From: Bacteroidales bacterium
GTDB lineage: Bacteria; Bacteroidota; Bacteroidia; Bacteroidales; VadinHA17
Direction of reading: 5' to 3'
Assembly: GCA_034679225.1 (NCBI GenBank)
Contig: JAXDBC010000038.1
Location: 10,595 to 74,594 of the forward strand
DNA length: 64,000 nt
A model generated the notes under the pieces. That model was not told where the DNA came from, ran no database searches, and saw only the letters and a program-made list of their open reading frames with translations. Numbering within the stretch: the stretch's first letter is position 1; every line of letters starts with the position of its first letter. Below, in pieces: positions 1 through 64,000 of this stretch. The translations under genes and the position numbers were made by a program.

Positions 1-1
1 G

Positions 2-1885
2 GATGAGGATTACAAGATAAACATAATAGACACTCCAGGACACGTTGATTTCACAGTTGAGGTCGAACGTTCACTGAGAGTGCTTGACGGCGCTGTCGCA
101 ATATTCTGCGCTGTGGGAGGTGTTGAACCACAGTCGGAAACCGTGTGGAGACAGGCTAATACATATAGCGTTCCCCGAATCGCGTTCATAAATAAAATGG
201 ACCGGACCGGGGCAGATTTCTTCGGCGTCGTGAATGAGATAAATCAGAAACTGGATGCCAATCCAATACCGGTTCAAATCCCGATAGGAGCTGAAGAAAA
301 CTTCAGGGGAGTGGTCGACCTTATCAGGATGAAGGCAATAATCTGGTACAATAGCGATGTTACCGGAACCAGTTTCGAGATTGAAGATATTCAGGCAGAT
401 ATGCTTGAAGAAGCCAGGGAGTGGAGATCGAAACTTATTGAAGCTGTCGCGAGTGTCGACGACACCCTGCTTGAAAGGTATATCGACGACCAGGATTCAA
501 TTACGGAGTACGAAATTACCGCAGCCCTCAGGGAATCTACGCTCCGCGGGCTCGCGGTCCCGGTACTGTGCGGATCGGCATTCAAAAACAAAGGCATACA
601 GAGTCTTCTAAATTCAGTTGTGGCATTCCTCCCCTCACCGGTCGATATTGGTCCGGTAAAGGGAATAGACCCAAGAAACGACATCGAGGTCGTTAGAGAA
701 CCTGATGACCAGGCTCCACTTGCTGCCCTCGCTTTCAAGATCGCCACCGATCCTTTCGTGGGCCGGCTCGTGTTCCTCAGGATATACTCGGGAGTAATGA
801 ATGCCGGCGACACCCTACTGAATACCCGTACCGGCAAGAGGGAAAGGATAAACAGGCTCTTCGAGATGCATGCCAACAAACAGTCTCCGAAAGAACAGGT
901 CAGCGCCGGCGATATCTGCGCGGGAGTGGGATTCAAGGATCTCAAAACAGGTGATACCCTTTGCGCTATAAACAAGCCGGTAGTGCTCGAGTCAATGGAA
1001 TTTCCCGAACCCGTTATCGGCGTCGCGATAGAACCAAAGACTCAGGCTGATATCGACAAACTTTCGCTCGCGCTCGGAAAACTGGCAGAGGAGGATCCTA
1101 CCTTCCAGGTGAGAATCGATCCCGACAGCGGACAGACTATCATCAACGGCATGGGCGAACTCCACCTCGAAATACTCATCGACCGTCTGAAGCGTGAATT
1201 CAAGGTAGACTGCAACCAGGGTGTCCCCCAGGTGGCCTACAAGGAAGCTATCACAACCGTGATAGAGTTCAGGGAAGTATTCAGTAAGCAGACCGGGGGC
1301 AAGGGCAAATTCGCTGATATCTATGCAACACTGATGCCGGCAGAAAACGGAACAAGGGGACTGGAATTTGTAGATGAAGTAAAAGGAGGAAGAATACCGA
1401 AGGAATTTATTCCGGCGGTTGAAAAAGGATTCCGCGAGGCAATGTCGAACGGACCCCTTGCAGGGTTTCCTCTGGAAAATCTTAAAGTAATACTCAGAGA
1501 CGGTTCGTACCATCCGGTCGATTCGGATACCCTCTCTTTCGAAATAGTCGCCAAACAGGCATTCAGAAAATACGCCGGGAAATGCAATCCGGTGTTGCTG
1601 GAGCCCATTATGGCGACCGAGGTTATCACTCCCGAAGTATACGTGGGAGATGTGGTAAGCGATTTCAACAGGAGAAGAGGCAAGGTAGAAGGTATGGAAT
1701 CGAAAGCAGGTGCAAGGGTTGTAAAAGCAAAAGTACCTCTGGCAGAAAAATTTGGTTATGTCACCGTGCTGCGAACCCTTACTTCAGGAAGAGCAACTTC
1801 AACAATGGAATTCTCTCATTATGAGGAAGTGCCTGCAGAAATAGCTAAACGAATTGTAGAAATAACCAAAGGAAAATTTTTTTAA
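2..1885 (+). CDS. fusA: Elongation factor G, 5'-truncated by window edge
   Basis: Frame open from base 2 ([32 protein letters not shown]...). Full EF-G domain order up to the stop at 1885, directly upstream of rpsJ. Confidence 0.97.
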
Positions 1886-1887
1886 AG

Positions 1888-2193
1888 ATGAGTCAGAAAA
1901 TCCGTATCAAGCTGAAATCTTATGATCATAATCTGGTGGACAAATCTGCCGAAAAGATCGTGAAGACAGTGAAATCAACCGGTGCAGTTGTGAGCGGCCC
2001 GATTCCGCTTCCGACACATAAGAAGATCTATACTGTTCTTCGTTCTCCGTTTGTGAACAAAAAGGCCAGGGAGCAGTTCCAGCTTTCAAGCTACAAGAGA
2101 CTGCTCGACATATACAGCTCAACGCCAAAAACGATTGATGCTCTTATGAAACTCGAGCTTCCCAGCGGGGTTGAAGTGGAAATAAAAGTGTGA
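1888..2193 (+). CDS. rpsJ: 30S ribosomal protein S10
   Basis: 101 aa, [10 protein letters not shown]...[12 protein letters not shown], first gene of the S10 operon. Confidence 0.97.
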
Positions 2194-2214
2194 AACCAGT
2201 AAAGTATTATAGAG

Positions 2215-2835
2215 ATGCAGGGATTAATAGGAAAAAAGATAGGAATGACTTCCGTTTTCGATGAAGCCGGAAAGAATATTCCTTGCACTGTGCTCCAGGC
2301 AGGCCCGTGCGTGGTTACACAGATAAAAACCAGGGAAAAAGACGGGTATTTCGCTATTCAGCTGGGTTTCGGCGAAAAGAAGGAAAAACATACCACGAAG
2401 GCTGAACTCGGCCATTTCAAAAAGGCAGGCACAAGCCCCAAGAAAAAACTTGTTGAATTCAACGGCTTCCCAGAAGGCCAGTTCCGCGAAGGCGAGGTTC
2501 TTACCGCCGAGATATTTAATAACGAAGAATGGGTCGACGTTTGCGGATGGTCAAAGGGAAAAGGATTTCAGGGTGTCGTCAAACGTCATGGTTTCGGAGG
2601 AGTCGGTGACCAGAGTCACGGCCAGCATAACAGGGGCAGGGCACCGGGCTCACTGGGAGCATCATCTTTCCCCTCAAGGGTTCTGCCGGGTATGAAAATG
2701 GCAGGCCGCTTGGGCGGAACCAGAGTCTATGCCGAAAGCAAAAAAGTGATAAAGATCATGCCTGAAAGCAATATATTAATAGTAAAGGGATCAGTTCCGG
2801 GTCCCAAAGGTGGTTACGTAATAATTATAAAATAA
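2215..2835 (+). CDS. rplC: 50S ribosomal protein L3
   Basis: [14 protein letters not shown]-terminus and operon position. Confidence 0.97.
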
Positions 2836-3467
2836 TGGAATTAGCGATTCTTAATACCGAAGGCAAGGAGACCGGGAGAAAAGTCGTTCTTAACGACTCG
2901 ATCTTCGGCATCAAACCTAACGACCACGCCATTTATCTGGATACAAAGCAGTTTCTTGCAAACCAGCGACAGGGAACACATAAGGCCAAACAACGTGGAG
3001 AAGTTGCCGGCAGCAATAAGAAGATTAAAAGGCAGAAAGGAACCGGTACGGCGCGTGCCGGAAGCCTGAAAAACCCTCTTTTCCGCGGTGGTGGAAGAGT
3101 TTTCGGACCGCAACCAAGGTACTATGGTTTCAAGTTGAACAAAAAACTCAAGCAACTTGCCAGAAAATCAGCGCTTTCATATAAAGCTTCCGCGAATAAT
3201 ATCATTGTTCTGGAAGACTTCTCGTTTGAAGCACCAAAGACAAAGCAAATGGTCAGTTTGAACGATAAGCTGAATATCAGCAGGAAAAATTCGCTTATTG
3301 TTTTACCGGAACAAAATAAAAACATATATTTGTCATCCCGAAATGTACAAGGGGTTGAAGTTGTAACTGCCCATGAATTAAACACTTACAATATCATGAA
3401 AGCTTCAACACTGGTACTCGTGGAGAGTGCAATTGACGTTTTGCAGGCAACTTTTGAAAACATGTAA
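2835..3467 (+). CDS. rplD: 50S ribosomal protein L4
   Basis: [13 protein letters not shown]...[10 protein letters not shown] motif, start overlaps the rplC stop. Confidence 0.95.
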
Positions 3468-3477
3468 TATTTAAGTG

Positions 3478-3768
3478 ATGAATATTTTGCTTAAACCAAT
3501 AGTGACTGAAAAAATGACGAAAGACGGCGATAAATTCAATCGTTACGGTTTCGTCGTTGCCAGGTCGGCCAACAAGATCCAGATCAGGAAAGCGGTTGAG
3601 GAGCTTTACGGTGTCACGGTCGAATCGGTGAACACGATAAGATACGGCGGAAAGGTCAAGACAAGGAATACCAGGTCGGGTCTGCTCGTGGGCAAGTCGG
3701 CAGCTTTTAAAAAAGCTGTGGTCACCCTGGCTGAAGGGAATACAATAGATTTCTATAGCAACATTTAG
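3478..3768 (+). CDS. rplW: 50S ribosomal protein L23
   Basis: [10 protein letters not shown] motif. ATG at 3478 preferred over GTG at 3475. Confidence 0.93.
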
Positions 3769-3776
3769 CAACCAGT

Positions 3777-4604
3777 ATGGCAGTCAGAAAATTAAAACCT
3801 GTAACACCAGGTCAGCGACACAAAATCATCAGCGCCTTTGATACAATAACAAAGGCCGCGCCGGAGAAATCCTTGCTTCGACCGCTGAAGAAATCAGGAG
3901 GAAGGAACGTTAACGGCAGAATGACAATGAGGTACATCGGAGGCGGTCACAAAAAGATGTACAGGGTCATCGATTTCCTCAGGGATAAAGATGGCATACA
4001 TGCAACAGTGAAGACAATTGAATATGACCCCAACAGGTCATCGAGAATTGCACTTGTTGTTTATGAGGATGGAGAGAAAAGGTATATTATTGCCCCTAAC
4101 GGACTTAAGGTAGGGCAGGTTATAATCTCGGGAAAGGATGCCACACCCGAAATTGGCAACACCATGTTTCTGAATGACATCCCGCTAGGAACAGTTGTAC
4201 ACAACATCGAAATGAAACCCGGCAAGGGAGGAGCAATAGCCCGCAGCGCCGGTACTTTCGCGCAGCTTTCGGCAAGGGAAGGAAAGTATGCAACCATAAA
4301 GCTTCCCTCGGGTGAGACCAGGATGGTTCTGACTACCTGCCGCGCAACTATAGGAAGCGTGTCGAACTCCGATCATAACCTTGAGAAATCGGGCAAGGCT
4401 GGACGTTCACGCTGGAAAGGAAGGCGCCCGAGAGTAAGGGGTGTTGTGATGAACCCGGTCGACCACCCAATGGGCGGCGGCGAAGGAAGAGCTTCAGGAG
4501 GTCATCCCAGATCACGCAAAGGAATGCCGACAAAGGGCTACAAAACCCGCGACAGGAAGAAATATTCTTCAAAGCATATTCTTGAAAGAAGAAAAAATAA
4601 CTGA
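3777..4604 (+). CDS. rplB: 50S ribosomal protein L2
   Basis: 275 aa, GGGHKKMYR and [14 protein letters not shown] motifs. Confidence 0.97.
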
Positions 4605-4610
4605 TAAACT

Positions 4611-4874
4611 ATGAGCAGATCAATAAAGAAGGGCCCTTTCATCGAGTTCAAAATGGAAAAAAGGGTTCTTGAAATGAACAAGACAATGAAAAAGTCGGTC
4701 CTTAAGACATGGTCGAGAAGATCGGTAATCTCACCCGACTTTGTAGGACATACAATAGCTGTTCACAACGGCAATAAATTCATCCCTGTTTACATCACGG
4801 AGAACATGGTGGGACACAAACTCGGAGAATTTGCTCCCACGCGTACCTTCAGGGGTCACTCGGGCAACAAGTAA
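4611..4874 (+). CDS. rpsS: 30S ribosomal protein S19
   Basis: SRSIKKGPF...[23 protein letters not shown]. Confidence 0.97.
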
Positions 4875-4897
4875 TGTAAACTGAAAAACATTGAGAC

Positions 4898-5317
4898 ATG
4901 GGTGCAAGAAAAAGAAATAGTGCAGAAAAGAGAAAAGAAGCTGCAAAAGAAAGATACCAGGCGGTTCTGAGGAACTGTCCGACATCACCCCGTAAAATGA
5001 GACTGGTAACGGAACTTATCAGAGGAATGGAAGTAAACAGGGCTCTCGACGTTCTGAAATTAAGTCCTCAGCAGGCATCTCGCAGCCTCGAAAAACTCCT
5101 GCTTTCCGCTATAGCCAACTGGGAATTGAAGAACGAGGGTGTCAGGATTGAGGAGAGCAATCTGTATGTGAAAAATATCAATGTCGACGGCGGACGTACT
5201 ATGAAAAGGCTGCAGACAGCTCCCCAGGGCAGAGCTTACAGGATAAGAAAGAGATCAAACCATGTGACACTGGTGCTCGACAGTATGAACAAGGAAGGTG
5301 AAAATACATCAAAATAA
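4898..5317 (+). CDS. rplV: 50S ribosomal protein L22
   Basis: [11 protein letters not shown] motif and operon order. Confidence 0.95.
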
Positions 5318-5322
5318 TCCAG

Positions 5323-6021
5323 ATGGGACAAAAAACAAATCCGATAGGTAACAGATTAGGCATTATCAAAGGCTGGGATTCGAACTGGTATGGAGGAAAG
5401 GATTTCTCCGGAAAATTGGTCGAAGACACCAAGATCAGGGAATATCTGAATGCAAGGCTTGCAAAGGCAAGCCTTGCGAAGATAGTAATTGAGAGAACCC
5501 TGAAGCTCATAACCGTGACCGTTAACACCGCGCGACCGGGCATCATTATCGGAAAGGGAGGTCAGGAGGTTGACAAGCTTAAGGAGGAACTGAAAAAGAT
5601 AACAAAAAAAGAGGTTCAGATTAATATCTTCGAGGTCAAGCGCCCTGAACTTGATGCCAATATCGTTGCTAACAACATAGCCCGCCAGCTGGAAGGAAAG
5701 ATATCATACCGCAGGGCAATAAAGATGTCGATAGCCTCCACAATGAGAATGGGAGCTGAAGGTATCAAGGTCGTGATCTCAGGTCGCCTGGGAGGAGCTG
5801 AAATGGCAAGAACCGAAACCTACAAGGAAGGACGAATACCCCTTCACACCCTTCGAGCAGATATTGACTATGCCCTCGGCGAAGCACATACAAAGGTAGG
5901 CCTGATTGGTATCAAAGTGTGGATATGCAACGGAGAAGTCTACGGAAAAAGAGACCTCAGCCCCAACATCGGTATAAGGAATGCCAAGAGCAAAACACTT
6001 AAAAGGAAAGCAAAGAGGTAA
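5323..6021 (+). CDS. rpsC: 30S ribosomal protein S3
   Basis: [15 protein letters not shown]-terminus, KH domain. Confidence 0.97.
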
Positions 6022-6060
6022 ACCTCAGTGATTAGAAATTTTTTAAAAGATATTTGAGCC

Positions 6061-6483
6061 ATGTTACAACCGAAAAGGACCAAATACAGAAGAGCACAGA
6101 AAGGAAAGATGAAGGGAATAGCCCAGAGGGGAAATCAGCTTGCTTTCGGATCTTTTGGCATCAAGGCGCTTGAACAGTGCTGGATCACGGGAAGACAGAT
6201 TGAAGCTGCCCGCCAGGCTGTTACCCGTTATATGAAACGTGAAGGCCAGATATGGATCAGGGTGTTTCCCGACAAACCCATTACAAAGAAGCCTGCCGAG
6301 GTGCGTATGGGTAAGGGAAAAGGATCACCGGAAGGATTTGTTGTCCCCGTAACACCCGGAAGAATTATTATAGAAGCCGAAGGAGTACCCTTTGATGTGG
6401 CTAGGGAAGCCTTAAGGCTTGGTGCTCAGAAGCTCCCGATAACTACTAAATTCATTGTCAGGACGGATTACGTTCATGAATAA
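6061..6483 (+). CDS. rplP: 50S ribosomal protein L16
   Basis: [16 protein letters not shown]-terminus. Confidence 0.97.
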
Positions 6484-6498
6484 AACACGGAGAAAGAA

Positions 6499-6705
6499 AT
6501 GAAAACTTCAGAAATAAGGGAATTAAGCACACCGGATATTATTGAAAGAATAGATACCGAGAGAACCATGCTTGTCCGCATGAAGCTTAATCATGCAATA
6601 AACCCAATGGATAATCCGCAGAAGATGAAAGAGATCAAACTTACGATCGCGCGTCTTCTCACCGAACTCCGTTCAAGGGAACTAAAAGAAAAATCGAAAA
6701 TCTAG
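6499..6705 (+). CDS. rpmC: 50S ribosomal protein L29
   Basis: 68 aa, position between rplP and rpsQ, EIRELS start. Confidence 0.93.
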
Positions 6706-6712
6706 TCAGGCA

Positions 6713-6967
6713 ATGGAAAGGAATAACAGAAAAGAACGTATCGGTGTTGTTGTCAGCAACAAGATGGACAAATCGATAGTGGTAGCAATCAAGAGGAAGG
6801 TAAAACATCCCATTTATGGCAAGTTCGTGAACAAGACAAAGAAACTGATGGCTCACGATGAAGAGAATACTTGCAACATCGGCGATACGGTGAGGATCTC
6901 CGAAACCAGACCCTTGAGCAGGAATAAAACATGGAGATTGGTTGAAGTAATTGAAAGAGCGAAGTAG
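6713..6967 (+). CDS. rpsQ: 30S ribosomal protein S17
   Basis: [16 protein letters not shown]...HDEEN..GD motif. Confidence 0.95.
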
Positions 6968-6969
6968 TC

Positions 6970-7335
6970 ATGATACAGCAGGAAACCAGGTTAACAGTAG
7001 CCGATAACTCCGGAGCAAAGGAAGTCTTGTGCATAAGGGTGCTCGGCGGCAGTAGAAAGAGATATGCCTCAGTCGGCGATACCATCGTTGTCAGCGTCAA
7101 AAGCGCTCTCCCTTCCGGCGAAGCCAAAAAGGGAACGGTAAGCAAGGCTGTCGTTGTCAGAACAAAAAAAGAGATACGCCGTGCCGACGGATCATACATC
7201 AGATTCGACGACAATGCAGTGGTCCTTCTGAACAATATGAACGAAGTAAGGGGTACCCGTATCTTCGGCCCGGTGGCAAGGGAATTACGCGACAAGTATA
7301 TGAAAATCGTCTCTCTTGCACCTGAAGTACTTTAA
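6970..7335 (+). CDS. rplN: 50S ribosomal protein L14
   Basis: [18 protein letters not shown]-terminus. Confidence 0.97.
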
Positions 7336-7352
7336 TTTTTAAACCAAGAGCA

Positions 7353-7676
7353 ATGCAGAAGAAACTACATATCAAAAAGGGCGATACGGTAATGGTCATT
7401 TCCGGCGAATCGAAAGGTCAGAAAGGACGTGTCCTTAACGTTGACAGGGCTAAGGAACGTGCCATCGTCGAGGGAGTGAACACCGTCTCCAAGCACACGA
7501 AACCCAACGCGAAATCGCCCCAGGGAGGTATTATCAGGAAAGAAGCCCCGATTCACATTTCGAACCTCATGATCGTTGATCCGGCTTCCGGAAAGCCAAC
7601 CAGGATCGGCAGGAGGCTCAATGATAAAAATAAACTAGTGCGTTATTCTAAAAAATCAGGAGAGGAGATCAAGTAA
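7353..7676 (+). CDS. rplX: 50S ribosomal protein L24
   Basis: [21 protein letters not shown] motif. Confidence 0.95.
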
Positions 7677-8227
7677 TGTATACACCTGTATTGAAAACCA
7701 AATATAAGAAAGAGATAGTCCCCGCTCTAATGAAGGAGTTCAGCTACTCGACTGTTATGCAGGTACCGAGGCTGACCAAGATTGTCCTTAACCAGGGGGT
7801 CGGACAGGGAATAGCCGACAAGAAACTGCTCGAAGCCAGTGTTAAGGAATTAACAGATATCGCGGGCCAAAAAGCTGTGCAGACTTATTCCACAAAGGAC
7901 ATCTCAAATTTCAAACTAAGGAAAAACATGCCTATCGGCGTTATGGTAACACTACGCCAGGACAGGATGTACGAGTTCCTTGAAAGACTTATCGCTGTTG
8001 CATTGCCCAGGATCCGTGACTTCAAGGGGATCAGCTCAAAACTCGACGGAAGGGGAAATTATACTCTCGGGATCACCGAACAGATAATATTCCCGGAGAT
8101 TGACATCGACAAGGTTACCAAGATCATGGGTTTGCAGATGACTTTCGTGACAACTGCCAAAAGCGATGAGGAAGCCCTTTCACTGCTGAAACATTTCGGA
8201 TTACCTTTTAAAAACACTAAAAACTGA
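7676..8227 (+). CDS. rplE: 50S ribosomal protein L5
   Basis: 183 aa, NVMQVPRL-type N-terminus, TAATG overlap with rplX. Confidence 0.96.
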
Positions 8228-8231
8228 TTAT

Positions 8232-8501
8232 ATGGCTAAAGAATCAATGGTAGCCCGCGAAGTAAAACGCGCGAAACTGGTTGAAAAATACTCTGCTAAA
8301 AGAGCAAAACTGAAAGCAGAAGGCGATTATGTCGGGCTGAGCCGTCTGCCCAGAAACTCCAATCCCATAAGGCTGCGTAACAGGTGCAGGATCACAGGCC
8401 GTACAAGAGGCTACATGAGGCAGTTCGGAATAAGCAGGATAACATTCAGGGAGATGGCTTCCTTTGGTATTATACCGGGTGTAAAGAAAGCAAGCTGGTA
8501 A
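8232..8501 (+). CDS. rpsN: 30S ribosomal protein S14 (long form without the Cys pairs)
   Basis: 89 aa, [21 protein letters not shown]...ASW C-terminus. Confidence 0.95.
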
Positions 8502-8541
8502 AACAGATAATGAATATTAACAATAAGAAAGAATAATAGAA

Positions 8542-8940
8542 ATGACTGATCCCATTGCAGATTTGCTGACCAGAATCAGGAATGCCCTTATGGCTGGTCA
8601 TAAGGTTGTAGAAGCTCCGGCATCAAATCTAAAAAAGGAGATTGCCAGGATACTTTTCGAGAAAGGCTATATCCTGAGCTACAAACTGATCGAGGGAGAA
8701 AATGGCCAGGGTACGCTTAAAATAGCCCTGAAATACAATCCAAGGAGCAAGCAGCCGGCTATCAAAAGTATACAAAGGGCCAGTCGTCCCGGCCTGAGAA
8801 AATACTCCGGTGCCGATGAACTGCCACGAGTGCTAAACGGGCTGGGAATTGCCATTATCTCCACCTCCAGGGGACTTATGACCGACAAGGAGGCAAGAAA
8901 AGAAAATGTTGGTGGTGAAGTATTATGTTATGTATACTAA
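8542..8940 (+). CDS. rpsH: 30S ribosomal protein S8
   Basis: [16 protein letters not shown]-terminus. Confidence 0.97.
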
Positions 8941-8956
8941 ATAGGAGGATATTTTA

Positions 8957-9511
8957 ATGTCACGAATAGGAAAATTACCTGTAAACCTGCCCAAAGGAGT
9001 CAGCGTTGAGATCAGCGACTCCAATGTGATCAGTGTGAAAGGGCCTCTGGGAGAACTGAAGCAGAGTATTGCCAAAGATATAAAGGTTGAGGTTGAAAAT
9101 AATAGCATCATCGTTACAAGACCTTCGGAATCGAAGATCCATAAATCCCTTCACGGCCTTACAAGGGCACTGATCGCGAACATGGTGACAGGTGTTTCGG
9201 AGGGCTTTAAGAAGGAGCTTGAACTGGTGGGTGTCGGATTCCAGGCGGTAGCAAAGGGACAATTGCTTGAAATGAGCCTTGGCTATTCCCACGACATAAT
9301 CCTGGAACTTCCCCGGGAAGTAAAGGTGGAAACCAAAACCGAGAGAAGAAGCAATCCGATTATTACCCTTACCTGTACCGACAAGCAGCTGATCGGCCAT
9401 GTTGCCGCGAAGATAAGATCCCTGCGTCCACCGGAACCCTATAAGGGTAAGGGAATTAAATTTGTCGGTGAACAACTCAGAAGAAAAGCAGGCAAATCAG
9501 CTAGTGTATAA
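8957..9511 (+). CDS. rplF: 50S ribosomal protein L6
   Basis: MSRIGKLPV N-terminus, PEPYKGKGI motif. Confidence 0.97.
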   Translation: MSRIGKLPVNLPKGVSVEISDSNVISVKGPLGELKQSIAKDIKVEVENNSIIVTRPSESKIHKSLHGLTRALIANMVTGVSEGFKKELELVGVGFQAVAKGQLLEMSLGYSHDIILELPREVKVETKTERRSNPIITLTCTDKQLIGHVAAKIRSLRPPEPYKGKGIKFVGEQLRRKAGKSASV

Positions 9512-9532
9512 AACGGTTAAATAATAATTGAC

Positions 9533-9892
9533 ATGGCTTTAACCAAACTGGAAAAAAGAAACAGGATCCGGATGAGAATCCGGAAAAAAATAAACGGAAC
9601 TGCCGAAAAACCGCGTATTGCAGTATTCCGCAGCAACAAGCAGATCTACGCCCAGGTCGTTGATGACAACAAAGGAGTTACTATCCTTTCGGTCAGCTCA
9701 AGGGAAAAGGAATTGGCCGGACAGACGGGCCTTAAAAAGACCGAACAGGCTAAACTGGTTGGAAAATCACTTGCTGAAAAATGTAAGGAAAAAGGCATCG
9801 AGAATGTGGTTTTCGACAGAAGCGGTTATAAATATCATGGTAGAGTAAAATCATTGGCTGAAGCAGCCCGCGAAGGCGGTCTAAAATTCTGA
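9533..9892 (+). CDS. rplR: 50S ribosomal protein L18
   Basis: [18 protein letters not shown] motif. Confidence 0.96.
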
Positions 9893-9896
9893 TATT

Positions 9897-10412
9897 ATGG
9901 GAAACGGAATAAGAAAAGTAAAAACCAGCGATCTCGAACTCAAGGACAGACTTGTTAGCATACAAAGAGTTACAAAGGTTACAAAAGGAGGGCGCACCTT
10001 CAGTTTTTCGGCAATTGTTGTTGTGGGAAATGAAGACGGAATAGTAGGACACGGGCTCGGAAAAGCCAGTGAAGTGACCACTGCAATTGCAAAGGGTATT
10101 GAGGATGCCAAGAAAAACCTGATCAGGGTGCCGGTAATTCATGGAACAATTCCGCACGAGCAGCTTGCCAAATACGGAGGAGCAAAGGTGTTTATCAAAC
10201 CGGCCACCGAAGGAACCGGGGTAAAAGCCGGTGGAGCAATGCGTGCAGTGTTAGAGAGCGTAGGTGTAAAGAACGTGCTCGCGAAATCGAAGGGCTCTTC
10301 CAACCCGCACAACCTTGTAAAGGCAACTTTCGCAGCTCTTCTTGAGATGCGCGATGCAGTTACCGTTGCCGAACAAAGGGGTGTAACTCTGGAAAAAGTG
10401 TTTAACGGATAG
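9897..10412 (+). CDS. rpsE: 30S ribosomal protein S5
   Basis: [22 protein letters not shown] motif. Confidence 0.97.
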
Positions 10413-10426
10413 AAAAGCAAAGCACA

Positions 10427-10606
10427 ATGGCAAAAATTCGCATTACCCAGGTAAAAAGCAAAATCGGAAAACCCGAAAGACAGAAGAGAACTCTCGAAGC
10501 ACTGGGAATTAAAAAGCTTAACCATAGTGTTGAACATGAAGCCACTCCACAAATACTGGGAATGGTTGAAAAAGTGAAGCACCTGGTTAAAATTGAGAAT
10601 ATTTAG
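10427..10606 (+). CDS. rpmD: 50S ribosomal protein L30 (59 aa, below the ORF-track cutoff)
   Basis: Hand translation gives MAKIRITQVKSKIGKPERQKRTLEALGIKKLNHSVEHEATPQILGMVEKVKHLVKIENI with TAG at 10604-10606. Canonical slot between rpsE and rplO. Confidence 0.93.
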   Translation: MAKIRITQVKSKIGKPERQKRTLEALGIKKLNHSVEHEATPQILGMVEKVKHLVKIENI

Positions 10607-10635
10607 GATATTAACGGTATTATATTGATATTATA

Positions 10636-11082
10636 ATGGATCTAAGTAACTTAAAACCTGCGAAGGGATCAGTAAAGAAAAGCAAGCGCCTTGGCCGCGG
10701 ACAGGGTTCCGGAAAAGGCGGTACTTCCACCAGGGGACATAAGGGAGCCAAACAGCGTTCAGGTTATAAGAAGAAATTAGGCTTTGAGGGAGGTCAGATG
10801 CCCCTGCAGAGACGACTTCCAAAGGGCGGTTTCAAAAATATATCCCGCGTCGAGTATAAGGCTATAAACCTCAGTACCCTGCAGACACTTGCCGAAAAAA
10901 ATCAACTTGAAAGGATCGATATAGAGATTCTCAGATCGGCAGGGCTTGTTTCAAAAAATGCCCTTGTAAAAATTCTGGGCAGGGGAAAGCTTGAAAGAAA
11001 ACTGGAGGTCCATGCCCACTCATTCAGTAAATCGGCAGCAGAAGCAATTGAAGCTCAGAACGGTACCGTCGTAAAAATATAA
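10636..11082 (+). CDS. rplO: 50S ribosomal protein L15
   Basis: Gly/Lys-rich N-terminus (GRGQGSGKGGTSTRGHKG) and operon order. Confidence 0.96.
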   Translation: MDLSNLKPAKGSVKKSKRLGRGQGSGKGGTSTRGHKGAKQRSGYKKKLGFEGGQMPLQRRLPKGGFKNISRVEYKAINLSTLQTLAEKNQLERIDIEILRSAGLVSKNALVKILGRGKLERKLEVHAHSFSKSAAEAIEAQNGTVVKI

Positions 11083-11086
11083 GTTC

Positions 11087-12418
11087 ATGAGATTTTTCCA
11101 GACTATAAGAAACATTTTCAAGATCGAAGATCTTAGGGCAAGACTGATCTATACACTGGCCATAATTGCTCTTTACAGGCTTGGCAAGTATGTGACACTG
11201 CCGGGCGTCGATCCATCACAGCTCGGAGCTCTCAAGGCACAGACTTCCCAGGGGCTGATGGGACTTCTTGACATGTTCTCGGGAGGAGCCTTTTCGCAGG
11301 CATCAGTCTTTGCACTGGGTATAATGCCATATATATCAGCCTCAATCGTGGTACAGCTGCTGGGAATCGTATTCCCGTATTTCCAGAAACTCCAGAGGGA
11401 AGGAGAAAGCGGAAGAAGGAAAATGAACCAGTACACCAGATATCTTACTGTCGCTATCCTTGTTCTTCAGGCCCCAACATACCTTGTAAACCTTTCCGCT
11501 CAGCTTCCGGCAAGCGCTTTTGTTCTTGAGAACGGCTTCTTCTTCAAATTGTCGTCAACAATTATTCTTACCGCGGGAACCATGTTCGTGATGTGGCTCG
11601 GTGAAAGAATAACCGATAAAGGTATAGGAAACGGTATTTCGCTCATCATCATGATCGGGATCGTTGCACGACTGCCCCAGAACTTCATATTCGAAGCCGG
11701 AACCAGGATGAACGGTGCAGGAGGTCCTATCGGACTCATAGTTGAGATAGTGATTTTGTTTGTAATTATTCTTGGAACTATTCTTCTGGTTCAGGGAACA
11801 AGAAGGGTGCCGGTGCAGTATGCCAGACGAATTGTAGGCAACAAGCAGTACGGCGGCGTACGTCAGTACATACCCCTGAAAGTGAATGCCGCAGGTGTTA
11901 TGCCAATCATTTTTGCCCAGGCAATAATGATGCTTCCGATAATAATAGCAGGCTATGCTCAGTCAAGCTCGGGATTCGTGGTGGCTTTCTCAAACATGTA
12001 CGGGTTCTGGTATAACCTGGTTACAGCTATTCTGATCATTCTTTTTACATACTTCTACACTGCCGTCACAATCAATCCTGTACAGATGGCTGAGGATATG
12101 AAGAAGAACGGGGGATTCATCCCCGGCATCAAACCGGGAAGGAAAACGGTCGAGTTCTTCGACACAATAATGTCGAGAATCACATTGCCGGGTTCCATCT
12201 TCCTTGCACTTATTGCCGTTCTGCCGGCCATCGCCGTTAAATTCTCGGTAACGCCGCAGTTTGCTCAGTTTTACGGAGGTACTTCCCTCCTTATTCTTGT
12301 AGGGGTGGTGCTTGATACGCTGCAGCAGATAGAAAGCCACCTGCTTATGCGTCATTACGACGGTCTCATGAAATCGGGTCGTGTCAAGGGCAGATCCGGC
12401 TCCGTGAGGTCAGTTTAA
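11087..12418 (+). CDS. secY: Preprotein translocase subunit SecY
   Basis: 443 aa, 10-TM pattern, GIMPYISASIVVQLL motif. Confidence 0.97.
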   Translation: MRFFQTIRNIFKIEDLRARLIYTLAIIALYRLGKYVTLPGVDPSQLGALKAQTSQGLMGLLDMFSGGAFSQASVFALGIMPYISASIVVQLLGIVFPYFQKLQREGESGRRKMNQYTRYLTVAILVLQAPTYLVNLSAQLPASAFVLENGFFFKLSSTIILTAGTMFVMWLGERITDKGIGNGISLIIMIGIVARLPQNFIFEAGTRMNGAGGPIGLIVEIVILFVIILGTILLVQGTRRVPVQYARRIVGNKQYGGVRQYIPLKVNAAGVMPIIFAQAIMMLPIIIAGYAQSSSGFVVAFSNMYGFWYNLVTAILIILFTYFYTAVTINPVQMAEDMKKNGGFIPGIKPGRKTVEFFDTIMSRITLPGSIFLALIAVLPAIAVKFSVTPQFAQFYGGTSLLILVGVVLDTLQQIESHLLMRHYDGLMKSGRVKGRSGSVRSV

Positions 12419-12437
12419 CAAAGTTCAGCGTTCTTTG

Positions 12438-13214
12438 ATGTTGTATTTAAAAACTGATGAAGAGATCGGATTGTTGAGGGAAAGCAATTTGCTGGTGTCA
12501 AAAACACTTGGGGAACTTGCATCGCTTATCAAACCGGGAGTAACAACTCTTTATCTTGACAGTATCGCGGAGGAATTTATACGGGACAACGGTGGAATCC
12601 CTGCTTTCAAGGGATACGGAGGTTTTCCCGCGACACTCTGTACATCTGTCAACGATGAGGTGGTTCACGGAATCCCTTCATCATACATCCTCAGAGAAGG
12701 AGATATTGTATCGCTCGACTGCGGTGTGATCCTAAACGGATGGTACGGTGACAGCGCTTTTACTTTTGCAGTGGGCGATATAGACGAATCAGTCAGACGC
12801 CTTATGGATGTCACAAGAGAGGCTCTTGAGGAAGGAGTAAAGGAAGCTATCGCCGGCAACAGGATCGGGGATGTTTCCAGGGCAGTTCAAAATAAGGCTG
12901 AAAGCGGAGGATATTCGGTGGTAAGGGAGCTTGTCGGTCATGGAATCGGGAAAAGCCTTCACGAACCACCCGAAGTGCCGAACTACGGACGGAGAGGTAC
13001 AGGGTCCAAAATGGAAAAAGGGCTTGTTATTTGCATAGAACCCATGATCAATCTCGGAAAGAAGGAGACAATCCAGATGAGGGACGGATGGACGATAAAG
13101 ACAATCGACGGCTTACCGTCGGCTCATTATGAATATGCCGTGGCTGTCGACAGGGGAAGAGCAGATGTATTAACAACTTTTAAATTTATTGATGAAGTTC
13201 TAAATAAATCGTAA
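12438..13214 (+). CDS. map: Type I methionine aminopeptidase
   Basis: [13 protein letters not shown] and HYEYAV metal-ligand motifs. ATG at 12438 preferred over TTG at 12435. Confidence 0.95.
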
Positions 13215-13218
13215 TCGT

Positions 13219-13437
13219 ATGTCGAAGCAAGCATCAATCGAACAGGACGGTACTATCATCGAGGCTCTTTCCAATGCAATGTTCAGGGTAGAGCTCGAAA
13301 ACGGACACGTCATAACAGCACATATATCCGGCAAGATGAGGATGCATTATATCAAGATCCTCCCGGGTGACAAGGTCAAGGTGGAAATGTCGCCCTACGA
13401 CCTGACAAAGGGAAGAATAACATTCAGGTACAAATAA
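13219..13437 (+). CDS. infA: Translation initiation factor IF-1
   Basis: 72 aa, S1-like, [20 protein letters not shown]. Confidence 0.97.
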
Positions 13438-13452
13438 GAAATATAATAGAAA

Positions 13453-13569
13453 ATGAAAGTAAGAACATCCGTTAAAAAGCGCAGCGCCGACTGCAAGATA
13501 GTAAGGCGTAAAGGGCGCTTGTATGTAATAAGCAAGAAAAATCCCAAGTTTAAACAGAGACAGGGATAA
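13453..13569 (+). CDS. rpmJ: 50S ribosomal protein L36 (38 aa, below the ORF-track cutoff)
   Basis: Hand translation gives [38 protein letters not shown] with TAA at 13567-13569. Slot between infA and rpsM. Confidence 0.93.
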
Positions 13570-13607
13570 TTTATTTAATTTTGCAACTTATTTAAGAAAA
13601 GTAATAT

Positions 13608-13985
13608 ATGGCACGTATTGTTGGCATTGATTTACCAAGAAACAAAAGAGGTGAAGTAGGCCTTACCTATATCTATGGGGTGGGGAGAAGCACTGCTCAG
13701 AAAGTGCTTGATGAAGCCGGAGTCGACAGGAATACAAAGGTTTCGGAATGGACTGATGAGCAGATCAATTCAATTCGCCGCATCCTTGTTGATAATTACA
13801 AACTCGAGGGGGAGCTTCGTTCAGAAACCCAACTGAATATCAAACGACTTATGGATATAGGCTGTTACCGTGGTGTCCGTCACAGACTCGGCTTACCGGT
13901 CAGAGGACAAAGCACAAAAAACAATGCCAGAACGCGTAAAGGAAGAAAGAAGACCGTTGCTAACAAGAAAAAAGCTACTAAATAA
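13608..13985 (+). CDS. rpsM: 30S ribosomal protein S13
   Basis: [11 protein letters not shown]-terminus. Confidence 0.97.
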
Positions 13986-13992
13986 ATAGGAT

Positions 13993-14382
13993 ATGGCAAA
14001 GAAAACCGGAGCACAGAAGAAGCGGATCGTTAAGGTGGAACCGACCGGTCAGGCACACGTGCATTCATCATTCAATAACATCATTATAAGTCTGACAAAC
14101 AATTCAGGTCAGGTTATTTCATGGTCGTCAGCCGGTAAAATGGGCTTCAAGGGATCAAAGAAAAACACTCCTTATGCAGCTCAGATGGCTTCAGAAGAAT
14201 GCAGCAAGGTTGCCTACGACCTTGGCCTCAGGAAAGTGAAGGTATACGTTAAGGGACCGGGTGCAGGCCGTGAATCGGCAATAAGGTCGATACACAATTC
14301 AGGTATCGAAGTTACGGAAATCATCGATGTGACACCGATGCCTCATAACGGATGCCGCCCCCCGGCCAGAAGGAGAGTTTAA
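13993..14382 (+). CDS. rpsK: 30S ribosomal protein S11
   Basis: [14 protein letters not shown]...[11 protein letters not shown]. Confidence 0.97.
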
Positions 14383-14424
14383 TTTGTGACGCGAAGGATA
14401 GTAATTCAGTAAAATAATAGCACA

Positions 14425-15033
14425 ATGGCAAGATATACCGGCCCAAAATCAAGAATTGCACGAAAATTCGGGGAACCAATATTCGGACCCGACAAGCATC
14501 TCGACAGGAAAAACTTTCCTCCTGGCCAGCATGGTATGAACAAAAAAAGAAAAAAGACCTCGGAATACGGAATCCAGCTCAAGGAAAAACAAAAGGCCAA
14601 ATATACCTACGGAATCCTTGAAAGACAGTTTCACAGGACTTTCGACAAGGCCCAGAGAGCAAAAGGCGTAACCGGTGAGGTTCTCCTTCAACTCCTGGAG
14701 TCACGCCTCGATAACGTGGTATACCGGCTCGGGATTGCCCCGACAAGAGCAGCCGCGCGCCAGCTCGTTTCGCACAGACATATAACCGTTAACGGACAGG
14801 TGGTCAATATACCTTCATCCCAGCTGAAACCCGGAGATATTGTCGGAGTTCGCGAAAAATCAAAATCACTGGAGACAATAGTAGATTCACTTACAACAAG
14901 GAAATATTCAAAGCTTCCGTGGCTCGAGTGGGACGATGCCCAGATGGCAGGTAAGTTTATGACAGTACCTGAACGTTCTGATATTCCTGAAAACATCAGG
15001 GAACAGTTAATTGTTGAATTGTATTCGAAATAA
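14425..15033 (+). CDS. rpsD: 30S ribosomal protein S4
   Basis: [17 protein letters not shown]-terminus, S4 RNA-binding domain. Confidence 0.97.
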
Positions 15034-15050
15034 TTTTTAAGATAAGTTCT

Positions 15051-16043
15051 ATGGCCATTTTATCATTCCAGAAGCCCGACAAAGTTATAATGCTGGAAGC
15101 CACCGAGAGGTACGGCAAGTTCGAATTCCGTCCTCTGGAACCCGGCTATGGCATTACAGTGGGTAACGCCCTGAGAAGGATACTCCTGTCGTCGCTCGAA
15201 GGTTATGCCATCACTAGCGTGAAAATAGAAGGCATCGACCATGAGTTTTCCACTATAACAGGAGTCATCGAGGATGTTACGGAGATCATCCTGAACCTGA
15301 AACAGGTTCGCTTCAAAAGGACAGTCGAAGATGTTGATCACGAAAAGGTGATGATCAAGTTCACTGGCCAGGAAGTGTTCAAGGCCGGAGCACTGAACAG
15401 CGTTCTGAGCAGCTTCGAGGTTCTTAACCCCGATCAGGTAATACTGAGAATGGAAGCAGACGTCAAGCTCCAGATGGAACTTAATATAAACAAGGGAAGG
15501 GGATACGTACCGGCTGAGGAAAACCAGCCTGTCGACAGCGAATTCGGACTGATAGCAATCGATTCAATTTTCACCCCGATAAGGAATGTGAAATATACAG
15601 TTGAAAACTTCCGAGTTGAACAGAAAACCGACTACGAGAAACTTCTGCTCGAAATAGATACAGACGGATCAATCAATCCGAAGGAAGCATTGAAGGAGGC
15701 TGCAAAAATCCTGATATATCACTTCATGCTGTTCTCGGATGAGAAAATAACCATCGATTCGGAAGAAAAAATGGCAAACGAGGAATTTGATGAGGAAGTG
15801 CTTCATATGCGCCAGCTCCTCAAGAACAAGCTGGTCGACCTCGACCTCTCCGTAAGGGCTCTCAACTGCCTTAAGGCAGCTGAAGTGGAATCACTTGGTG
15901 ACCTTGTTAAGTTTAACAAGAATGATCTTCTCAAATTCAGGAATTTCGGGAAGAAATCACTCACCGAGCTCGAAGAATTGCTTGAGTCAATGAGCCTGAC
16001 ATTCGGAATGGATGTCAGTAAATACAAGTTAGACAGAGATTAA
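15051..16043 (+). CDS. rpoA: DNA-directed RNA polymerase subunit alpha
   Basis: 330 aa, N-terminal dimerisation domain and C-terminal [10 protein letters not shown] helix-hairpin-helix. Confidence 0.97.
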
Positions 16044-16070
16044 GTTGAAACAAGGTAAGGAAATAGAGAA

Positions 16071-16613
16071 ATGCGACATCAGAGAGTAATAAATCACCTT
16101 GGAAGAAAAAGCTCGCACAGGAAATCGATGATTTCCAATATGGCTTCATCGCTCATCCTTCACAAAAGGATAAAAACCACCACTGCAAAGGCTAAAGTGC
16201 TCAGGACATTCGTGGAACCCTTGATTACAAAATCGAAGGAAGACTCAACCCACTCGAGAAGGGTTGTCTTCGGATACCTGAAGGACAAAGAGGCAGTTGC
16301 TGAGCTTTTCAGGGAAATATCACCCAAAATAGCCGAAAGGCCGGGAGGATATACAAGAATACTGAAAACGGGGAACCGTATCGGCGACAACGCTGAAATG
16401 TGCATAATCGAACTGGTCGACTTCAACGAGACGATGCAGGGAACAGAAGCTGCCAAACCAAAAGCTGCCAGGAGAAGAAGATCATCAAAGAAAAGCGAAA
16501 CGGAAAAGGCTGATGCAAAAGCAGGAAAAACCGCGTCTGCAAAAGCAAAAAAGAGCACAAAGGAACCGAAGATTGAGGAGGAATCCGAATCCGGAGCGGA
16601 AGAAAAAGAATAG
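16071..16613 (+). CDS. rplQ: 50S ribosomal protein L17 with Lys/Glu/Ala-rich C-terminal tail
   Basis: [21 protein letters not shown]-terminus. About 55 aa of low-complexity tail. Confidence 0.96.
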
Positions 16614-16620
16614 CGGATGA

Positions 16621-17985
<1,365 letters not shown>

Positions 17986-18005
17986 GAGGATAATTTGATT
18001 TTTTC

Positions 18006-18040
18006 ATCCCCCGGAGTTTATGGCTACGGGGGATTTTTTT
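18006..18040 (+). terminator. Intrinsic terminator after eno
   Basis: ATCCCCCG / CGGGGGAT 8-bp stem followed by T7. Confidence 0.7.
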
Positions 18041-18170
18041 GAGCGTTATAACAATGTAATAACCTGGTTATTAATCTGATATAAAGTTATTAACAATTGT
18101 TGATAACTCATGTTTATATCGCGTGTACAATAACAGACATCCTCTCCATTGCCATATCATATTCTTAATG

Positions 18171-18178
18171 TACATTTG
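18171..18178 (+). promoter_or_regulatory. Bacteroidota-type -7 box (TAcaTTTG) preceding the structured segment
   Basis: Exact TAnnTTTG match about 8-12 nt before the AT-rich to GC-rich transition at about 18186. Confidence 0.4.
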
Positions 18179-18185
18179 TTCTATC

Positions 18186-18660
18186 AGGTGAGCGATAAAA
18201 GACTGCTCAAATGATGTGGAACAGGGAAAGGCTTCTTAACTGAAGCCCGAACAGGTTCGGTCAGACCTTCGGGACTGCATATCAGGAGAGCCGAAGCCCT
18301 GGAAAATGAACTCCGGTTCAGGATACCAGGCAGATCGATGAAACCGGAAACGTTCTTTCAACGATTCAGTCACAGGGCAGGCAGAAGAAAACGGGTTTCG
18401 GCACGTAAAATTTTCTGCAACTGGTACAGATCCTCCGGGAAATGACATCAGTCAGCCTGAATGACGCTTCGTCCCGGAAGCCCGGTCGCGGGACCGGACA
18501 AAAGGACAGCAGGAAGGTAAAGCTGTAACAGGCATTACCGGAACGCCAGGGGCTGATCCCGTATCAGGAAAATCAGCCGGTCAGAATAACAGTAACCTGA
18601 CGCCCGTCGCGGCTTCGGTTGCAAAAGGCGAATGGGAACTATTCAAACGAGTAGTTCCCA
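18186..18660 (+). ncRNA. Candidate large structured ncRNA, family not recognised
   Basis: About 470 nt with no credible ORF, GC and purine enrichment against about 30% GC flanks, and at least 10 local hairpins. One is a UUCG-loop stem needing G-U pairs on the + strand only. A terminal 8-bp hairpin lies at 18634-18659. Confidence 0.45.
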
Positions 18661-18772
18661 TTACTGTTTTATATACTTCCTTTGTTCAAATACACTACCC
18701 GGTTTTCCGAACCTTCCGGCAACATGCTTTTTTCACGTCTTTTACTAACTTTGATTCATTTATTTCCATTAT

Positions 18773-20665
18773 ATGCCTTATTCCGGACTTGCCGATTTTA
18801 TAACACAGCTTGAGAAGGCCGGTGAACTGCACCGGATAAGCTCCTTTGCCGATCCTGTTCTCGAAATAGCGGAAATAACCGACCGGATAGTGAAAACCGG
18901 GGGGAAAGCCCTCCTTTTTGAAAATAACGGTACCCGCTTCCCCCTTCTTATTAATGCCTACGGCTCGGAAAGACGACTTTCAATGGCACTCGGAACAGAC
19001 GATATCTCCGGCACAGCCGGGGAACTGGAAAAGCTGTTCAATATGCTCACCGGCCCCGCCGGATCGATGTCCGGCAGAATAAGATCACTGCCTGAACTGA
19101 TCAGGATTGCCGGGTATCTTCCCCTTAATGTCCGCGGGAGAGGAAGATGCCGGCAGGTGATTCACGGCAAACCCGACCTGACGATGTTTCCGGTTCTTAA
19201 ATGCTGGCCCCACGACGGGGGCAGATTCATAACACTGCCTGTCGTTCATACACGGCACCCTGTTACCGGAAAGACAAATGCCGGAATGTACCGGATGCAG
19301 GTGTTCGGACCCGATACTGCTGGAATGCACTGGCACAGGCACAAAACGGGTGCAAACCATTATGAGGAATGGAAGAAGACAGGAAAGAAAATGCCGGTTT
19401 CGGTTTCACTCGGGGGCGATCCCGTTTATGCATATTGTGCAACTGCACCTTTACCTGAAAATATAAACGAATACATACTTGCCGGCTTCCTCAGGAAAAA
19501 GAGAGTTAAAATGGTGAAATGCCTTACCAATGATCTATATGTTCCGGCTGATGCCGATATTGTAATCGAGGGATATGTCGATCCTGCTGAACCGCCGGTA
19601 TTGGAGGGACCTTTCGGGGATCATACAGGTTTTTACAGTCTGGCTGACCTGTATCCCATTTTTCATGTGACCTGCATCACGCACGCGGCCGATGCCGTTT
19701 ACCCTGCAACCATTGTAGGGATACCGCCCCACGAGGACGCGTGGCTCGCGCTGGCAACCGAAAAAATATTCCTGGCACCCCTGAAGCTGGCCATTCAGCC
19801 GGAAATAATCGATTTTCACATGCCGGTGGCCGGCGTTGCCCATAACCTGGTTATAGTGAAGATAAAAAAGAGCTTCCCCGGGCAGGGGATGAAGGTTATC
19901 AGCTCCCTTTCGGGAGCGGGACAGATGATGTTCACAAAATACATGGTAGTGGTAAGCGGCGATGTCGACATAAGGAATTACAGGGAGCTTGCAGCTCATG
20001 TTGCTGAGAACACGGTGCCGGAGAAGGATTTTGTGTTTAACTCCGGACCTATGGATGTCCTGGATCATTCGTCCGGCAGTTTTTCATTCGGAGGAAAGGC
20101 AGGGGTGGATGCTACGGTAAAACTCCCTGAAGAGACAGGGGGGATACGACCGGCCGGAATATCTTCGGATCCGCGTGACATTGATCCGGCAGGCATCCTG
20201 AATGTACCCTTCATAAAGGGATTCAGGGAATACAGGGTAAACGGCAGGAATAAAATTCTTTTGCTTGGCGCCAATCCTTCGGAAGACAGCGGAAGTGTTG
20301 ACAGGATATGCCGGTTTCTGAAAGAAAACTCCGGCTTGCTGAGCTATTGTCTGGTTTTGGTGCTCGATCACACTGTTGACCTTGATGATATGAATATTGC
20401 AGCCTGGCAGTTGCTTGGAAACTCCGATCCCGTGAGAGATCATTGCTTTATAGCCCCCGGATCGGTACTGATTGACGGAACCATGAAGGTTTACCGGGAG
20501 GGAGGCTTCCCGCGGCCGTGGCCGAATGTTGTATGTGCCGGCAGGGAAACAATAGAAAGCGTTGACAAAAAATGGGATTCCCTTGGTTTTGACCGTTTTG
20601 TACCTTCCTTTTCACTCAGGTACTCAGGTCTTTTAAGAGATGGCGGGGATACTGTATTCTTCTGA
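18773..20665 (+). CDS. UbiD-family (menaquinone/ubiquinone biosynthesis-type) decarboxylase, long 630-aa form
   Basis: N-terminal ADFITQLEKAGELHRIS and GGRFITLP, GMYRMQV, GPFGDHTGFY motifs typical of UbiD. Own TAacTTTG box at 18746-18753. Confidence 0.85.
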   Translation: MPYSGLADFITQLEKAGELHRISSFADPVLEIAEITDRIVKTGGKALLFENNGTRFPLLINAYGSERRLSMALGTDDISGTAGELEKLFNMLTGPAGSMSGRIRSLPELIRIAGYLPLNVRGRGRCRQVIHGKPDLTMFPVLKCWPHDGGRFITLPVVHTRHPVTGKTNAGMYRMQVFGPDTAGMHWHRHKTGANHYEEWKKTGKKMPVSVSLGGDPVYAYCATAPLPENINEYILAGFLRKKRVKMVKCLTNDLYVPADADIVIEGYVDPAEPPVLEGPFGDHTGFYSLADLYPIFHVTCITHAADAVYPATIVGIPPHEDAWLALATEKIFLAPLKLAIQPEIIDFHMPVAGVAHNLVIVKIKKSFPGQGMKVISSLSGAGQMMFTKYMVVVSGDVDIRNYRELAAHVAENTVPEKDFVFNSGPMDVLDHSSGSFSFGGKAGVDATVKLPEETGGIRPAGISSDPRDIDPAGILNVPFIKGFREYRVNGRNKILLLGANPSEDSGSVDRICRFLKENSGLLSYCLVLVLDHTVDLDDMNIAAWQLLGNSDPVRDHCFIAPGSVLIDGTMKVYREGGFPRPWPNVVCAGRETIESVDKKWDSLGFDRFVPSFSLRYSGLLRDGGDTVFF

Positions 20666-20736
20666 AAGTGCCGTGGAAAGTTTCCGGAACTGAACATGGA
20701 ATGGCCGGATATGAACACTTATGAATATTTATGTAG

Positions 20737-22077
20737 TCAGAGCAGCTGACTGATCTTTTCAAGCAGCATTTCAGGATGAAATGGCTTTGAAATATAATCA
20801 TCAATCCCTGACGAAAGGCATAATTCCTTGTCTCCTATCATTGCATTGGCAGTTATGGCAATTACCGGCACATGTTTCCCGGAACCTGCTTCCTTTTCAC
20901 GGATCTTTTCAGCCGCCTCTATCCCGTCCATCACCGGCATCACAATATCCATAAGGATCAGGTCATATTCCGATTCCCTGAGTTTTTCCATTGCTTCGCT
21001 GCCGTTTGAAGCCGTATCGACCGTGCCGGCGAAGGGTTTGAGCATTAACAGGGTAGTATCCCGGTTTAACAGGTTATCTTCAACAAGAAGTATCCTGGCA
21101 TCCTTTATTTCCTTCCGGACTCTTTCCTTTTCAGAGATGGTTTCCTTTTCAGAGTGTCCTGCCTGAAGCACTCCGGGGGAAGAACAGCTGAAAGGCATCC
21201 TGATATTCAGTACAGAGAAATTCTCACCCAGTTCCTGACTGAAACTGCCCTTTTTCCGGGATATCAGCCGTGCGGCAAGCTGACCGGCAGTACCTTCATG
21301 ATCAATGAAACTGATTCTTCTGTCGGTCTGTATTCTCAGGTATAGATTATTCAATTGCTTCGTTTGTTTCTCCTTCTTTACACTGATATTGACCTTTACA
21401 GGTATTCCCGATTGTCCAGCTTCTATGGTATTGAATATATCGAGAAGAATCTGTTTTATTATTATCGGATCGCCGCTGCATTCATATTCACTGAAATCCT
21501 TTTTGCTGAAGATAAAGTCGAGCTTTGCCTTCTCCTTTTGCCTGAAAAGGTCGATGGTGTTCTGAATCGTTGAAAGCATGTTGTATCTTATGGCTTTGCG
21601 TTTGCCAAAGCTTATGCTGCCTGCCGATTCCATAGTTAACTCATTGACAATTGTAACCATGTTGTTTGTAGAGGCAATGAAGGTTTCCAGCAGTTCCTTC
21701 TGCTTTTTCTGAAGTTCGGTGTTGAGAAGAAGGTCGGAAATTACAACGAGATTATTGAGCGGCTCACGGATCCTGTGAGAAAACCCGGTGATTACATCCT
21801 CTTTCTTCTCTCCAGAGCTTGAAGCTTCTTCAATCGATTCCCTGACGGTTTTCAGCAGGGAGCCGGTTTTGCGGAATACCAGGATCTGCATGGTGGCGCC
21901 TGCTATTATCAGGATGCCGCAGGGCAGGCGCACGTCGAACGACAGGAGAACTATTGCAAGAATAAGGCAGATGAGCGAAACTATTGAATAGACCTCGATC
22001 AGATTCCTTCTTCCGGCAAATTCTTCCCCGGAATACATACTTCCGGAATTAGCTGTGCCATTAACGTTTATTGTCAT
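20737..22077 (-). CDS. Hybrid sensor histidine kinase / response regulator with degenerate ATPase region
   Basis: One N-terminal hydrophobic membrane-anchor segment (possibly two TM helices), H-box [11 protein letters not shown]-terminal receiver (LLVEDN...[13 protein letters not shown]...KPF). Confidence 0.8.
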
Positions 22078-22229
22078 TGTACTATGTCAGATGTATTGTA
22101 GAAATGTAAAATAAATCTCATTGGTGATAAATATCCATTCAATTAGATAACGTTACTATGCAGGAAAATCTTATTTTTGTTTTTGTGGTATAGTTTTTGA
22201 ACCTTCAGATATATAAATCATCTGCCAAT

Positions 22230-23009
22230 ATGAAGACGATAATCAGGGTTTTGCTGGTGTTCGCGGTGATTTCCGCCGGCGGATCTTTTTATCCGGCTGC
22301 CGGGCAGGAAAATGACGGGATGGTCGAATATACACCCGACTTCCGGTTCGAAGACGGTATTTACCTGAATTTCGATCAGGTTAAGACAAACAAGCCCATA
22401 CCAAAGGCAAAGATTCTGACTTCGACCGATTACAATGACAAGGATTTTTTCAAGAATCTGCTGGAGTCGGACAAAATCTACTTTTACGACGCGATGGGAG
22501 TCAGACAGGAAATTGACAAGTCGGAGATATGGGCATTTGCCAGGAACGGTATACTGTATATTCAGGTACAGGGGAACTTCAACAGGATAACTTTTATAGG
22601 GAGTATCTGCCATTTTGTTGCCGACGTGACATCGTATGACAACAGGTACTACAATTATCCTTACGGGTATTACGATCCCTACATGTCCTATCCTTACTAC
22701 AGGTACCCTTACAGCCTTTACAGTCCCTATTCCTATGGTAACTACTATTCTCCGTACGGACCTTATTATTCTCCTTACAGAAATAATATCGGGCGCAATG
22801 AGCTAAGGCAGTATCTTATTGATTTTGACACGGGTAATGTCCTGGAATATGATGTTGAGAATACGGAGCTTTTGCTTATGAAGGACCAGGAGCTTTACGA
22901 GGAATACATGCATCTCGCGAGAAAAAAGAGAAAGGATTTGATGTTTGTTTACATACGCAAGTTTAACGAAAGGAATCCTCTGTATATTCCTTCAAACCAG
23001 GGACTTTAA
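22230..23009 (+). CDS. Secreted hypothetical protein with Tyr/Pro-rich low-complexity block
   Basis: Signal peptide MKTIIRVLLVFAVISAGG from the ATG at 22230. About 50 aa YxPY-type tract (YNYPYGYYDPYMSYPYYRYPYSLYSPYSYGNYYSPYGPYYSPY). Confidence 0.7.
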   Translation: MKTIIRVLLVFAVISAGGSFYPAAGQENDGMVEYTPDFRFEDGIYLNFDQVKTNKPIPKAKILTSTDYNDKDFFKNLLESDKIYFYDAMGVRQEIDKSEIWAFARNGILYIQVQGNFNRITFIGSICHFVADVTSYDNRYYNYPYGYYDPYMSYPYYRYPYSLYSPYSYGNYYSPYGPYYSPYRNNIGRNELRQYLIDFDTGNVLEYDVENTELLLMKDQELYEEYMHLARKKRKDLMFVYIRKFNERNPLYIPSNQGL

Positions 23010-23855
23010 ATGAAGAGACTTTTTTTGTTCTTTCAGCTGACAGTTTTCTGCGGATTACTGTCCGGGCAGGCGCCTTTTCCTTCAGGCAGTGAAATCAGGC
23101 AGTTTATGTCATCCACAACATGTGTCGTGCTTGAAAGCGGCAACACAATCTATAATGCATATATCAGGCAGGCAGTTACGGAATATTGGACCGTCACGCC
23201 TTTCGAGTTCATAAATCAGGACGATTTTGATGAAAAACGCGGCGACCCTGCCTTCTCCTTCCTTATCCTTACCGAAACACGTCCGGCCAACGACAAGTCG
23301 GGCTCCTCATATAATTTTTTAAACCTTCTACAGGGTAAGAATGTACCTGAAATAGGTAAAATGCCTGAGATATCGGCAATTCCCCTTTCAGCCGGCGGAG
23401 AGGACGATCTGGAATACGGGTATAAACTGGGTGCAATATTGTTGTTTATGCAGAATCATGCCCGTCTGATAGCTGAAAACCCCATGATGGTAGGCAGAAG
23501 ATTGCTAAGCTATTACAACCGGTTCACCCCCGAAGTAAGGAGCAGGAAGATACTTGCAACAGAGGCGGATCTTTCACCGGCTCTTGCTTCCGCGGATAAA
23601 ATAAAAGAACTGTATCCTTACGATTTTGAGATTGTTTCAGAAGATGAGATTGTCACGGCTATTCATGAAAAGACACCCAATATACTGATCCTGCATAAAG
23701 TAGGTCCCGGAGAGGATGCGACGGCAGGTTTCTGTTACAAGATGCTTTTCGGAACCGACGATTCGGGTTTATATTACTACAACCAGCACAGGATAGATGG
23801 GAATAACCCCAACGGACTGCTTCCCGCGGATCTGAAGCGTTTTATCAGGCCCTGA
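23010..23855 (+). CDS. Secreted hypothetical protein
   Basis: 281-aa ORF with signal peptide, TAAATG junction with the upstream gene. Confidence 0.7.
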   Translation: MKRLFLFFQLTVFCGLLSGQAPFPSGSEIRQFMSSTTCVVLESGNTIYNAYIRQAVTEYWTVTPFEFINQDDFDEKRGDPAFSFLILTETRPANDKSGSSYNFLNLLQGKNVPEIGKMPEISAIPLSAGGEDDLEYGYKLGAILLFMQNHARLIAENPMMVGRRLLSYYNRFTPEVRSRKILATEADLSPALASADKIKELYPYDFEIVSEDEIVTAIHEKTPNILILHKVGPGEDATAGFCYKMLFGTDDSGLYYYNQHRIDGNNPNGLLPADLKRFIRP

Positions 23856-23902
23856 AATGCAACATCTGCCGGGGAAAAGCGTCTTTTAGCAAAAGAGTCG
23901 TC

Positions 23903-23989
23903 ATGAAACCCATGTCTGTCGAACACAAAAACACGTATTTACATAATTTTCAGTCATGTGGCTTGCCCCGCCTGAGCGGGCACCTTTAA
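23903..23989 (+). repeat. ATG-headed repeat module, copy 2 (28-codon open frame MKPMSVEHKNTYLHNFQSCGLPRLSGHL)
   Basis: Aligns without indels over 26 codons to the copies at 62400 and 42656(-). Its stop lies 18 nt before the ATG at 24008. Confidence 0.6.
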
Positions 23990-24007
23990 ATCAAAAATAA
24001 TAACCCG

Positions 24008-24364
24008 ATGTACGAAATAAGAGAACTGTCGGAGAGCGAAAGGAACTGGGCAATGCTGTGTCATCTGTCCGCGTTTGCCGGATATTTTTTCCCCTTCGGA
24101 GGCATCCTGGGGCCGCTGATCTGCTGGCTGTTGAAGAAGGATGAGTCGCGATGGGTGGACTTTAACGGGAAATGGGCCCTGAATTTCCAGATTTCCATCT
24201 TATTATACATGGTGCTGGCAACCCCTCTTGCCTTTATAATAGTAGGTATTCCAATACTTCTGTTCCTCGGTTTCCTGGAAGTGATCTGTATTGTCATAGC
24301 AAGTGTCAGGGCATCGAAGGGCGAAGAATTCAGATATCCACTGTGTATCCCTTTCATTCAGTAA
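24008..24364 (+). CDS. Small integral membrane protein (DUF4870-like by recollection)
   Basis: 118 aa, 3-4 hydrophobic helices, NWAMLCHLSAF start typical of that family. Confidence 0.65.
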   Translation: MYEIRELSESERNWAMLCHLSAFAGYFFPFGGILGPLICWLLKKDESRWVDFNGKWALNFQISILLYMVLATPLAFIIVGIPILLFLGFLEVICIVIASVRASKGEEFRYPLCIPFIQ

Positions 24365-24434
24365 TTTTTTTGTTCATGCAAGTGTTGTCAGCTCAGAAAT
24401 TTGTATATTTCTGAGCTGATTAACCCGTTCTGCC

Positions 24435-25352
24435 ATGAAGAAAGAAACTGCCGCAAAGAAAGCATCTGCTTCAAAGAAAGCATCTGCCGTTAAGAAAAAC
24501 ACTAAGGGAAAGAAGGCCAGGGTAAAGGTTTTCGAGAAAAAGGATCTCTATCGCGACATCGAGGCTGAGAAACGAGATAAGATAGGAAGCGCCGAGTACC
24601 TGAAGAAACTCAGGGAGCTTGAGATTGAACTCGTCAAACTGCAGGAATGGGTGAAAGCTAATAAACTTAAGGTTGTAGTGGTTTTTGAGGGCCGAGATGC
24701 CGCCGGAAAGGGAGGAGTAATCAAGACCATTGCAGGCTGTCTGAATCCAAGAATATGCCGTATTGTTGCTCTTGGTATTCCCACCGAAAAGGAAAAGACG
24801 CAATGGTATTTCCAGCGCTATGTGTCTGAGCTTCCGTCAGGAGGTGAGATAGTCCTGTTTGACAGAAGCTGGTACAACAGGGCTGGGGTTGAAAAGGTGA
24901 TGGGATTCTGCACCGATGAGGAATACGAGGAGTTCCTGCGTTCGTGCCCGGAATTTGAAAGGATGCTTATCCGGTCCGGAATAATATTAATAAAGTACTG
25001 GTTCTCAATAAGTGACAAGGAGCAGGAAAAGAGGTTTCAGGACAGGATAAATGATCCTACAAAACGCTGGAAGATAAGTCAGATGGATGTGGAGTCTCGA
25101 GAAAAATGGGTTGAATATTCTATTGCCAAGGACAAGATGTTCTCCTACACCGATATCCGCCAGTCGCCCTGGTTTGTTGTTCCGGCTGACGACAAGAGAA
25201 GAGCCAGGCTGAACTGCATCGATCATCTGCTTTCATTGATCCCCTACGAGGACCTTACCCAAAAATCAATAAAGCTCCCGCCGCTGAAACATGAGGTAGC
25301 TTATGTCAGGCCTCCCATCACGGAGCAGAATTTTGTTCCGAACAAATATTAG
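24435..25352 (+). CDS. ppk2: Polyphosphate kinase 2 family protein
   Basis: VVVFEGRDAAGKGG Walker A, DRSWYNR and lid motifs. Confidence 0.9.
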   Translation: MKKETAAKKASASKKASAVKKNTKGKKARVKVFEKKDLYRDIEAEKRDKIGSAEYLKKLRELEIELVKLQEWVKANKLKVVVVFEGRDAAGKGGVIKTIAGCLNPRICRIVALGIPTEKEKTQWYFQRYVSELPSGGEIVLFDRSWYNRAGVEKVMGFCTDEEYEEFLRSCPEFERMLIRSGIILIKYWFSISDKEQEKRFQDRINDPTKRWKISQMDVESREKWVEYSIAKDKMFSYTDIRQSPWFVVPADDKRRARLNCIDHLLSLIPYEDLTQKSIKLPPLKHEVAYVRPPITEQNFVPNKY

Positions 25353-25356
25353 AATG

Positions 25357-25452
25357 GTCTTGCGGTCTGGCACGACCGCACGACTGCACGACCGCAGGAC
25401 CGCACGACCGCAAGACCGCAAGACCGCACGACCGAACGACAGGCGACCGCGG
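25357..25452. repeat. Octamer tandem array (NGACCGCA, about 9 units) preceded by one inverted unit
   Basis: cgaccgca cgactgca cgaccgca ggaccgca cgaccgca agaccgca agaccgca cgaccgaa, led by ggtcttgcggtc. Fills the gap between ppk2 and hisS. Confidence 0.9.
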
Positions 25453-25511
25453 GGAGCAAGACTATACGACTTTCCCTTTTTATTCCTACTTTTGTCCTTT
25501 ATCTTATTAAA

Positions 25512-26879
25512 ATGAAGCCTTCAATACCAAAAGGAACCCGCGATTTCTCACCGGAAGAGATAATGAAACGGGAAAGTATCTTTGAGACAATCAAAAAGGT
25601 TTTCAGGTACTATGGCTACCAGGCTATTGAGACGCCTGCAATGGAAAACCTGTCGACCCTGCTTGGAAAATATGGGGAAGAGGGTGACAAACTGCTGTTC
25701 AGGATTCTCAATTCAGGAAATTTCCTTTCAGGTGTAAGCGATGAGGAACTTCTTGACAGAGACCTGAATAAGATATCCTCAACTATCTGTGAACGGGGGC
25801 TCAGGTACGACCTCACGGTGCCCTTCGCACGTTATGTCGTTCAGCATCGCGATGAAATAGTCTTTCCGTTCAAGAGGTACCAGATACAACCGGTGTGGAG
25901 AGCCGACCGGCCCCAGAAAGGACGATACCGTGAATTCACCCAGTGCGATGCTGATGTAATTGGAAGTGATTCCCTGTTGAATGAGTATGAACTGATAAGA
26001 ATTATCGATGATATTTTCAGAGATCTCGGGATAAACATCGTGGTAAAGATCAACAACAGGAAGATACTTTCAGGCATTGCAGAGATAATCGGCGAATCGG
26101 GAAGGATCACCGATATAACGGTTGCTATCGATAAACTGGATAAGATCGGGACAGATGCGGTAAATGAAGAACTGAAGGCTAAAGGCGTATCATCTGATGC
26201 CATTTACAGGCTGCAGCCCATCCTGAAGCTTAAGGGAAGCGCTGAGAAAAAGCTGTCGGAACTTGAAGCGACGCTTTCAGAATCAGAGACAGGACTGAAA
26301 GGAATTGAGGAAATGAGGAAGCTCTTTTCGTATATCGGAAGTACATCACTGACAGCAGCGACAGAACTTGATCTGACACTTGCAAGGGGACTGAACTATT
26401 ACACCGGGGCCATCATTGAGGTCAAGTCGCGTGATGTCAGTATCGGCAGCATATGCGGCGGAGGGCGTTATGATAACCTTACGGGAGTTTTCGGTATGGA
26501 GGGAGTCTCCGGCGTGGGAGTCTCCTTCGGGGCCGACAGGATATATGATGTAATGACCCAGCTGAACCTTTTCAGCGCCAGGGATGTGGTGCAGACAAAA
26601 GTGATGATAGTCAATTTCGGCGAGAAAGAAACCGGATTTGCCCTGAAGCTAAGAAGCACGCTGATTGAGAACGTGATAAGCACCGAATTCTATCCAGATA
26701 CCGTCAAACTGAAAAAGCAGATGTCCTATGCCGGTTCGAGGAAGATACCCTATATCGTTCTCGCGGGTGAAGATGAAATCAGTAAAAACCTGGTTACCCT
26801 CAGGATAATGGCAACAGGAGAGCAGAAGAAGATGGATGTTGCTGAACTTTTAACTTTTCTGAAAAACGCTGCACACTAA
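25512..26879 (+). CDS. hisS: Histidine--tRNA ligase
   Basis: 455 aa, class II motifs ([23 protein letters not shown]). Confidence 0.96.
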
Positions 26880-26951
26880 ACACTTAACCCTGAATCACTT
26901 ACTCTCGTTGACCCCCTTTTCCTCCCGTCCCGTCCCGATTCCCCTGCATTC

Positions 26952-27091
26952 ACATACCCCCTTTCCCGTTTCCCCCAGGGGGGAAAGGCTTCTTCCAATG
27001 GAAGTTGCTGCTCAATTTGTTATATCAAGCATTGAAGTTCATATTTCTTTCCAATATTAGCAGAATCTTCTTGCTCCTTCACCCTAGGGGG
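26952..27091 (-). repeat. MITE-like 142-bp element, inverted copy (about 85% identity to the 46.4-kb copies)
   Basis: The reverse complement aligns end to end with 46364-46505, including both CCCCCAGGGG-type termini. Confidence 0.7.
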
Positions 27092-27128
27092 TTGGGGGTA
27101 AAGCCCCCTTGGGGGTTGGGGGTAAAGC
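27087..27128 (+). repeat. Tandem duplication of a GGGGGTTGGGGGTAAAGC module (four G5 tracts)
   Basis: gggggttgggggtaaagcccccttgggggttgggggtaaagc read directly. Confidence 0.85.
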
Positions 27129-27159
27129 TCCTTGCTGCTCAATTTATTATATAAAGCGA

Positions 27160-27217
27160 GCCGCGTGCCGCGTGCCGCCCGCCGCCCGCCGTTCTTTCGC
27201 CCTGTGCCCTACCCCCT
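27160..27217. repeat. Heptamer-periodic tract (GCCGCGT x2, GCCGCCC x2, then GTGCCCT-type units)
   Basis: Period-7 reading directly abutting and overlapping the stop codon of the thiamine pyrophosphokinase gene. Confidence 0.8.
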
Positions 27218-27856
27218 GAATTTCTGATAAACTATAACCGCTCCTTCGTCGAAGCGGATCTCGAATGAATCGCCTGTTGCTTCATTCAGGGTTCCCCGCC
27301 ACCAGTTCATGAGTTTAAGGCCTGAAAGTTCATATCTCAGACCTGAAGAACTGATTTCAGTTTCGGGGTTTACCGAGAACAGTGAAACCTGCTGACCAAC
27401 AAAGGAGTTTAGTGACCTGCTTCCCAGTATCGGGGTGAATATTCCGGTATCGGTTACCATCACGACGCTGACTTCCCTGGCATATTCAGCGAGGAGTGAT
27501 ATGTTGCCGATGGTATGGTCTTCCCTTTTTCCCGTGGCTCCGACAATCACAATATCCATATAACTATTATTAATACACCACCTGACTGCCTTTGTGAGGT
27601 CGTTGGTCTCCTGGTCGGGGTCTCTGAAGAGCCGGCCGGAATATTCCCGGGCAATTTCGCGGTCGATGGAATCAAGGTCGCCCACTATCGCTTCAGCTTC
27701 CAGTCCGGAACCGGCAAGGTTCTTAATACTGCCGTCGCAGCAGATTATATGTTCAGCTTTCCGGAGGTATGCAAGAGGCACCGGATGCATGGGAAAGTTC
27801 CCGTCAGCGAGTATTACAGTTCGCTGGATATCGAAAATGATGTTTTGATACATCAT
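27209..27856 (-). CDS. Thiamine pyrophosphokinase
   Basis: 215 aa, CCDGS and IVGDLDSI motifs, C-terminal thiamine-binding domain. Confidence 0.85.
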   Translation of the reverse strand: MMYQNIIFDIQRTVILADGNFPMHPVPLAYLRKAEHIICCDGSIKNLAGSGLEAEAIVGDLDSIDREIAREYSGRLFRDPDQETNDLTKAVRWCINNSYMDIVIVGATGKREDHTIGNISLLAEYAREVSVVMVTDTGIFTPILGSRSLNSFVGQQVSLFSVNPETEISSSGLRYELSGLKLMNWWRGTLNEATGDSFEIRFDEGAVIVYQKFRG

Positions 27857-28181
27857 TGCAGACAGTTAATTAATATTAAAAGCTGAAATTTAGTTATTCT
27901 GCATGGGAAAACAAGCGTCTGTAATGCATACAGCCCTATATAATTCAGCAAAACAAACTGAGTATCACATGACAAAAAAAAAAAATTGATTTGTAGTAAT
28001 CTATCGAAGATTCAACTATATTTGGACACCCTATAAACCTAACCCATGTTGCCTATGGTACAAACATTCATTTGCTATTTAATTTCAGTGGGAGTTTAAG
28101 ACTCCATTTTTTATCCACCAAGTAAATTTTACTTGGAACATTTTTTATTTAATTATCTAATCTAACTAACTTCTCAAAAGT

Positions 28182-31100
28182 ATGACGAAAAAAATCATGC
28201 GAATTGTTTCATTCCGTACAAGTTCAAGGCTTGTCATGAAACTTTTGACAGTGTTGGTATTGCTTGGCTCTCTGCCTGCATTTACTGCAAGCGCTGATCC
28301 GGGTGATATGCAACAGAAGAGGATCACCGGCCGCGTTACCGACAATTCGGGAGCGCCGTTGCCAGGTGTGAACATTCTGGAAAAAGGCACCATCAATGGC
28401 TCTATTACCGATGCCGACGGAAATTATGCACTTACCGTTGCCGGATCGAGCTCGGTGCTGACATTTTCATTCATCGGTTATACCAGTCAGGATGTGACTG
28501 TTGGTTCGCTTAACGCGGTTGACGTAGTTCTTCAGGAATCCTTATCGGCCCTTGATGAGATCGTGGTTGTAGGTTATTCGACCCAGGCAAGGAAGTCCCT
28601 TACAGGATCCGTGTCGCAGGTTGGTGCAGCCGCCTTATCAGAGAGTGCCGCCACCAACCCGATCACCCGTCTTCAGGGTAAGATCGCGGGTGTGACCATT
28701 CTGAACCAGCACACGCCCGGCGAGGGCTCGACGATCAGGATCCGAGGTATGACGACCATCAACGACGCCAGTCCTCTTTACGTTGTTGACGGTGTTCCCG
28801 GAGGTTCCTATTCACCAAACGACGTTGAAACAATCACTATACTGAAGGACGCTGCCGCGCAGTCGATCTACGGTGCAAGGGCAGCCAACGGTGTTGTTCT
28901 TATCACCACCAAGGGCGGTAAGAAAAACCAGAAAGTCCAGATGAACGTTAATGTAAGGCAGGGATTCACTTCTCCCGGTAAGTTCTATGACCTGCTCAAC
29001 ACGCAGGAATGGGCTGAGATGCTTTGGCTTGAAGCCAAAAACGGCGGTGTTTCAGGCTACAAACACCAGCAGTTTGGTAATGGTTCGAGCCCGGTTATCC
29101 CGGATTTCATCTTCCCGACGGCTGCAATGGCGGGTGACCCGCGTGCCGACATGAAGTTGTACGACAACAAGATCGCTGAAGAAGACGGCAGCGACACTTA
29201 CCTCATTACCAGAACCAGCCCGGGGACCGATTTCTACGGAGCTGCCACCAGGAATGCAGCCTACAAGGAGTACACCCTCGATATTGCCGGCGGTACACAG
29301 AACGCTGCCTATGCATTCATGCTTGGTTATACCAATGAGGAAGGTATATTCAAGTACACCGGCTTCGACAATTACAGCTTCCGCGCCAATGTGTCCGCGT
29401 CTCCTGCAAAATGGATTGATGTTGGAGCCAACGTGGGGATTCAGTACAGCACCGACCGCGGTGCACAGGGCGACAACTCTGAATCATCCCTTATCTCGTG
29501 GTGCTACAGGATGCCGACCGCTGTACCGGTTTACGACGAATCAGGTACCACGTTTGCCGGATCAAGGCCTTCAGCCATGGGTAATTCCAGTAATGCCGTC
29601 TTCGTTGCCTGGTCAAACCAGTATGACAAAACCACTCAGATGGACGTTAGCGGAAACACCTTCGTTAAATTCAACATACTGAAGGGACTCTCCGCGAAAT
29701 CCCTTATCGGTATCAACCAATACGGACGAAACACTGATAATTTTGACTATTTTGAAGTGGCAGCCGCGGAAAGGGGAAAATATGACAGCTTTACCAAGGA
29801 AAACAGAGCCAATCTGAACTGGACCTGGACAAACACCATTGAGTATGGTCTCAGGACCGGCAGCCATGACATCAAGCTTATCGCAGGTACTGAAGCATAC
29901 GCTAACAAATACACCAGGCTTACTGCAGGAAGGCAGCAGTTCCCTGTCAAGGATCCCAACTACATGAATCTTAACACCGGTCTTCGTAGTATAAGCAATT
30001 CCGACGACAACAATGCTTACAGCCTTTTCTCGATATTCGGACGTGCCAACTACACTTATGCCGACAAATACATGGTTGAAGCAGTAGTAAGACGTGACGG
30101 CTCATCCCGTTTCGGTAATGAAAAATACGGTATCTTCCCTGCATTCTCTGTTGGATGGAGAATGACCGAGGAAGCATTCATGGCTTCAACCAAGCAGTGG
30201 CTCAACGAACTGAAGATCCGTACAGGATGGGGTGCAGTCGGGAACGACCGTATGGGTAACTACAACAGCTACACCCAGATCATATACAGTGAAGGAAACG
30301 CCAGCTATGGTATGACCGGTGATCATAACAATTTCAGCAACACGGGTTTCTACCAGTCGACATTCGGTAACACCGATGTGAAATGGGAAGCCACCACGAC
30401 CACCAACCTTGGTATCGATGCATCTTTCTTCAACCACTGGACATTGACATTCGACGTATGGCAGCGTAAAACCCACGACATGCTTTACCAAAAGCAGCTG
30501 CCATTGGTTCTTGGTACAGCTACCAGGCCTTCAATCAACATCGGTGAAATGAAGAACACCGGTTTCGATCTTGAACTGGGATACTCGAATACAGCTTTGA
30601 ACGGCGATTTCTATTACAGCGCCGACCTTGTTTTATCGCGCTACAAGAATGAGCTGACCAAACTTACCGATGTCTCCACCGACTTCTACCAGGGATCGGG
30701 ATTTCGTGAGAAGTATTACACCAGGACTCAGACAGGCCACGCTTTCCCTGAATTCTACGGTTATGTAGTGGAAGGCATCTTCCAGAGCAACGAGGAAGCA
30801 GCTGCATGGGCTCCTGCATTCGGAACCTATAACAAGGCCGGTCACTTCAAATACAAAGATGTCAGCGGCCCCAACGGAGTTCCTGATAATGTGATCAATT
30901 CTTACGACCGTACCTACATCGGAACACCTCACCCGGATTTCACCGCCGGTCTCAGCCTGAACCTTGGTTACAAGGGAATTTCCCTTATGACTACTCTCTA
31001 TGCTTCAGTGGGCAATGATCTGGTTAACTATGTAAGTCGTTTCATCGATTACACGCAGTTCGAGTCGGGAAAGAGCAAGAGAAGGCTTTATGAATCATGG

Positions 31101-31430
31101 GGAAGCCCGCATCTGAAGAACAACGCGGATGCCACCATGCCCATCATTTACTCTAACGACACTCCTCACCAGGAGCCCTCCACGGCATTTATTGAGGATG
31201 CATCATTCCTTCGTATGAAGACCTTAAGGGTCGGCTATGACCTCAACAGGATACTGAACAACAAGTTCAGCTCGCTTCAGATCTACTTCCAGGGTTCCAA
31301 CCTTTTCACCATCACCAAGTATTCGGGACTTGATCCTGAAATCTCAGGTGCAGGAATCAACATGGGTATAGACTCCGGCGCATGGCCAACAAGAAGGCAG
31401 TTTATCTTCGGGATCTCTTTTGGCCTGTAA
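28182..31430 (+). CDS. SusC/RagA-family TonB-dependent outer-membrane transporter
   Basis: 1082 aa, CarboxypepD_reg-like N-terminus (ITGRVTDNSGAPLPGVNI), plug (DEIVVVGY), C-terminal ...FGISFGL. Confidence 0.95.
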   Translation: MTKKIMRIVSFRTSSRLVMKLLTVLVLLGSLPAFTASADPGDMQQKRITGRVTDNSGAPLPGVNILEKGTINGSITDADGNYALTVAGSSSVLTFSFIGYTSQDVTVGSLNAVDVVLQESLSALDEIVVVGYSTQARKSLTGSVSQVGAAALSESAATNPITRLQGKIAGVTILNQHTPGEGSTIRIRGMTTINDASPLYVVDGVPGGSYSPNDVETITILKDAAAQSIYGARAANGVVLITTKGGKKNQKVQMNVNVRQGFTSPGKFYDLLNTQEWAEMLWLEAKNGGVSGYKHQQFGNGSSPVIPDFIFPTAAMAGDPRADMKLYDNKIAEEDGSDTYLITRTSPGTDFYGAATRNAAYKEYTLDIAGGTQNAAYAFMLGYTNEEGIFKYTGFDNYSFRANVSASPAKWIDVGANVGIQYSTDRGAQGDNSESSLISWCYRMPTAVPVYDESGTTFAGSRPSAMGNSSNAVFVAWSNQYDKTTQMDVSGNTFVKFNILKGLSAKSLIGINQYGRNTDNFDYFEVAAAERGKYDSFTKENRANLNWTWTNTIEYGLRTGSHDIKLIAGTEAYANKYTRLTAGRQQFPVKDPNYMNLNTGLRSISNSDDNNAYSLFSIFGRANYTYADKYMVEAVVRRDGSSRFGNEKYGIFPAFSVGWRMTEEAFMASTKQWLNELKIRTGWGAVGNDRMGNYNSYTQIIYSEGNASYGMTGDHNNFSNTGFYQSTFGNTDVKWEATTTTNLGIDASFFNHWTLTFDVWQRKTHDMLYQKQLPLVLGTATRPSINIGEMKNTGFDLELGYSNTALNGDFYYSADLVLSRYKNELTKLTDVSTDFYQGSGFREKYYTRTQTGHAFPEFYGYVVEGIFQSNEEAAAWAPAFGTYNKAGHFKYKDVSGPNGVPDNVINSYDRTYIGTPHPDFTAGLSLNLGYKGISLMTTLYASVGNDLVNYVSRFIDYTQFESGKSKRRLYESWGSPHLKNNADATMPIIYSNDTPHQEPSTAFIEDASFLRMKTLRVGYDLNRILNNKFSSLQIYFQGSNLFTITKYSGLDPEISGAGINMGIDSGAWPTRRQFIFGISFGL

Positions 31431-31464
31431 CAGATGTTTTTATGAATAGTAAACTTAAACGAAT

Positions 31465-33234
31465 ATGAAAAGAATAACCAAATTATTATCAATCGCGATA
31501 CTTTTCGGAAGCTTGCTGATGATATATTCCTGCAGTGATGAGTACCTCACCAAGGAACCCCCGGGAGTTGTATCAAAAATTATTCTCGAGACACCTGATG
31601 GCGTTGAAGCTCTTCTTGTTGGTGTATATGAAAGGATGCAGAACGGAAGTTCAATGTTCGGAGGCGCCATGACAAGTGACTGGACTTATTCAGCCGGATG
31701 TTCGGATGATTGCTACAAGGGAACATCGAGCGGCGACCAGGCCAACTTCAACCTTCTCGAGAGGTACGAGGCTCTTCCAAACAATCCCTATCTAAGTGAC
31801 AGATGGACACTCTGCTATGACGGAGTTGCCCGCGCCAACGTCGCCCTGCAGTTCCTGTGGCAGACACAGGCAGGTCCTTCACCGCTTACAGCCGAGAGGG
31901 CAAAACAGGTAGAAGCTGAAGCCAAATTTCTGAGGGCATGGTTCCATATGCAGGCCAACAAAATCTTTGAAAGGATCCCTTATGTAAAGACCCAGGAAGA
32001 ACTTGGAGACATTACTCCGGAGGAAGTTCCCAACACCGATGCCGGCTGGGATGGCATTGAAGCCGACCTTCAGTATGCTATCGACAACCTGCCTGTAACT
32101 AAATACAATAATGAAAAGGGTCGCGCAGACAAGTATGTTGCCATGGCTTTCAAAGCCCAGGCTCACATGTACCAGAAAGAGTATCCTGCAGCAAAACTCC
32201 TTCTTGATGAGATTATCTCCAGTGGTAAGTACTCTCTTGCTCCCGAGTTTTCATGGAACTTTGATATGATGCATGAGAACAATGTCGAGTCGATCTTCGA
32301 ACTTCAGTGTACGACTACTGCAACAGCTCATTCGGCTGTTCACGGTTCGGGTTGCAACTTTCACCAGAAGGGGCCGGCAAGCTGCGGCGGCTGGGGATTC
32401 TTTCAGCCTTCACAGAACCTTTTCGAGGCATTCCAGACAACAGCTGAAGGGCTTCCCGTTCTTGATCCCGCGCTTCGCGATCCTCTCGAACATGACATGG
32501 GTGTTAAAAGCGATGAGGATTTCACCCCGACCAACCATCCTCTTGATCCGCGTGTAGACCATCTTATTGCACGCCGCGGTGTCGACTTCCTTGGCTGGGG
32601 AATCCACCCCGGAAACGACTGGATCCGTGAACAGAACAACGGCGGACCTTACATGACAAAGCTTTTCATGCACGCCAAGTCAGAACAGTCGCTCAATGTC
32701 AATGGAAGCGGCTTCTACAACGGCAAAAACTACAGGACCATGCGTTATGCAAGCATTCTCCTGTGGAGAGCGGAATGTGCCATCGCCGAAAACGATCTCG
32801 ACTATGCAAGGGAACTGGTGAACATGATCCGGAACCGTGCCAAAAACAGCACACCGGTCATGGGTCTGTGCACAAGCACCAAGAACCTCGAGAAAAACCC
32901 TGTTGTCGACTGGACCAGGCCGGCAGCGAACTATGTCATTGAGCCCTACCCGGATATTTCCGGCCAGTATCCTTTCAACAATGCAGCAAACGCGCTGCTT
33001 GCAGTACAGCACGAAACAAGGCTTGAGTTTGCCACCCAGAACCACCGTTTCTTCGATCTGAGGCGCTGGGGCATCATTACAGAGACACTCAATGCATATA
33101 TCCAGGATGATATTGGATTCAGGACATTCCTCCAGGGCGCTGTCTTTGTAGCGGGAGAGGATGAATACTGGCCAATCCACCAGAGCGTTATCGACCTTCA
33201 GCAAGGTATAATCCAACAGGATCCCGACTATTAG
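31465..33234 (+). CDS. SusD/RagB-family nutrient-binding lipoprotein
   Basis: Lipobox LMIYSC, C-terminal RLEFATQNHRFFDLRRWG motif, directly downstream of SusC. Confidence 0.93.
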   Translation: MKRITKLLSIAILFGSLLMIYSCSDEYLTKEPPGVVSKIILETPDGVEALLVGVYERMQNGSSMFGGAMTSDWTYSAGCSDDCYKGTSSGDQANFNLLERYEALPNNPYLSDRWTLCYDGVARANVALQFLWQTQAGPSPLTAERAKQVEAEAKFLRAWFHMQANKIFERIPYVKTQEELGDITPEEVPNTDAGWDGIEADLQYAIDNLPVTKYNNEKGRADKYVAMAFKAQAHMYQKEYPAAKLLLDEIISSGKYSLAPEFSWNFDMMHENNVESIFELQCTTTATAHSAVHGSGCNFHQKGPASCGGWGFFQPSQNLFEAFQTTAEGLPVLDPALRDPLEHDMGVKSDEDFTPTNHPLDPRVDHLIARRGVDFLGWGIHPGNDWIREQNNGGPYMTKLFMHAKSEQSLNVNGSGFYNGKNYRTMRYASILLWRAECAIAENDLDYARELVNMIRNRAKNSTPVMGLCTSTKNLEKNPVVDWTRPAANYVIEPYPDISGQYPFNNAANALLAVQHETRLEFATQNHRFFDLRRWGIITETLNAYIQDDIGFRTFLQGAVFVAGEDEYWPIHQSVIDLQQGIIQQDPDY

Positions 33235-33275
33235 CAGATAGCACTTTAAGCGAATAACAGCTTAATCTGACATAC

Positions 33276-33308
33276 AAGGGGCGATGCAGTGCATCGCCCC
33301 TTATTTTT
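33276..33308 (+). terminator. Intrinsic terminator after susD-like gene
   Basis: GGGGCGATGCA / TGCATCGCCCC stem followed by TTATTTTTT. Confidence 0.75.
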
Positions 33309-33402
33309 TCATAGTTAAATAAAGTTAATTAAAGAGATAGTCAGGAATATTTAATCAATTTTGTTGTCTATTATTTTGTTACAAGCAGAATTACCATTCC
33401 TG

Positions 33403-34749
33403 ATGAAGTACAGTATCGCACTGGTATTATTCTTTCTTGCCCCTTCAGCGCCCCTAATGGCTCAGTTGCAGATAAAGCCTCTTCCGGCGCCCGGTTTCGA
33501 TTCGCGCATCAGGGAATATATTGACACGCTGGAAATAATAGACACGCATGAACACCTGTTAGGTCCGGAACTTCTCAAAGATGGTTTCTTTCTTGATTTT
33601 TCACTTCTGCTTCTTCAGAACGGCTACGACGATCTTATCTCCGCGGGTATGCCTGACACCTTGTACGATGAACTTTTCAATGAGGAACTTTCACCCATGA
33701 CAAAATGGAAGATTATCGAACCATGGTGGCAGAACTCATTCAACACCTCTTTCAACAGGATAATCCTGTACGGCATAAAACATCTCTACAGTATCGACGA
33801 TCTCAACGCTTCAACCGTTGTTCCTCTTTCGGAAAAGATCCGGAATGCCTATGAAACAAACTGGTTCGACAGGATTCTCCGCGATTCGTGCCATATCAGT
33901 TACCTTATCAGTGACGGAAACTTCATACCCGGCAGGGAAAGCTACGTGAGATACGTCAAGCGGTTTGACAACTGGCTGATCCTAAGATCAAAGTATGGGC
34001 TTGACTCCCTTGCCATCAGGCAGCTCGATCCAATCTATTCACTTGATGATCTTGAGAAATCGCTGAGCACTGCCTTTGAAAAGGAGGTTAAAAACGGGAT
34101 GGTTGCCGTAAAGATCTTTGCTTCCTATTACAGAAGCCTCAACTTTGAAAAGGCCGACAAGGAATCGGCAAGAAAAGTTTTCCGCAACCTGGTAAACGGA
34201 GATATGGATCACATGATATCGATGAATGATGCCAAGCCTCTCCAGGATTATCTTTTTCACCATCTGATGGGCCTTTCGAGGAAATACGGCATGCCCGTGG
34301 CCATTCACACGGGGCTTCAGGCAGGGAAAGGCAAGCTGATCGACAATTCCAATCCCGAACACCTGACAGGCATTATAGCGCAGTATCCCGATATCAATTT
34401 CGTGCTGTATCACGGAAGCTTCCCTTACGGTGGAGAGCTGTCGGCCATTGCCAAGAATTACAGGAATGTATATATCGATATGAACTGGGCCTGGGCAGTC
34501 TCGCCCACCTATATCCGCCACCACCTGAATGAATGGCTTGAAATGGTTCCGGTAAACAGGCTTATTGCTTTCGGAGGAGATGCCATGGCTGTTGAAAACG
34601 TTTACAGCGAACTTGTTCTGGCAAAAAACATAATTTCCGGCGTGCTTTCCGAAAAGGTAAGTGATGGTTATTACACTGAAGAGGAATCAAAGACAATTGC
34701 CAGGATGATCTTCCACGACAACGCGGCAAGATTATACAAGCTGGAATGA
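33403..34749 (+). CDS. Secreted amidohydrolase-superfamily protein
   Basis: Signal peptide from the ATG at 33403, IDTHEHL metal-binding motif, later HTG and HGSFPYG motifs. Confidence 0.75.
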   Translation: MKYSIALVLFFLAPSAPLMAQLQIKPLPAPGFDSRIREYIDTLEIIDTHEHLLGPELLKDGFFLDFSLLLLQNGYDDLISAGMPDTLYDELFNEELSPMTKWKIIEPWWQNSFNTSFNRIILYGIKHLYSIDDLNASTVVPLSEKIRNAYETNWFDRILRDSCHISYLISDGNFIPGRESYVRYVKRFDNWLILRSKYGLDSLAIRQLDPIYSLDDLEKSLSTAFEKEVKNGMVAVKIFASYYRSLNFEKADKESARKVFRNLVNGDMDHMISMNDAKPLQDYLFHHLMGLSRKYGMPVAIHTGLQAGKGKLIDNSNPEHLTGIIAQYPDINFVLYHGSFPYGGELSAIAKNYRNVYIDMNWAWAVSPTYIRHHLNEWLEMVPVNRLIAFGGDAMAVENVYSELVLAKNIISGVLSEKVSDGYYTEEESKTIARMIFHDNAARLYKLE

Positions 34750-34751
34750 TG

Positions 34752-36125
34752 TTATTTCAGCCTGGCCGGTTTCTGAAATTTCCTTTTCATCTCATAGGGA
34801 AGTATCCTGACCCGCGTACCGCTTTCATTTGTAAAATAAAGGGAAGATGCGGACAACTCACTTGTGTTCCCGTCGGCCCACAGGGCGTAGAATTCCTTTG
34901 AGGCATTCATGGGTTTACTGACGAAGGAGTGGTTGAACCTGCTTTGTGAAGTAATCTGCACTTTTTTCTCCCAGCTCCCGCCCCGGTTGTTACTTACCCA
35001 CATTGCCACCTCTCCTCCGGTCGCGTATTTTTCAGGGCCGGGTTCAGTAGGACCTATCACTTTCCATTCGTCCTTTTCAATGTAAAGGGCTCCCCTGTCG
35101 AAATTATGTGTTGACTCGCACAGCTTGCTGAAATTCCACTTATTATCCTTTCTGCTGATCACCATCCACTCCCTTGGACCACCACGGGGCCCCGGTTCAA
35201 TATCGCGCGAGAGAATCACGAGCAGAACCGGATTGCCTTCAGTATCAAAGTCGATATCAGACAAATGAACCAGGAGTCCTTCCTTTTCAAAATTCCTTAC
35301 AATGGCATCATTGAGAACATCTCTCAGTGGAGTTTCAATGATCTTATCATCAATAGTTTTCCAGCTTTTCCCCTGATCGTCGGAATGAAGGAGATAAAGA
35401 TTTGTCTGGCGGTCGATATTGGCTTCCGGAAAGTAATTGAATGCCGTGTAGATCTTTCCGTTGCAGATACCTGAAAGCTGAAGATGTCCTCCCATGCTTG
35501 CCAGTGTACGGGAATCCGTCCAGTTCTGCCCGTCGGTGCTTGATGAGAAGCGAATCTCAAGTTCTTTTAACACCCTCGACCACAGAAGAAGGAAGCCGTT
35601 TCCCGGATCCCACCAGGGCTGGGGCGACAGCATTTCCAATTCCTTAACCTTATCAAAGCGTTCGATGGAATAAGGTTTGGAACTTCTGAAAATCAATCCG
35701 GGCCTTGTACGGCTGTTTCCGCTCACGAACACCCACAGGAATCCCATGCCATCGATTGAAAGTGAGGCATTGTCATATGGTTCCCTTACTCCTTCCTTAT
35801 CATGGACAACAACAGGTTTCGGAACAATATTCCTCGCGTGGTCATAATAAGAGACCATGATAAGCAGGTGACGTTCCTTCTCGCTTAAGGTACCGCCGTA
35901 AACAAAGAAGGTTTTATTCGCCTCCTTCGAGTATATTGCAATCGGACGGTAGCGGGAACCGAAGGTGGCAAAGCCTCCGGAAAGCTTGTAACCGTATTCG
36001 CCGCGATCTCCGGTACTGTACCAGATACCCTTGTATCCGTCTGCCACCCGGTTCTGGGCCAGAACAAAAGCGTTATCAGTTGCCACAAATAAGAAGAGGG
36101 CAAGAAGTAAAAACCTGCCAGACAT
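34752..36125 (-). CDS. BNR/Asp-box beta-propeller protein (BNR_4-like)
   Basis: Signal peptide. Asp-box-like SSTDGQNW, SDDQGKSW, SNNRGGSW. Confidence 0.75.
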   Translation of the reverse strand: MSGRFLLLALFLFVATDNAFVLAQNRVADGYKGIWYSTGDRGEYGYKLSGGFATFGSRYRPIAIYSKEANKTFFVYGGTLSEKERHLLIMVSYYDHARNIVPKPVVVHDKEGVREPYDNASLSIDGMGFLWVFVSGNSRTRPGLIFRSSKPYSIERFDKVKELEMLSPQPWWDPGNGFLLLWSRVLKELEIRFSSSTDGQNWTDSRTLASMGGHLQLSGICNGKIYTAFNYFPEANIDRQTNLYLLHSDDQGKSWKTIDDKIIETPLRDVLNDAIVRNFEKEGLLVHLSDIDFDTEGNPVLLVILSRDIEPGPRGGPREWMVISRKDNKWNFSKLCESTHNFDRGALYIEKDEWKVIGPTEPGPEKYATGGEVAMWVSNNRGGSWEKKVQITSQSRFNHSFVSKPMNASKEFYALWADGNTSELSASSLYFTNESGTRVRILPYEMKRKFQKPARLK

Positions 36126-36220
36126 GGTTCAGTTAATTAGGTGTAGGCGTAAATATAGGACTTTTATCCCGACCTTCAAATCTCCTGAAGATTTATAAAG
36201 TATCTGCAAACAGGCGGAAC

Positions 36221-38014
36221 TTATCTGAAGTGGAAATAATACCAGAAAGTTTTGCCGAACTGTTCCCTCATAAGCGCTTCGAGCCGTGCCGGATTTTGCC
36301 TGGCGCTCATAAAAGCGGCAAAATACTGCTCAAACCTCAATCTCGTCTCACTGCTCAGTTCCAATCCCCCAAGATCGGGAAAAACACCCTGGCTGTTATA
36401 GTATATAAGTATTGCTTCCTCTATGTATTTGGGTATCCTGGTGTATCCCATGTTTTTCATAAGTCGGACGTTGTCGACCAGCATTTCCACATCCTTGTTG
36501 AGCAGAAGCCAGGCCATCATGTATTCGAAGGCTTCCCTGTTGCCGGGATTCTGGTTCACAAGCCTGGGTAAATTGCTTTCAGGCGTTTCCAGGAAGATAA
36601 AGAAGTCCTGACCGGGAAGCAGGTTCATTTTCCTTCCCAGGTTCGGATCCGATTTAACCGCGAGCGGGTCGCCCGCGAGTTTTTCATGATCCATTGCCCA
36701 TTTTCTGTAAAAAAGCGTTTTTTTCAGGATTGAAGCATATTTGGCGGTCATGCTGTAATTGCCGTTGATAAGGCTCGTTTTTACAAGCAGTTTCATGTTC
36801 TGGGGCCTCTTGCCATAAACCACCATCTCCTCGTAGGCCCAACGCTGAGCTTCATTAATCAGTCCGATGGCATAAAAGGCTTGTGCACCCCAGTTGATAT
36901 GCTCACTGCTCCATGGGAGGAACAATGATGAAGTCCTGAAGTCCTGCCTTCCCTGGAACAACCTGTCGCACATCTGTCCGGTCGACGAAAGGGCAATGTT
37001 GTAAAAATACTGTCCTATAAGATTTTCTGAGGGTTTCTTTTCATGGTATTCAACTGCCTCCTGGTATTTCCCGGTGAAAACAAGCTTCTCGAGGTTTATG
37101 ACGCGGGCAGTCTGCGGCTTGAAAGCTGCTGCAAGAGCTGCAACGGCAGTACAAAGAATAATTGCCGGCAGTACAATTGTCGCGGCAAACCGTTCCCGCG
37201 GTCTTACTATCCTTAATCTCCCGGCCAGGCGGGTAATTACCGGATACAGCACAAGGAAGGCTGTCATTAACCGGAACATCAGCCTGTGCAGGCTGTCGTT
37301 TATATCCGGAAGGGGATAAAGGAAACGCTGTTTTATGTCATCGGTAATCAGGAACTTGTCGGATAAGAGCACGCATAATCCTGCCAGGCCTGCAAGCATC
37401 AGCGGCATTAGATACCTGTGGCGTCCTTTCAGGTAAACAAGACTGTAAACAATGAACATCCCGGTGAATATCAGGCCAAAAGCGCCAGCAAGGTAATATA
37501 GGACAGGGAAAAAGGTCAGGGCGATGTACATATCCCCGGTCTTTTCACGGCTTACCACTATAAGGAAGAAGAAAAGAAGCAGTACAAATCCTGCATTGTA
37601 GAGCATCAGGTGATAATAATGAGTCTGCATGATGAGCAGCAGGCAGGATGGAATGATTGCCAGGCCCGATCCCGGCATCAGCCCGCGGTTTATCCCGTGC
37701 ATTATCACAGCCGGTAATGACAGTACCAGGGCCAGGATCAGGGCTCCCGCGAAACTATTAATATAAAATTGGGTAAGGAATTTTGCTATCAGGTCGGCAG
37801 GGGCACCCGGTTTATCAAAAAACTCAAGGATATAGTCAGCTGAATACAGGAACAGCGACTGTTGTTCCTGGAAGAAGAGGACATAATTGCCGGGGATCAG
37901 GAAATAGATAAAGGCAATAAGGAAGAAAGCGGCAAAGAAATACCAGCTCCGGTCAGGGGCCGGTACAGGCACCTGCTTTTTGGGGGTTGTTTTCTTATTA
38001 CGGTTCTTTGTCAT
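36221..38014 (-). CDS. Polytopic membrane protein with soluble C-terminal domain, function unknown
   Basis: Start set to the ATG at 38014 (MTKNRNKK...). About 9-10 hydrophobic helices, then a helical-looking (alpha-rich by eye) C-terminal half. The 101 codons upstream in the track ORF are tandem-repeat read-through. Confidence 0.75.
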   Translation of the reverse strand: MTKNRNKKTTPKKQVPVPAPDRSWYFFAAFFLIAFIYFLIPGNYVLFFQEQQSLFLYSADYILEFFDKPGAPADLIAKFLTQFYINSFAGALILALVLSLPAVIMHGINRGLMPGSGLAIIPSCLLLIMQTHYYHLMLYNAGFVLLLFFFLIVVSREKTGDMYIALTFFPVLYYLAGAFGLIFTGMFIVYSLVYLKGRHRYLMPLMLAGLAGLCVLLSDKFLITDDIKQRFLYPLPDINDSLHRLMFRLMTAFLVLYPVITRLAGRLRIVRPRERFAATIVLPAIILCTAVAALAAAFKPQTARVINLEKLVFTGKYQEAVEYHEKKPSENLIGQYFYNIALSSTGQMCDRLFQGRQDFRTSSLFLPWSSEHINWGAQAFYAIGLINEAQRWAYEEMVVYGKRPQNMKLLVKTSLINGNYSMTAKYASILKKTLFYRKWAMDHEKLAGDPLAVKSDPNLGRKMNLLPGQDFFIFLETPESNLPRLVNQNPGNREAFEYMMAWLLLNKDVEMLVDNVRLMKNMGYTRIPKYIEEAILIYYNSQGVFPDLGGLELSSETRLRFEQYFAAFMSARQNPARLEALMREQFGKTFWYYFHFR

Positions 38015-38015
38015 G

Positions 38016-38135
38016 GTCTTGCAGTCTTGCGGTCTTGCGGTCTTGCAGTCTTGCGGTCTTGCGGTCTTGCAGTCTTGCGGTCTTGCAGTCTTGCGGTCTT
38101 GCAGTCTTGCGGTCTCTTCGTCCCGCAGTCTCTTA
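38016..38135. repeat. Octamer tandem array GTCTTGCR (12 perfect + 3 degenerate units)
   Basis: Begins 2 nt from the ATG at 38012-38014. Reverse-complement family of the array at 25373. Confidence 0.95.
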
Positions 38136-38145
38136 GTTTCACTCT

Positions 38146-38290
38146 GTGCCCTGCGCCCTGTGCCCTGTGCCCTGAGTCCTGTGCCCTGCGCCCTGTGCCC
38201 TGTGCCCTGAGTCCTGTGCTCTGTGCCCTGCGCCCTGTGCCCTGTGCCCTGAGTCCTGTGCTCTGAGCCCTGTGCCCTGAGCCCTGAGCC
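38146..38290. repeat. Heptamer tandem array G[TAC]G[CT]CCT (20 units) with 35/42-nt higher-order periodicity
   Basis: gtgccct gcgccct gtgccct gtgccct gagtcct repeated. The minus (sense) strand reads (AGGGCAC)n, which is G3N4G3N4. Confidence 0.95.
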
Positions 38291-38328
38291 ATAACCTACC
38301 CCTCCCAGGGGATCCATCCGGTACAGCC

Positions 38329-39915
38329 TTATTCATGAATCGACTTTTCTCCCGGGTTTCGCTTCATTCCTGCCTTTTTCATTTTTTCCGTCGAGAGCGA
38401 TCTTTCGGGATTTCCAGGTTTAGCCTCCACCGGCTCAATTGCAGTTGCCTTTGCAAAATCGCGTGGTCCGAGGGGTATTTTTCCATTTACAAATTCTGGT
38501 ATATTATATGATTCCATGAGTTTATCGTAGTATGCCGGGTCTTTCTGCGGGAGGATAAAAGGCTTTCCCGTTTTATTCCACCCTCCGAAGTAAGCCAGGA
38601 AGGGCCGGGTTGTTCTGCCGTCGGTCCTTTTACTACTGAAGACCAGCCATTTCCCGTTCGACGACCAGGTATGGTAGCTGTCCGTCTCGCTGCTGTTGAT
38701 ATCCATTTTCCTGCTTTCCCCGGTGTTCAGGTCGATTATATGAAGATCGGCCTCCCTGTGCCAGATGGGGAAAGTGCCGAAATCATGCAGTGTAATCACC
38801 AGGTATCTGCCGTCGGGGGATATCCTGGGGAAGGATGCGCTTTTCCCCTTTAGCGATGCATTGAAAACCATTTCCGTCTTTCCGAAGCCCGCGGTTTCGG
38901 GATCAAAGGGTATCCTCACTATGTCGTATCTTGTTTCTTCGATATCATCGAGTGTCATGGCCGCTTGGCTGCCGGTCTGGAGGGCCCTGCAAAAGTAGAG
39001 CCAGCGTCCGTCGGGCGACCACGAGGGAAATGTTTTAAGGTAGCCGGTGGTATCACCGTCGTCAGCGTGGTAGGTGAGATTTCTTTCAATGTCGTACACC
39101 ACGATATCCGAAACAAGGTCAAAGACCTCTATCAGTTTTTCGGGTTTTGCATAAAAGCCCTGGCGAACCTGGTTTGATGAAAAGGCGATATACTTTCCGC
39201 CGGGATGCCATGATGGATATGTTGCTCCGCCGGGCATCGATTCAATCTTCGGATCGACTCTGAGGAAACGGCCTTTATCGGAAATATAGGTTCCGTTGTT
39301 TGATCCCCTTATGTGTACCATGAACTTGCCGGGGTTGTACTGATTGAACGAATGGCAGTTGATGCAGTTCATATCGAGTATTTTATTGTCGATAAGAGTT
39401 TCTTCGCTGAAACTCTCTATCGACCTCTGCATTATCCTGATACGCGACCAGTTGTAGTATCCCGGATAGATAAGCCTGTAGGCAAGGTAAGGATCGGCCG
39501 GTTCTTCCGAGACATTCATATGGAAAGGCTCAAACTTTTCAAGCTTCCCCGAGCTTTTCCGTGATGCGGAAATTTCTATTCTGATCCTGCTTCCGGCAGA
39601 AGCCCCGGTAAGATTTTTCCATGATTTCGCGGGGAACTTAATGACACCATCCGACGATCTGACATCAATACTAAAAGCGCCGGATTCGGATGTTGCTGTA
39701 AGCCAGAAGCAATCGCCCTCCTCCTCTATCCTGAAATTCATTGGCGCTATATTCGGAGGAATGGTGACATCAGTATAATCAGGCTCAATCGCGGGAAGTC
39801 TGCCTGTGTCCGAAGGCTCCAGACCCGGCTTGCCGCTGCAACCCGTCAACAGAATGATGACTGACACAACCAGAATTGACTGAAATATTTCCCTCGCTTT
39901 TCTCAACCTGTACAC
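38329..39915 (-). CDS. Lipoprotein with one CxxCH haem-c motif and PD40/TolB-like propeller repeats
   Basis: Lipobox LLTGCSG, CINCHS, repeated W(S/H)P(D/G)G(R/K)(W/Y) and ISPDGRY blades. Confidence 0.75.
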   Translation of the reverse strand: MYRLRKAREIFQSILVVSVIILLTGCSGKPGLEPSDTGRLPAIEPDYTDVTIPPNIAPMNFRIEEEGDCFWLTATSESGAFSIDVRSSDGVIKFPAKSWKNLTGASAGSRIRIEISASRKSSGKLEKFEPFHMNVSEEPADPYLAYRLIYPGYYNWSRIRIMQRSIESFSEETLIDNKILDMNCINCHSFNQYNPGKFMVHIRGSNNGTYISDKGRFLRVDPKIESMPGGATYPSWHPGGKYIAFSSNQVRQGFYAKPEKLIEVFDLVSDIVVYDIERNLTYHADDGDTTGYLKTFPSWSPDGRWLYFCRALQTGSQAAMTLDDIEETRYDIVRIPFDPETAGFGKTEMVFNASLKGKSASFPRISPDGRYLVITLHDFGTFPIWHREADLHIIDLNTGESRKMDINSSETDSYHTWSSNGKWLVFSSKRTDGRTTRPFLAYFGGWNKTGKPFILPQKDPAYYDKLMESYNIPEFVNGKIPLGPRDFAKATAIEPVEAKPGNPERSLSTEKMKKAGMKRNPGEKSIHE

Positions 39916-40059
39916 TTGAAACTGAATTGAGCTCTAAAGGTAAAATTTTATTTCACATTACACATTCTGCCTGCTACGCTAAAAGCTGCAGGAAATCGGT
40001 GAAACACTTCGGGAACATTTTTCTTTTCTTTACATTTGAAATTAATAAAGCCTTTTATC

Positions 40060-40108
40060 ATGAAACCCATATGTGTCAAATGCATAAAAACAACCTGGCG
40101 GGGCAGGC
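40060..40108 (+). repeat. ATG-headed repeat module, truncated copy 4 (fused in frame to the next gene)
   Basis: atgaaacccatatgtgtcaaatgcataaaaaca...ggcggggcaggc matches the 5' end and 3' end of the other copies. A TAcaTTTG box lies at 40031-40038. Confidence 0.5.
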
Positions 40109-40137
40109 ATAAGATTTTTAAAATAAATTATATACGA

Positions 40138-40665
40138 ATGAAACCATTGCTTATTTTTTTGATTACCTCCGGGATCATCGTGTCATGTTCCGGTAAGGGA
40201 TCAGGAGGCGGAAAGGAAGGCGCTTCGGGGGATATAATAACAGCTGCAAGGGATTATTCCTCGGCTTATTTTGCCAGGAAGCTTGGTAATGCAAGGATTT
40301 TTACCGACGAAGAGGACGGATTGCTAACCATCACCAATGATATCAGCGGTTACAAGATAAATCATGGAAAGATTGTAACCGGGCTCATAGACGATGATGA
40401 AGCTGAAGACGGCATAGTTCCCTTTTACGCCATGCAGGGCAGGTCGATCATGGGATATTATCATATGATACTACTGGCTTCAGCCGATACCTTCAGGGTT
40501 GCGAAGACCGTCAGTGGGATTTTTACTGTTCACGATATCAGGGACAGGAAGATAATTGCCGAGGTATCTACCGTATCTCCCGATTCACCCGGATATGGTT
40601 GTGATAATTGCCGGGAGGTAATTAGTTACCTGTGGAATAATGGCAATCTGGAGAAGGAGGAATAA
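40138..40665 (+). CDS. Hypothetical lipoprotein
   Basis: MKPLLIFLITSGIIVSCSG lipobox from the ATG at 40138. The track ORF starts at an upstream TTG. Confidence 0.65.
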   Translation: MKPLLIFLITSGIIVSCSGKGSGGGKEGASGDIITAARDYSSAYFARKLGNARIFTDEEDGLLTITNDISGYKINHGKIVTGLIDDDEAEDGIVPFYAMQGRSIMGYYHMILLASADTFRVAKTVSGIFTVHDIRDRKIIAEVSTVSPDSPGYGCDNCREVISYLWNNGNLEKEE

Positions 40666-40694
40666 AAAAGGGGCTGAATCAGCCCCTTTTTTTA
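40665..40694. terminator. Bidirectional intrinsic terminator between convergent genes
   Basis: AAAAAGGGGCTGAATCAGCCCCTTTTTTT, A-run and T-run flanking a GC stem. Confidence 0.75.
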
Positions 40695-40716
40695 TTCCGG
40701 CCAAGCCGGTTATCTG

Positions 40717-42543
40717 TTACAAGTAATCAGGATTCTGAACAAGTACGCCTTTCTGCAGGTCGATCTGACCTTGTGGAACAGGCATGAATTTATCCCTGTT
40801 TTCGAAGCTTGCACCATGCATGAAAGACCTGATTCTCAGGTCGCCCCTCTGGAAAGCATTAAGAGTGGCTGCCATGTCAACTCTCAAACCTGCAGGAAGG
40901 TCGTCCCAGCGTCTGAGGTCGAAGAAGCGTCTTCCTTCCATCGCGAACTCAAGTCTCTGCTCCCACTGAACAGCTCTCATGGCTTCTTCCTTGGTTGCAA
41001 AAGGAGGATAGAGTCCGATCTTATAATTTGCTGCAGGCTGAGTCCAGTCGACAGCACCACCTACACCGTAGTCGGCATCTGTTGATCCCTCTCCCCACGG
41101 GTATACTGAAGGCGGCAGGACATTAATGGTCACCCTTCCCATAACAACCTGGTTATCGGCTCTGTCGCGGATCTGGTTAACATAATTTCTTGCTGTCACC
41201 AGGTCGTTTTCAAATGCAGCGACTTCAGCTCTCCATAGAAGGATATGTGCATACCTGATATAGCGCCAGTTATTGGCATTTACACCGGTCTGCCAACCGG
41301 TTGTGGTTGAGAGAGTGTAGCGTTCCGATTTTTTAAAGAAAGGTTTTGTTGAAGGCATGTAAGGTCCCCCTTCCGACTGTTTGCGGATCCAGTTACTACC
41401 GCGCATTATTCCCCAGTCTTTATATGGAATTCCCCTGCGGCCAACCGTCCAGTCGAGACGGGGGTCAACTTCATCTGTAAAAGGTACGAATGGCTGATCG
41501 GATGATATTCCCTGATCGTTCTTCAGGTCCACGTCATTAAATGTGTCGAACATTGGCAATCCGTTCGCATCTACCTTAAATGCATTTACAAGGTTCTGCG
41601 ATGGCTGGTGGAAGCCGCAGCACATACCTATGTCGCCCCCGTGAGGCCAGTTAAGGCCTATGCCCATCTCTGCATTCAGCGATTCATTTATGTCATTGAC
41701 ATTTGCCTGAATCTCGAAAATGGACTCTTCGTTATTTTCGGTAGCAATATTGAAGTTGTCAATAAAATGGGGCATCAATTTGAACTGTCCGCTATTTATA
41801 ATTTCATCAAGCAGTGGTTTAGCCTCGGCATATTTCAGTTTCTGCAGGTATGCCCTTGCGGCAACGGCCTTTGCTGCCCACTTTGTAGGACGGCCGGGCT
41901 GTGCCTGTGTGGCAGGCAACTTACTTGCAGCATATTCCAGATCGGCAATGATAAAATTAAGCACGGCTCCATCGGCATTCTCATTTGAAACGGATGCCGG
42001 ATCCAATTCTGTCTCATCAATAATCGGGATATAATCTCCGAACACCAGCCAGGCTTCAAAATAAAACAGTCCCCTGAGGAAGCGGACCTCGGACCTGAAT
42101 CTGTCTGCAACCTCTTGAGTTATTGTTCCGTCTTCGAGAGTTTTATCTATCACTCTCAGAGTTTTGTTGGCACGGTCAACTCCCATACCCAGGCAAAGTC
42201 TCCACTTGTCGGCCGGATAGCCGTTATCGGTGGTCACTTCCCATCGTTCGATAAAATTGACGGGAACCTGGTCGGTAATTTCCGAACCCTTGTAGGCGTC
42301 GTCCGATGCAACTGATCCGTAAGTCCAGTTCTGGATAGAGGCGCCCCAGGACACGGTCCAGAGTGCGCTTCCTTTGACCATCCCGTATGTTCCTGTCAAC
42401 AGCGCATCAATACCTTTCTCGCTATAGAAGACATTCTCTGATGTTTGTCCCTGGGGAGTTTTTGTCAGAAAATCTTCCGAGCAGGAATAGAACATGGCCA
42501 CGAGAAAGAATGCAGCCAGTATCATTGATAATTTTTTCATCAT
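40717..42543 (-). CDS. SusD/RagB-family nutrient-binding lipoprotein
   Basis: Lipobox MFYSC, RLEFAMEGRRFFDLRRW motif. Confidence 0.93.
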   Translation of the reverse strand: MMKKLSMILAAFFLVAMFYSCSEDFLTKTPQGQTSENVFYSEKGIDALLTGTYGMVKGSALWTVSWGASIQNWTYGSVASDDAYKGSEITDQVPVNFIERWEVTTDNGYPADKWRLCLGMGVDRANKTLRVIDKTLEDGTITQEVADRFRSEVRFLRGLFYFEAWLVFGDYIPIIDETELDPASVSNENADGAVLNFIIADLEYAASKLPATQAQPGRPTKWAAKAVAARAYLQKLKYAEAKPLLDEIINSGQFKLMPHFIDNFNIATENNEESIFEIQANVNDINESLNAEMGIGLNWPHGGDIGMCCGFHQPSQNLVNAFKVDANGLPMFDTFNDVDLKNDQGISSDQPFVPFTDEVDPRLDWTVGRRGIPYKDWGIMRGSNWIRKQSEGGPYMPSTKPFFKKSERYTLSTTTGWQTGVNANNWRYIRYAHILLWRAEVAAFENDLVTARNYVNQIRDRADNQVVMGRVTINVLPPSVYPWGEGSTDADYGVGGAVDWTQPAANYKIGLYPPFATKEEAMRAVQWEQRLEFAMEGRRFFDLRRWDDLPAGLRVDMAATLNAFQRGDLRIRSFMHGASFENRDKFMPVPQGQIDLQKGVLVQNPDYL

Positions 42544-42656
42544 AATAAGATTTTTATTTTTAATGGAATGATTCCTTCCCCGCTCAGGCGGAGGAACTCA
42601 CATGACTGAAAATCATACAAATGTAGGTTTGTATATTTGACACATGTGGGTTTCAT
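42540..42656 (-). repeat. ATG-headed repeat module, copy 3 (38-codon frame MKPTCVKYTNLHLYDFQSCEFLRLSGEGIIPLKIKILL)
   Basis: Lies in the susC-susD intercistronic gap. Its TGA overlaps the susD ATG as ATGA. Confidence 0.6.
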
Positions 42657-42690
42657 ATCGTTCCAGTGTTAATGTAACAATTATTAATCA

Positions 42691-45600
42691 CTACAAACCA
42701 AGGCTGATTCCGAACATTAGCTGTTTTGAAGTCGGCCATGAGCCATTATCCAGACCCATTCCATCGCCTGTTCTGTATAATTCGGGATCGAGTCCGCTGT
42801 ACCTGGTAAGAGTAAAAAGATTGGTCAGCTGCACATAAAAATTAACGCTCCTTATCTGTGCCTTGCCTACAAAATCTCTCGGAAGTGTATAACCCAGTCT
42901 CAGTGTCTTAAACCTCAGGAAGGAACCATCCTCGACAAAAGCGGAGTTGGAGTTCTGGGAGTTGGCGTCCTGGTCAAGCATGGGAAGTTTTGCATCTGCA
43001 TTATTTTCGAGATGCGGGCTGCCCCATGATTTATAAAGGGCATCCTTGCTTAATCCGCCATTGAACTGGCCATAATCTATCCATCTGCTGACGTAGTTGA
43101 TGATATCATTTCCATAGCTTCCATAGAAGAACATATTCAGGTCAAAATTCCCATAGCCAAGGTCAATATTCAGACCACCGGTCAGATCGGGATGAGGGTT
43201 CCCGATGAATGTCATGTCATTGGGATCTATTATATTATCTGCTCTATCCATCACTCCGTCTCCGTCGGAATCAATTGTCAGCTGGTTCTTGAATTTGAAA
43301 TGACCAGGAACATTGTAACCTGTGTTTCCGAAAGGCTGATGAGCTGCAGCTTCTTCCGCGGTTTGGAAAATACCCTCAACTTCATACCCGTAGAACACCG
43401 GGAAAGGGGTTCCGACATAAGCACGGGTATATTCAACCTGCCGTTCGGATGTTCCCGCGATGTAGCTGACACCCGGAGCAATCTTGGTGATCTCATTCTT
43501 GTAATGCGAGAGTGTCAGTTTCAGGTTATACCTGAATTTGCCGTCCATGGCTGAGTTCCTGTAGCCGAGTTCCAGATCGAAACCCTTGTTTATCATCTCG
43601 GCAATGTTGATAAAAGGCGGCCTTGCAAGGCCCACAACGTTTGGTATTGGCTGCTGGAATAGCATGTCGCTTGTATTTCTCTGCCAGATGTCAAATGCAA
43701 AGGTCATATTGTTATTAAGAAACATGGCATCAACACCCAAGTTCATGGTGGTCGTGGTTTCCCATGTCACGTCGGGGTTACCGAGCGTGGAAGGCTCGAA
43801 TCCGGTTATAGCGGCCGTGTTTGAACCGTCCAGCGCGTAGGAGGCGGTGTATTTGTTGGAACCGTATGTGGAATAGGAGTTATAGTTTCCAATCCTGTCA
43901 TTTCCCGACATCCCCCAGCCTGCTCTCAACTTCAGGAAGTTAAGCCAATTCTGTGAACCCTGCATAAAGCTCTCTTCCGAGAGTGTCCATCCTACTGAAG
44001 CAGCCGGGAAAACACCATACCTGTGGGCGGCGCTAAACCTTGATGAACCGTCGCGACGAATAGTTCCCTCAACAAGATATTTTCCCTTGTAGTCATAGTT
44101 AACTCGTCCGAACAGTGAAAACAATGACCAGGATGAACCTGATCCGGAATTATCCTTATTGATCTCACCGGAGCTGAGCCACATATAACTCGGGTCTTCT
44201 GAAAAATACTGGCTCCTGCTTGCATTTACCCATTCATCCTTGCTTTCGATGGCTTCGGTGCCGAGAACAACATTGAGTTTGTGATCGTTGGCGATTGTAG
44301 TGATGTAGTTAATCGTATTTGTCCAGTTCCATTGCAAGCCAAAGCTGGAACTGATATTATGCCCGTTAACTTTGTTAGGTTCAGAAAACTCAAAATCGGG
44401 GATTGTATAACCCTTATAGTTCCACTGGCCGAAGTTGTAACCAAACAAACTTTTAGCGGTAAGCCCTTTCAGTATTGTAAACTCACCATAAAAGTTCCCC
44501 AGAGCTCTCGCCCACTGGCCCTGATTATTTCTTGCCCTGTAAAGGCCTGCCACAGGATTGGAGCCATTGCCCATTTCAGGGGCTCTTGAACCTGCAAAGT
44601 TTCCGGCGATATCATAAACGGGGATTATAGATTGTGTACGGTATGCATTTGAAATAGGAGTTCCTTCACCGCTTTGGGAAAGGTTGCCATGTTCATTAAT
44701 ATATATTGCCTGCAGTGACTGACCTGCCTTAAACCAGTTATTTACCTGAACGTCGGAATTAACCCTGAAGGTATAACGCTTGAAGTTCGTGTGGATCAGC
44801 AATCCATTTTCATTAAGATAATTACCTGAGAACGCGTAGCTTGACCTGTTTCCGCCCCCGCGTACTGAAAGGTCATATTCCTGGGAAATGCCTTTCCTGT
44901 ATATCTCATCATACCAGTTTGTACCTTCCTTGTTGGCTTTATAAATCGTTTCGTCGGGGTAGCTGTAACGCGACGGATCTACCTGGGGATCGCCTTCCAT
45001 CTTTCCGGCAGGAAGAATATAATCAGGCATAACCGGGGTGGAGCCGTTTCCGTACTGTTGATGTTGCGGCGGAACCCCTCTGTTCTTGAAAGAAAGCCAC
45101 ACGGCTTCCATGTATTCGGTTGGATTAAGAAGATCATACTGGTTTGCACTCATGTGTACTCCTGAGCGGAAGTTGAAGTCGATATTGGCTGCCTGACCTG
45201 CACGACCGCGCTTGGTAGTTATAATAATAACACCGTTTGCGCCCCTGGCTCCGTATATTGCAGCTGAGGCAGCATCCTTAAGTATTGAGATCGATTCAAT
45301 GTCGTTTGCGCTGATGTTATTGCCTGTGCTGGTAGGTACACCGTCAATCACGTACAATGGTTCGGAGTCATTTATGGTACCGATACCACGGATCCTGATA
45401 ATGGCATCGCCTCCCGGGCGGTTGGCTGAACTCACGGTAACACCCGAAGCCTGCCCCTGAAGGCGCGACATTACGGAAGGAGCGGGCACAGCAGCCTGAA
45501 GTGCATCGTCCTGAACGGTTGATATGGAACCGGAGAGGTTTTTCCTGACCTGGGTGGTATAACCAACAACCACGATTTCATCAAGGCTGGAAACCGTTTC

Positions 45601-45972
45601 TGCCAGAACAACATTTATGGAAGTCATGCTTCCCACGGTAATCTCCTGGCTTGTATAACCAACGAATGAAAATGAAATAACCGAAGCGGCAGAAGATACT
45701 GTCAGGGAGTAGCCCCCGTCGATGTTCGTGATCGTTCCGTTTGTTGTTCCTTTTTCAATCACGTTGACACCGGGCAGCCCGGCACCCGTGTTATCAGTAA
45801 CACGACCTGCAACAGATATCCTCTGTGGGTCGTCAGAAGGGACACTCCCCGCGTAGGCGGTTGACATAAGAAGTATCCACACCATTGGCAGAATTGCCAT
45901 CTGTTTCAGGGCCAATCCCGGTGTTTTCAGGACGGACCTTAGAAAGACAGATGCTTTTTGTTTTTTTGTCAT
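42691..45972 (-). CDS. SusC/RagA-family TonB-dependent outer-membrane transporter
   Basis: 1093 aa, same domain order as 28182-31430, C-terminal FGISLGL. Confidence 0.95.
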   Translation of the reverse strand: MTKKQKASVFLRSVLKTPGLALKQMAILPMVWILLMSTAYAGSVPSDDPQRISVAGRVTDNTGAGLPGVNVIEKGTTNGTITNIDGGYSLTVSSAASVISFSFVGYTSQEITVGSMTSINVVLAETVSSLDEIVVVGYTTQVRKNLSGSISTVQDDALQAAVPAPSVMSRLQGQASGVTVSSANRPGGDAIIRIRGIGTINDSEPLYVIDGVPTSTGNNISANDIESISILKDAASAAIYGARGANGVIIITTKRGRAGQAANIDFNFRSGVHMSANQYDLLNPTEYMEAVWLSFKNRGVPPQHQQYGNGSTPVMPDYILPAGKMEGDPQVDPSRYSYPDETIYKANKEGTNWYDEIYRKGISQEYDLSVRGGGNRSSYAFSGNYLNENGLLIHTNFKRYTFRVNSDVQVNNWFKAGQSLQAIYINEHGNLSQSGEGTPISNAYRTQSIIPVYDIAGNFAGSRAPEMGNGSNPVAGLYRARNNQGQWARALGNFYGEFTILKGLTAKSLFGYNFGQWNYKGYTIPDFEFSEPNKVNGHNISSSFGLQWNWTNTINYITTIANDHKLNVVLGTEAIESKDEWVNASRSQYFSEDPSYMWLSSGEINKDNSGSGSSWSLFSLFGRVNYDYKGKYLVEGTIRRDGSSRFSAAHRYGVFPAASVGWTLSEESFMQGSQNWLNFLKLRAGWGMSGNDRIGNYNSYSTYGSNKYTASYALDGSNTAAITGFEPSTLGNPDVTWETTTTMNLGVDAMFLNNNMTFAFDIWQRNTSDMLFQQPIPNVVGLARPPFINIAEMINKGFDLELGYRNSAMDGKFRYNLKLTLSHYKNEITKIAPGVSYIAGTSERQVEYTRAYVGTPFPVFYGYEVEGIFQTAEEAAAHQPFGNTGYNVPGHFKFKNQLTIDSDGDGVMDRADNIIDPNDMTFIGNPHPDLTGGLNIDLGYGNFDLNMFFYGSYGNDIINYVSRWIDYGQFNGGLSKDALYKSWGSPHLENNADAKLPMLDQDANSQNSNSAFVEDGSFLRFKTLRLGYTLPRDFVGKAQIRSVNFYVQLTNLFTLTRYSGLDPELYRTGDGMGLDNGSWPTSKQLMFGISLGL

Positions 45973-46218
45973 AAGATTTCTTGGTTTAATTTAGTAAAAT
46001 ACTTACAATACCACAATTGTAATAATGCGATTATGAGCTAAAGTTAGAGAGATTGGCAAAACCGGTTTCCCGGCTACCTTACAGGATCATCATGAGGAAT
46101 TAAATGTTTTCATAGTTTCAGGTTTTAGGTGGGTAAATATTAAAATATCATAAAAAAACTAAAAATACTAAAAAAGTTTGATATAAAGAAAAAATATGTT
46201 AAATGTTAGTTTTATTAA

Positions 46219-46312
46219 GTGCGGTCTTGCAGTCCTGCTTGCCCTGAGCCCTGAGCCCTGAGCCCTGAGCCCTGTGCCCTGTGCCCTGTGCCCTGAGCCC
46301 TGAGCCTTCCTG
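46219..46312. repeat. Mixed array: 2-3 octamer units (GTCTTGCA-like) then about 10 heptamers (GAGCCCT/GTGCCCT)
   Basis: gtgcggtcttgcagtcctgcttgccctgagccctgagccctgagccctgagccctgtgccctgtgccctgtgccctgagccctgagcc. Confidence 0.9.
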
Positions 46313-46363
46313 CAACATCCTCGTTGGTTATTTACCCCCTTCCCTCCCGATAGTTATCGGGAT

Positions 46364-46505
46364 TTCCCCCAGGGGTGAAGGAGCAAGAAGATTCTGCTAA
46401 TATTGGAAAGGAATATAAATTGTAATATTTGATATAACAGATTAAGCAGTAACTTTCATAGGAAGAAGCTTTTCCCCCCTGGGGGAAACGGGAAAGGGGG
46501 TGAGT
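46364..46505 (+). repeat. MITE-like 142-bp element, copy 1
   Basis: Termini TTTCCCCCAGGGGTGAAGG ... CTTTTCCCCCCTGGGGGAAA are inverted repeats. Differs at one position from copy 2. Confidence 0.75.
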
Positions 46506-46616
46506 GACTGCAGGGAGGTAACAAAAAAGAGGGTACGTGAATAAGGGGGTTCTGAGGTCTTTTTGTAATTATTTAATCACCTGTAGTTCCCTGCCGGTTA
46601 TACCCCCTTCCCAACC

Positions 46617-46758
46617 TTCCCCCAGGGGTGAAGGAGCAAGAAGATTCTGCTAATATTGGAAAGGAATACAAATTGTAATATTTGATATAACAGATTAAGC
46701 AGTAACTTTCATAGGAAGAAGCTTTTCCCCCCTGGGGGAAACGGGAAAGGGGGTGAGT
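46617..46758 (+). repeat. MITE-like 142-bp element, copy 2
   Basis: Direct repeat of 46364-46505 at a 253-bp offset. Confidence 0.75.
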
Positions 46759-46883
46759 AAATGCGGGGAGCTCCCGATAGCTATCGGGACGGGATGGAAA
46801 GGGGGTATGTGACTGCAGGGGATAACAGTAAATAGGGTAAATGAATGCAGTGTGAAACAAGAATGCGGGTGAGTGAAAGTAAG

Positions 46884-46988
46884 AGGTTCGAGGTTTAGCG
46901 TTCAGCGCAGAAAGTTGACCTTGCGCCTTGTGACTTGAACCTTGCGGTATTTGCTAATTGTAAATTGCTAATTGCAAATTGCAATTGA
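46884..46988. repeat. Drifting heptad mosaic (15 units; the 7-nt phase is kept while the unit sequence changes)
   Basis: aggttcg aggttta gcgttca gcgcaga aagttga ccttgcg ccttgtg acttgaa ccttgcg gtatttg ctaattg taaattg ctaattg caaattg caattga. Confidence 0.8.
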
Positions 46989-47063
46989 GTCATATTTTAC
47001 ATTTTTAACTCTTAATTAGCATAATTAATAGTAATTTTGCAGTCCTGATTTTATAAAAATCTG

Positions 47064-47924
47064 ATGGTTGCCGATTTTTACAATGATTCGCTGAATGCAA
47101 GATGTTCCATCCCACCCCTTGTAAACAGGAAGGCCAAATCCAATCCCACGAAGGTCATTGCCGGAGGAATATGCTTTGGAGGGGATGAAGTTGTTATAAT
47201 TGCCGGACCATGTGCTGTTGAGAATCACGCACAGCTTTCCGAGACTGCCGGGATAGTTAAGTCCGGAGGAGCATCCATGCTCAGGGGCGGGGCTTTCAAG
47301 CCAAGGTCGTCTCCCTATAATTTTCAGGGACTGGGTCAGGAAGGAGTATTAATGCTTAAAGAAATAAGCCGCGTTAACGCTATTCCATTCGTGACGGAAG
47401 TAATGGATACCCGCCAGGTGGAATTTGTTGCACAGCATGCCGACATGCTGCAGATTGGCTCACGGAACATGCAGAACTATCCGCTTCTAAAGGAAGCAGG
47501 AATGTCGCGCAAGCCTATCCTCCTGAAGAGGGGCATGATGGCCACTATAGAGGAATTCCTGCTTGCCGCGGAATATATCCTCAGCCAGGGCAACGACCAG
47601 GTGATACTTTGCGAGCGCGGGATCCGCACTTTTGAACCCACCACCAGGAACACCCTCGACCTCAATGCAGTTCCCATGCTCAAGTATATGTCACATCTCC
47701 CGGTGATAGTCGACCCGAGTCACGGAACAGGTCACAGCTGGATGGTTCCGACCATGGCACGGGCTGCTGTTGCAGCCGGTGCCGACGGCCTAATCATGGA
47801 AGTGCATTACAAGCCCGGCGAAGCTCTCTGCGACGGCTACCAGTCGCTTGATCCCGACGACTTCAGACAGCTTATGACAAGCCTGAGAAAAGTTGCAGAG
47901 GCGACGGGCAGGAAGATTCTGTAA
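47064..47924 (+). CDS. 3-deoxy-7-phosphoheptulonate (DAHP) synthase, KDO8PS-like type I-beta
   Basis: VIIAGPCAVEN, LRGGAFKPRSSPY, DPSHGTG motifs. TAatTTTG box at 47032-47039. Confidence 0.88.
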   Translation: MVADFYNDSLNARCSIPPLVNRKAKSNPTKVIAGGICFGGDEVVIIAGPCAVENHAQLSETAGIVKSGGASMLRGGAFKPRSSPYNFQGLGQEGVLMLKEISRVNAIPFVTEVMDTRQVEFVAQHADMLQIGSRNMQNYPLLKEAGMSRKPILLKRGMMATIEEFLLAAEYILSQGNDQVILCERGIRTFEPTTRNTLDLNAVPMLKYMSHLPVIVDPSHGTGHSWMVPTMARAAVAAGADGLIMEVHYKPGEALCDGYQSLDPDDFRQLMTSLRKVAEATGRKIL

Positions 47925-48002
47925 CAATTCTTTATTCAGTTCTTAAGGAACGCGGCCGGCTTTAACCTCTGAAGCTTCAGCTAAAGAAGGTTGCCGGTGA
48001 TT

Positions 48003-48658
48003 TTATGCAGAAATGGATCTCTTCCATACTTTAAGTCCGGCGAACGACATTACAAGGTACACCGCGTAGAGAATAACCGTGGGATAAAGCCCCCGCGTAA
48101 CGAAGATCATCACGGACGCGGCATTTACAGCGATCCAGAGGTACCAGTGTTCATATATCTTTCTTGCAAGCATCCAGGTTGCTATTGCCGACAGTGCTGT
48201 TATGAAGGAATCCCATCCCGGCACAGGTGAATCGGTAAACCTCGACAGGATAAACCAGATACCGGAATACGACAAAATGAACACAGCAGTGAGCACTAAA
48301 CCTGTTAACAATTTTAACCTCGTTACCTGAAGTCCCCCGGACTCCGCGCCCTGTGCCCTGTGCCCTGTGCCCCGTGCCCTGAGCCCTGTGCCCCGTGCCC
48401 CGTGCCCTGTGCCCCGCGCCCTGTGCCCTTCACCCACCAATACCATCCTATGCAGCTCATAGCCAGGTAGTATCCCTGAAGGCTCATATCAGCATAGAAC
48501 TTGCTTGTAAAAAAAACAACAATATAAACGGCGCTGGTTACTATGCCAACCGGCCACAACCATATATTCTGTCTTATCTCGAGAAACACGTAGATTATGC
48601 CGCTTAAGGCTCCGAATATCTCTATCCAGTTTGTTGCTATCCAGACGTTAATGCTCAT
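48003..48658 (-). pseudogene. PnuC-family (PnuT-like, thiamine-regulon) transporter split into two frames by a heptamer array
   Basis: 48323-48658 encodes the N-terminal TMs (...CIGWYWWVKG). 48003-48446 encodes the C-terminal TMs in a different frame. Both frames are open across the 84-nt array. Confidence 0.8.
48346..48429. repeat. Heptamer tandem array (12 units, GTGCCCT/GTGCCCC/GAGCCCT/GCGCCCT) inside the pnuT-like gene
   Basis: Read directly. The sense strand is (AGGGCAC)-type G3N4 repeats. Confidence 0.95.
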
Positions 48659-48662
48659 ATCA

Positions 48663-51086
48663 TCAGAATTCCAGTCCCAGCCTCAGCATAAAATTGGTTC
48701 CTGCCTGGGGAAAATAATATGCCCAGCTAAGTTCCTTTCCGTCTTCAAACCAGTTGCCTCCATATGCATTGCTCACATATCTTGCATTGAAGACATTGTT
48801 TACAAGAAGTTGAATACCGGCGCTCCTGAGGTTTTTAATCACCGGTTCGAAATCGATCATAATGTCGCTGACCATGTATGGATCCAGCATCCTTTCACTG
48901 TTCATGGTGTTGTCGAAATACTGCTTCCCGACATATTTTGTAATGAAATGCAGTTTCAGGGAAGGGAGGATATTTGCATACAGATTGCTGCTTCCTGTAA
49001 TTGAAGGCGAGTAGGCTATATCAACCTTACCGAGATGAAGGCTCTTGTATTCCTCCGACCAGTCGGATGTATTATAATCAATATAATGCTCTACAAAATC
49101 AACTATCTTGTTGCTGCTCAGTGTCAGGTTCAAATCGAGACCGATGAAATCTGCCGGTTTGAAGCCTGCTGTCAGTTCGGCTCCTATCCGGTAGCTTTTT
49201 TCGACATTTGTCATTATTGAATAGCCCACATTGCTTAGTTCGCCCGTCGGCACCAACTGGTCGCGATACAGCATTCCGTACAGGTTGAGCCCTGCCGAGC
49301 TCTTTGCCGCTCTTACAACATAGCCGGCCTCAATGTCGTAAAGCCGCTCAGGTTTTGGTGTTGCCTCACTGTCGCCCGAAGCCTCCTTGAAATCGGTTCG
49401 TGTCGGTTCCCTGTTAGCCACCGACAACGAAAGGAAAGCCTCCTGTCCTGGAAAGAGCCTGAGGAAGAGTCCTGCCTTAGGATTGAAAAAATGGAATTCA
49501 TGAGTCTGCCCGATATCCTTTAGATCGTCGTCTTCGCCCCTGAGCGAGTAGTTGACATGCCTGTACTGAAGGTCGCCAAAAGCCGACAGTTTATCTGTTA
49601 ATGAATAGTTTATCTTCCCGTAAAGGCTTGCTTCCTTTTTTTCACCATTGTTGAAATACCATTGATAATTGTTCTCCGCTGATCCGGGGTATCTCGTCCA
49701 GATAATCCTTCCATAATGGTCGCCTGAATAGAGATTAATTCCGCCTCCGATCTTTGAGTCAATTTTATCTTTACGGTAATTCAGCGACCAGACAAGTCCG
49801 TGAAAACCGTTTGACATCCATTTTCTCCGGATCAGGTCGGTTTCATCCATTGTAAGGCTTCCGATGGTCACTTCCGGAAGGCCGTATTTGCTGTACTTTT
49901 CATCCTCCCTGAACTCTTCGTAATAGCCTTTGCCGTAAGTATAGTGAAGGGCGGAATTTAAGGAAACAAAATCATTTATTTTCCTGCCGAATATCAGGTG
50001 ATAGTGATTCTGGGTGTAGTTATCGCTTTCGTTGTCATAATAATGCACCTTTCCCAGGTCATCGGAGTATTCTCCGGCCGGATTATAACGTCTGTCGATG
50101 TTAAGCATCTCTTTCGGCACTCCCCACCATCCTATCCCTGTTTTTTCCTTTCCAAGTATAACATTAGCTTTTATAAGCGATTTTCCAGTCCGGAACAGAG
50201 CGCTGAACAAGGCCGAATTATGTTCCGATCCTGTTCTGGCAATATATCCATTGCTTCTAAGATCGGACCAGCGCATCTGGAATGCAAACCTCTCTTTCAG
50301 CAATCCTGTTCCGGCTGTAATGCTGTTTCTGAAAGTTCCGTAGGAGCCGGCAGCCGAACTGATCCCTGCAAATGGTTCGTTTTCAATACCTTTAGTTTGG
50401 ATGTTTATTGAAGCCCCGAAGGCACCGGCCCCGTTAGATGAAGTTCCCACTCCTCTCTGTACCTGAATATTGTCGACAGAGGAAGCCAGGTCGGGCAGGT
50501 CGACCCAGAAGACCTGTTGCGATTCGGGATCATTTAGGGGAATTCCGTCAATGGTGACATTTATCCTTGAAGCATCGGTTCCCCTTATCCTCAGACTGGT
50601 ATATCCGATTCCGTTTCCAGATTCCGATGTCCCGACAAATGAAGGTGTAAGATTCAAAAGAAAAGGTATTCCCTGGCCGGAATTATTTTTTTCCAGTTTT
50701 TCTCCCGTCACATTTGAATAAGCGAGCGGAGTTTGTTCCCCGGCCCTTGTCGCGCTTATTATGACATCGTTGGTTACAATGGTTTTCAGTCGCAGACTCA
50801 CATCCTCTTTCATATCTCCTGTCACATGTATCTCCCTGATCTGTGTTTCATATCCCATGAAGGAATATCTCAGGGTGTAATACCCGGATTTAAGTCGTGC
50901 GAGCATGTAGTTCCCGGAGGCATCGGTATGGACACCGGTAAAAGTTCCCTCAATAATCACGGCGGCACCCGCGAGTGCTTCGCCAGCAGAGTCGGTAACT
51001 TTGCCGCTGAGGCTCTGGCCTGTCATATGAAAGGAAAAGGAACCCAGCAGAATAAGTGACGACAGAAAAAGCAGTTTTTTCCTCAT
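48663..51086 (-). CDS. TonB-dependent receptor (thiamine-regulon outer-membrane transporter type)
   Basis: 807 aa, CarboxypepD_reg N-terminus, plug, C-terminal ...LRLGLEF. Preceded by a TPP riboswitch and followed 4 nt later by the pnuT-like gene. Confidence 0.9.
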   Translation of the reverse strand: MRKKLLFLSSLILLGSFSFHMTGQSLSGKVTDSAGEALAGAAVIIEGTFTGVHTDASGNYMLARLKSGYYTLRYSFMGYETQIREIHVTGDMKEDVSLRLKTIVTNDVIISATRAGEQTPLAYSNVTGEKLEKNNSGQGIPFLLNLTPSFVGTSESGNGIGYTSLRIRGTDASRINVTIDGIPLNDPESQQVFWVDLPDLASSVDNIQVQRGVGTSSNGAGAFGASINIQTKGIENEPFAGISSAAGSYGTFRNSITAGTGLLKERFAFQMRWSDLRSNGYIARTGSEHNSALFSALFRTGKSLIKANVILGKEKTGIGWWGVPKEMLNIDRRYNPAGEYSDDLGKVHYYDNESDNYTQNHYHLIFGRKINDFVSLNSALHYTYGKGYYEEFREDEKYSKYGLPEVTIGSLTMDETDLIRRKWMSNGFHGLVWSLNYRKDKIDSKIGGGINLYSGDHYGRIIWTRYPGSAENNYQWYFNNGEKKEASLYGKINYSLTDKLSAFGDLQYRHVNYSLRGEDDDLKDIGQTHEFHFFNPKAGLFLRLFPGQEAFLSLSVANREPTRTDFKEASGDSEATPKPERLYDIEAGYVVRAAKSSAGLNLYGMLYRDQLVPTGELSNVGYSIMTNVEKSYRIGAELTAGFKPADFIGLDLNLTLSSNKIVDFVEHYIDYNTSDWSEEYKSLHLGKVDIAYSPSITGSSNLYANILPSLKLHFITKYVGKQYFDNTMNSERMLDPYMVSDIMIDFEPVIKNLRSAGIQLLVNNVFNARYVSNAYGGNWFEDGKELSWAYYFPQAGTNFMLRLGLEF

Positions 51087-51109
51087 CTCTGTATCAGTTA
51101 AAACTATAT

Positions 51110-51205
51110 ACCGGGTGCATTTGTTCCCTACGCCGGCATTACCCGGATCAGGTGCAAGGGTATGATCTCAGCCCGTAATAATAAGGCACCCCGTAAATGA
51201 CGATG
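51110..51205 (-). promoter_or_regulatory. TPP (THI-box) riboswitch
   Basis: The minus strand reads CAUUUACGGGGUGCC...GGGCUGAGAUCAUACCCUUGCACCUGAUCCGGGUAAUGCCGGCGUAGGGAACAAAUG. It shows the canonical CUGAGA, ACCUGAUC.GG.UAAUGCC.GCGUAGGGAA core and a CAUUU/AAAUG P1, about 25 nt before the ATG at 51086. Confidence 0.9.
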
Positions 51206-51283
51206 TAAAGTTACATCTTTTAAGGGAAAGATAACAATCAATTACATTTTTTGTTAAATTGCCATTTAAAAGCGGGTATCCGT

Positions 51284-51709
51284 ATGAGTACTCTTCTTGA
51301 AAAACTTAATTACAAGGGGCAGAAAAGGATAGTAGTCATGAATTCCGGCAGGGATTTTATCCTGGGTTCAGACGATGAGATCAGGGGTATTCAGATCGAC
51401 AGTGAAATAGACCAGAGATTTCCCTACGAGTTCATGCTTATTTTTGTAAGGAAGATTACCGAAGTTAAAGCATTTGCCCCGCTTGCATTGCATAATCTAG
51501 TTGATAACGGAGTTTTATGGTTCTGTTATCAGAAGAGTTCCGGGAAATGCAGTTCGGAACTGAACCGGGAAAATGGCTGGAAGTCGCTGAATGACATGGA
51601 TTTCTATGGAACGAGAGTAATTTCGGTAAATGATGAGTGGTCGGCTCTCCGGTTCAGGAACATCAAGTATATCAAGTCAAAATCCGCGAGGTACCCGAAG
51701 AAGAAATAA
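51284..51709 (+). CDS. Hypothetical protein
   Basis: 141-aa ORF from the ATG at 51284, no recognisable motif. Confidence 0.55.
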   Translation: MSTLLEKLNYKGQKRIVVMNSGRDFILGSDDEIRGIQIDSEIDQRFPYEFMLIFVRKITEVKAFAPLALHNLVDNGVLWFCYQKSSGKCSSELNRENGWKSLNDMDFYGTRVISVNDEWSALRFRNIKYIKSKSARYPKKK

Positions 51710-51729
51710 GTCATTGAAAGGTCTGCATT

Positions 51730-52260
51730 ATGATCAGGACCATCACAATAGAGACGCCCCTTGGAGATATGGCAGCAGCTGCCATGAAAGAGGGCATATG
51801 TTTTCTTGAATTCACGAGCAGGCCTGCCCTGGAATCTGAAATCAACAAACTCGCGCTTGCTTTTAACGCGACAATCAAACCCGGCAGCAACAGGCATCTC
51901 AGGGCTCTCAGGAGACAGCTTAAGGAGTATTTCAGGGGAAAACGCAAGGAATTCACTCTTAAACTGGTAACCCCGGGTACCGACTTTCAGCGTGAGGTAT
52001 GGGAAACTCTTAAGAAGATCCCTTACGGAGAGACAATCTCGTACCTGGAACAGGCTAAAATGATGAACAATCCCGGGGCATTCAGAGCTGTCGCGGGTGC
52101 AAACGGATCAAACCGGATCGCCATTGTGATTCCATGTCACAGGGTAATCGGTTCCGACGGCGACATGGTTGGATATGGAGGCGGCCTCGACAAGAAGAAA
52201 TGGCTTATAGATCATGAAAGGAAATTTTCAGGGAAGCCTGTCAACGGCATCCTGTTCTGA
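51730..52260 (+). CDS. ogt: Methylated-DNA--protein-cysteine methyltransferase
   Basis: IPCHRVIGSDG active-site motif. Confidence 0.92.
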   Translation: MIRTITIETPLGDMAAAAMKEGICFLEFTSRPALESEINKLALAFNATIKPGSNRHLRALRRQLKEYFRGKRKEFTLKLVTPGTDFQREVWETLKKIPYGETISYLEQAKMMNNPGAFRAVAGANGSNRIAIVIPCHRVIGSDGDMVGYGGGLDKKKWLIDHERKFSGKPVNGILF

Positions 52261-52321
52261 GTGCCGGAAGCAAACAAAAAGACTGAAGGGTTTCCAGACG
52301 AATAAACCAACTATCTGTTTT

Positions 52322-52735
52322 ATGCTAAACATTATCAGGTATCCGACTATTGTCATAACAATCCTGTCCGCCTTTGTCACAGGTTTTTCAGGATGCTCCT
52401 CTTCCATGACAAGCCTGTCGGGAGAACCTTCCTCCTCCCGCGAACGGAAGGACCTTTACTATTTCCATTCGGGTGACAGCACCTGGATCGTCAGGCCTGT
52501 AACCGAAGCCGGAACCCATTTTGCAGGAATTATTTATAAAGCCGGAGATATCAGTAAAAACCCTCAGGTAAGGATCTATGCCGAACCACTCACGTCAGTA
52601 AAGGTTGAAAATGGCCGTCTAACTGTTCCTATGGAGAATATAATCAAGGTTGAGAACCACAGGATAGGTCCCGGAGTAATAATCGGATCCATCGGAGTTC
52701 TCGGCCTTTTGTTTTTATTACCTGCAATACTTTAA
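52322..52735 (+). CDS. Hypothetical lipoprotein with C-terminal hydrophobic anchor
   Basis: Lipobox FSGCSS from the ATG at 52322. The track ORF extends upstream into ogt. Confidence 0.55.
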   Translation: MLNIIRYPTIVITILSAFVTGFSGCSSSMTSLSGEPSSSRERKDLYYFHSGDSTWIVRPVTEAGTHFAGIIYKAGDISKNPQVRIYAEPLTSVKVENGRLTVPMENIIKVENHRIGPGVIIGSIGVLGLLFLLPAIL

Positions 52736-52767
52736 TATCCCGGGCCGGCTTCCGCGAAATGAAGGGA

Positions 52768-53388
52768 TTATACCTTACGTGATTTCCTCTTTTTAATCCC
52801 TTTCACCACCAAATAAGCCACAAACAGGATACCCAGCGCGATAAGTATTTTATCGATATAGGGGAATATCTTATCCTTCAGGTCGTAAATAAAATAGCCT
52901 GTCACGGCAAGGATAATGTTCCATATTCCCGCACCCAAGGTGGTATAGATAATAAAATCCCTCATATTCATTCTTGCCAGGCCTGCAGGTATTGAAATAA
53001 GCTGCCTGACTGCAGGAACGAGTCTTCCGATGAAAGTTGATGATTTACCGTTGCGGACAAAATACTCTTCAGCGTGGACCACTTTTTCCTTTGAAAGAAG
53101 CAGCATTTTCCCGAGGGTTGAATCTGCAAATCTGTAAACCAGCGGTCTGCCCAGATACAATGCCAGGTAATAGTTTACAACTGCTCCTGCAAGAGCTCCA
53201 ACCGTACCGGCCAGTACCACCAGAAAGACATTCAGTTCACCCTCGGCAGCCTTGTATGCTGCAAAAGGTATTACAACTTCCGAAGGAAAAGGTATGAATG
53301 AGCTTTCGATAGTCATCAGAAGCCCGATTGTAAAATAGTTCAGATTGACCATGTACCAATCAACCACGGTGTGAATCAAGTCCATCAT
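52768..53388 (-). CDS. DedA-family membrane protein
   Basis: 206 aa, GRLVPAVRQLISIPAG motif. Confidence 0.88.
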   Translation of the reverse strand: MMDLIHTVVDWYMVNLNYFTIGLLMTIESSFIPFPSEVVIPFAAYKAAEGELNVFLVVLAGTVGALAGAVVNYYLALYLGRPLVYRFADSTLGKMLLLSKEKVVHAEEYFVRNGKSSTFIGRLVPAVRQLISIPAGLARMNMRDFIIYTTLGAGIWNIILAVTGYFIYDLKDKIFPYIDKILIALGILFVAYLVVKGIKKRKSRKV

Positions 53389-55364
53389 CTTGTCTTAAAG
53401 TCTATGATTATTAAATTGACCGAGAGCGGTTCCATTGTTGCATCCACTCTCCTGCCGTTCATCCTGACCGGTGTTGTGACCGGTTTTATTATTTCGCCCC
53501 CGGAAACGGAATTAAAGTCCTCTTTATTTTCTGACTTGAGTATTTGCTGCACCGCGGATCTTGTATAGGGCATCCTTCCGAGGTCGAGTTGCACCGGAAC
53601 AGGCTTTTCATTTGCATTTACAATTTTCACATACAATTTTCCCTTATTCCTGTCGAGTGAAGCGCTTGCATAGATTCCGTCCCGGCCCGTGAGCGCCTTG
53701 CCTTCCGAGAGTGCCGGAACGATGTGGGTTCCACTGTAGTTTGAGAATAATTTCTGGACGTAATAGTTGGGACTTCCTATTACATTAAGGTTATCGAACC
53801 ATATCAGGTCGGGGCGCCACTGCCAGGCATCGACGTGGGCAAGAAGAGGCGCGTATGATGCCATATGAACCACATCGGCGTTTCGTTCAAGACCTGTCAT
53901 GAATGCTGCCTCGCACAAGGCGCTCCACCATGTATTCCTCGATTCCGGGTCGCTGTCTTCCTTCCCGTGGGCTGCATATTCCCCTGCAAAGACCTTGATA
54001 CCGCTCCTGTCGTAGTTGTCATACCTCGCGGCATTCTGAAGGAACCATTCGGGAGGCATGTAGTAATGTTCGTCAATCAGGTCGGGTGAAAGTTTGCTCA
54101 GTTCAGTCCAGCCGTACTCGAACATCCTGCCGGCAGCCGACGGACCTGAACCGGATATAATCTTGATTTCAGGATGCTTATCCTTGAGAACCTTTTCAAA
54201 CTCCCTGTATCTTTCAATATACTGCACATCCCATTGTTCATTACCTACTCCAATGTATTTAAGATTGAATTTTTCAGGATGTCCCATCTCAGCCCTTAAT
54301 CCTCCCCATCGGGTTGATGTTTCGCCATTGGCAAATTCAATAAGGTCGAGTGCATCCTGAATATAGATGTCAAGTTCTTCAAGAGGCACCACTTCAGCAG
54401 CATTGTACTGGCACGACATTCCGCAATTGACAATAGGCAGGGGTTCTGCGCCGATATCTTCTGCAAGAAGAAAATACTCATAGAATCCCAGTCCGAACGA
54501 CTGGAAGTAATCCGGAGCCTGGCGGTTTCTTATCTCAAGGTTCCAACGGTTCATTATCAATTTCCTGTCCTCAACTGGCCCGACTGTTGTTTTCCACTGG
54601 TAACGGTTCTCAATTGTCCTGCCCTCAACTATGCAGCCCCCAGGGAATCTCAGGAAACCGGGTTTAAGGTCAGCTATCATCCGGACTAAATCCTTCCGGA
54701 GTCCGTTTTCGCGTCCTTTCCAGGTATCCGCCGGAAACAGAGAGATCATGTCGAGGTCGATGGCTCCCTTACCTTCGAGAGTGATTCTCAGCAAGGCTTT
54801 GGGCTCGGTTTCAGAGGCTGCAAATGACACCTTATGATTTGTCCATTCAGTTGTAAAACCTGAAATCACTGCAGTTCCAATAATCTGACCGGAGGCGCTT
54901 AGGAGTTCCACCTTCATTATTAAGCCGGAGCTTTCATGAAGCCTTGCCTTAACTGAAAAGTTATACTGAGCATCTTTTCTTATACCCATTCCACGGAAGC
55001 CTTCGTTTGTAATTCCGAAGGAACCTGCGGCCGCATCGGGAAATATGCTTACGTAATGAGGGTTTCCTGGATTATATGGATAATAGAAGCCGGGGACTAT
55101 CCTTCCCGTTCCGTTCTGCTGCGACAACTGCCTCCAGCCGCTGAGCGGAAACTCAAATTCAAAGGAACGGTTCTTGACAAGTTCGGCATAAACACCGCCG
55201 TCGGCTGCAAAATTGATATCCTCAAAAAAAACACCCCACATGGTGGGCCGGATCTCAGCTCCGGGCTTGTCGGCCTGAACTGCAATCCGGAAGCTTTCCT
55301 GGGCTGTGCCTGTCAGTAAAGCCAGTATGAACATCAATAACAGGCAGGACAGAATTCTTCTCAT
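53385..55364 (-). CDS. GH51-type alpha-L-arabinofuranosidase
   Basis: GGVYAELVKNRSFEF, YIGVGNEQWD and FAGEYA motifs. Signal peptide from the ATG at 55364. Confidence 0.85.
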   Translation of the reverse strand: MRRILSCLLLMFILALLTGTAQESFRIAVQADKPGAEIRPTMWGVFFEDINFAADGGVYAELVKNRSFEFEFPLSGWRQLSQQNGTGRIVPGFYYPYNPGNPHYVSIFPDAAAGSFGITNEGFRGMGIRKDAQYNFSVKARLHESSGLIMKVELLSASGQIIGTAVISGFTTEWTNHKVSFAASETEPKALLRITLEGKGAIDLDMISLFPADTWKGRENGLRKDLVRMIADLKPGFLRFPGGCIVEGRTIENRYQWKTTVGPVEDRKLIMNRWNLEIRNRQAPDYFQSFGLGFYEYFLLAEDIGAEPLPIVNCGMSCQYNAAEVVPLEELDIYIQDALDLIEFANGETSTRWGGLRAEMGHPEKFNLKYIGVGNEQWDVQYIERYREFEKVLKDKHPEIKIISGSGPSAAGRMFEYGWTELSKLSPDLIDEHYYMPPEWFLQNAARYDNYDRSGIKVFAGEYAAHGKEDSDPESRNTWWSALCEAAFMTGLERNADVVHMASYAPLLAHVDAWQWRPDLIWFDNLNVIGSPNYYVQKLFSNYSGTHIVPALSEGKALTGRDGIYASASLDRNKGKLYVKIVNANEKPVPVQLDLGRMPYTRSAVQQILKSENKEDFNSVSGGEIIKPVTTPVRMNGRRVDATMEPLSVNLIIIDFKTR

Positions 55365-55502
55365 AACAGTCTGAATTATATTTTCACTGCAAATAATCGC
55401 GGCTAAAATAGCATATTTAAGCTTTGAACAGGTATTCCAGATCACGGATTTGCCGAAATGTCTCCGGGGCTGGCATTCTCAGAAAAACAACAAGCCGCGA
55501 AA

Positions 55503-57461
55503 CTATTCAGGAGCGGTCATCCTTCTGATCCGTCGCCCCACAGGCTGATCAATTGTTATAGGAACCTTCTCCTCGATGGTATTTACAGAATCGAGCTGAA
55601 GTGCCCTGACGTCCGAAATGCAGATTAGCCTCGAGAAGCTGTGAAGCGTCAGTGTCAGTGTATCAAGGTTTGACAATTTGTAATCGCGCGGCATAACCCT
55701 GTCTATCAGGGTAAACCTGAAGTCGGCGGGAATCTGATGCTTTTTCAGGGAGTCGTAACTGCTTTCCAGCTTTATTTCCCCAGATTCTGTCATATCTTCA
55801 AGAACCTCCCTGAAAAACAGATTGATTTTAGGTTCAACCTTGAAACCGATGTGGAAGTCGACCCTGATCAGTATCCCGGGGATTATGTGAGTCACCTTAT
55901 AATCCATCCTGTCGGGTTCATCTGTCTTGTCAACGTGAAGTAACCAGTATGTCTCCGCCCTCTTGGGCTGTTTAAGGAAAATGGAATGTATCACCTTTGA
56001 CTCAACCTGATCAATCCTGTTTGCCTTGATAATATAGACCAGGTTTGTAGCAGTTTTCGGAACTGACTCATCCATAGCCAGATCCCTGAACATATCGGTA
56101 TATTTGTTCAGGTTTGTAAAGGTCACATACCTGTTCTTCAGCTTTCTCCCGAAATACCATCCATACATGATCACGAAGAAAAACGAAGCTGCAAGGATAG
56201 TGAACCAGCCACCGTTTACAAATTTATGCAGGTTTGCTATCAGGAAGCTTCCCTCGATTGTCAGGTAGACCATCATAAGCAGCAGTATGAGCCTGTGGTT
56301 TACTCCCTTCTGCAACAGGTAATACGAGAGCAGGACAGTCGTCATCAATTCGGTAATTGTGATTGCCAGACCGTATGCTGCACTCATGTTATCCGACTTT
56401 TTGAAGGAAAGCACCACAATTGTGCAGGCGATCCATAGGAACCAGTTCACTACAGGGAGGTATACCTGTCCCTTTATTCTCGTTGGGTTCAGAACATTAA
56501 GCTTGGGCCAGAAGTTTAGTGAGATAGCCTCACTGACCAGGGTGAAAGATCCGCTTATTATAGCCTGGCTGGCAATTATAGCTGCTGCTGTTGCCAGTAT
56601 TATGCCGGGCAGAAGCAGCCAGCCCGGCATAATTTCAAAGAAAGGGTTTACATCGGATCCTTGTGTGTAATTCAGGATAAGCCATGCTCCCTGTCCGAAG
56701 TAATTAAGCAGCAGACAAAGTTTGACGTATATCCACGATACCCTTATATTGGACCTTCCGCAATGACCGAGATCGGCATACAGTGCTTCAGCTCCGGTTG
56801 TGCAAAGGAATACCGCACCCAGAAGTATGAATCCTCCGGGGTACTCCGTAAGAAACCTGCCGGCATAAACAGGATTTACCGCTTTAAGAATGAAAGGATG
56901 ATGGACCAGCTGGGATATCCCTATGGCTCCGAGCATAAAAAACCAGACCATCATTATCGGGCCGAAGTATGATCCGACAAGGTTTGTGCCGAACTGTTGT
57001 ATGAAAAACAGGGCTGCCAGTATCACTATCACAATTGGAACTACCGGAATATCGCTGTTTATCATACCTAATCCCTCAACAGCTGATGTAACTGTGATCG
57101 AAGGAGTGATCACACCGTCGGCAAGCAGTGCCGCCCCTCCGATCATGGTCAGTATGGCTGCCCATGATGACTTCTTTTTCAGAAGTGCAAAGAGTGCAAA
57201 GATACCTCCCTCGCCGTTGTTATCGGCTCTGAGTACGATAATGACGTACTTGATAGTAGTTGATAAGGTGAGCGTCCAGAAAATGCACGACAGGGAACCG
57301 TAAATAAGAAGTTCTGAAAAGTTTTCCCTTCCGCCTATCAGGACGGCCCTCATTGTATAAAGAGGACTTGTGCCCAGATCGCCGAACACTATCCCCATCG
57401 TAACAATAACTCCCAGAAGAGAGAGTTTTTTAATATCCGGACGCCTGACAGAGAAGCTCAT
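55503..57461 (-). CDS. kup: KUP/HAK/KT potassium transporter
   Basis: 652 aa, GDLGTSPLY and NGEGGIFAL motifs. Confidence 0.93.
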   Translation of the reverse strand: MSFSVRRPDIKKLSLLGVIVTMGIVFGDLGTSPLYTMRAVLIGGRENFSELLIYGSLSCIFWTLTLSTTIKYVIIVLRADNNGEGGIFALFALLKKKSSWAAILTMIGGAALLADGVITPSITVTSAVEGLGMINSDIPVVPIVIVILAALFFIQQFGTNLVGSYFGPIMMVWFFMLGAIGISQLVHHPFILKAVNPVYAGRFLTEYPGGFILLGAVFLCTTGAEALYADLGHCGRSNIRVSWIYVKLCLLLNYFGQGAWLILNYTQGSDVNPFFEIMPGWLLLPGIILATAAAIIASQAIISGSFTLVSEAISLNFWPKLNVLNPTRIKGQVYLPVVNWFLWIACTIVVLSFKKSDNMSAAYGLAITITELMTTVLLSYYLLQKGVNHRLILLLMMVYLTIEGSFLIANLHKFVNGGWFTILAASFFFVIMYGWYFGRKLKNRYVTFTNLNKYTDMFRDLAMDESVPKTATNLVYIIKANRIDQVESKVIHSIFLKQPKRAETYWLLHVDKTDEPDRMDYKVTHIIPGILIRVDFHIGFKVEPKINLFFREVLEDMTESGEIKLESSYDSLKKHQIPADFRFTLIDRVMPRDYKLSNLDTLTLTLHSFSRLICISDVRALQLDSVNTIEEKVPITIDQPVGRRIRRMTAPE

Positions 57462-57551
57462 GGATTAAGTAATCAGTATTTGGTTCACGCGAATAAAGCC
57501 GGCAAATTTAATAATTCTTATTTTTACCTATTCTTTATTCAGGATTATTTT

Positions 57552-58685
57552 ATGTTGAGAAAATTTTTGCTCATTATCTGCCTGGCACCGGCTGCATTAA
57601 TGCTTGCCGCCCAGGAGGACAGTGTTAACATCAGCCATCTCTCCCTCCTTTTCATTGGTGACATTATGGGGCATGATGAGCAGATTGCTTCGGCATTTAA
57701 TCCCGGGACCGGCAATTATGAATATGATGATGTTTTCAGCTATGTAAGGGATGAGATATCCGAATCCGATATAGCTATTGCCAATCTGGAAGTCACCTTA
57801 GGCGGAACTCCCTACAAGGGTTATCCGGCTTTCAGTTCTCCGGCTTCTCTTGCAGCGGCCTGCAGTAACGCGGGGATTGATGTTCTGGTTACAGCCAACA
57901 ATCACTCGGTCGACAGGGGCAGGAAAGGGATCCTCAGCACCATTCAGCGGCTCGACAGCCTGGGCATAATGCATACAGGCACATTTGCCGACAGTGCCGC
58001 GAGGGACAGCCTCAGTCCGTTAATTATTAAAAAGAACGGCATCTCTGTCGCAATTCTGAACTATACATATGGAACCAACGGGCTTAAAGTGCCGGCACCT
58101 ACAATAGTAAACATGCTCGATACTTCAGTTATAAGCTCCGATATTAAAAAGGCCCTTGCCCTCAATGCCGATGTTATAATCCCCTTCGTACACTGGGGTA
58201 TAGAATATGATACACTGCCGTCGGCCGAACAGAAAAGGCTGGCACGCTTTTTTTTCAGCAAGGGAGCCGATCTGATTATCGGTTCTCATCCCCATGTACT
58301 TCAGCAGATGGAATGGACCCCGGCTGATTCGAGCCGTGGCGACAGTCTTGTTGTATATTCACTTGGCAATTTTGTCTCGAACCAGCGAACCATAAGAAGG
58401 GACGGAGGGGCGATGGTGAGGATTGAACTTGAAAAACCGGATAGCCTCACCAGGGTTTCACGTGCAGGTTACTATCTCACCTGGGTTTACACTCCTGTTG
58501 AGAACGGCAGGAAAAAGTTTTATGTACTCCCTTGTTCGGTATACGAAAACAGGCCGGAACACTTTCCCCGACCAACGGATTATCAGAAAATGAAGCTTTT
58601 CATACGTAATTCCCGGAGACTGCTCAACACATTGAATACGGGGATCGGGGAGATTATTTGCACGGAAGAAGGCTGGGTATATTGA
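57552..58685 (+). CDS. CapA-family (PGA_cap) metallophosphatase-like protein
   Basis: Signal peptide from the ATG at 57552, GDIMGHD, ANNHSVD, GSHPHV motifs. Confidence 0.8.
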   Translation: MLRKFLLIICLAPAALMLAAQEDSVNISHLSLLFIGDIMGHDEQIASAFNPGTGNYEYDDVFSYVRDEISESDIAIANLEVTLGGTPYKGYPAFSSPASLAAACSNAGIDVLVTANNHSVDRGRKGILSTIQRLDSLGIMHTGTFADSAARDSLSPLIIKKNGISVAILNYTYGTNGLKVPAPTIVNMLDTSVISSDIKKALALNADVIIPFVHWGIEYDTLPSAEQKRLARFFFSKGADLIIGSHPHVLQQMEWTPADSSRGDSLVVYSLGNFVSNQRTIRRDGGAMVRIELEKPDSLTRVSRAGYYLTWVYTPVENGRKKFYVLPCSVYENRPEHFPRPTDYQKMKLFIRNSRRLLNTLNTGIGEIICTEEGWVY

Positions 58686-58744
58686 ATTAATTCCTATCAT
58701 TGTAGCTTTAAGCGAAAATAAGCGGGCTGTAATATATTTGATTT

Positions 58745-59455
58745 ATGGAAAACTCCATCGCTTTACTGTCGGCAACAGCAATAACGCTGGGTTTCGTTCA
58801 CACAATACTCGGGCCCGATCATTACCTTCCTTTCATAGTGCTGAGCGAGGCGCGAAAATGGAGTCTCAGGAAAACGATGCTGATCACATTCCTGTGCGGG
58901 CTGGGGCATGTTTTTAGTTCGGTTGTGCTGGGATTAGCCGGGATAGCCATCGGCATCTCGGTCAATCGTCTCGTATCGCTAGAGTCGTTCAGGGGTGATA
59001 TCGCGGCCTGGCTTTTCATTGCATTCGGGCTTGTATACACGGTTATCAGTATCAGGAACCTGTACCGCCGTAAAAAGCATTCCCATCCTCACTTTCATGC
59101 AGACGGTGTAAGCCATGTTCATGAACACGACCATTTTTCCGATCACAGTCATGTTCATGAGTCGTCTGCTGCCAGGACCACACCATGGATCCTTTTCCTG
59201 ATTTTCGCATTCGGTCCCTGCGAACCTCTGATCCCGGTTCTTATGTACCCGGCAGCCAGTAACAATATACCGGGCGCTGTGCTTGTTGCTCTTCTTTTCT
59301 CGATAGTCACCATCGCCACCATGATGGCTGTTGTGCTTGCCTTCAAGCTGGGCTTCAGCAAAATAAATCTTAAGCCTGTTGAAAAGTACAGCAACGTGAT
59401 TGCCGGAGCCATGATATTGTTATCGGGGTTAGGTATAAAGTTTCTGGGGCTCTAG
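58745..59455 (+). CDS. Metal-transporter-like membrane protein with His-rich loop (NicO/RcnA-like)
   Basis: Six hydrophobic helices, GPDH motif in TM1, loop HSHPHFHADGVSHVHEHDHFSDHSHVH. Confidence 0.55.
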   Translation: MENSIALLSATAITLGFVHTILGPDHYLPFIVLSEARKWSLRKTMLITFLCGLGHVFSSVVLGLAGIAIGISVNRLVSLESFRGDIAAWLFIAFGLVYTVISIRNLYRRKKHSHPHFHADGVSHVHEHDHFSDHSHVHESSAARTTPWILFLIFAFGPCEPLIPVLMYPAASNNIPGAVLVALLFSIVTIATMMAVVLAFKLGFSKINLKPVEKYSNVIAGAMILLSGLGIKFLGL

Positions 59456-59460
59456 CCTAT

Positions 59461-59558
59461 GAACACTAAACGCTTCGAACCTTGAACTTGAACAGCTAGC
59501 CGCTAGCCGCACGCCGCGTGCCGTTCAACTTTTAACTTAACCCCGAACCCCGAATCTA
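59461..59558. repeat. Drifting heptad mosaic (14 units)
   Basis: gaacact aaacgct tcgaacc ttgaact tgaacag ctagccg ctagccg cacgccg cgtgccg ttcaact tttaact taacccc gaacccc gaatcta. Confidence 0.8.
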
Positions 59559-59622
59559 TTATGATTCTTAGTTATCAGACTTTCTATATATTTTATTAGT
59601 TTTGCATAAAACTGATGTCCTG

Positions 59623-60270
59623 ATGAATTACGATTACAATACACAACGGAAAAGCATGACATTGCCTGAATATGGAAGGAATGTCCAGAAGATGGTTGAT
59701 CACATAAAGACCATTGAAGACAGGGAGGAACGGAACCGTGCTGCAAAGACCATAATTCAGATTATGGGGAATCTGAATCCCCAGATCCGGGATACAGGTG
59801 ACTTCAAGCACAAGTTATGGGATCACCTTGCTATCATTGCTGATTTCAACCTCGACATCGATTCGCCCTATCCTCCTCCGGAACGCGAGAAATTCATTGA
59901 GAAGCCCCTGCAGGTACCCTATCCTCAGGGTGACATACGTTTTCTTCACTACGGAAGGATCATTGAGCTGATGATAGAAGCAGCCATAGAGATGGAAGAA
60001 GGCAAGGAAAAGGAATATCTCACCAATCTGATCGTGAACCAGATGAAGAAATCATACATTACCTGGAACCGCGGCCAGGTAAGTGATGAGGTGATCATAA
60101 GCGATCTCAAATTCCTTTCGCGCGGAAATCTGAAAATAACCGAAGGCATCAGGATTCTCGAGGTCAAGGAACTCATCCCTCCTGTCAAGAAGAAGCCTCT
60201 GACGGGCAAGTCGCAGGGTAACAGGCAGAACAAGCCTTTCAACAGGAAGAAAATGCATAACCGCCATTAA
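59623..60270 (+). CDS. DUF4290-like protein (conserved neighbour of murA in Bacteroidota, by recollection)
   Basis: MNYDYNTQRKSMTLPEYGRNVQKMV from the ATG at 59623. Its stop overlaps the murA start. Confidence 0.7.
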   Translation: MNYDYNTQRKSMTLPEYGRNVQKMVDHIKTIEDREERNRAAKTIIQIMGNLNPQIRDTGDFKHKLWDHLAIIADFNLDIDSPYPPPEREKFIEKPLQVPYPQGDIRFLHYGRIIELMIEAAIEMEEGKEKEYLTNLIVNQMKKSYITWNRGQVSDEVIISDLKFLSRGNLKITEGIRILEVKELIPPVKKKPLTGKSQGNRQNKPFNRKKMHNRH

Positions 60271-61574
60271 TGGGCAGTTTTATAGTAGAGGGAGGCAAGC
60301 CGCTCAGGGGTGAGATAATCCCCCAGGGTGCAAAGAATGAAGCCCTGCAGGTAATCTGTGCCACTCTTCTTACCGATGAAAAAGTAACTATTTCCAATAT
60401 ACCTGATATCAGTGACGTAAACAAGCTGATAGAGTTGATAAGCTGTCTTGGCGTCAGAATCTCAAGAGAATCAGGATCAGCTATAAGCTTTGAGGCTGTC
60501 GACATCAACCTTGATTATCTTCAGACAGCTCATTTCAGGGCCCTTAGTTCGAGCATCAGGGGGTCGATAATGATAGTGGGGCCACTGCTCGCGCGTTTTG
60601 GCCGTGCTTTTATTCCGAAGCCCGGCGGCGACAAGATTGGCCGCAGAAGAGTTGACACTCATTTCACGGGTTTCATGAAGCTTGGGGCCTTATTCGAATT
60701 CGATACCGCCGATCCGTTTTACAGGGTCAGTGCCGGTTCACTTACAGGATGCTACATACATCTTGATGAGGCATCAGTGACGGGAACGGCAAACATTATA
60801 ATGGCAGCGGCGCTGGCAAAGGGAAGGACCACGATATACAATGCGGCATGCGAACCCTACATACAGCAGCTCTGCCGGATGCTGGTGTTGATGGGAGCAC
60901 GGATAGAAGGGATCGGATCGAACCTTCTTCATATCGACGGCACATCGCGTCTTGGAGGCTGCCGCCATTCCATACTTCCCGACATGATCGAAATAGGATC
61001 CTTCATCGGTCTTGCAGCCATGATCGGATCAGGAATCACCGTCAGAAATGTGTCATACGAAAACCTCGGGATAATACCCGATTCCTTCCGCCGTCTGGGC
61101 ATACAGATTGAAAGGATTGACGACGACATTTACATACCGGAACACGACCACTATGAGATCGAGACTTTTATCGACGGCTCGATAATGACCATAGCTGATG
61201 CCATCTGGCCCGGACTGACTCCCGACTTGCTCAGCGTCTTCCTGGTCACAGCTACCCAGGCAAAGGGAGCCGTGCTGATACATCAGAAAATGTTCGAAAG
61301 CAGGTTGTTCTTTGTCGACAAGCTTATCGACATGGGAGCTCAGATCATCCTTTGCGATCCTCACAGGGCAACAGTTATCGGTCTCGACAAGATGATCAGG
61401 CTGAGAGGAACAACCATGTCGTCGCCCGACATCAGGGCAGGCGTTGCCCTTCTTATCGCCGCGCTGTCGGCCGAAGGCAAAAGCGTTATTCACAATATTG
61501 AGCAGATCGACCGGGGTTACCAGGAGATAGATACCCGTCTGAATGCCCTAGGGGCATCAATAACAAGGAGCTGA
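60270..61574 (+). CDS. murA: UDP-N-acetylglucosamine 1-carboxyvinyltransferase
   Basis: 434 aa, GAKNEALQ, KPGGDKIGRRRVDTH and GASIT C-terminus. Confidence 0.95.
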   Translation: MGSFIVEGGKPLRGEIIPQGAKNEALQVICATLLTDEKVTISNIPDISDVNKLIELISCLGVRISRESGSAISFEAVDINLDYLQTAHFRALSSSIRGSIMIVGPLLARFGRAFIPKPGGDKIGRRRVDTHFTGFMKLGALFEFDTADPFYRVSAGSLTGCYIHLDEASVTGTANIIMAAALAKGRTTIYNAACEPYIQQLCRMLVLMGARIEGIGSNLLHIDGTSRLGGCRHSILPDMIEIGSFIGLAAMIGSGITVRNVSYENLGIIPDSFRRLGIQIERIDDDIYIPEHDHYEIETFIDGSIMTIADAIWPGLTPDLLSVFLVTATQAKGAVLIHQKMFESRLFFVDKLIDMGAQIILCDPHRATVIGLDKMIRLRGTTMSSPDIRAGVALLIAALSAEGKSVIHNIEQIDRGYQEIDTRLNALGASITRS

Positions 61575-61667
61575 AATAAATCCGGACTGCAGGAATAATC
61601 ATTCTGACATCAATTGTTTCCGGACCGCCCGCTTAAGCTATACTGTCAAATTGGCAAACAACGGGTG

Positions 61668-61684
61668 TTGGCAGATTATTTGCT
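61668..61684 (+). promoter_or_regulatory. Possible sigma-54-type -24/-12 element upstream of grpE
   Basis: TTGGCAGATTATTTGCT has the GG and GC dinucleotides exactly 12 nt apart, 36 nt before the grpE ATG. Confidence 0.3.
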
Positions 61685-61719
61685 GACAAGAAGTGTAAAT
61701 CAGAAAAAACTATTGCTAA

Positions 61720-62364
61720 ATGGTCAAGAAAAGAAAAATCCAGGACGGCGAGGATAAAGATATAAACCACCCTGAAACATCTGAAAATAAAAGCAATGCG
61801 AATGCTCATGACTCTGAGGCTACCGTAGCATCAAAGCCGGGCGCTGAAGATGAACCAAAGGCAGGTCAGTCTGACCCGGAAACAGCAGCCAGTGAAGAAG
61901 CTGACAAAAGGAAAGAAGAAGACAGGGCAATACTGGAAAAACTGGCAGAGATGCAGGACAAGTATCTGAGGCTTTCAGCCGAGTTTGACAATTACAGAAA
62001 ACGCACCTTAAAGGAAAAGATGGATATTTCCAAATATGCCGGAGAAGAAATAATGAAAGACATCCTTCCTATCATTGACGATTTCGACAGGGCTCTGAAG
62101 CATATGGAATCATCGCCTGATTGTGAAGGGATCAAGGAAGGCATTGACCTGATCTACAATAAGTTTATTGATTACCTGAAGCGTCAGGGAATTAAAGAGA
62201 TAGAGTCGCTGAATGAAGTATTCAATGTTGACATTCATGATGCAACCGCGAAGCTCCAGGTTGAGGAAGAAGAAAGGAAGGGCAAGGTGGTGGAAGTGCT
62301 TCTGAAAGGCTATTACCTTAAGGATAAGGTACTCAGACATTCAAAGGTTGTTATAGGAGAATAA
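61720..62364 (+). CDS. grpE: Nucleotide exchange factor GrpE
   Basis: Acidic N-terminus, RLSAEFDNYRKR motif. Confidence 0.94.
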   Translation: MVKKRKIQDGEDKDINHPETSENKSNANAHDSEATVASKPGAEDEPKAGQSDPETAASEEADKRKEEDRAILEKLAEMQDKYLRLSAEFDNYRKRTLKEKMDISKYAGEEIMKDILPIIDDFDRALKHMESSPDCEGIKEGIDLIYNKFIDYLKRQGIKEIESLNEVFNVDIHDATAKLQVEEEERKGKVVEVLLKGYYLKDKVLRHSKVVIGE

Positions 62365-62399
62365 TCAGGATTGCTGTTATAATTCCTGTTGAACAGGAA

Positions 62400-62516
62400 A
62401 TGAAACCCACATGTATTGCATACACAAACACGTATCTATATAATTTTCAAACATGTGGGTTCCCCCGCTTGAGCGGGGCAGGCTATCATACCATTGAAGT
62501 CAATATTATATTATGA
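62400..62516 (+). repeat. ATG-headed repeat module, copy 1 (38-codon frame MKPTCIAYTNTYLYNFQTCGFPRLSGAGYHTIEVNIIL)
   Basis: Lies between grpE and dnaJ. Contains an AACCCACATGT/ACATGTGGGTT inverted repeat and a CCCCGC-TTGA-GCGGGG hairpin. Its stop lies 18 nt before the dnaJ ATG. Confidence 0.6.
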
Positions 62517-62534
62517 TGAAATAAAGGAGTCGGG

Positions 62535-63689
62535 ATGGAAAAAAGAGATTATTATGAAGTGCTTGGCGTGTCGAAGGAAGCGACTAAGGAGGAAATAAAG
62601 AAAGCATACCGCAAGCAGGCATTGAAATATCATCCCGACAAGAATCCCGGCGACAAGGCTGCCGAGGAGAAATTCAAAGAGGCTGCAGCGGCATACGAAG
62701 TTCTGAGCAATGATGAAAAGCGTGCCAGGTACGATCGCTTCGGACATGCAGGAGTAAGCGGAGCCGGTGAAGGATTCGGCGGTCCGGGAGGTATGACCAT
62801 GGAGGATATCTTTTCGTCATTCGGGGATATTTTCGGTGATGCCTTCGGAGGATTTGCCGGATTCGGATCTTCGAGAAGAAGCGGTGGAAGGAGGGTTAAT
62901 AAAGGCACCAATTTAAGGGTCAGGGTAAAACTGGACCTTCAGGAAATTTCGGCAGGCACCGAAAAAAAGATCAAGGTAAGCAAATATGTAAGCTGCAGCA
63001 AATGTGACGGTTCAGGTGCAGCCGATGCAAACAGCATCACGAACTGCACCACCTGCCACGGTTCGGGGCATATTACCCGTATTGCCAATACGCTTCTTGG
63101 GCAGATGCAAACCACTTCGGTATGCCCCTCGTGCAACGGCGAGGGAAAGACCGTTACTAAAAAGTGTGCTTCATGCTATGGTGAGGGAATTGTTCGGAAG
63201 GATGAGATAATAAATATCAATATCCCTGCCGGTGTCTCCAGGGGTATGCAGATGAACCTTGAGGGAAAGGGCAACGCGGCACGACGCGGAGGTATCAACG
63301 GTGATCTCATCGTGGTCATCGACGAGGAAGAACACCCCGAACTCATAAGGGAAGGCAAGGACCTTATCCACAATCTCTTCATCAGCATACCTGATTCAAT
63401 CCTTGGATCCAATGTTGAAGTACCGACAGTCGAGAACAGGGTGAAAATAAAGATAGAGCCCGGCACCCAGCCAGGGAAGATACTGAGGCTCAGGGGCAAG
63501 GGATTGCCTGAAGTAAACGGCTACGGGAGAGGCGATCTGCTTGTTAACGTTAATGTCTGGATTCCGAAAAATATCACAAGGGAAGAATCTAGAATAATTG
63601 AAAAGTTTAAGGACAGTGAGTCCTTCGTCCCTAAGCCCGACAAGGATGACAAGGGATTCTTTGAAAGGATGAGAGGCTATTTCCAGTAG
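62535..63689 (+). CDS. dnaJ: Molecular chaperone DnaJ
   Basis: J domain (HPDKNPGD), G/F region, four CxxCxGxG zinc motifs. Confidence 0.97.
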
Positions 63690-63854
63690 CCGCCGCCAAG
63701 CTGTATAGCCATAAACGGAATGTCACCGTTTCACCGGCTGTACGCTGATTCTTTAGGATAATTTCACTGTTTTAAATATGCATTGCCGAAACCGCTGTAG
63801 TTTTTGAGAGTTTCCTATATTTACATCTCTGTTTTATCCATACCTCAAATTAAT

Positions 63855-64000
63855 ATGGCACTTTTTGAAGCAAGAAACGTCACAAAGCAGTTCGGATCGC
63901 TTTATGCTTTAAACAAAGTAAGCATATCGGTTCCCGAACAGTCGATCTTCGGATTGCTTGGGCCGAACGGAGCCGGTAAGACTACTCTTATCAGGATAAT
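63855..64000 (+). CDS. ABC transporter ATP-binding protein, 3'-truncated by window edge
   Basis: MALFEARNVTKQFGSLYALNKVSISVPEQSIFGLLGPNGAGKTTLIRI with Walker A. Confidence 0.85.
   Translation, partial: MALFEARNVTKQFGSLYALNKVSISVPEQSIFGLLGPNGAGKTTLIRI

Follow-up and report, generated by a model that had tools for sequence, protein, structure and literature searches.

The 64-kb stretch of DNA analysed here (64,000 nt, hereafter the window) carried four copies of a repeated module which, with a probability of roughly 0.8, is a non-coding, non-autonomous mobile DNA element of about 116 nt, possessing four conserved stems and inserting one-way at the hexamer ATGAAA. One ATGAAA (5'-TTTCAT-3' on the other strand) was present per junction, and a single insertion orientation was observed. 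What is new in this family is its target, a start codon followed by a Lys codon, which is regenerated upon insertion; the family accumulates at gene starts and mimics an upstream micro-gene.

Each copy was defined as extending from the 5' ATGAAA to the base preceding the 3' ATGAAA. Names of the neighbouring genes were taken from Pfam matches on record for the same proteins (GrpE, DnaJ, SusD and MamF_MmsF/DUF4870), and susC was likewise named as a TonB-dependent SusC-type receptor. The copies were located as follows:

62400..62515, + strand: copy 1, full element of 116 nt between grpE (61720-62364) and dnaJ (62535-63689), bases 1-6 being the 5' hexamer ATGAAA
62516..62521, + strand: target copy of ATGAAA (3' hexamer of copy 1); it does not start a gene but is part of the spacer, with the dnaJ ATG 13 nt downstream
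23903..24007, + strand: copy 2, older, 105 nt, without the 5' arm of stem P3, its end adjoining the start codon (24008) of a 118-aa MamF_MmsF/DUF4870 gene
42541..42656, - strand: copy 3, full element of 116 nt between susC (42691-45972, -) and susD (40717-42543, -), its 3' hexamer ATGAAA (42540-42535) being the second ATG of susD
40060..40137, + strand: copy 4, 78 nt, apparently decaying, with an internal deletion and both ends kept, its 3' hexamer ATGAAA (40138-40143) being the start of a 175-aa lipoprotein gene

All four copies had been picked out in the first-pass annotation and were found in place; an nhmmer profile built from the three full copies (copies 1 to 3) recovered each of these at E of about 1e-26 and copy 4 at E 9e-4, and detected no fifth copy in the 64-kb window. 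The gap-free alignment reported for the three full copies held over 84 nt, and the peptide translations of copies 1 to 3 were confirmed. The same was true of the 18-nt distance from stop to start in copy 1 (stop 62514-62516, dnaJ at 62535) and copy 2 (stop 23987-23989, gene at 24008), as well as of the overlap of stop and start in one copy, namely copy 3 (TGA within ATGA). Copy 4, which had been taken to be cut at 40108, was in fact internally deleted, with both ends present, and abutted ATGAAA at 40138. Upstream of susC, at about 46233-46312, a 7-nt unit was repeated in a row, reading CAGGGCT or CAGGGCA on the minus strand.

Relatives were collected with the anchor pattern CATGTGNNTTNCNCCGCYTGAGCGGG, which excludes the ATG and the 5' half of the element. 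Among species-representative genomes, 24 loci were found in 10 Bacteroidota MAGs, including 8 in one Rikenellaceae MAG and 6 in Bacteroidales JAAYQC01, which shared 94% identity with the window over 6.3 kb; a further 56 loci were on metagenome contigs, most of which seem to come from anaerobic digesters. Diverged copies were added when all fetched DNA was searched with a profile, and grouping of the loci by their flanks gave 43 independent insertion sites (Bacteroidota MAGs plus digester metagenomes), at which the element had a modal length of 116 nt and a median pairwise identity of 0.82. The hosts were all uncultured Bacteroidota MAGs; viral contigs scanned with the core pattern gave 0 matches, and blastn against plasmids and phages showed no match to the element. 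The module could not initially be placed in any described family. In the database searches, Rfam 15 at gathering score gave no match to the element in the whole window, Rfam with 211 nt around the element and E up to 10 gave chance-level microRNA-type matches only, three micro-ORF peptides had no match in Pfam, and no description was found in the literature searched for the element. Elsewhere in the window, the TPP riboswitch family Rfam RF00059 scored 60.7 bits, exceeding its gathering score, at 51107-51203 (-), directly upstream of an 807-aa ORF (48663-51086, -).

Read 5' to 3' in the sense of the gene, the element consists of ATGAAA, the 5' arm of stem P1, a small hairpin (Pv), an unpaired stretch, the 3' arm of P1 and hairpin P2, followed by the linker CAGGC(T), the 5' arm of stem P3 (ATCAK), an A/T-rich loop, the 3' arm of P3 (MTGAT-G) and the second ATGAAA. 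In copy 1, the stems were positioned as follows:

62404-62414 with 62451-62461, + strand: stem P1, 11 bp, AACCCACATGT paired with ACATGTGGGTT
62413-62423, + strand: hairpin Pv, GTAT-TGC-ATAC, small and variable
62463..62478, + strand: hairpin P2, CCCCGC-TTGA-GCGGGG, which varies least of all parts in the family
62484-62489 with 62513-62518, + strand: stem P3, TATCAT paired with ATGATG, closing an A/T-rich loop

The family consensus of the P1 arms was AACCCACATG (5') and CATGTGGGTT (3'); this stem uses the final A's of the 5' hexamer and encloses Pv plus the conserved single-stranded stretch CAAACACGTAT..ATATAATTTTCA. Across the 43 sites Pv occurred as GTAT/ATAC, GTTA/TAAC, GTTT/AAAC, CCCGCC/GGCGGG or TTG/CAA, and P3, the 3' arm of which terminates in the very ATG of the 3' hexamer, occurred in the covarying forms ATCAG/CTGAT, ATCAT/ATGAT, ATCCG/CGGAT and ATTAT/ATAAT. 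Over 26 copies, about 90-91% of the stem cells were paired, versus 31-46% when the partners were slid. Terminal inverted repeats were absent from the 43 sites, the consensus 5' end being CCCACATGTATT.. and the 3' end ..AATTATATWMTG, and the former was unrelated to the reverse complement of the latter (CAGTATATAATT / CATAATATAATT). Two alleles of the dnaJ site, L081 (2888-2987) and L085, lacked exactly 22 nt (CCCCGCTTGAGCGGGGCAGGCT), corresponding to P2 plus CAGGCT, and encoded an identical DnaJ protein.

A consensus scan of copy 1 and its surroundings revealed no sigma-70-type promoter and no intrinsic terminator, inspection of both strands by eye gave no good match to the Bacteroidetes -7 motif (TAnnTTTG), and no T-run followed P2; a reading as a mobile promoter or a terminator is thus without support. 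An invertible promoter was also considered and rejected, the segment between the 11-bp arms, which are about 45 bp apart, being unflipped in all of the approximately 100 copies.

The hexamer ATGAAA was present at the 5' junction in 34 and at the 3' junction in 36 of the 43 sites. Counting ORFs of at least 60 aa or running off the contig, the 3' hexamer opened such an ORF in 36/43 sites, versus 17 of the 82 other ATGAAA in the window (binomial p 2e-18), and the genes behind it were unrelated, encoding SusD homologues, lipoproteins, a radical-SAM protein and a DUF4870 protein. The earlier observation that the module lies just upstream of, and co-oriented with, genes therefore stands and is explained by the 3' hexamer being the start codon in these 36 sites, while the fixed orientation relative to the gene follows from the asymmetry of the target hexamer.

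Empty alleles were found for two sites. In contig L089, whose DnaJ is identical to that of the window, exactly the 116 nt of copy 1 were missing, and the grpE-dnaJ spacer was 54 nt with one ATGAAA in place of ATGAAA-[110 nt]-ATGAAA (..caggaaATGAAAcaaaggag.. versus ..caggaaATGAAA[ccc...ttatg]ATGAAAtaaaggag.. in the window). At loci L104-L107, the orthologous DUF4870 gene (89% identity) was preceded by a 47-nt spacer and started with ATGAAAGAT / ATGAAAGATATAAGAG, where the window has ATGAAA-[99 nt]-ATGTACGAAATAAGAG (..attatcATGAAAgatataagag.. versus ..gtcgtcATGAAA[ccc...cccg]ATGTACgaaataagag..). The 3' hexamer of copy 2 had drifted to ATGTAC in the window; insertion in this lineage was thus onto the start codon, and the regenerated codons have since drifted from Met-Lys-Asp to Met-Tyr-Glu. 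Look-ups with SusD and lipoprotein genes for more empty sites returned filled alleles only. Since a single ATGAAA was present at both empty sites, the module is an insertion with an asymmetric target of 6 nt.

In many Bacteroidota genes ATGAAA forms the Met-Lys start, the most frequent type of start, and 116 nt of inserted DNA would destroy a gene if placed inside it, so that the copies surviving would be those exactly on start codons, as the anatomy suggests. The 5' end of the gene would retain ATGAAA, whereas the second ATGAAA, beside the native upstream region, would head a fortuitous micro-ORF. The enrichment at gene starts can thus be attributed mostly to selection removing intragenic insertions; by a rough estimate, however, start codons make up about 45% of the tolerable ATGAAA sites, and the observed share at gene starts was 84%, which implies some additional targeting or selection. 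The 5' flank was A/T-rich, with an A at -12 (12 nt upstream of the 5' hexamer) in 33/43 sites, as expected of a native Bacteroidota translation-initiation region.

The first-pass annotation had proposed a duplicated or mobile module, preferring selection on a 26-residue peptide and naming a REP-like repeat as the alternative; the duplicated or mobile nature is borne out, whereas selection on a peptide is not supported. An ATG followed in frame by the ..RLSG core was retained in just 20/43 sites. The other 23 had an early stop, a frameshift or no ATG (MKPT*, MKPTSRLRRDKHV*, a shifted frame such as ..NMWVPPLERGRLSYH, or CTG, ATA, ATC or TGA as the first codon), and these broken copies occupied gene starts just as the open copies did. 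In the 23 copies that were indel-free in codons 1-26, codon positions 1/2/3 held 22/17/18 variable alleles, with no third-position excess, and distinct codon variants were 11 synonymous versus 43 non-synonymous, which is the pattern of unconstrained change. The small hairpin Pv corresponds to codons 5-9 of the proposed peptide, where the sequence was replaced wholesale with retention of pairing but not of coding, and the copy-4 orthologue in JAAYQC01 had CTT in place of the 5' ATG (5' hexamer CTTAAA). Broken frames together with random orientation had been named in advance as the signature of a pure repeat; stops and frameshifts were indeed common, but orientation was fixed.

Some observations do favour a conserved upstream micro-ORF, that is, a leader peptide or coupling cassette selected for its peptide or frame and duplicated before genes. 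Besides the 20 open copies, frame 1 alone of the six was free of internal stops in the type-A consensus, and the TGA of the micro-ORF overlapped the real start codon (TGATG or ATGA) in 14/43 sites; moreover, after insertion the native initiation region precedes the 5' ATGAAA, and the frame is therefore probably translated. An open frame 1 of 38 codons, however, arose in about 10% of shuffles of the consensus, and the ATG AAA at the head of the micro-ORF is accounted for by the target hexamer. Of five micro-ORF peptides, two were present in the protein collection as predicted 'hypothetical proteins', one cluster representative being recorded on 188 contigs, so gene callers do annotate this repeat as a gene. 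The similarity among the peptides is that of a young DNA repeat, and the orientation and position at gene starts do not demand a leader-peptide function; selection for the peptide or frame is accordingly considered very unlikely. The 38-61-aa 'hypothetical proteins' of Bacteroidales MAGs would then be explained as repeat artefacts.

Within the family, copies in tandem or nested, with the hexamer as the joint, were found at L022 and L041/L079. The same insertion site carried a different internal module depending on the sample in L025 versus L080 and in L002 versus L064 versus L074; in these two sets and in L028/L066, the internal module or paired P3 bases differed while hundreds of flank bases were identical. 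Such same-site differences point to gene conversion among copies, to a site being hit more than once or to reads being mixed during assembly, and some elements diverged more than their otherwise identical flanks, for which assembly mixing is an alternative cause. Taken together, tandem or nested copies and module swaps are signs of a mobile, recombining family, part of them possibly due to assembly mixing. A second repeat of 117 nt was located in tandem 3' of the main element in L041 (8358-8474), L059, L076 and L079; it had termini of the same kind (ATGAAACCCTCAT ... TACGTGTGAAA) and another interior, and was seen at a single site only. L041, L076 and L079 had their elements in common and differed in one flank, reflecting either rearrangement at repeats or chimeric assembly. 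For metagenome assembly, the practical consequence of the repeat is breaks or false joins at gene starts, as illustrated by contigs ending in the element and by the conflicting flanks of L041/L076/L079.

Initiation in Bacteroidota is not led by Shine-Dalgarno sequences. After insertion, the gene would be translated from the 3' hexamer, which lies behind the A/T-rich tail and is half buried in P3, and ribosomes starting at the native site would read the fortuitous frame; the A/T-rich tail is probably a replacement translation-initiation region. Translational coupling is possible at the 14 sites where TGA overlaps the true ATG, but cannot be general. Copy 3 shared 97.1% identity with its JAAYQC01 orthologue, the 3 differences being adjacent bases in one loop, whereas third codon positions of susC and susD were about 87% identical, suggesting that the susC-susD copy is under constraint or co-opted. 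Copy 4 shared 79.5% identity with its orthologue, which together with the loss of the 5' ATG there suggests decay.

Pairing of the start codon in the covarying P3, conservation of the susC-susD copy beyond neutral sites and the location of copies within operons (grpE-dnaJ, susC-susD) would all fit a cis-regulatory RNA, such as a riboswitch, thermometer or processing site, in which P3 hides the start codon and which has spread because it is useful. Yet the element matched nothing in Rfam even at E 10, its host genes are unrelated (SusD, lipoproteins, radical-SAM, DUF4870 and the dnaJ spacer), its presence differs among strains, copies other than that at susC-susD decay, and alleles without P2 or an arm of P3 persist. 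Such an origin is considered the least probable of the readings weighed here, and a regulatory effect is possible as a by-product of the element. Somewhat less doubtful, though still unlikely, is a single-strand transposon homing to start codons, with an end motif that is the reverse complement of ATG-AAA, which would have evolved to be harmless to translation. Ribosomes on the native region would read the open frame, melt the stems and stop at the TGA overlapping the regenerated start, and the A/T-rich tail would supply a new initiation region free of Shine-Dalgarno sequence. If so, the element would be tolerated, and sometimes co-opted (susC-susD), as a portable 5' leader, and the mover may be an enzyme not yet linked to such elements.

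For the movement of the element, the tentatively preferred mechanism, given a chance a little short of even on structural analogy, is single-strand 'peel-and-paste' by an HUH/Y1 transposase acting in trans, as in PATEs derived from IS200/IS605. Members of IS200/IS605 insert 3' of a transposon-adjacent motif (TAM) of 4-5 nt and have a near-identical transposon-encoded motif (TEM) as the right end, produce no duplication and scarless donor joints, and possess subterminal hairpins and internal guide bases pairing with both motifs; they yield gene-less PATEs moved in trans, and TTCAT is one of their documented TAMs (PMC10055086). The antisense layout of the present element is TTTCAT / CAGTATAT..(37 nt)..[P2] GAACCCACATG ... 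[Pv] ATGTGGG TTTCAT /, where slashes indicate the element ends (TTTCAT/CAGTATAT.. and ..ATGTGGGTTTCAT/). Subterminal hairpins are thus located near both ends, P2 being 37 nt from one and Pv, which conserves shape rather than sequence, separated from the other by 7 nt and the hexamer (13 nt in all). On this strand, TTTCAT would represent the TAM, followed by subterminal hairpins and a matching TEM, with a long left and a short right spacing, and guide-like pairing would be provided by internal CAT with the ATG of the hexamer (P3) and by TT with AA (P1). With the ends joined via one hexamer, ..TATG-ATGAAA-CCCACATG.. would pair continuously with the segments flanking P2, and the invariant hairpin would be set opposite the hexamer.

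Several observations bear on IS200/IS605-type movement. Both junctions carry ATGAAA/TTTCAT and the empty sites one copy, a picture to which a true 6-bp duplication would look identical. Covariation was confined to the internal pairs next to the hexamer; as the hexamer never varies, its covariation with a guide cannot be scored. Against a PATE, Pv, the would-be right-end hairpin, is too variable for a sequence-specific binding site. Wobble pairs favoured neither strand consistently; the antisense strand folded more stably in 38/43 copies with RNA parameters and in 34/43 with DNA parameters, which may simply reflect its G/T-rich composition. A tblastn search with an IS200 TnpA sequence as probe detected no cognate transposase with matching ends in the 755 kb of fetched loci plus the window, so that the mechanism stays inferred.

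The sole Y1_Tnp gene in these sequences was located in L043 and was flanked by a different repeat family. It encoded a 150-aa Y1_Tnp protein (IS200-like HUH; 12721-13173; Pfam E 3e-14, under the NCBIfam IS200 cut-off). In the region 12318-13722 of L043, and likewise in L044, two copies of a hairpin-rich repeat of about 100 nt preceded this gene, and tandem units of about 124 nt (CCCCGGATAAAACCGGGG, CAGCCCTCCGGGCTG) followed it, an arrangement that appears REP/RAYT-like and unrelated in sequence to the element. Partial copies in L007 and L019 were considered as autonomous partners and rejected, as they follow ordinary genes.

Two other routes of movement would also produce directly repeated hexamers. 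A classical MITE, derived from a double-strand transposon with a DDE transposase and a sequence-specific 6-bp duplication of ATGAAA, is consistent with the identical hexamers at both junctions, the single hexamer at both empty sites and the small size, A/T-richness and multiple copies of the element, and the fixed-length direct repeat sought in MITEs was present (6 nt, always of the same sequence). Its ends, however, are not inverted repeats, which makes such an origin unlikely; furthermore, orientation is strictly fixed relative to the asymmetric hexamer, and bases of the hexamer take part in internal stems. Insertion by an integron-like, Xer-like or IS110-like site-specific recombinase that crosses over at ATGAAA agrees with the fixed core directly repeated at both junctions, with the head-to-tail arrays and with the fold, in which a conserved hairpin faces the core. 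A double-stranded circle of 116 bp would be too small to form, though, no recombinase gene was linked to any copy, and the ends lack the inverted core sites of attC, making this route rather improbable, slightly more so than the MITE.

The element provides a clean natural case in which a mobile element targets the start codon and its insertion regenerates that codon, and it adds an interspersed element to the Bacteroidota, a phylum with few described. It also offers a handle on how these bacteria tolerate wholesale change of a 5' leader and, if the link to IS200/IS605 is true, a compact substrate on which target choice through base pairing can be studied.

Among known systems, Correia/NEMIS, ERIC, RUP and other bacterial MITEs, as well as the Rickettsia palindromic elements, are small, structured, multi-copy and co-transcribed with their neighbours, whose expression they sometimes alter or into which they read through in frame; they either carry terminal inverted repeats and duplicate TA or another target, or lie in frame within genes. 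The present element differs from these in lacking inverted termini and in regenerating a start codon. Mycobacterial MIRUs are reportedly intercistronic repeats with small ORFs overlapping the stop and start codons of their neighbours (Supply et al. 1997), and the element is similar in its co-orientation within operons, its small ORF and, in some copies, the overlap of the stop with the next start; unlike in MIRUs, its frame is disrupted at over half of the sites, and it is an insertion that has a defined target hexamer and conserved stems. As in REP/REPIN-RAYT systems, interspersed G+C-rich hairpins are presumably handled by a Y1 HUH enzyme (PMC8266576, PMC3479197), and the related contig L043 has a RAYT-like gene with its own hairpin arrays. 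REPs, however, measure 20-40 nt, carry a conserved tetranucleotide on their 5' side and are found mostly downstream of genes (PMC8266576, PMC3479197), whereas the element is a 116-nt composite with 36/43 copies on start codons, and its hairpin is unlike the repeats around the RAYT-like gene of L043. The element is thus not a REP/REPIN, not a MITE with terminal inverted repeats and not a MIRU-like coding repeat.

With PATEs, the element shares the absence of inverted termini, subterminal hairpins, a size of about 100-150 nt, scarless empty sites and strict orientation, as well as, apparently, a short fixed motif flanking one end, a near-identical motif forming the other, which would require no duplication, and internal bases pairing with the motif, and its antisense motif TTTCAT resembles the documented TAM TTCAT (PMC10055086). 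It differs in that no cognate tnpA or full-length element was found, in that one of the two hairpins is hypervariable, and in that the motif pairs by ordinary Watson-Crick pairing within long stems; moreover, the motif here, when reverse-complemented, spells a start codon and a Lys codon, and copies consequently accumulate on gene starts. To our knowledge, such accumulation on gene starts is undescribed for the PATE/IS200/IS605 family. By analogy of structure, the element appears to work most like a PATE of the IS200/IS605 family, of which it is a putative member.
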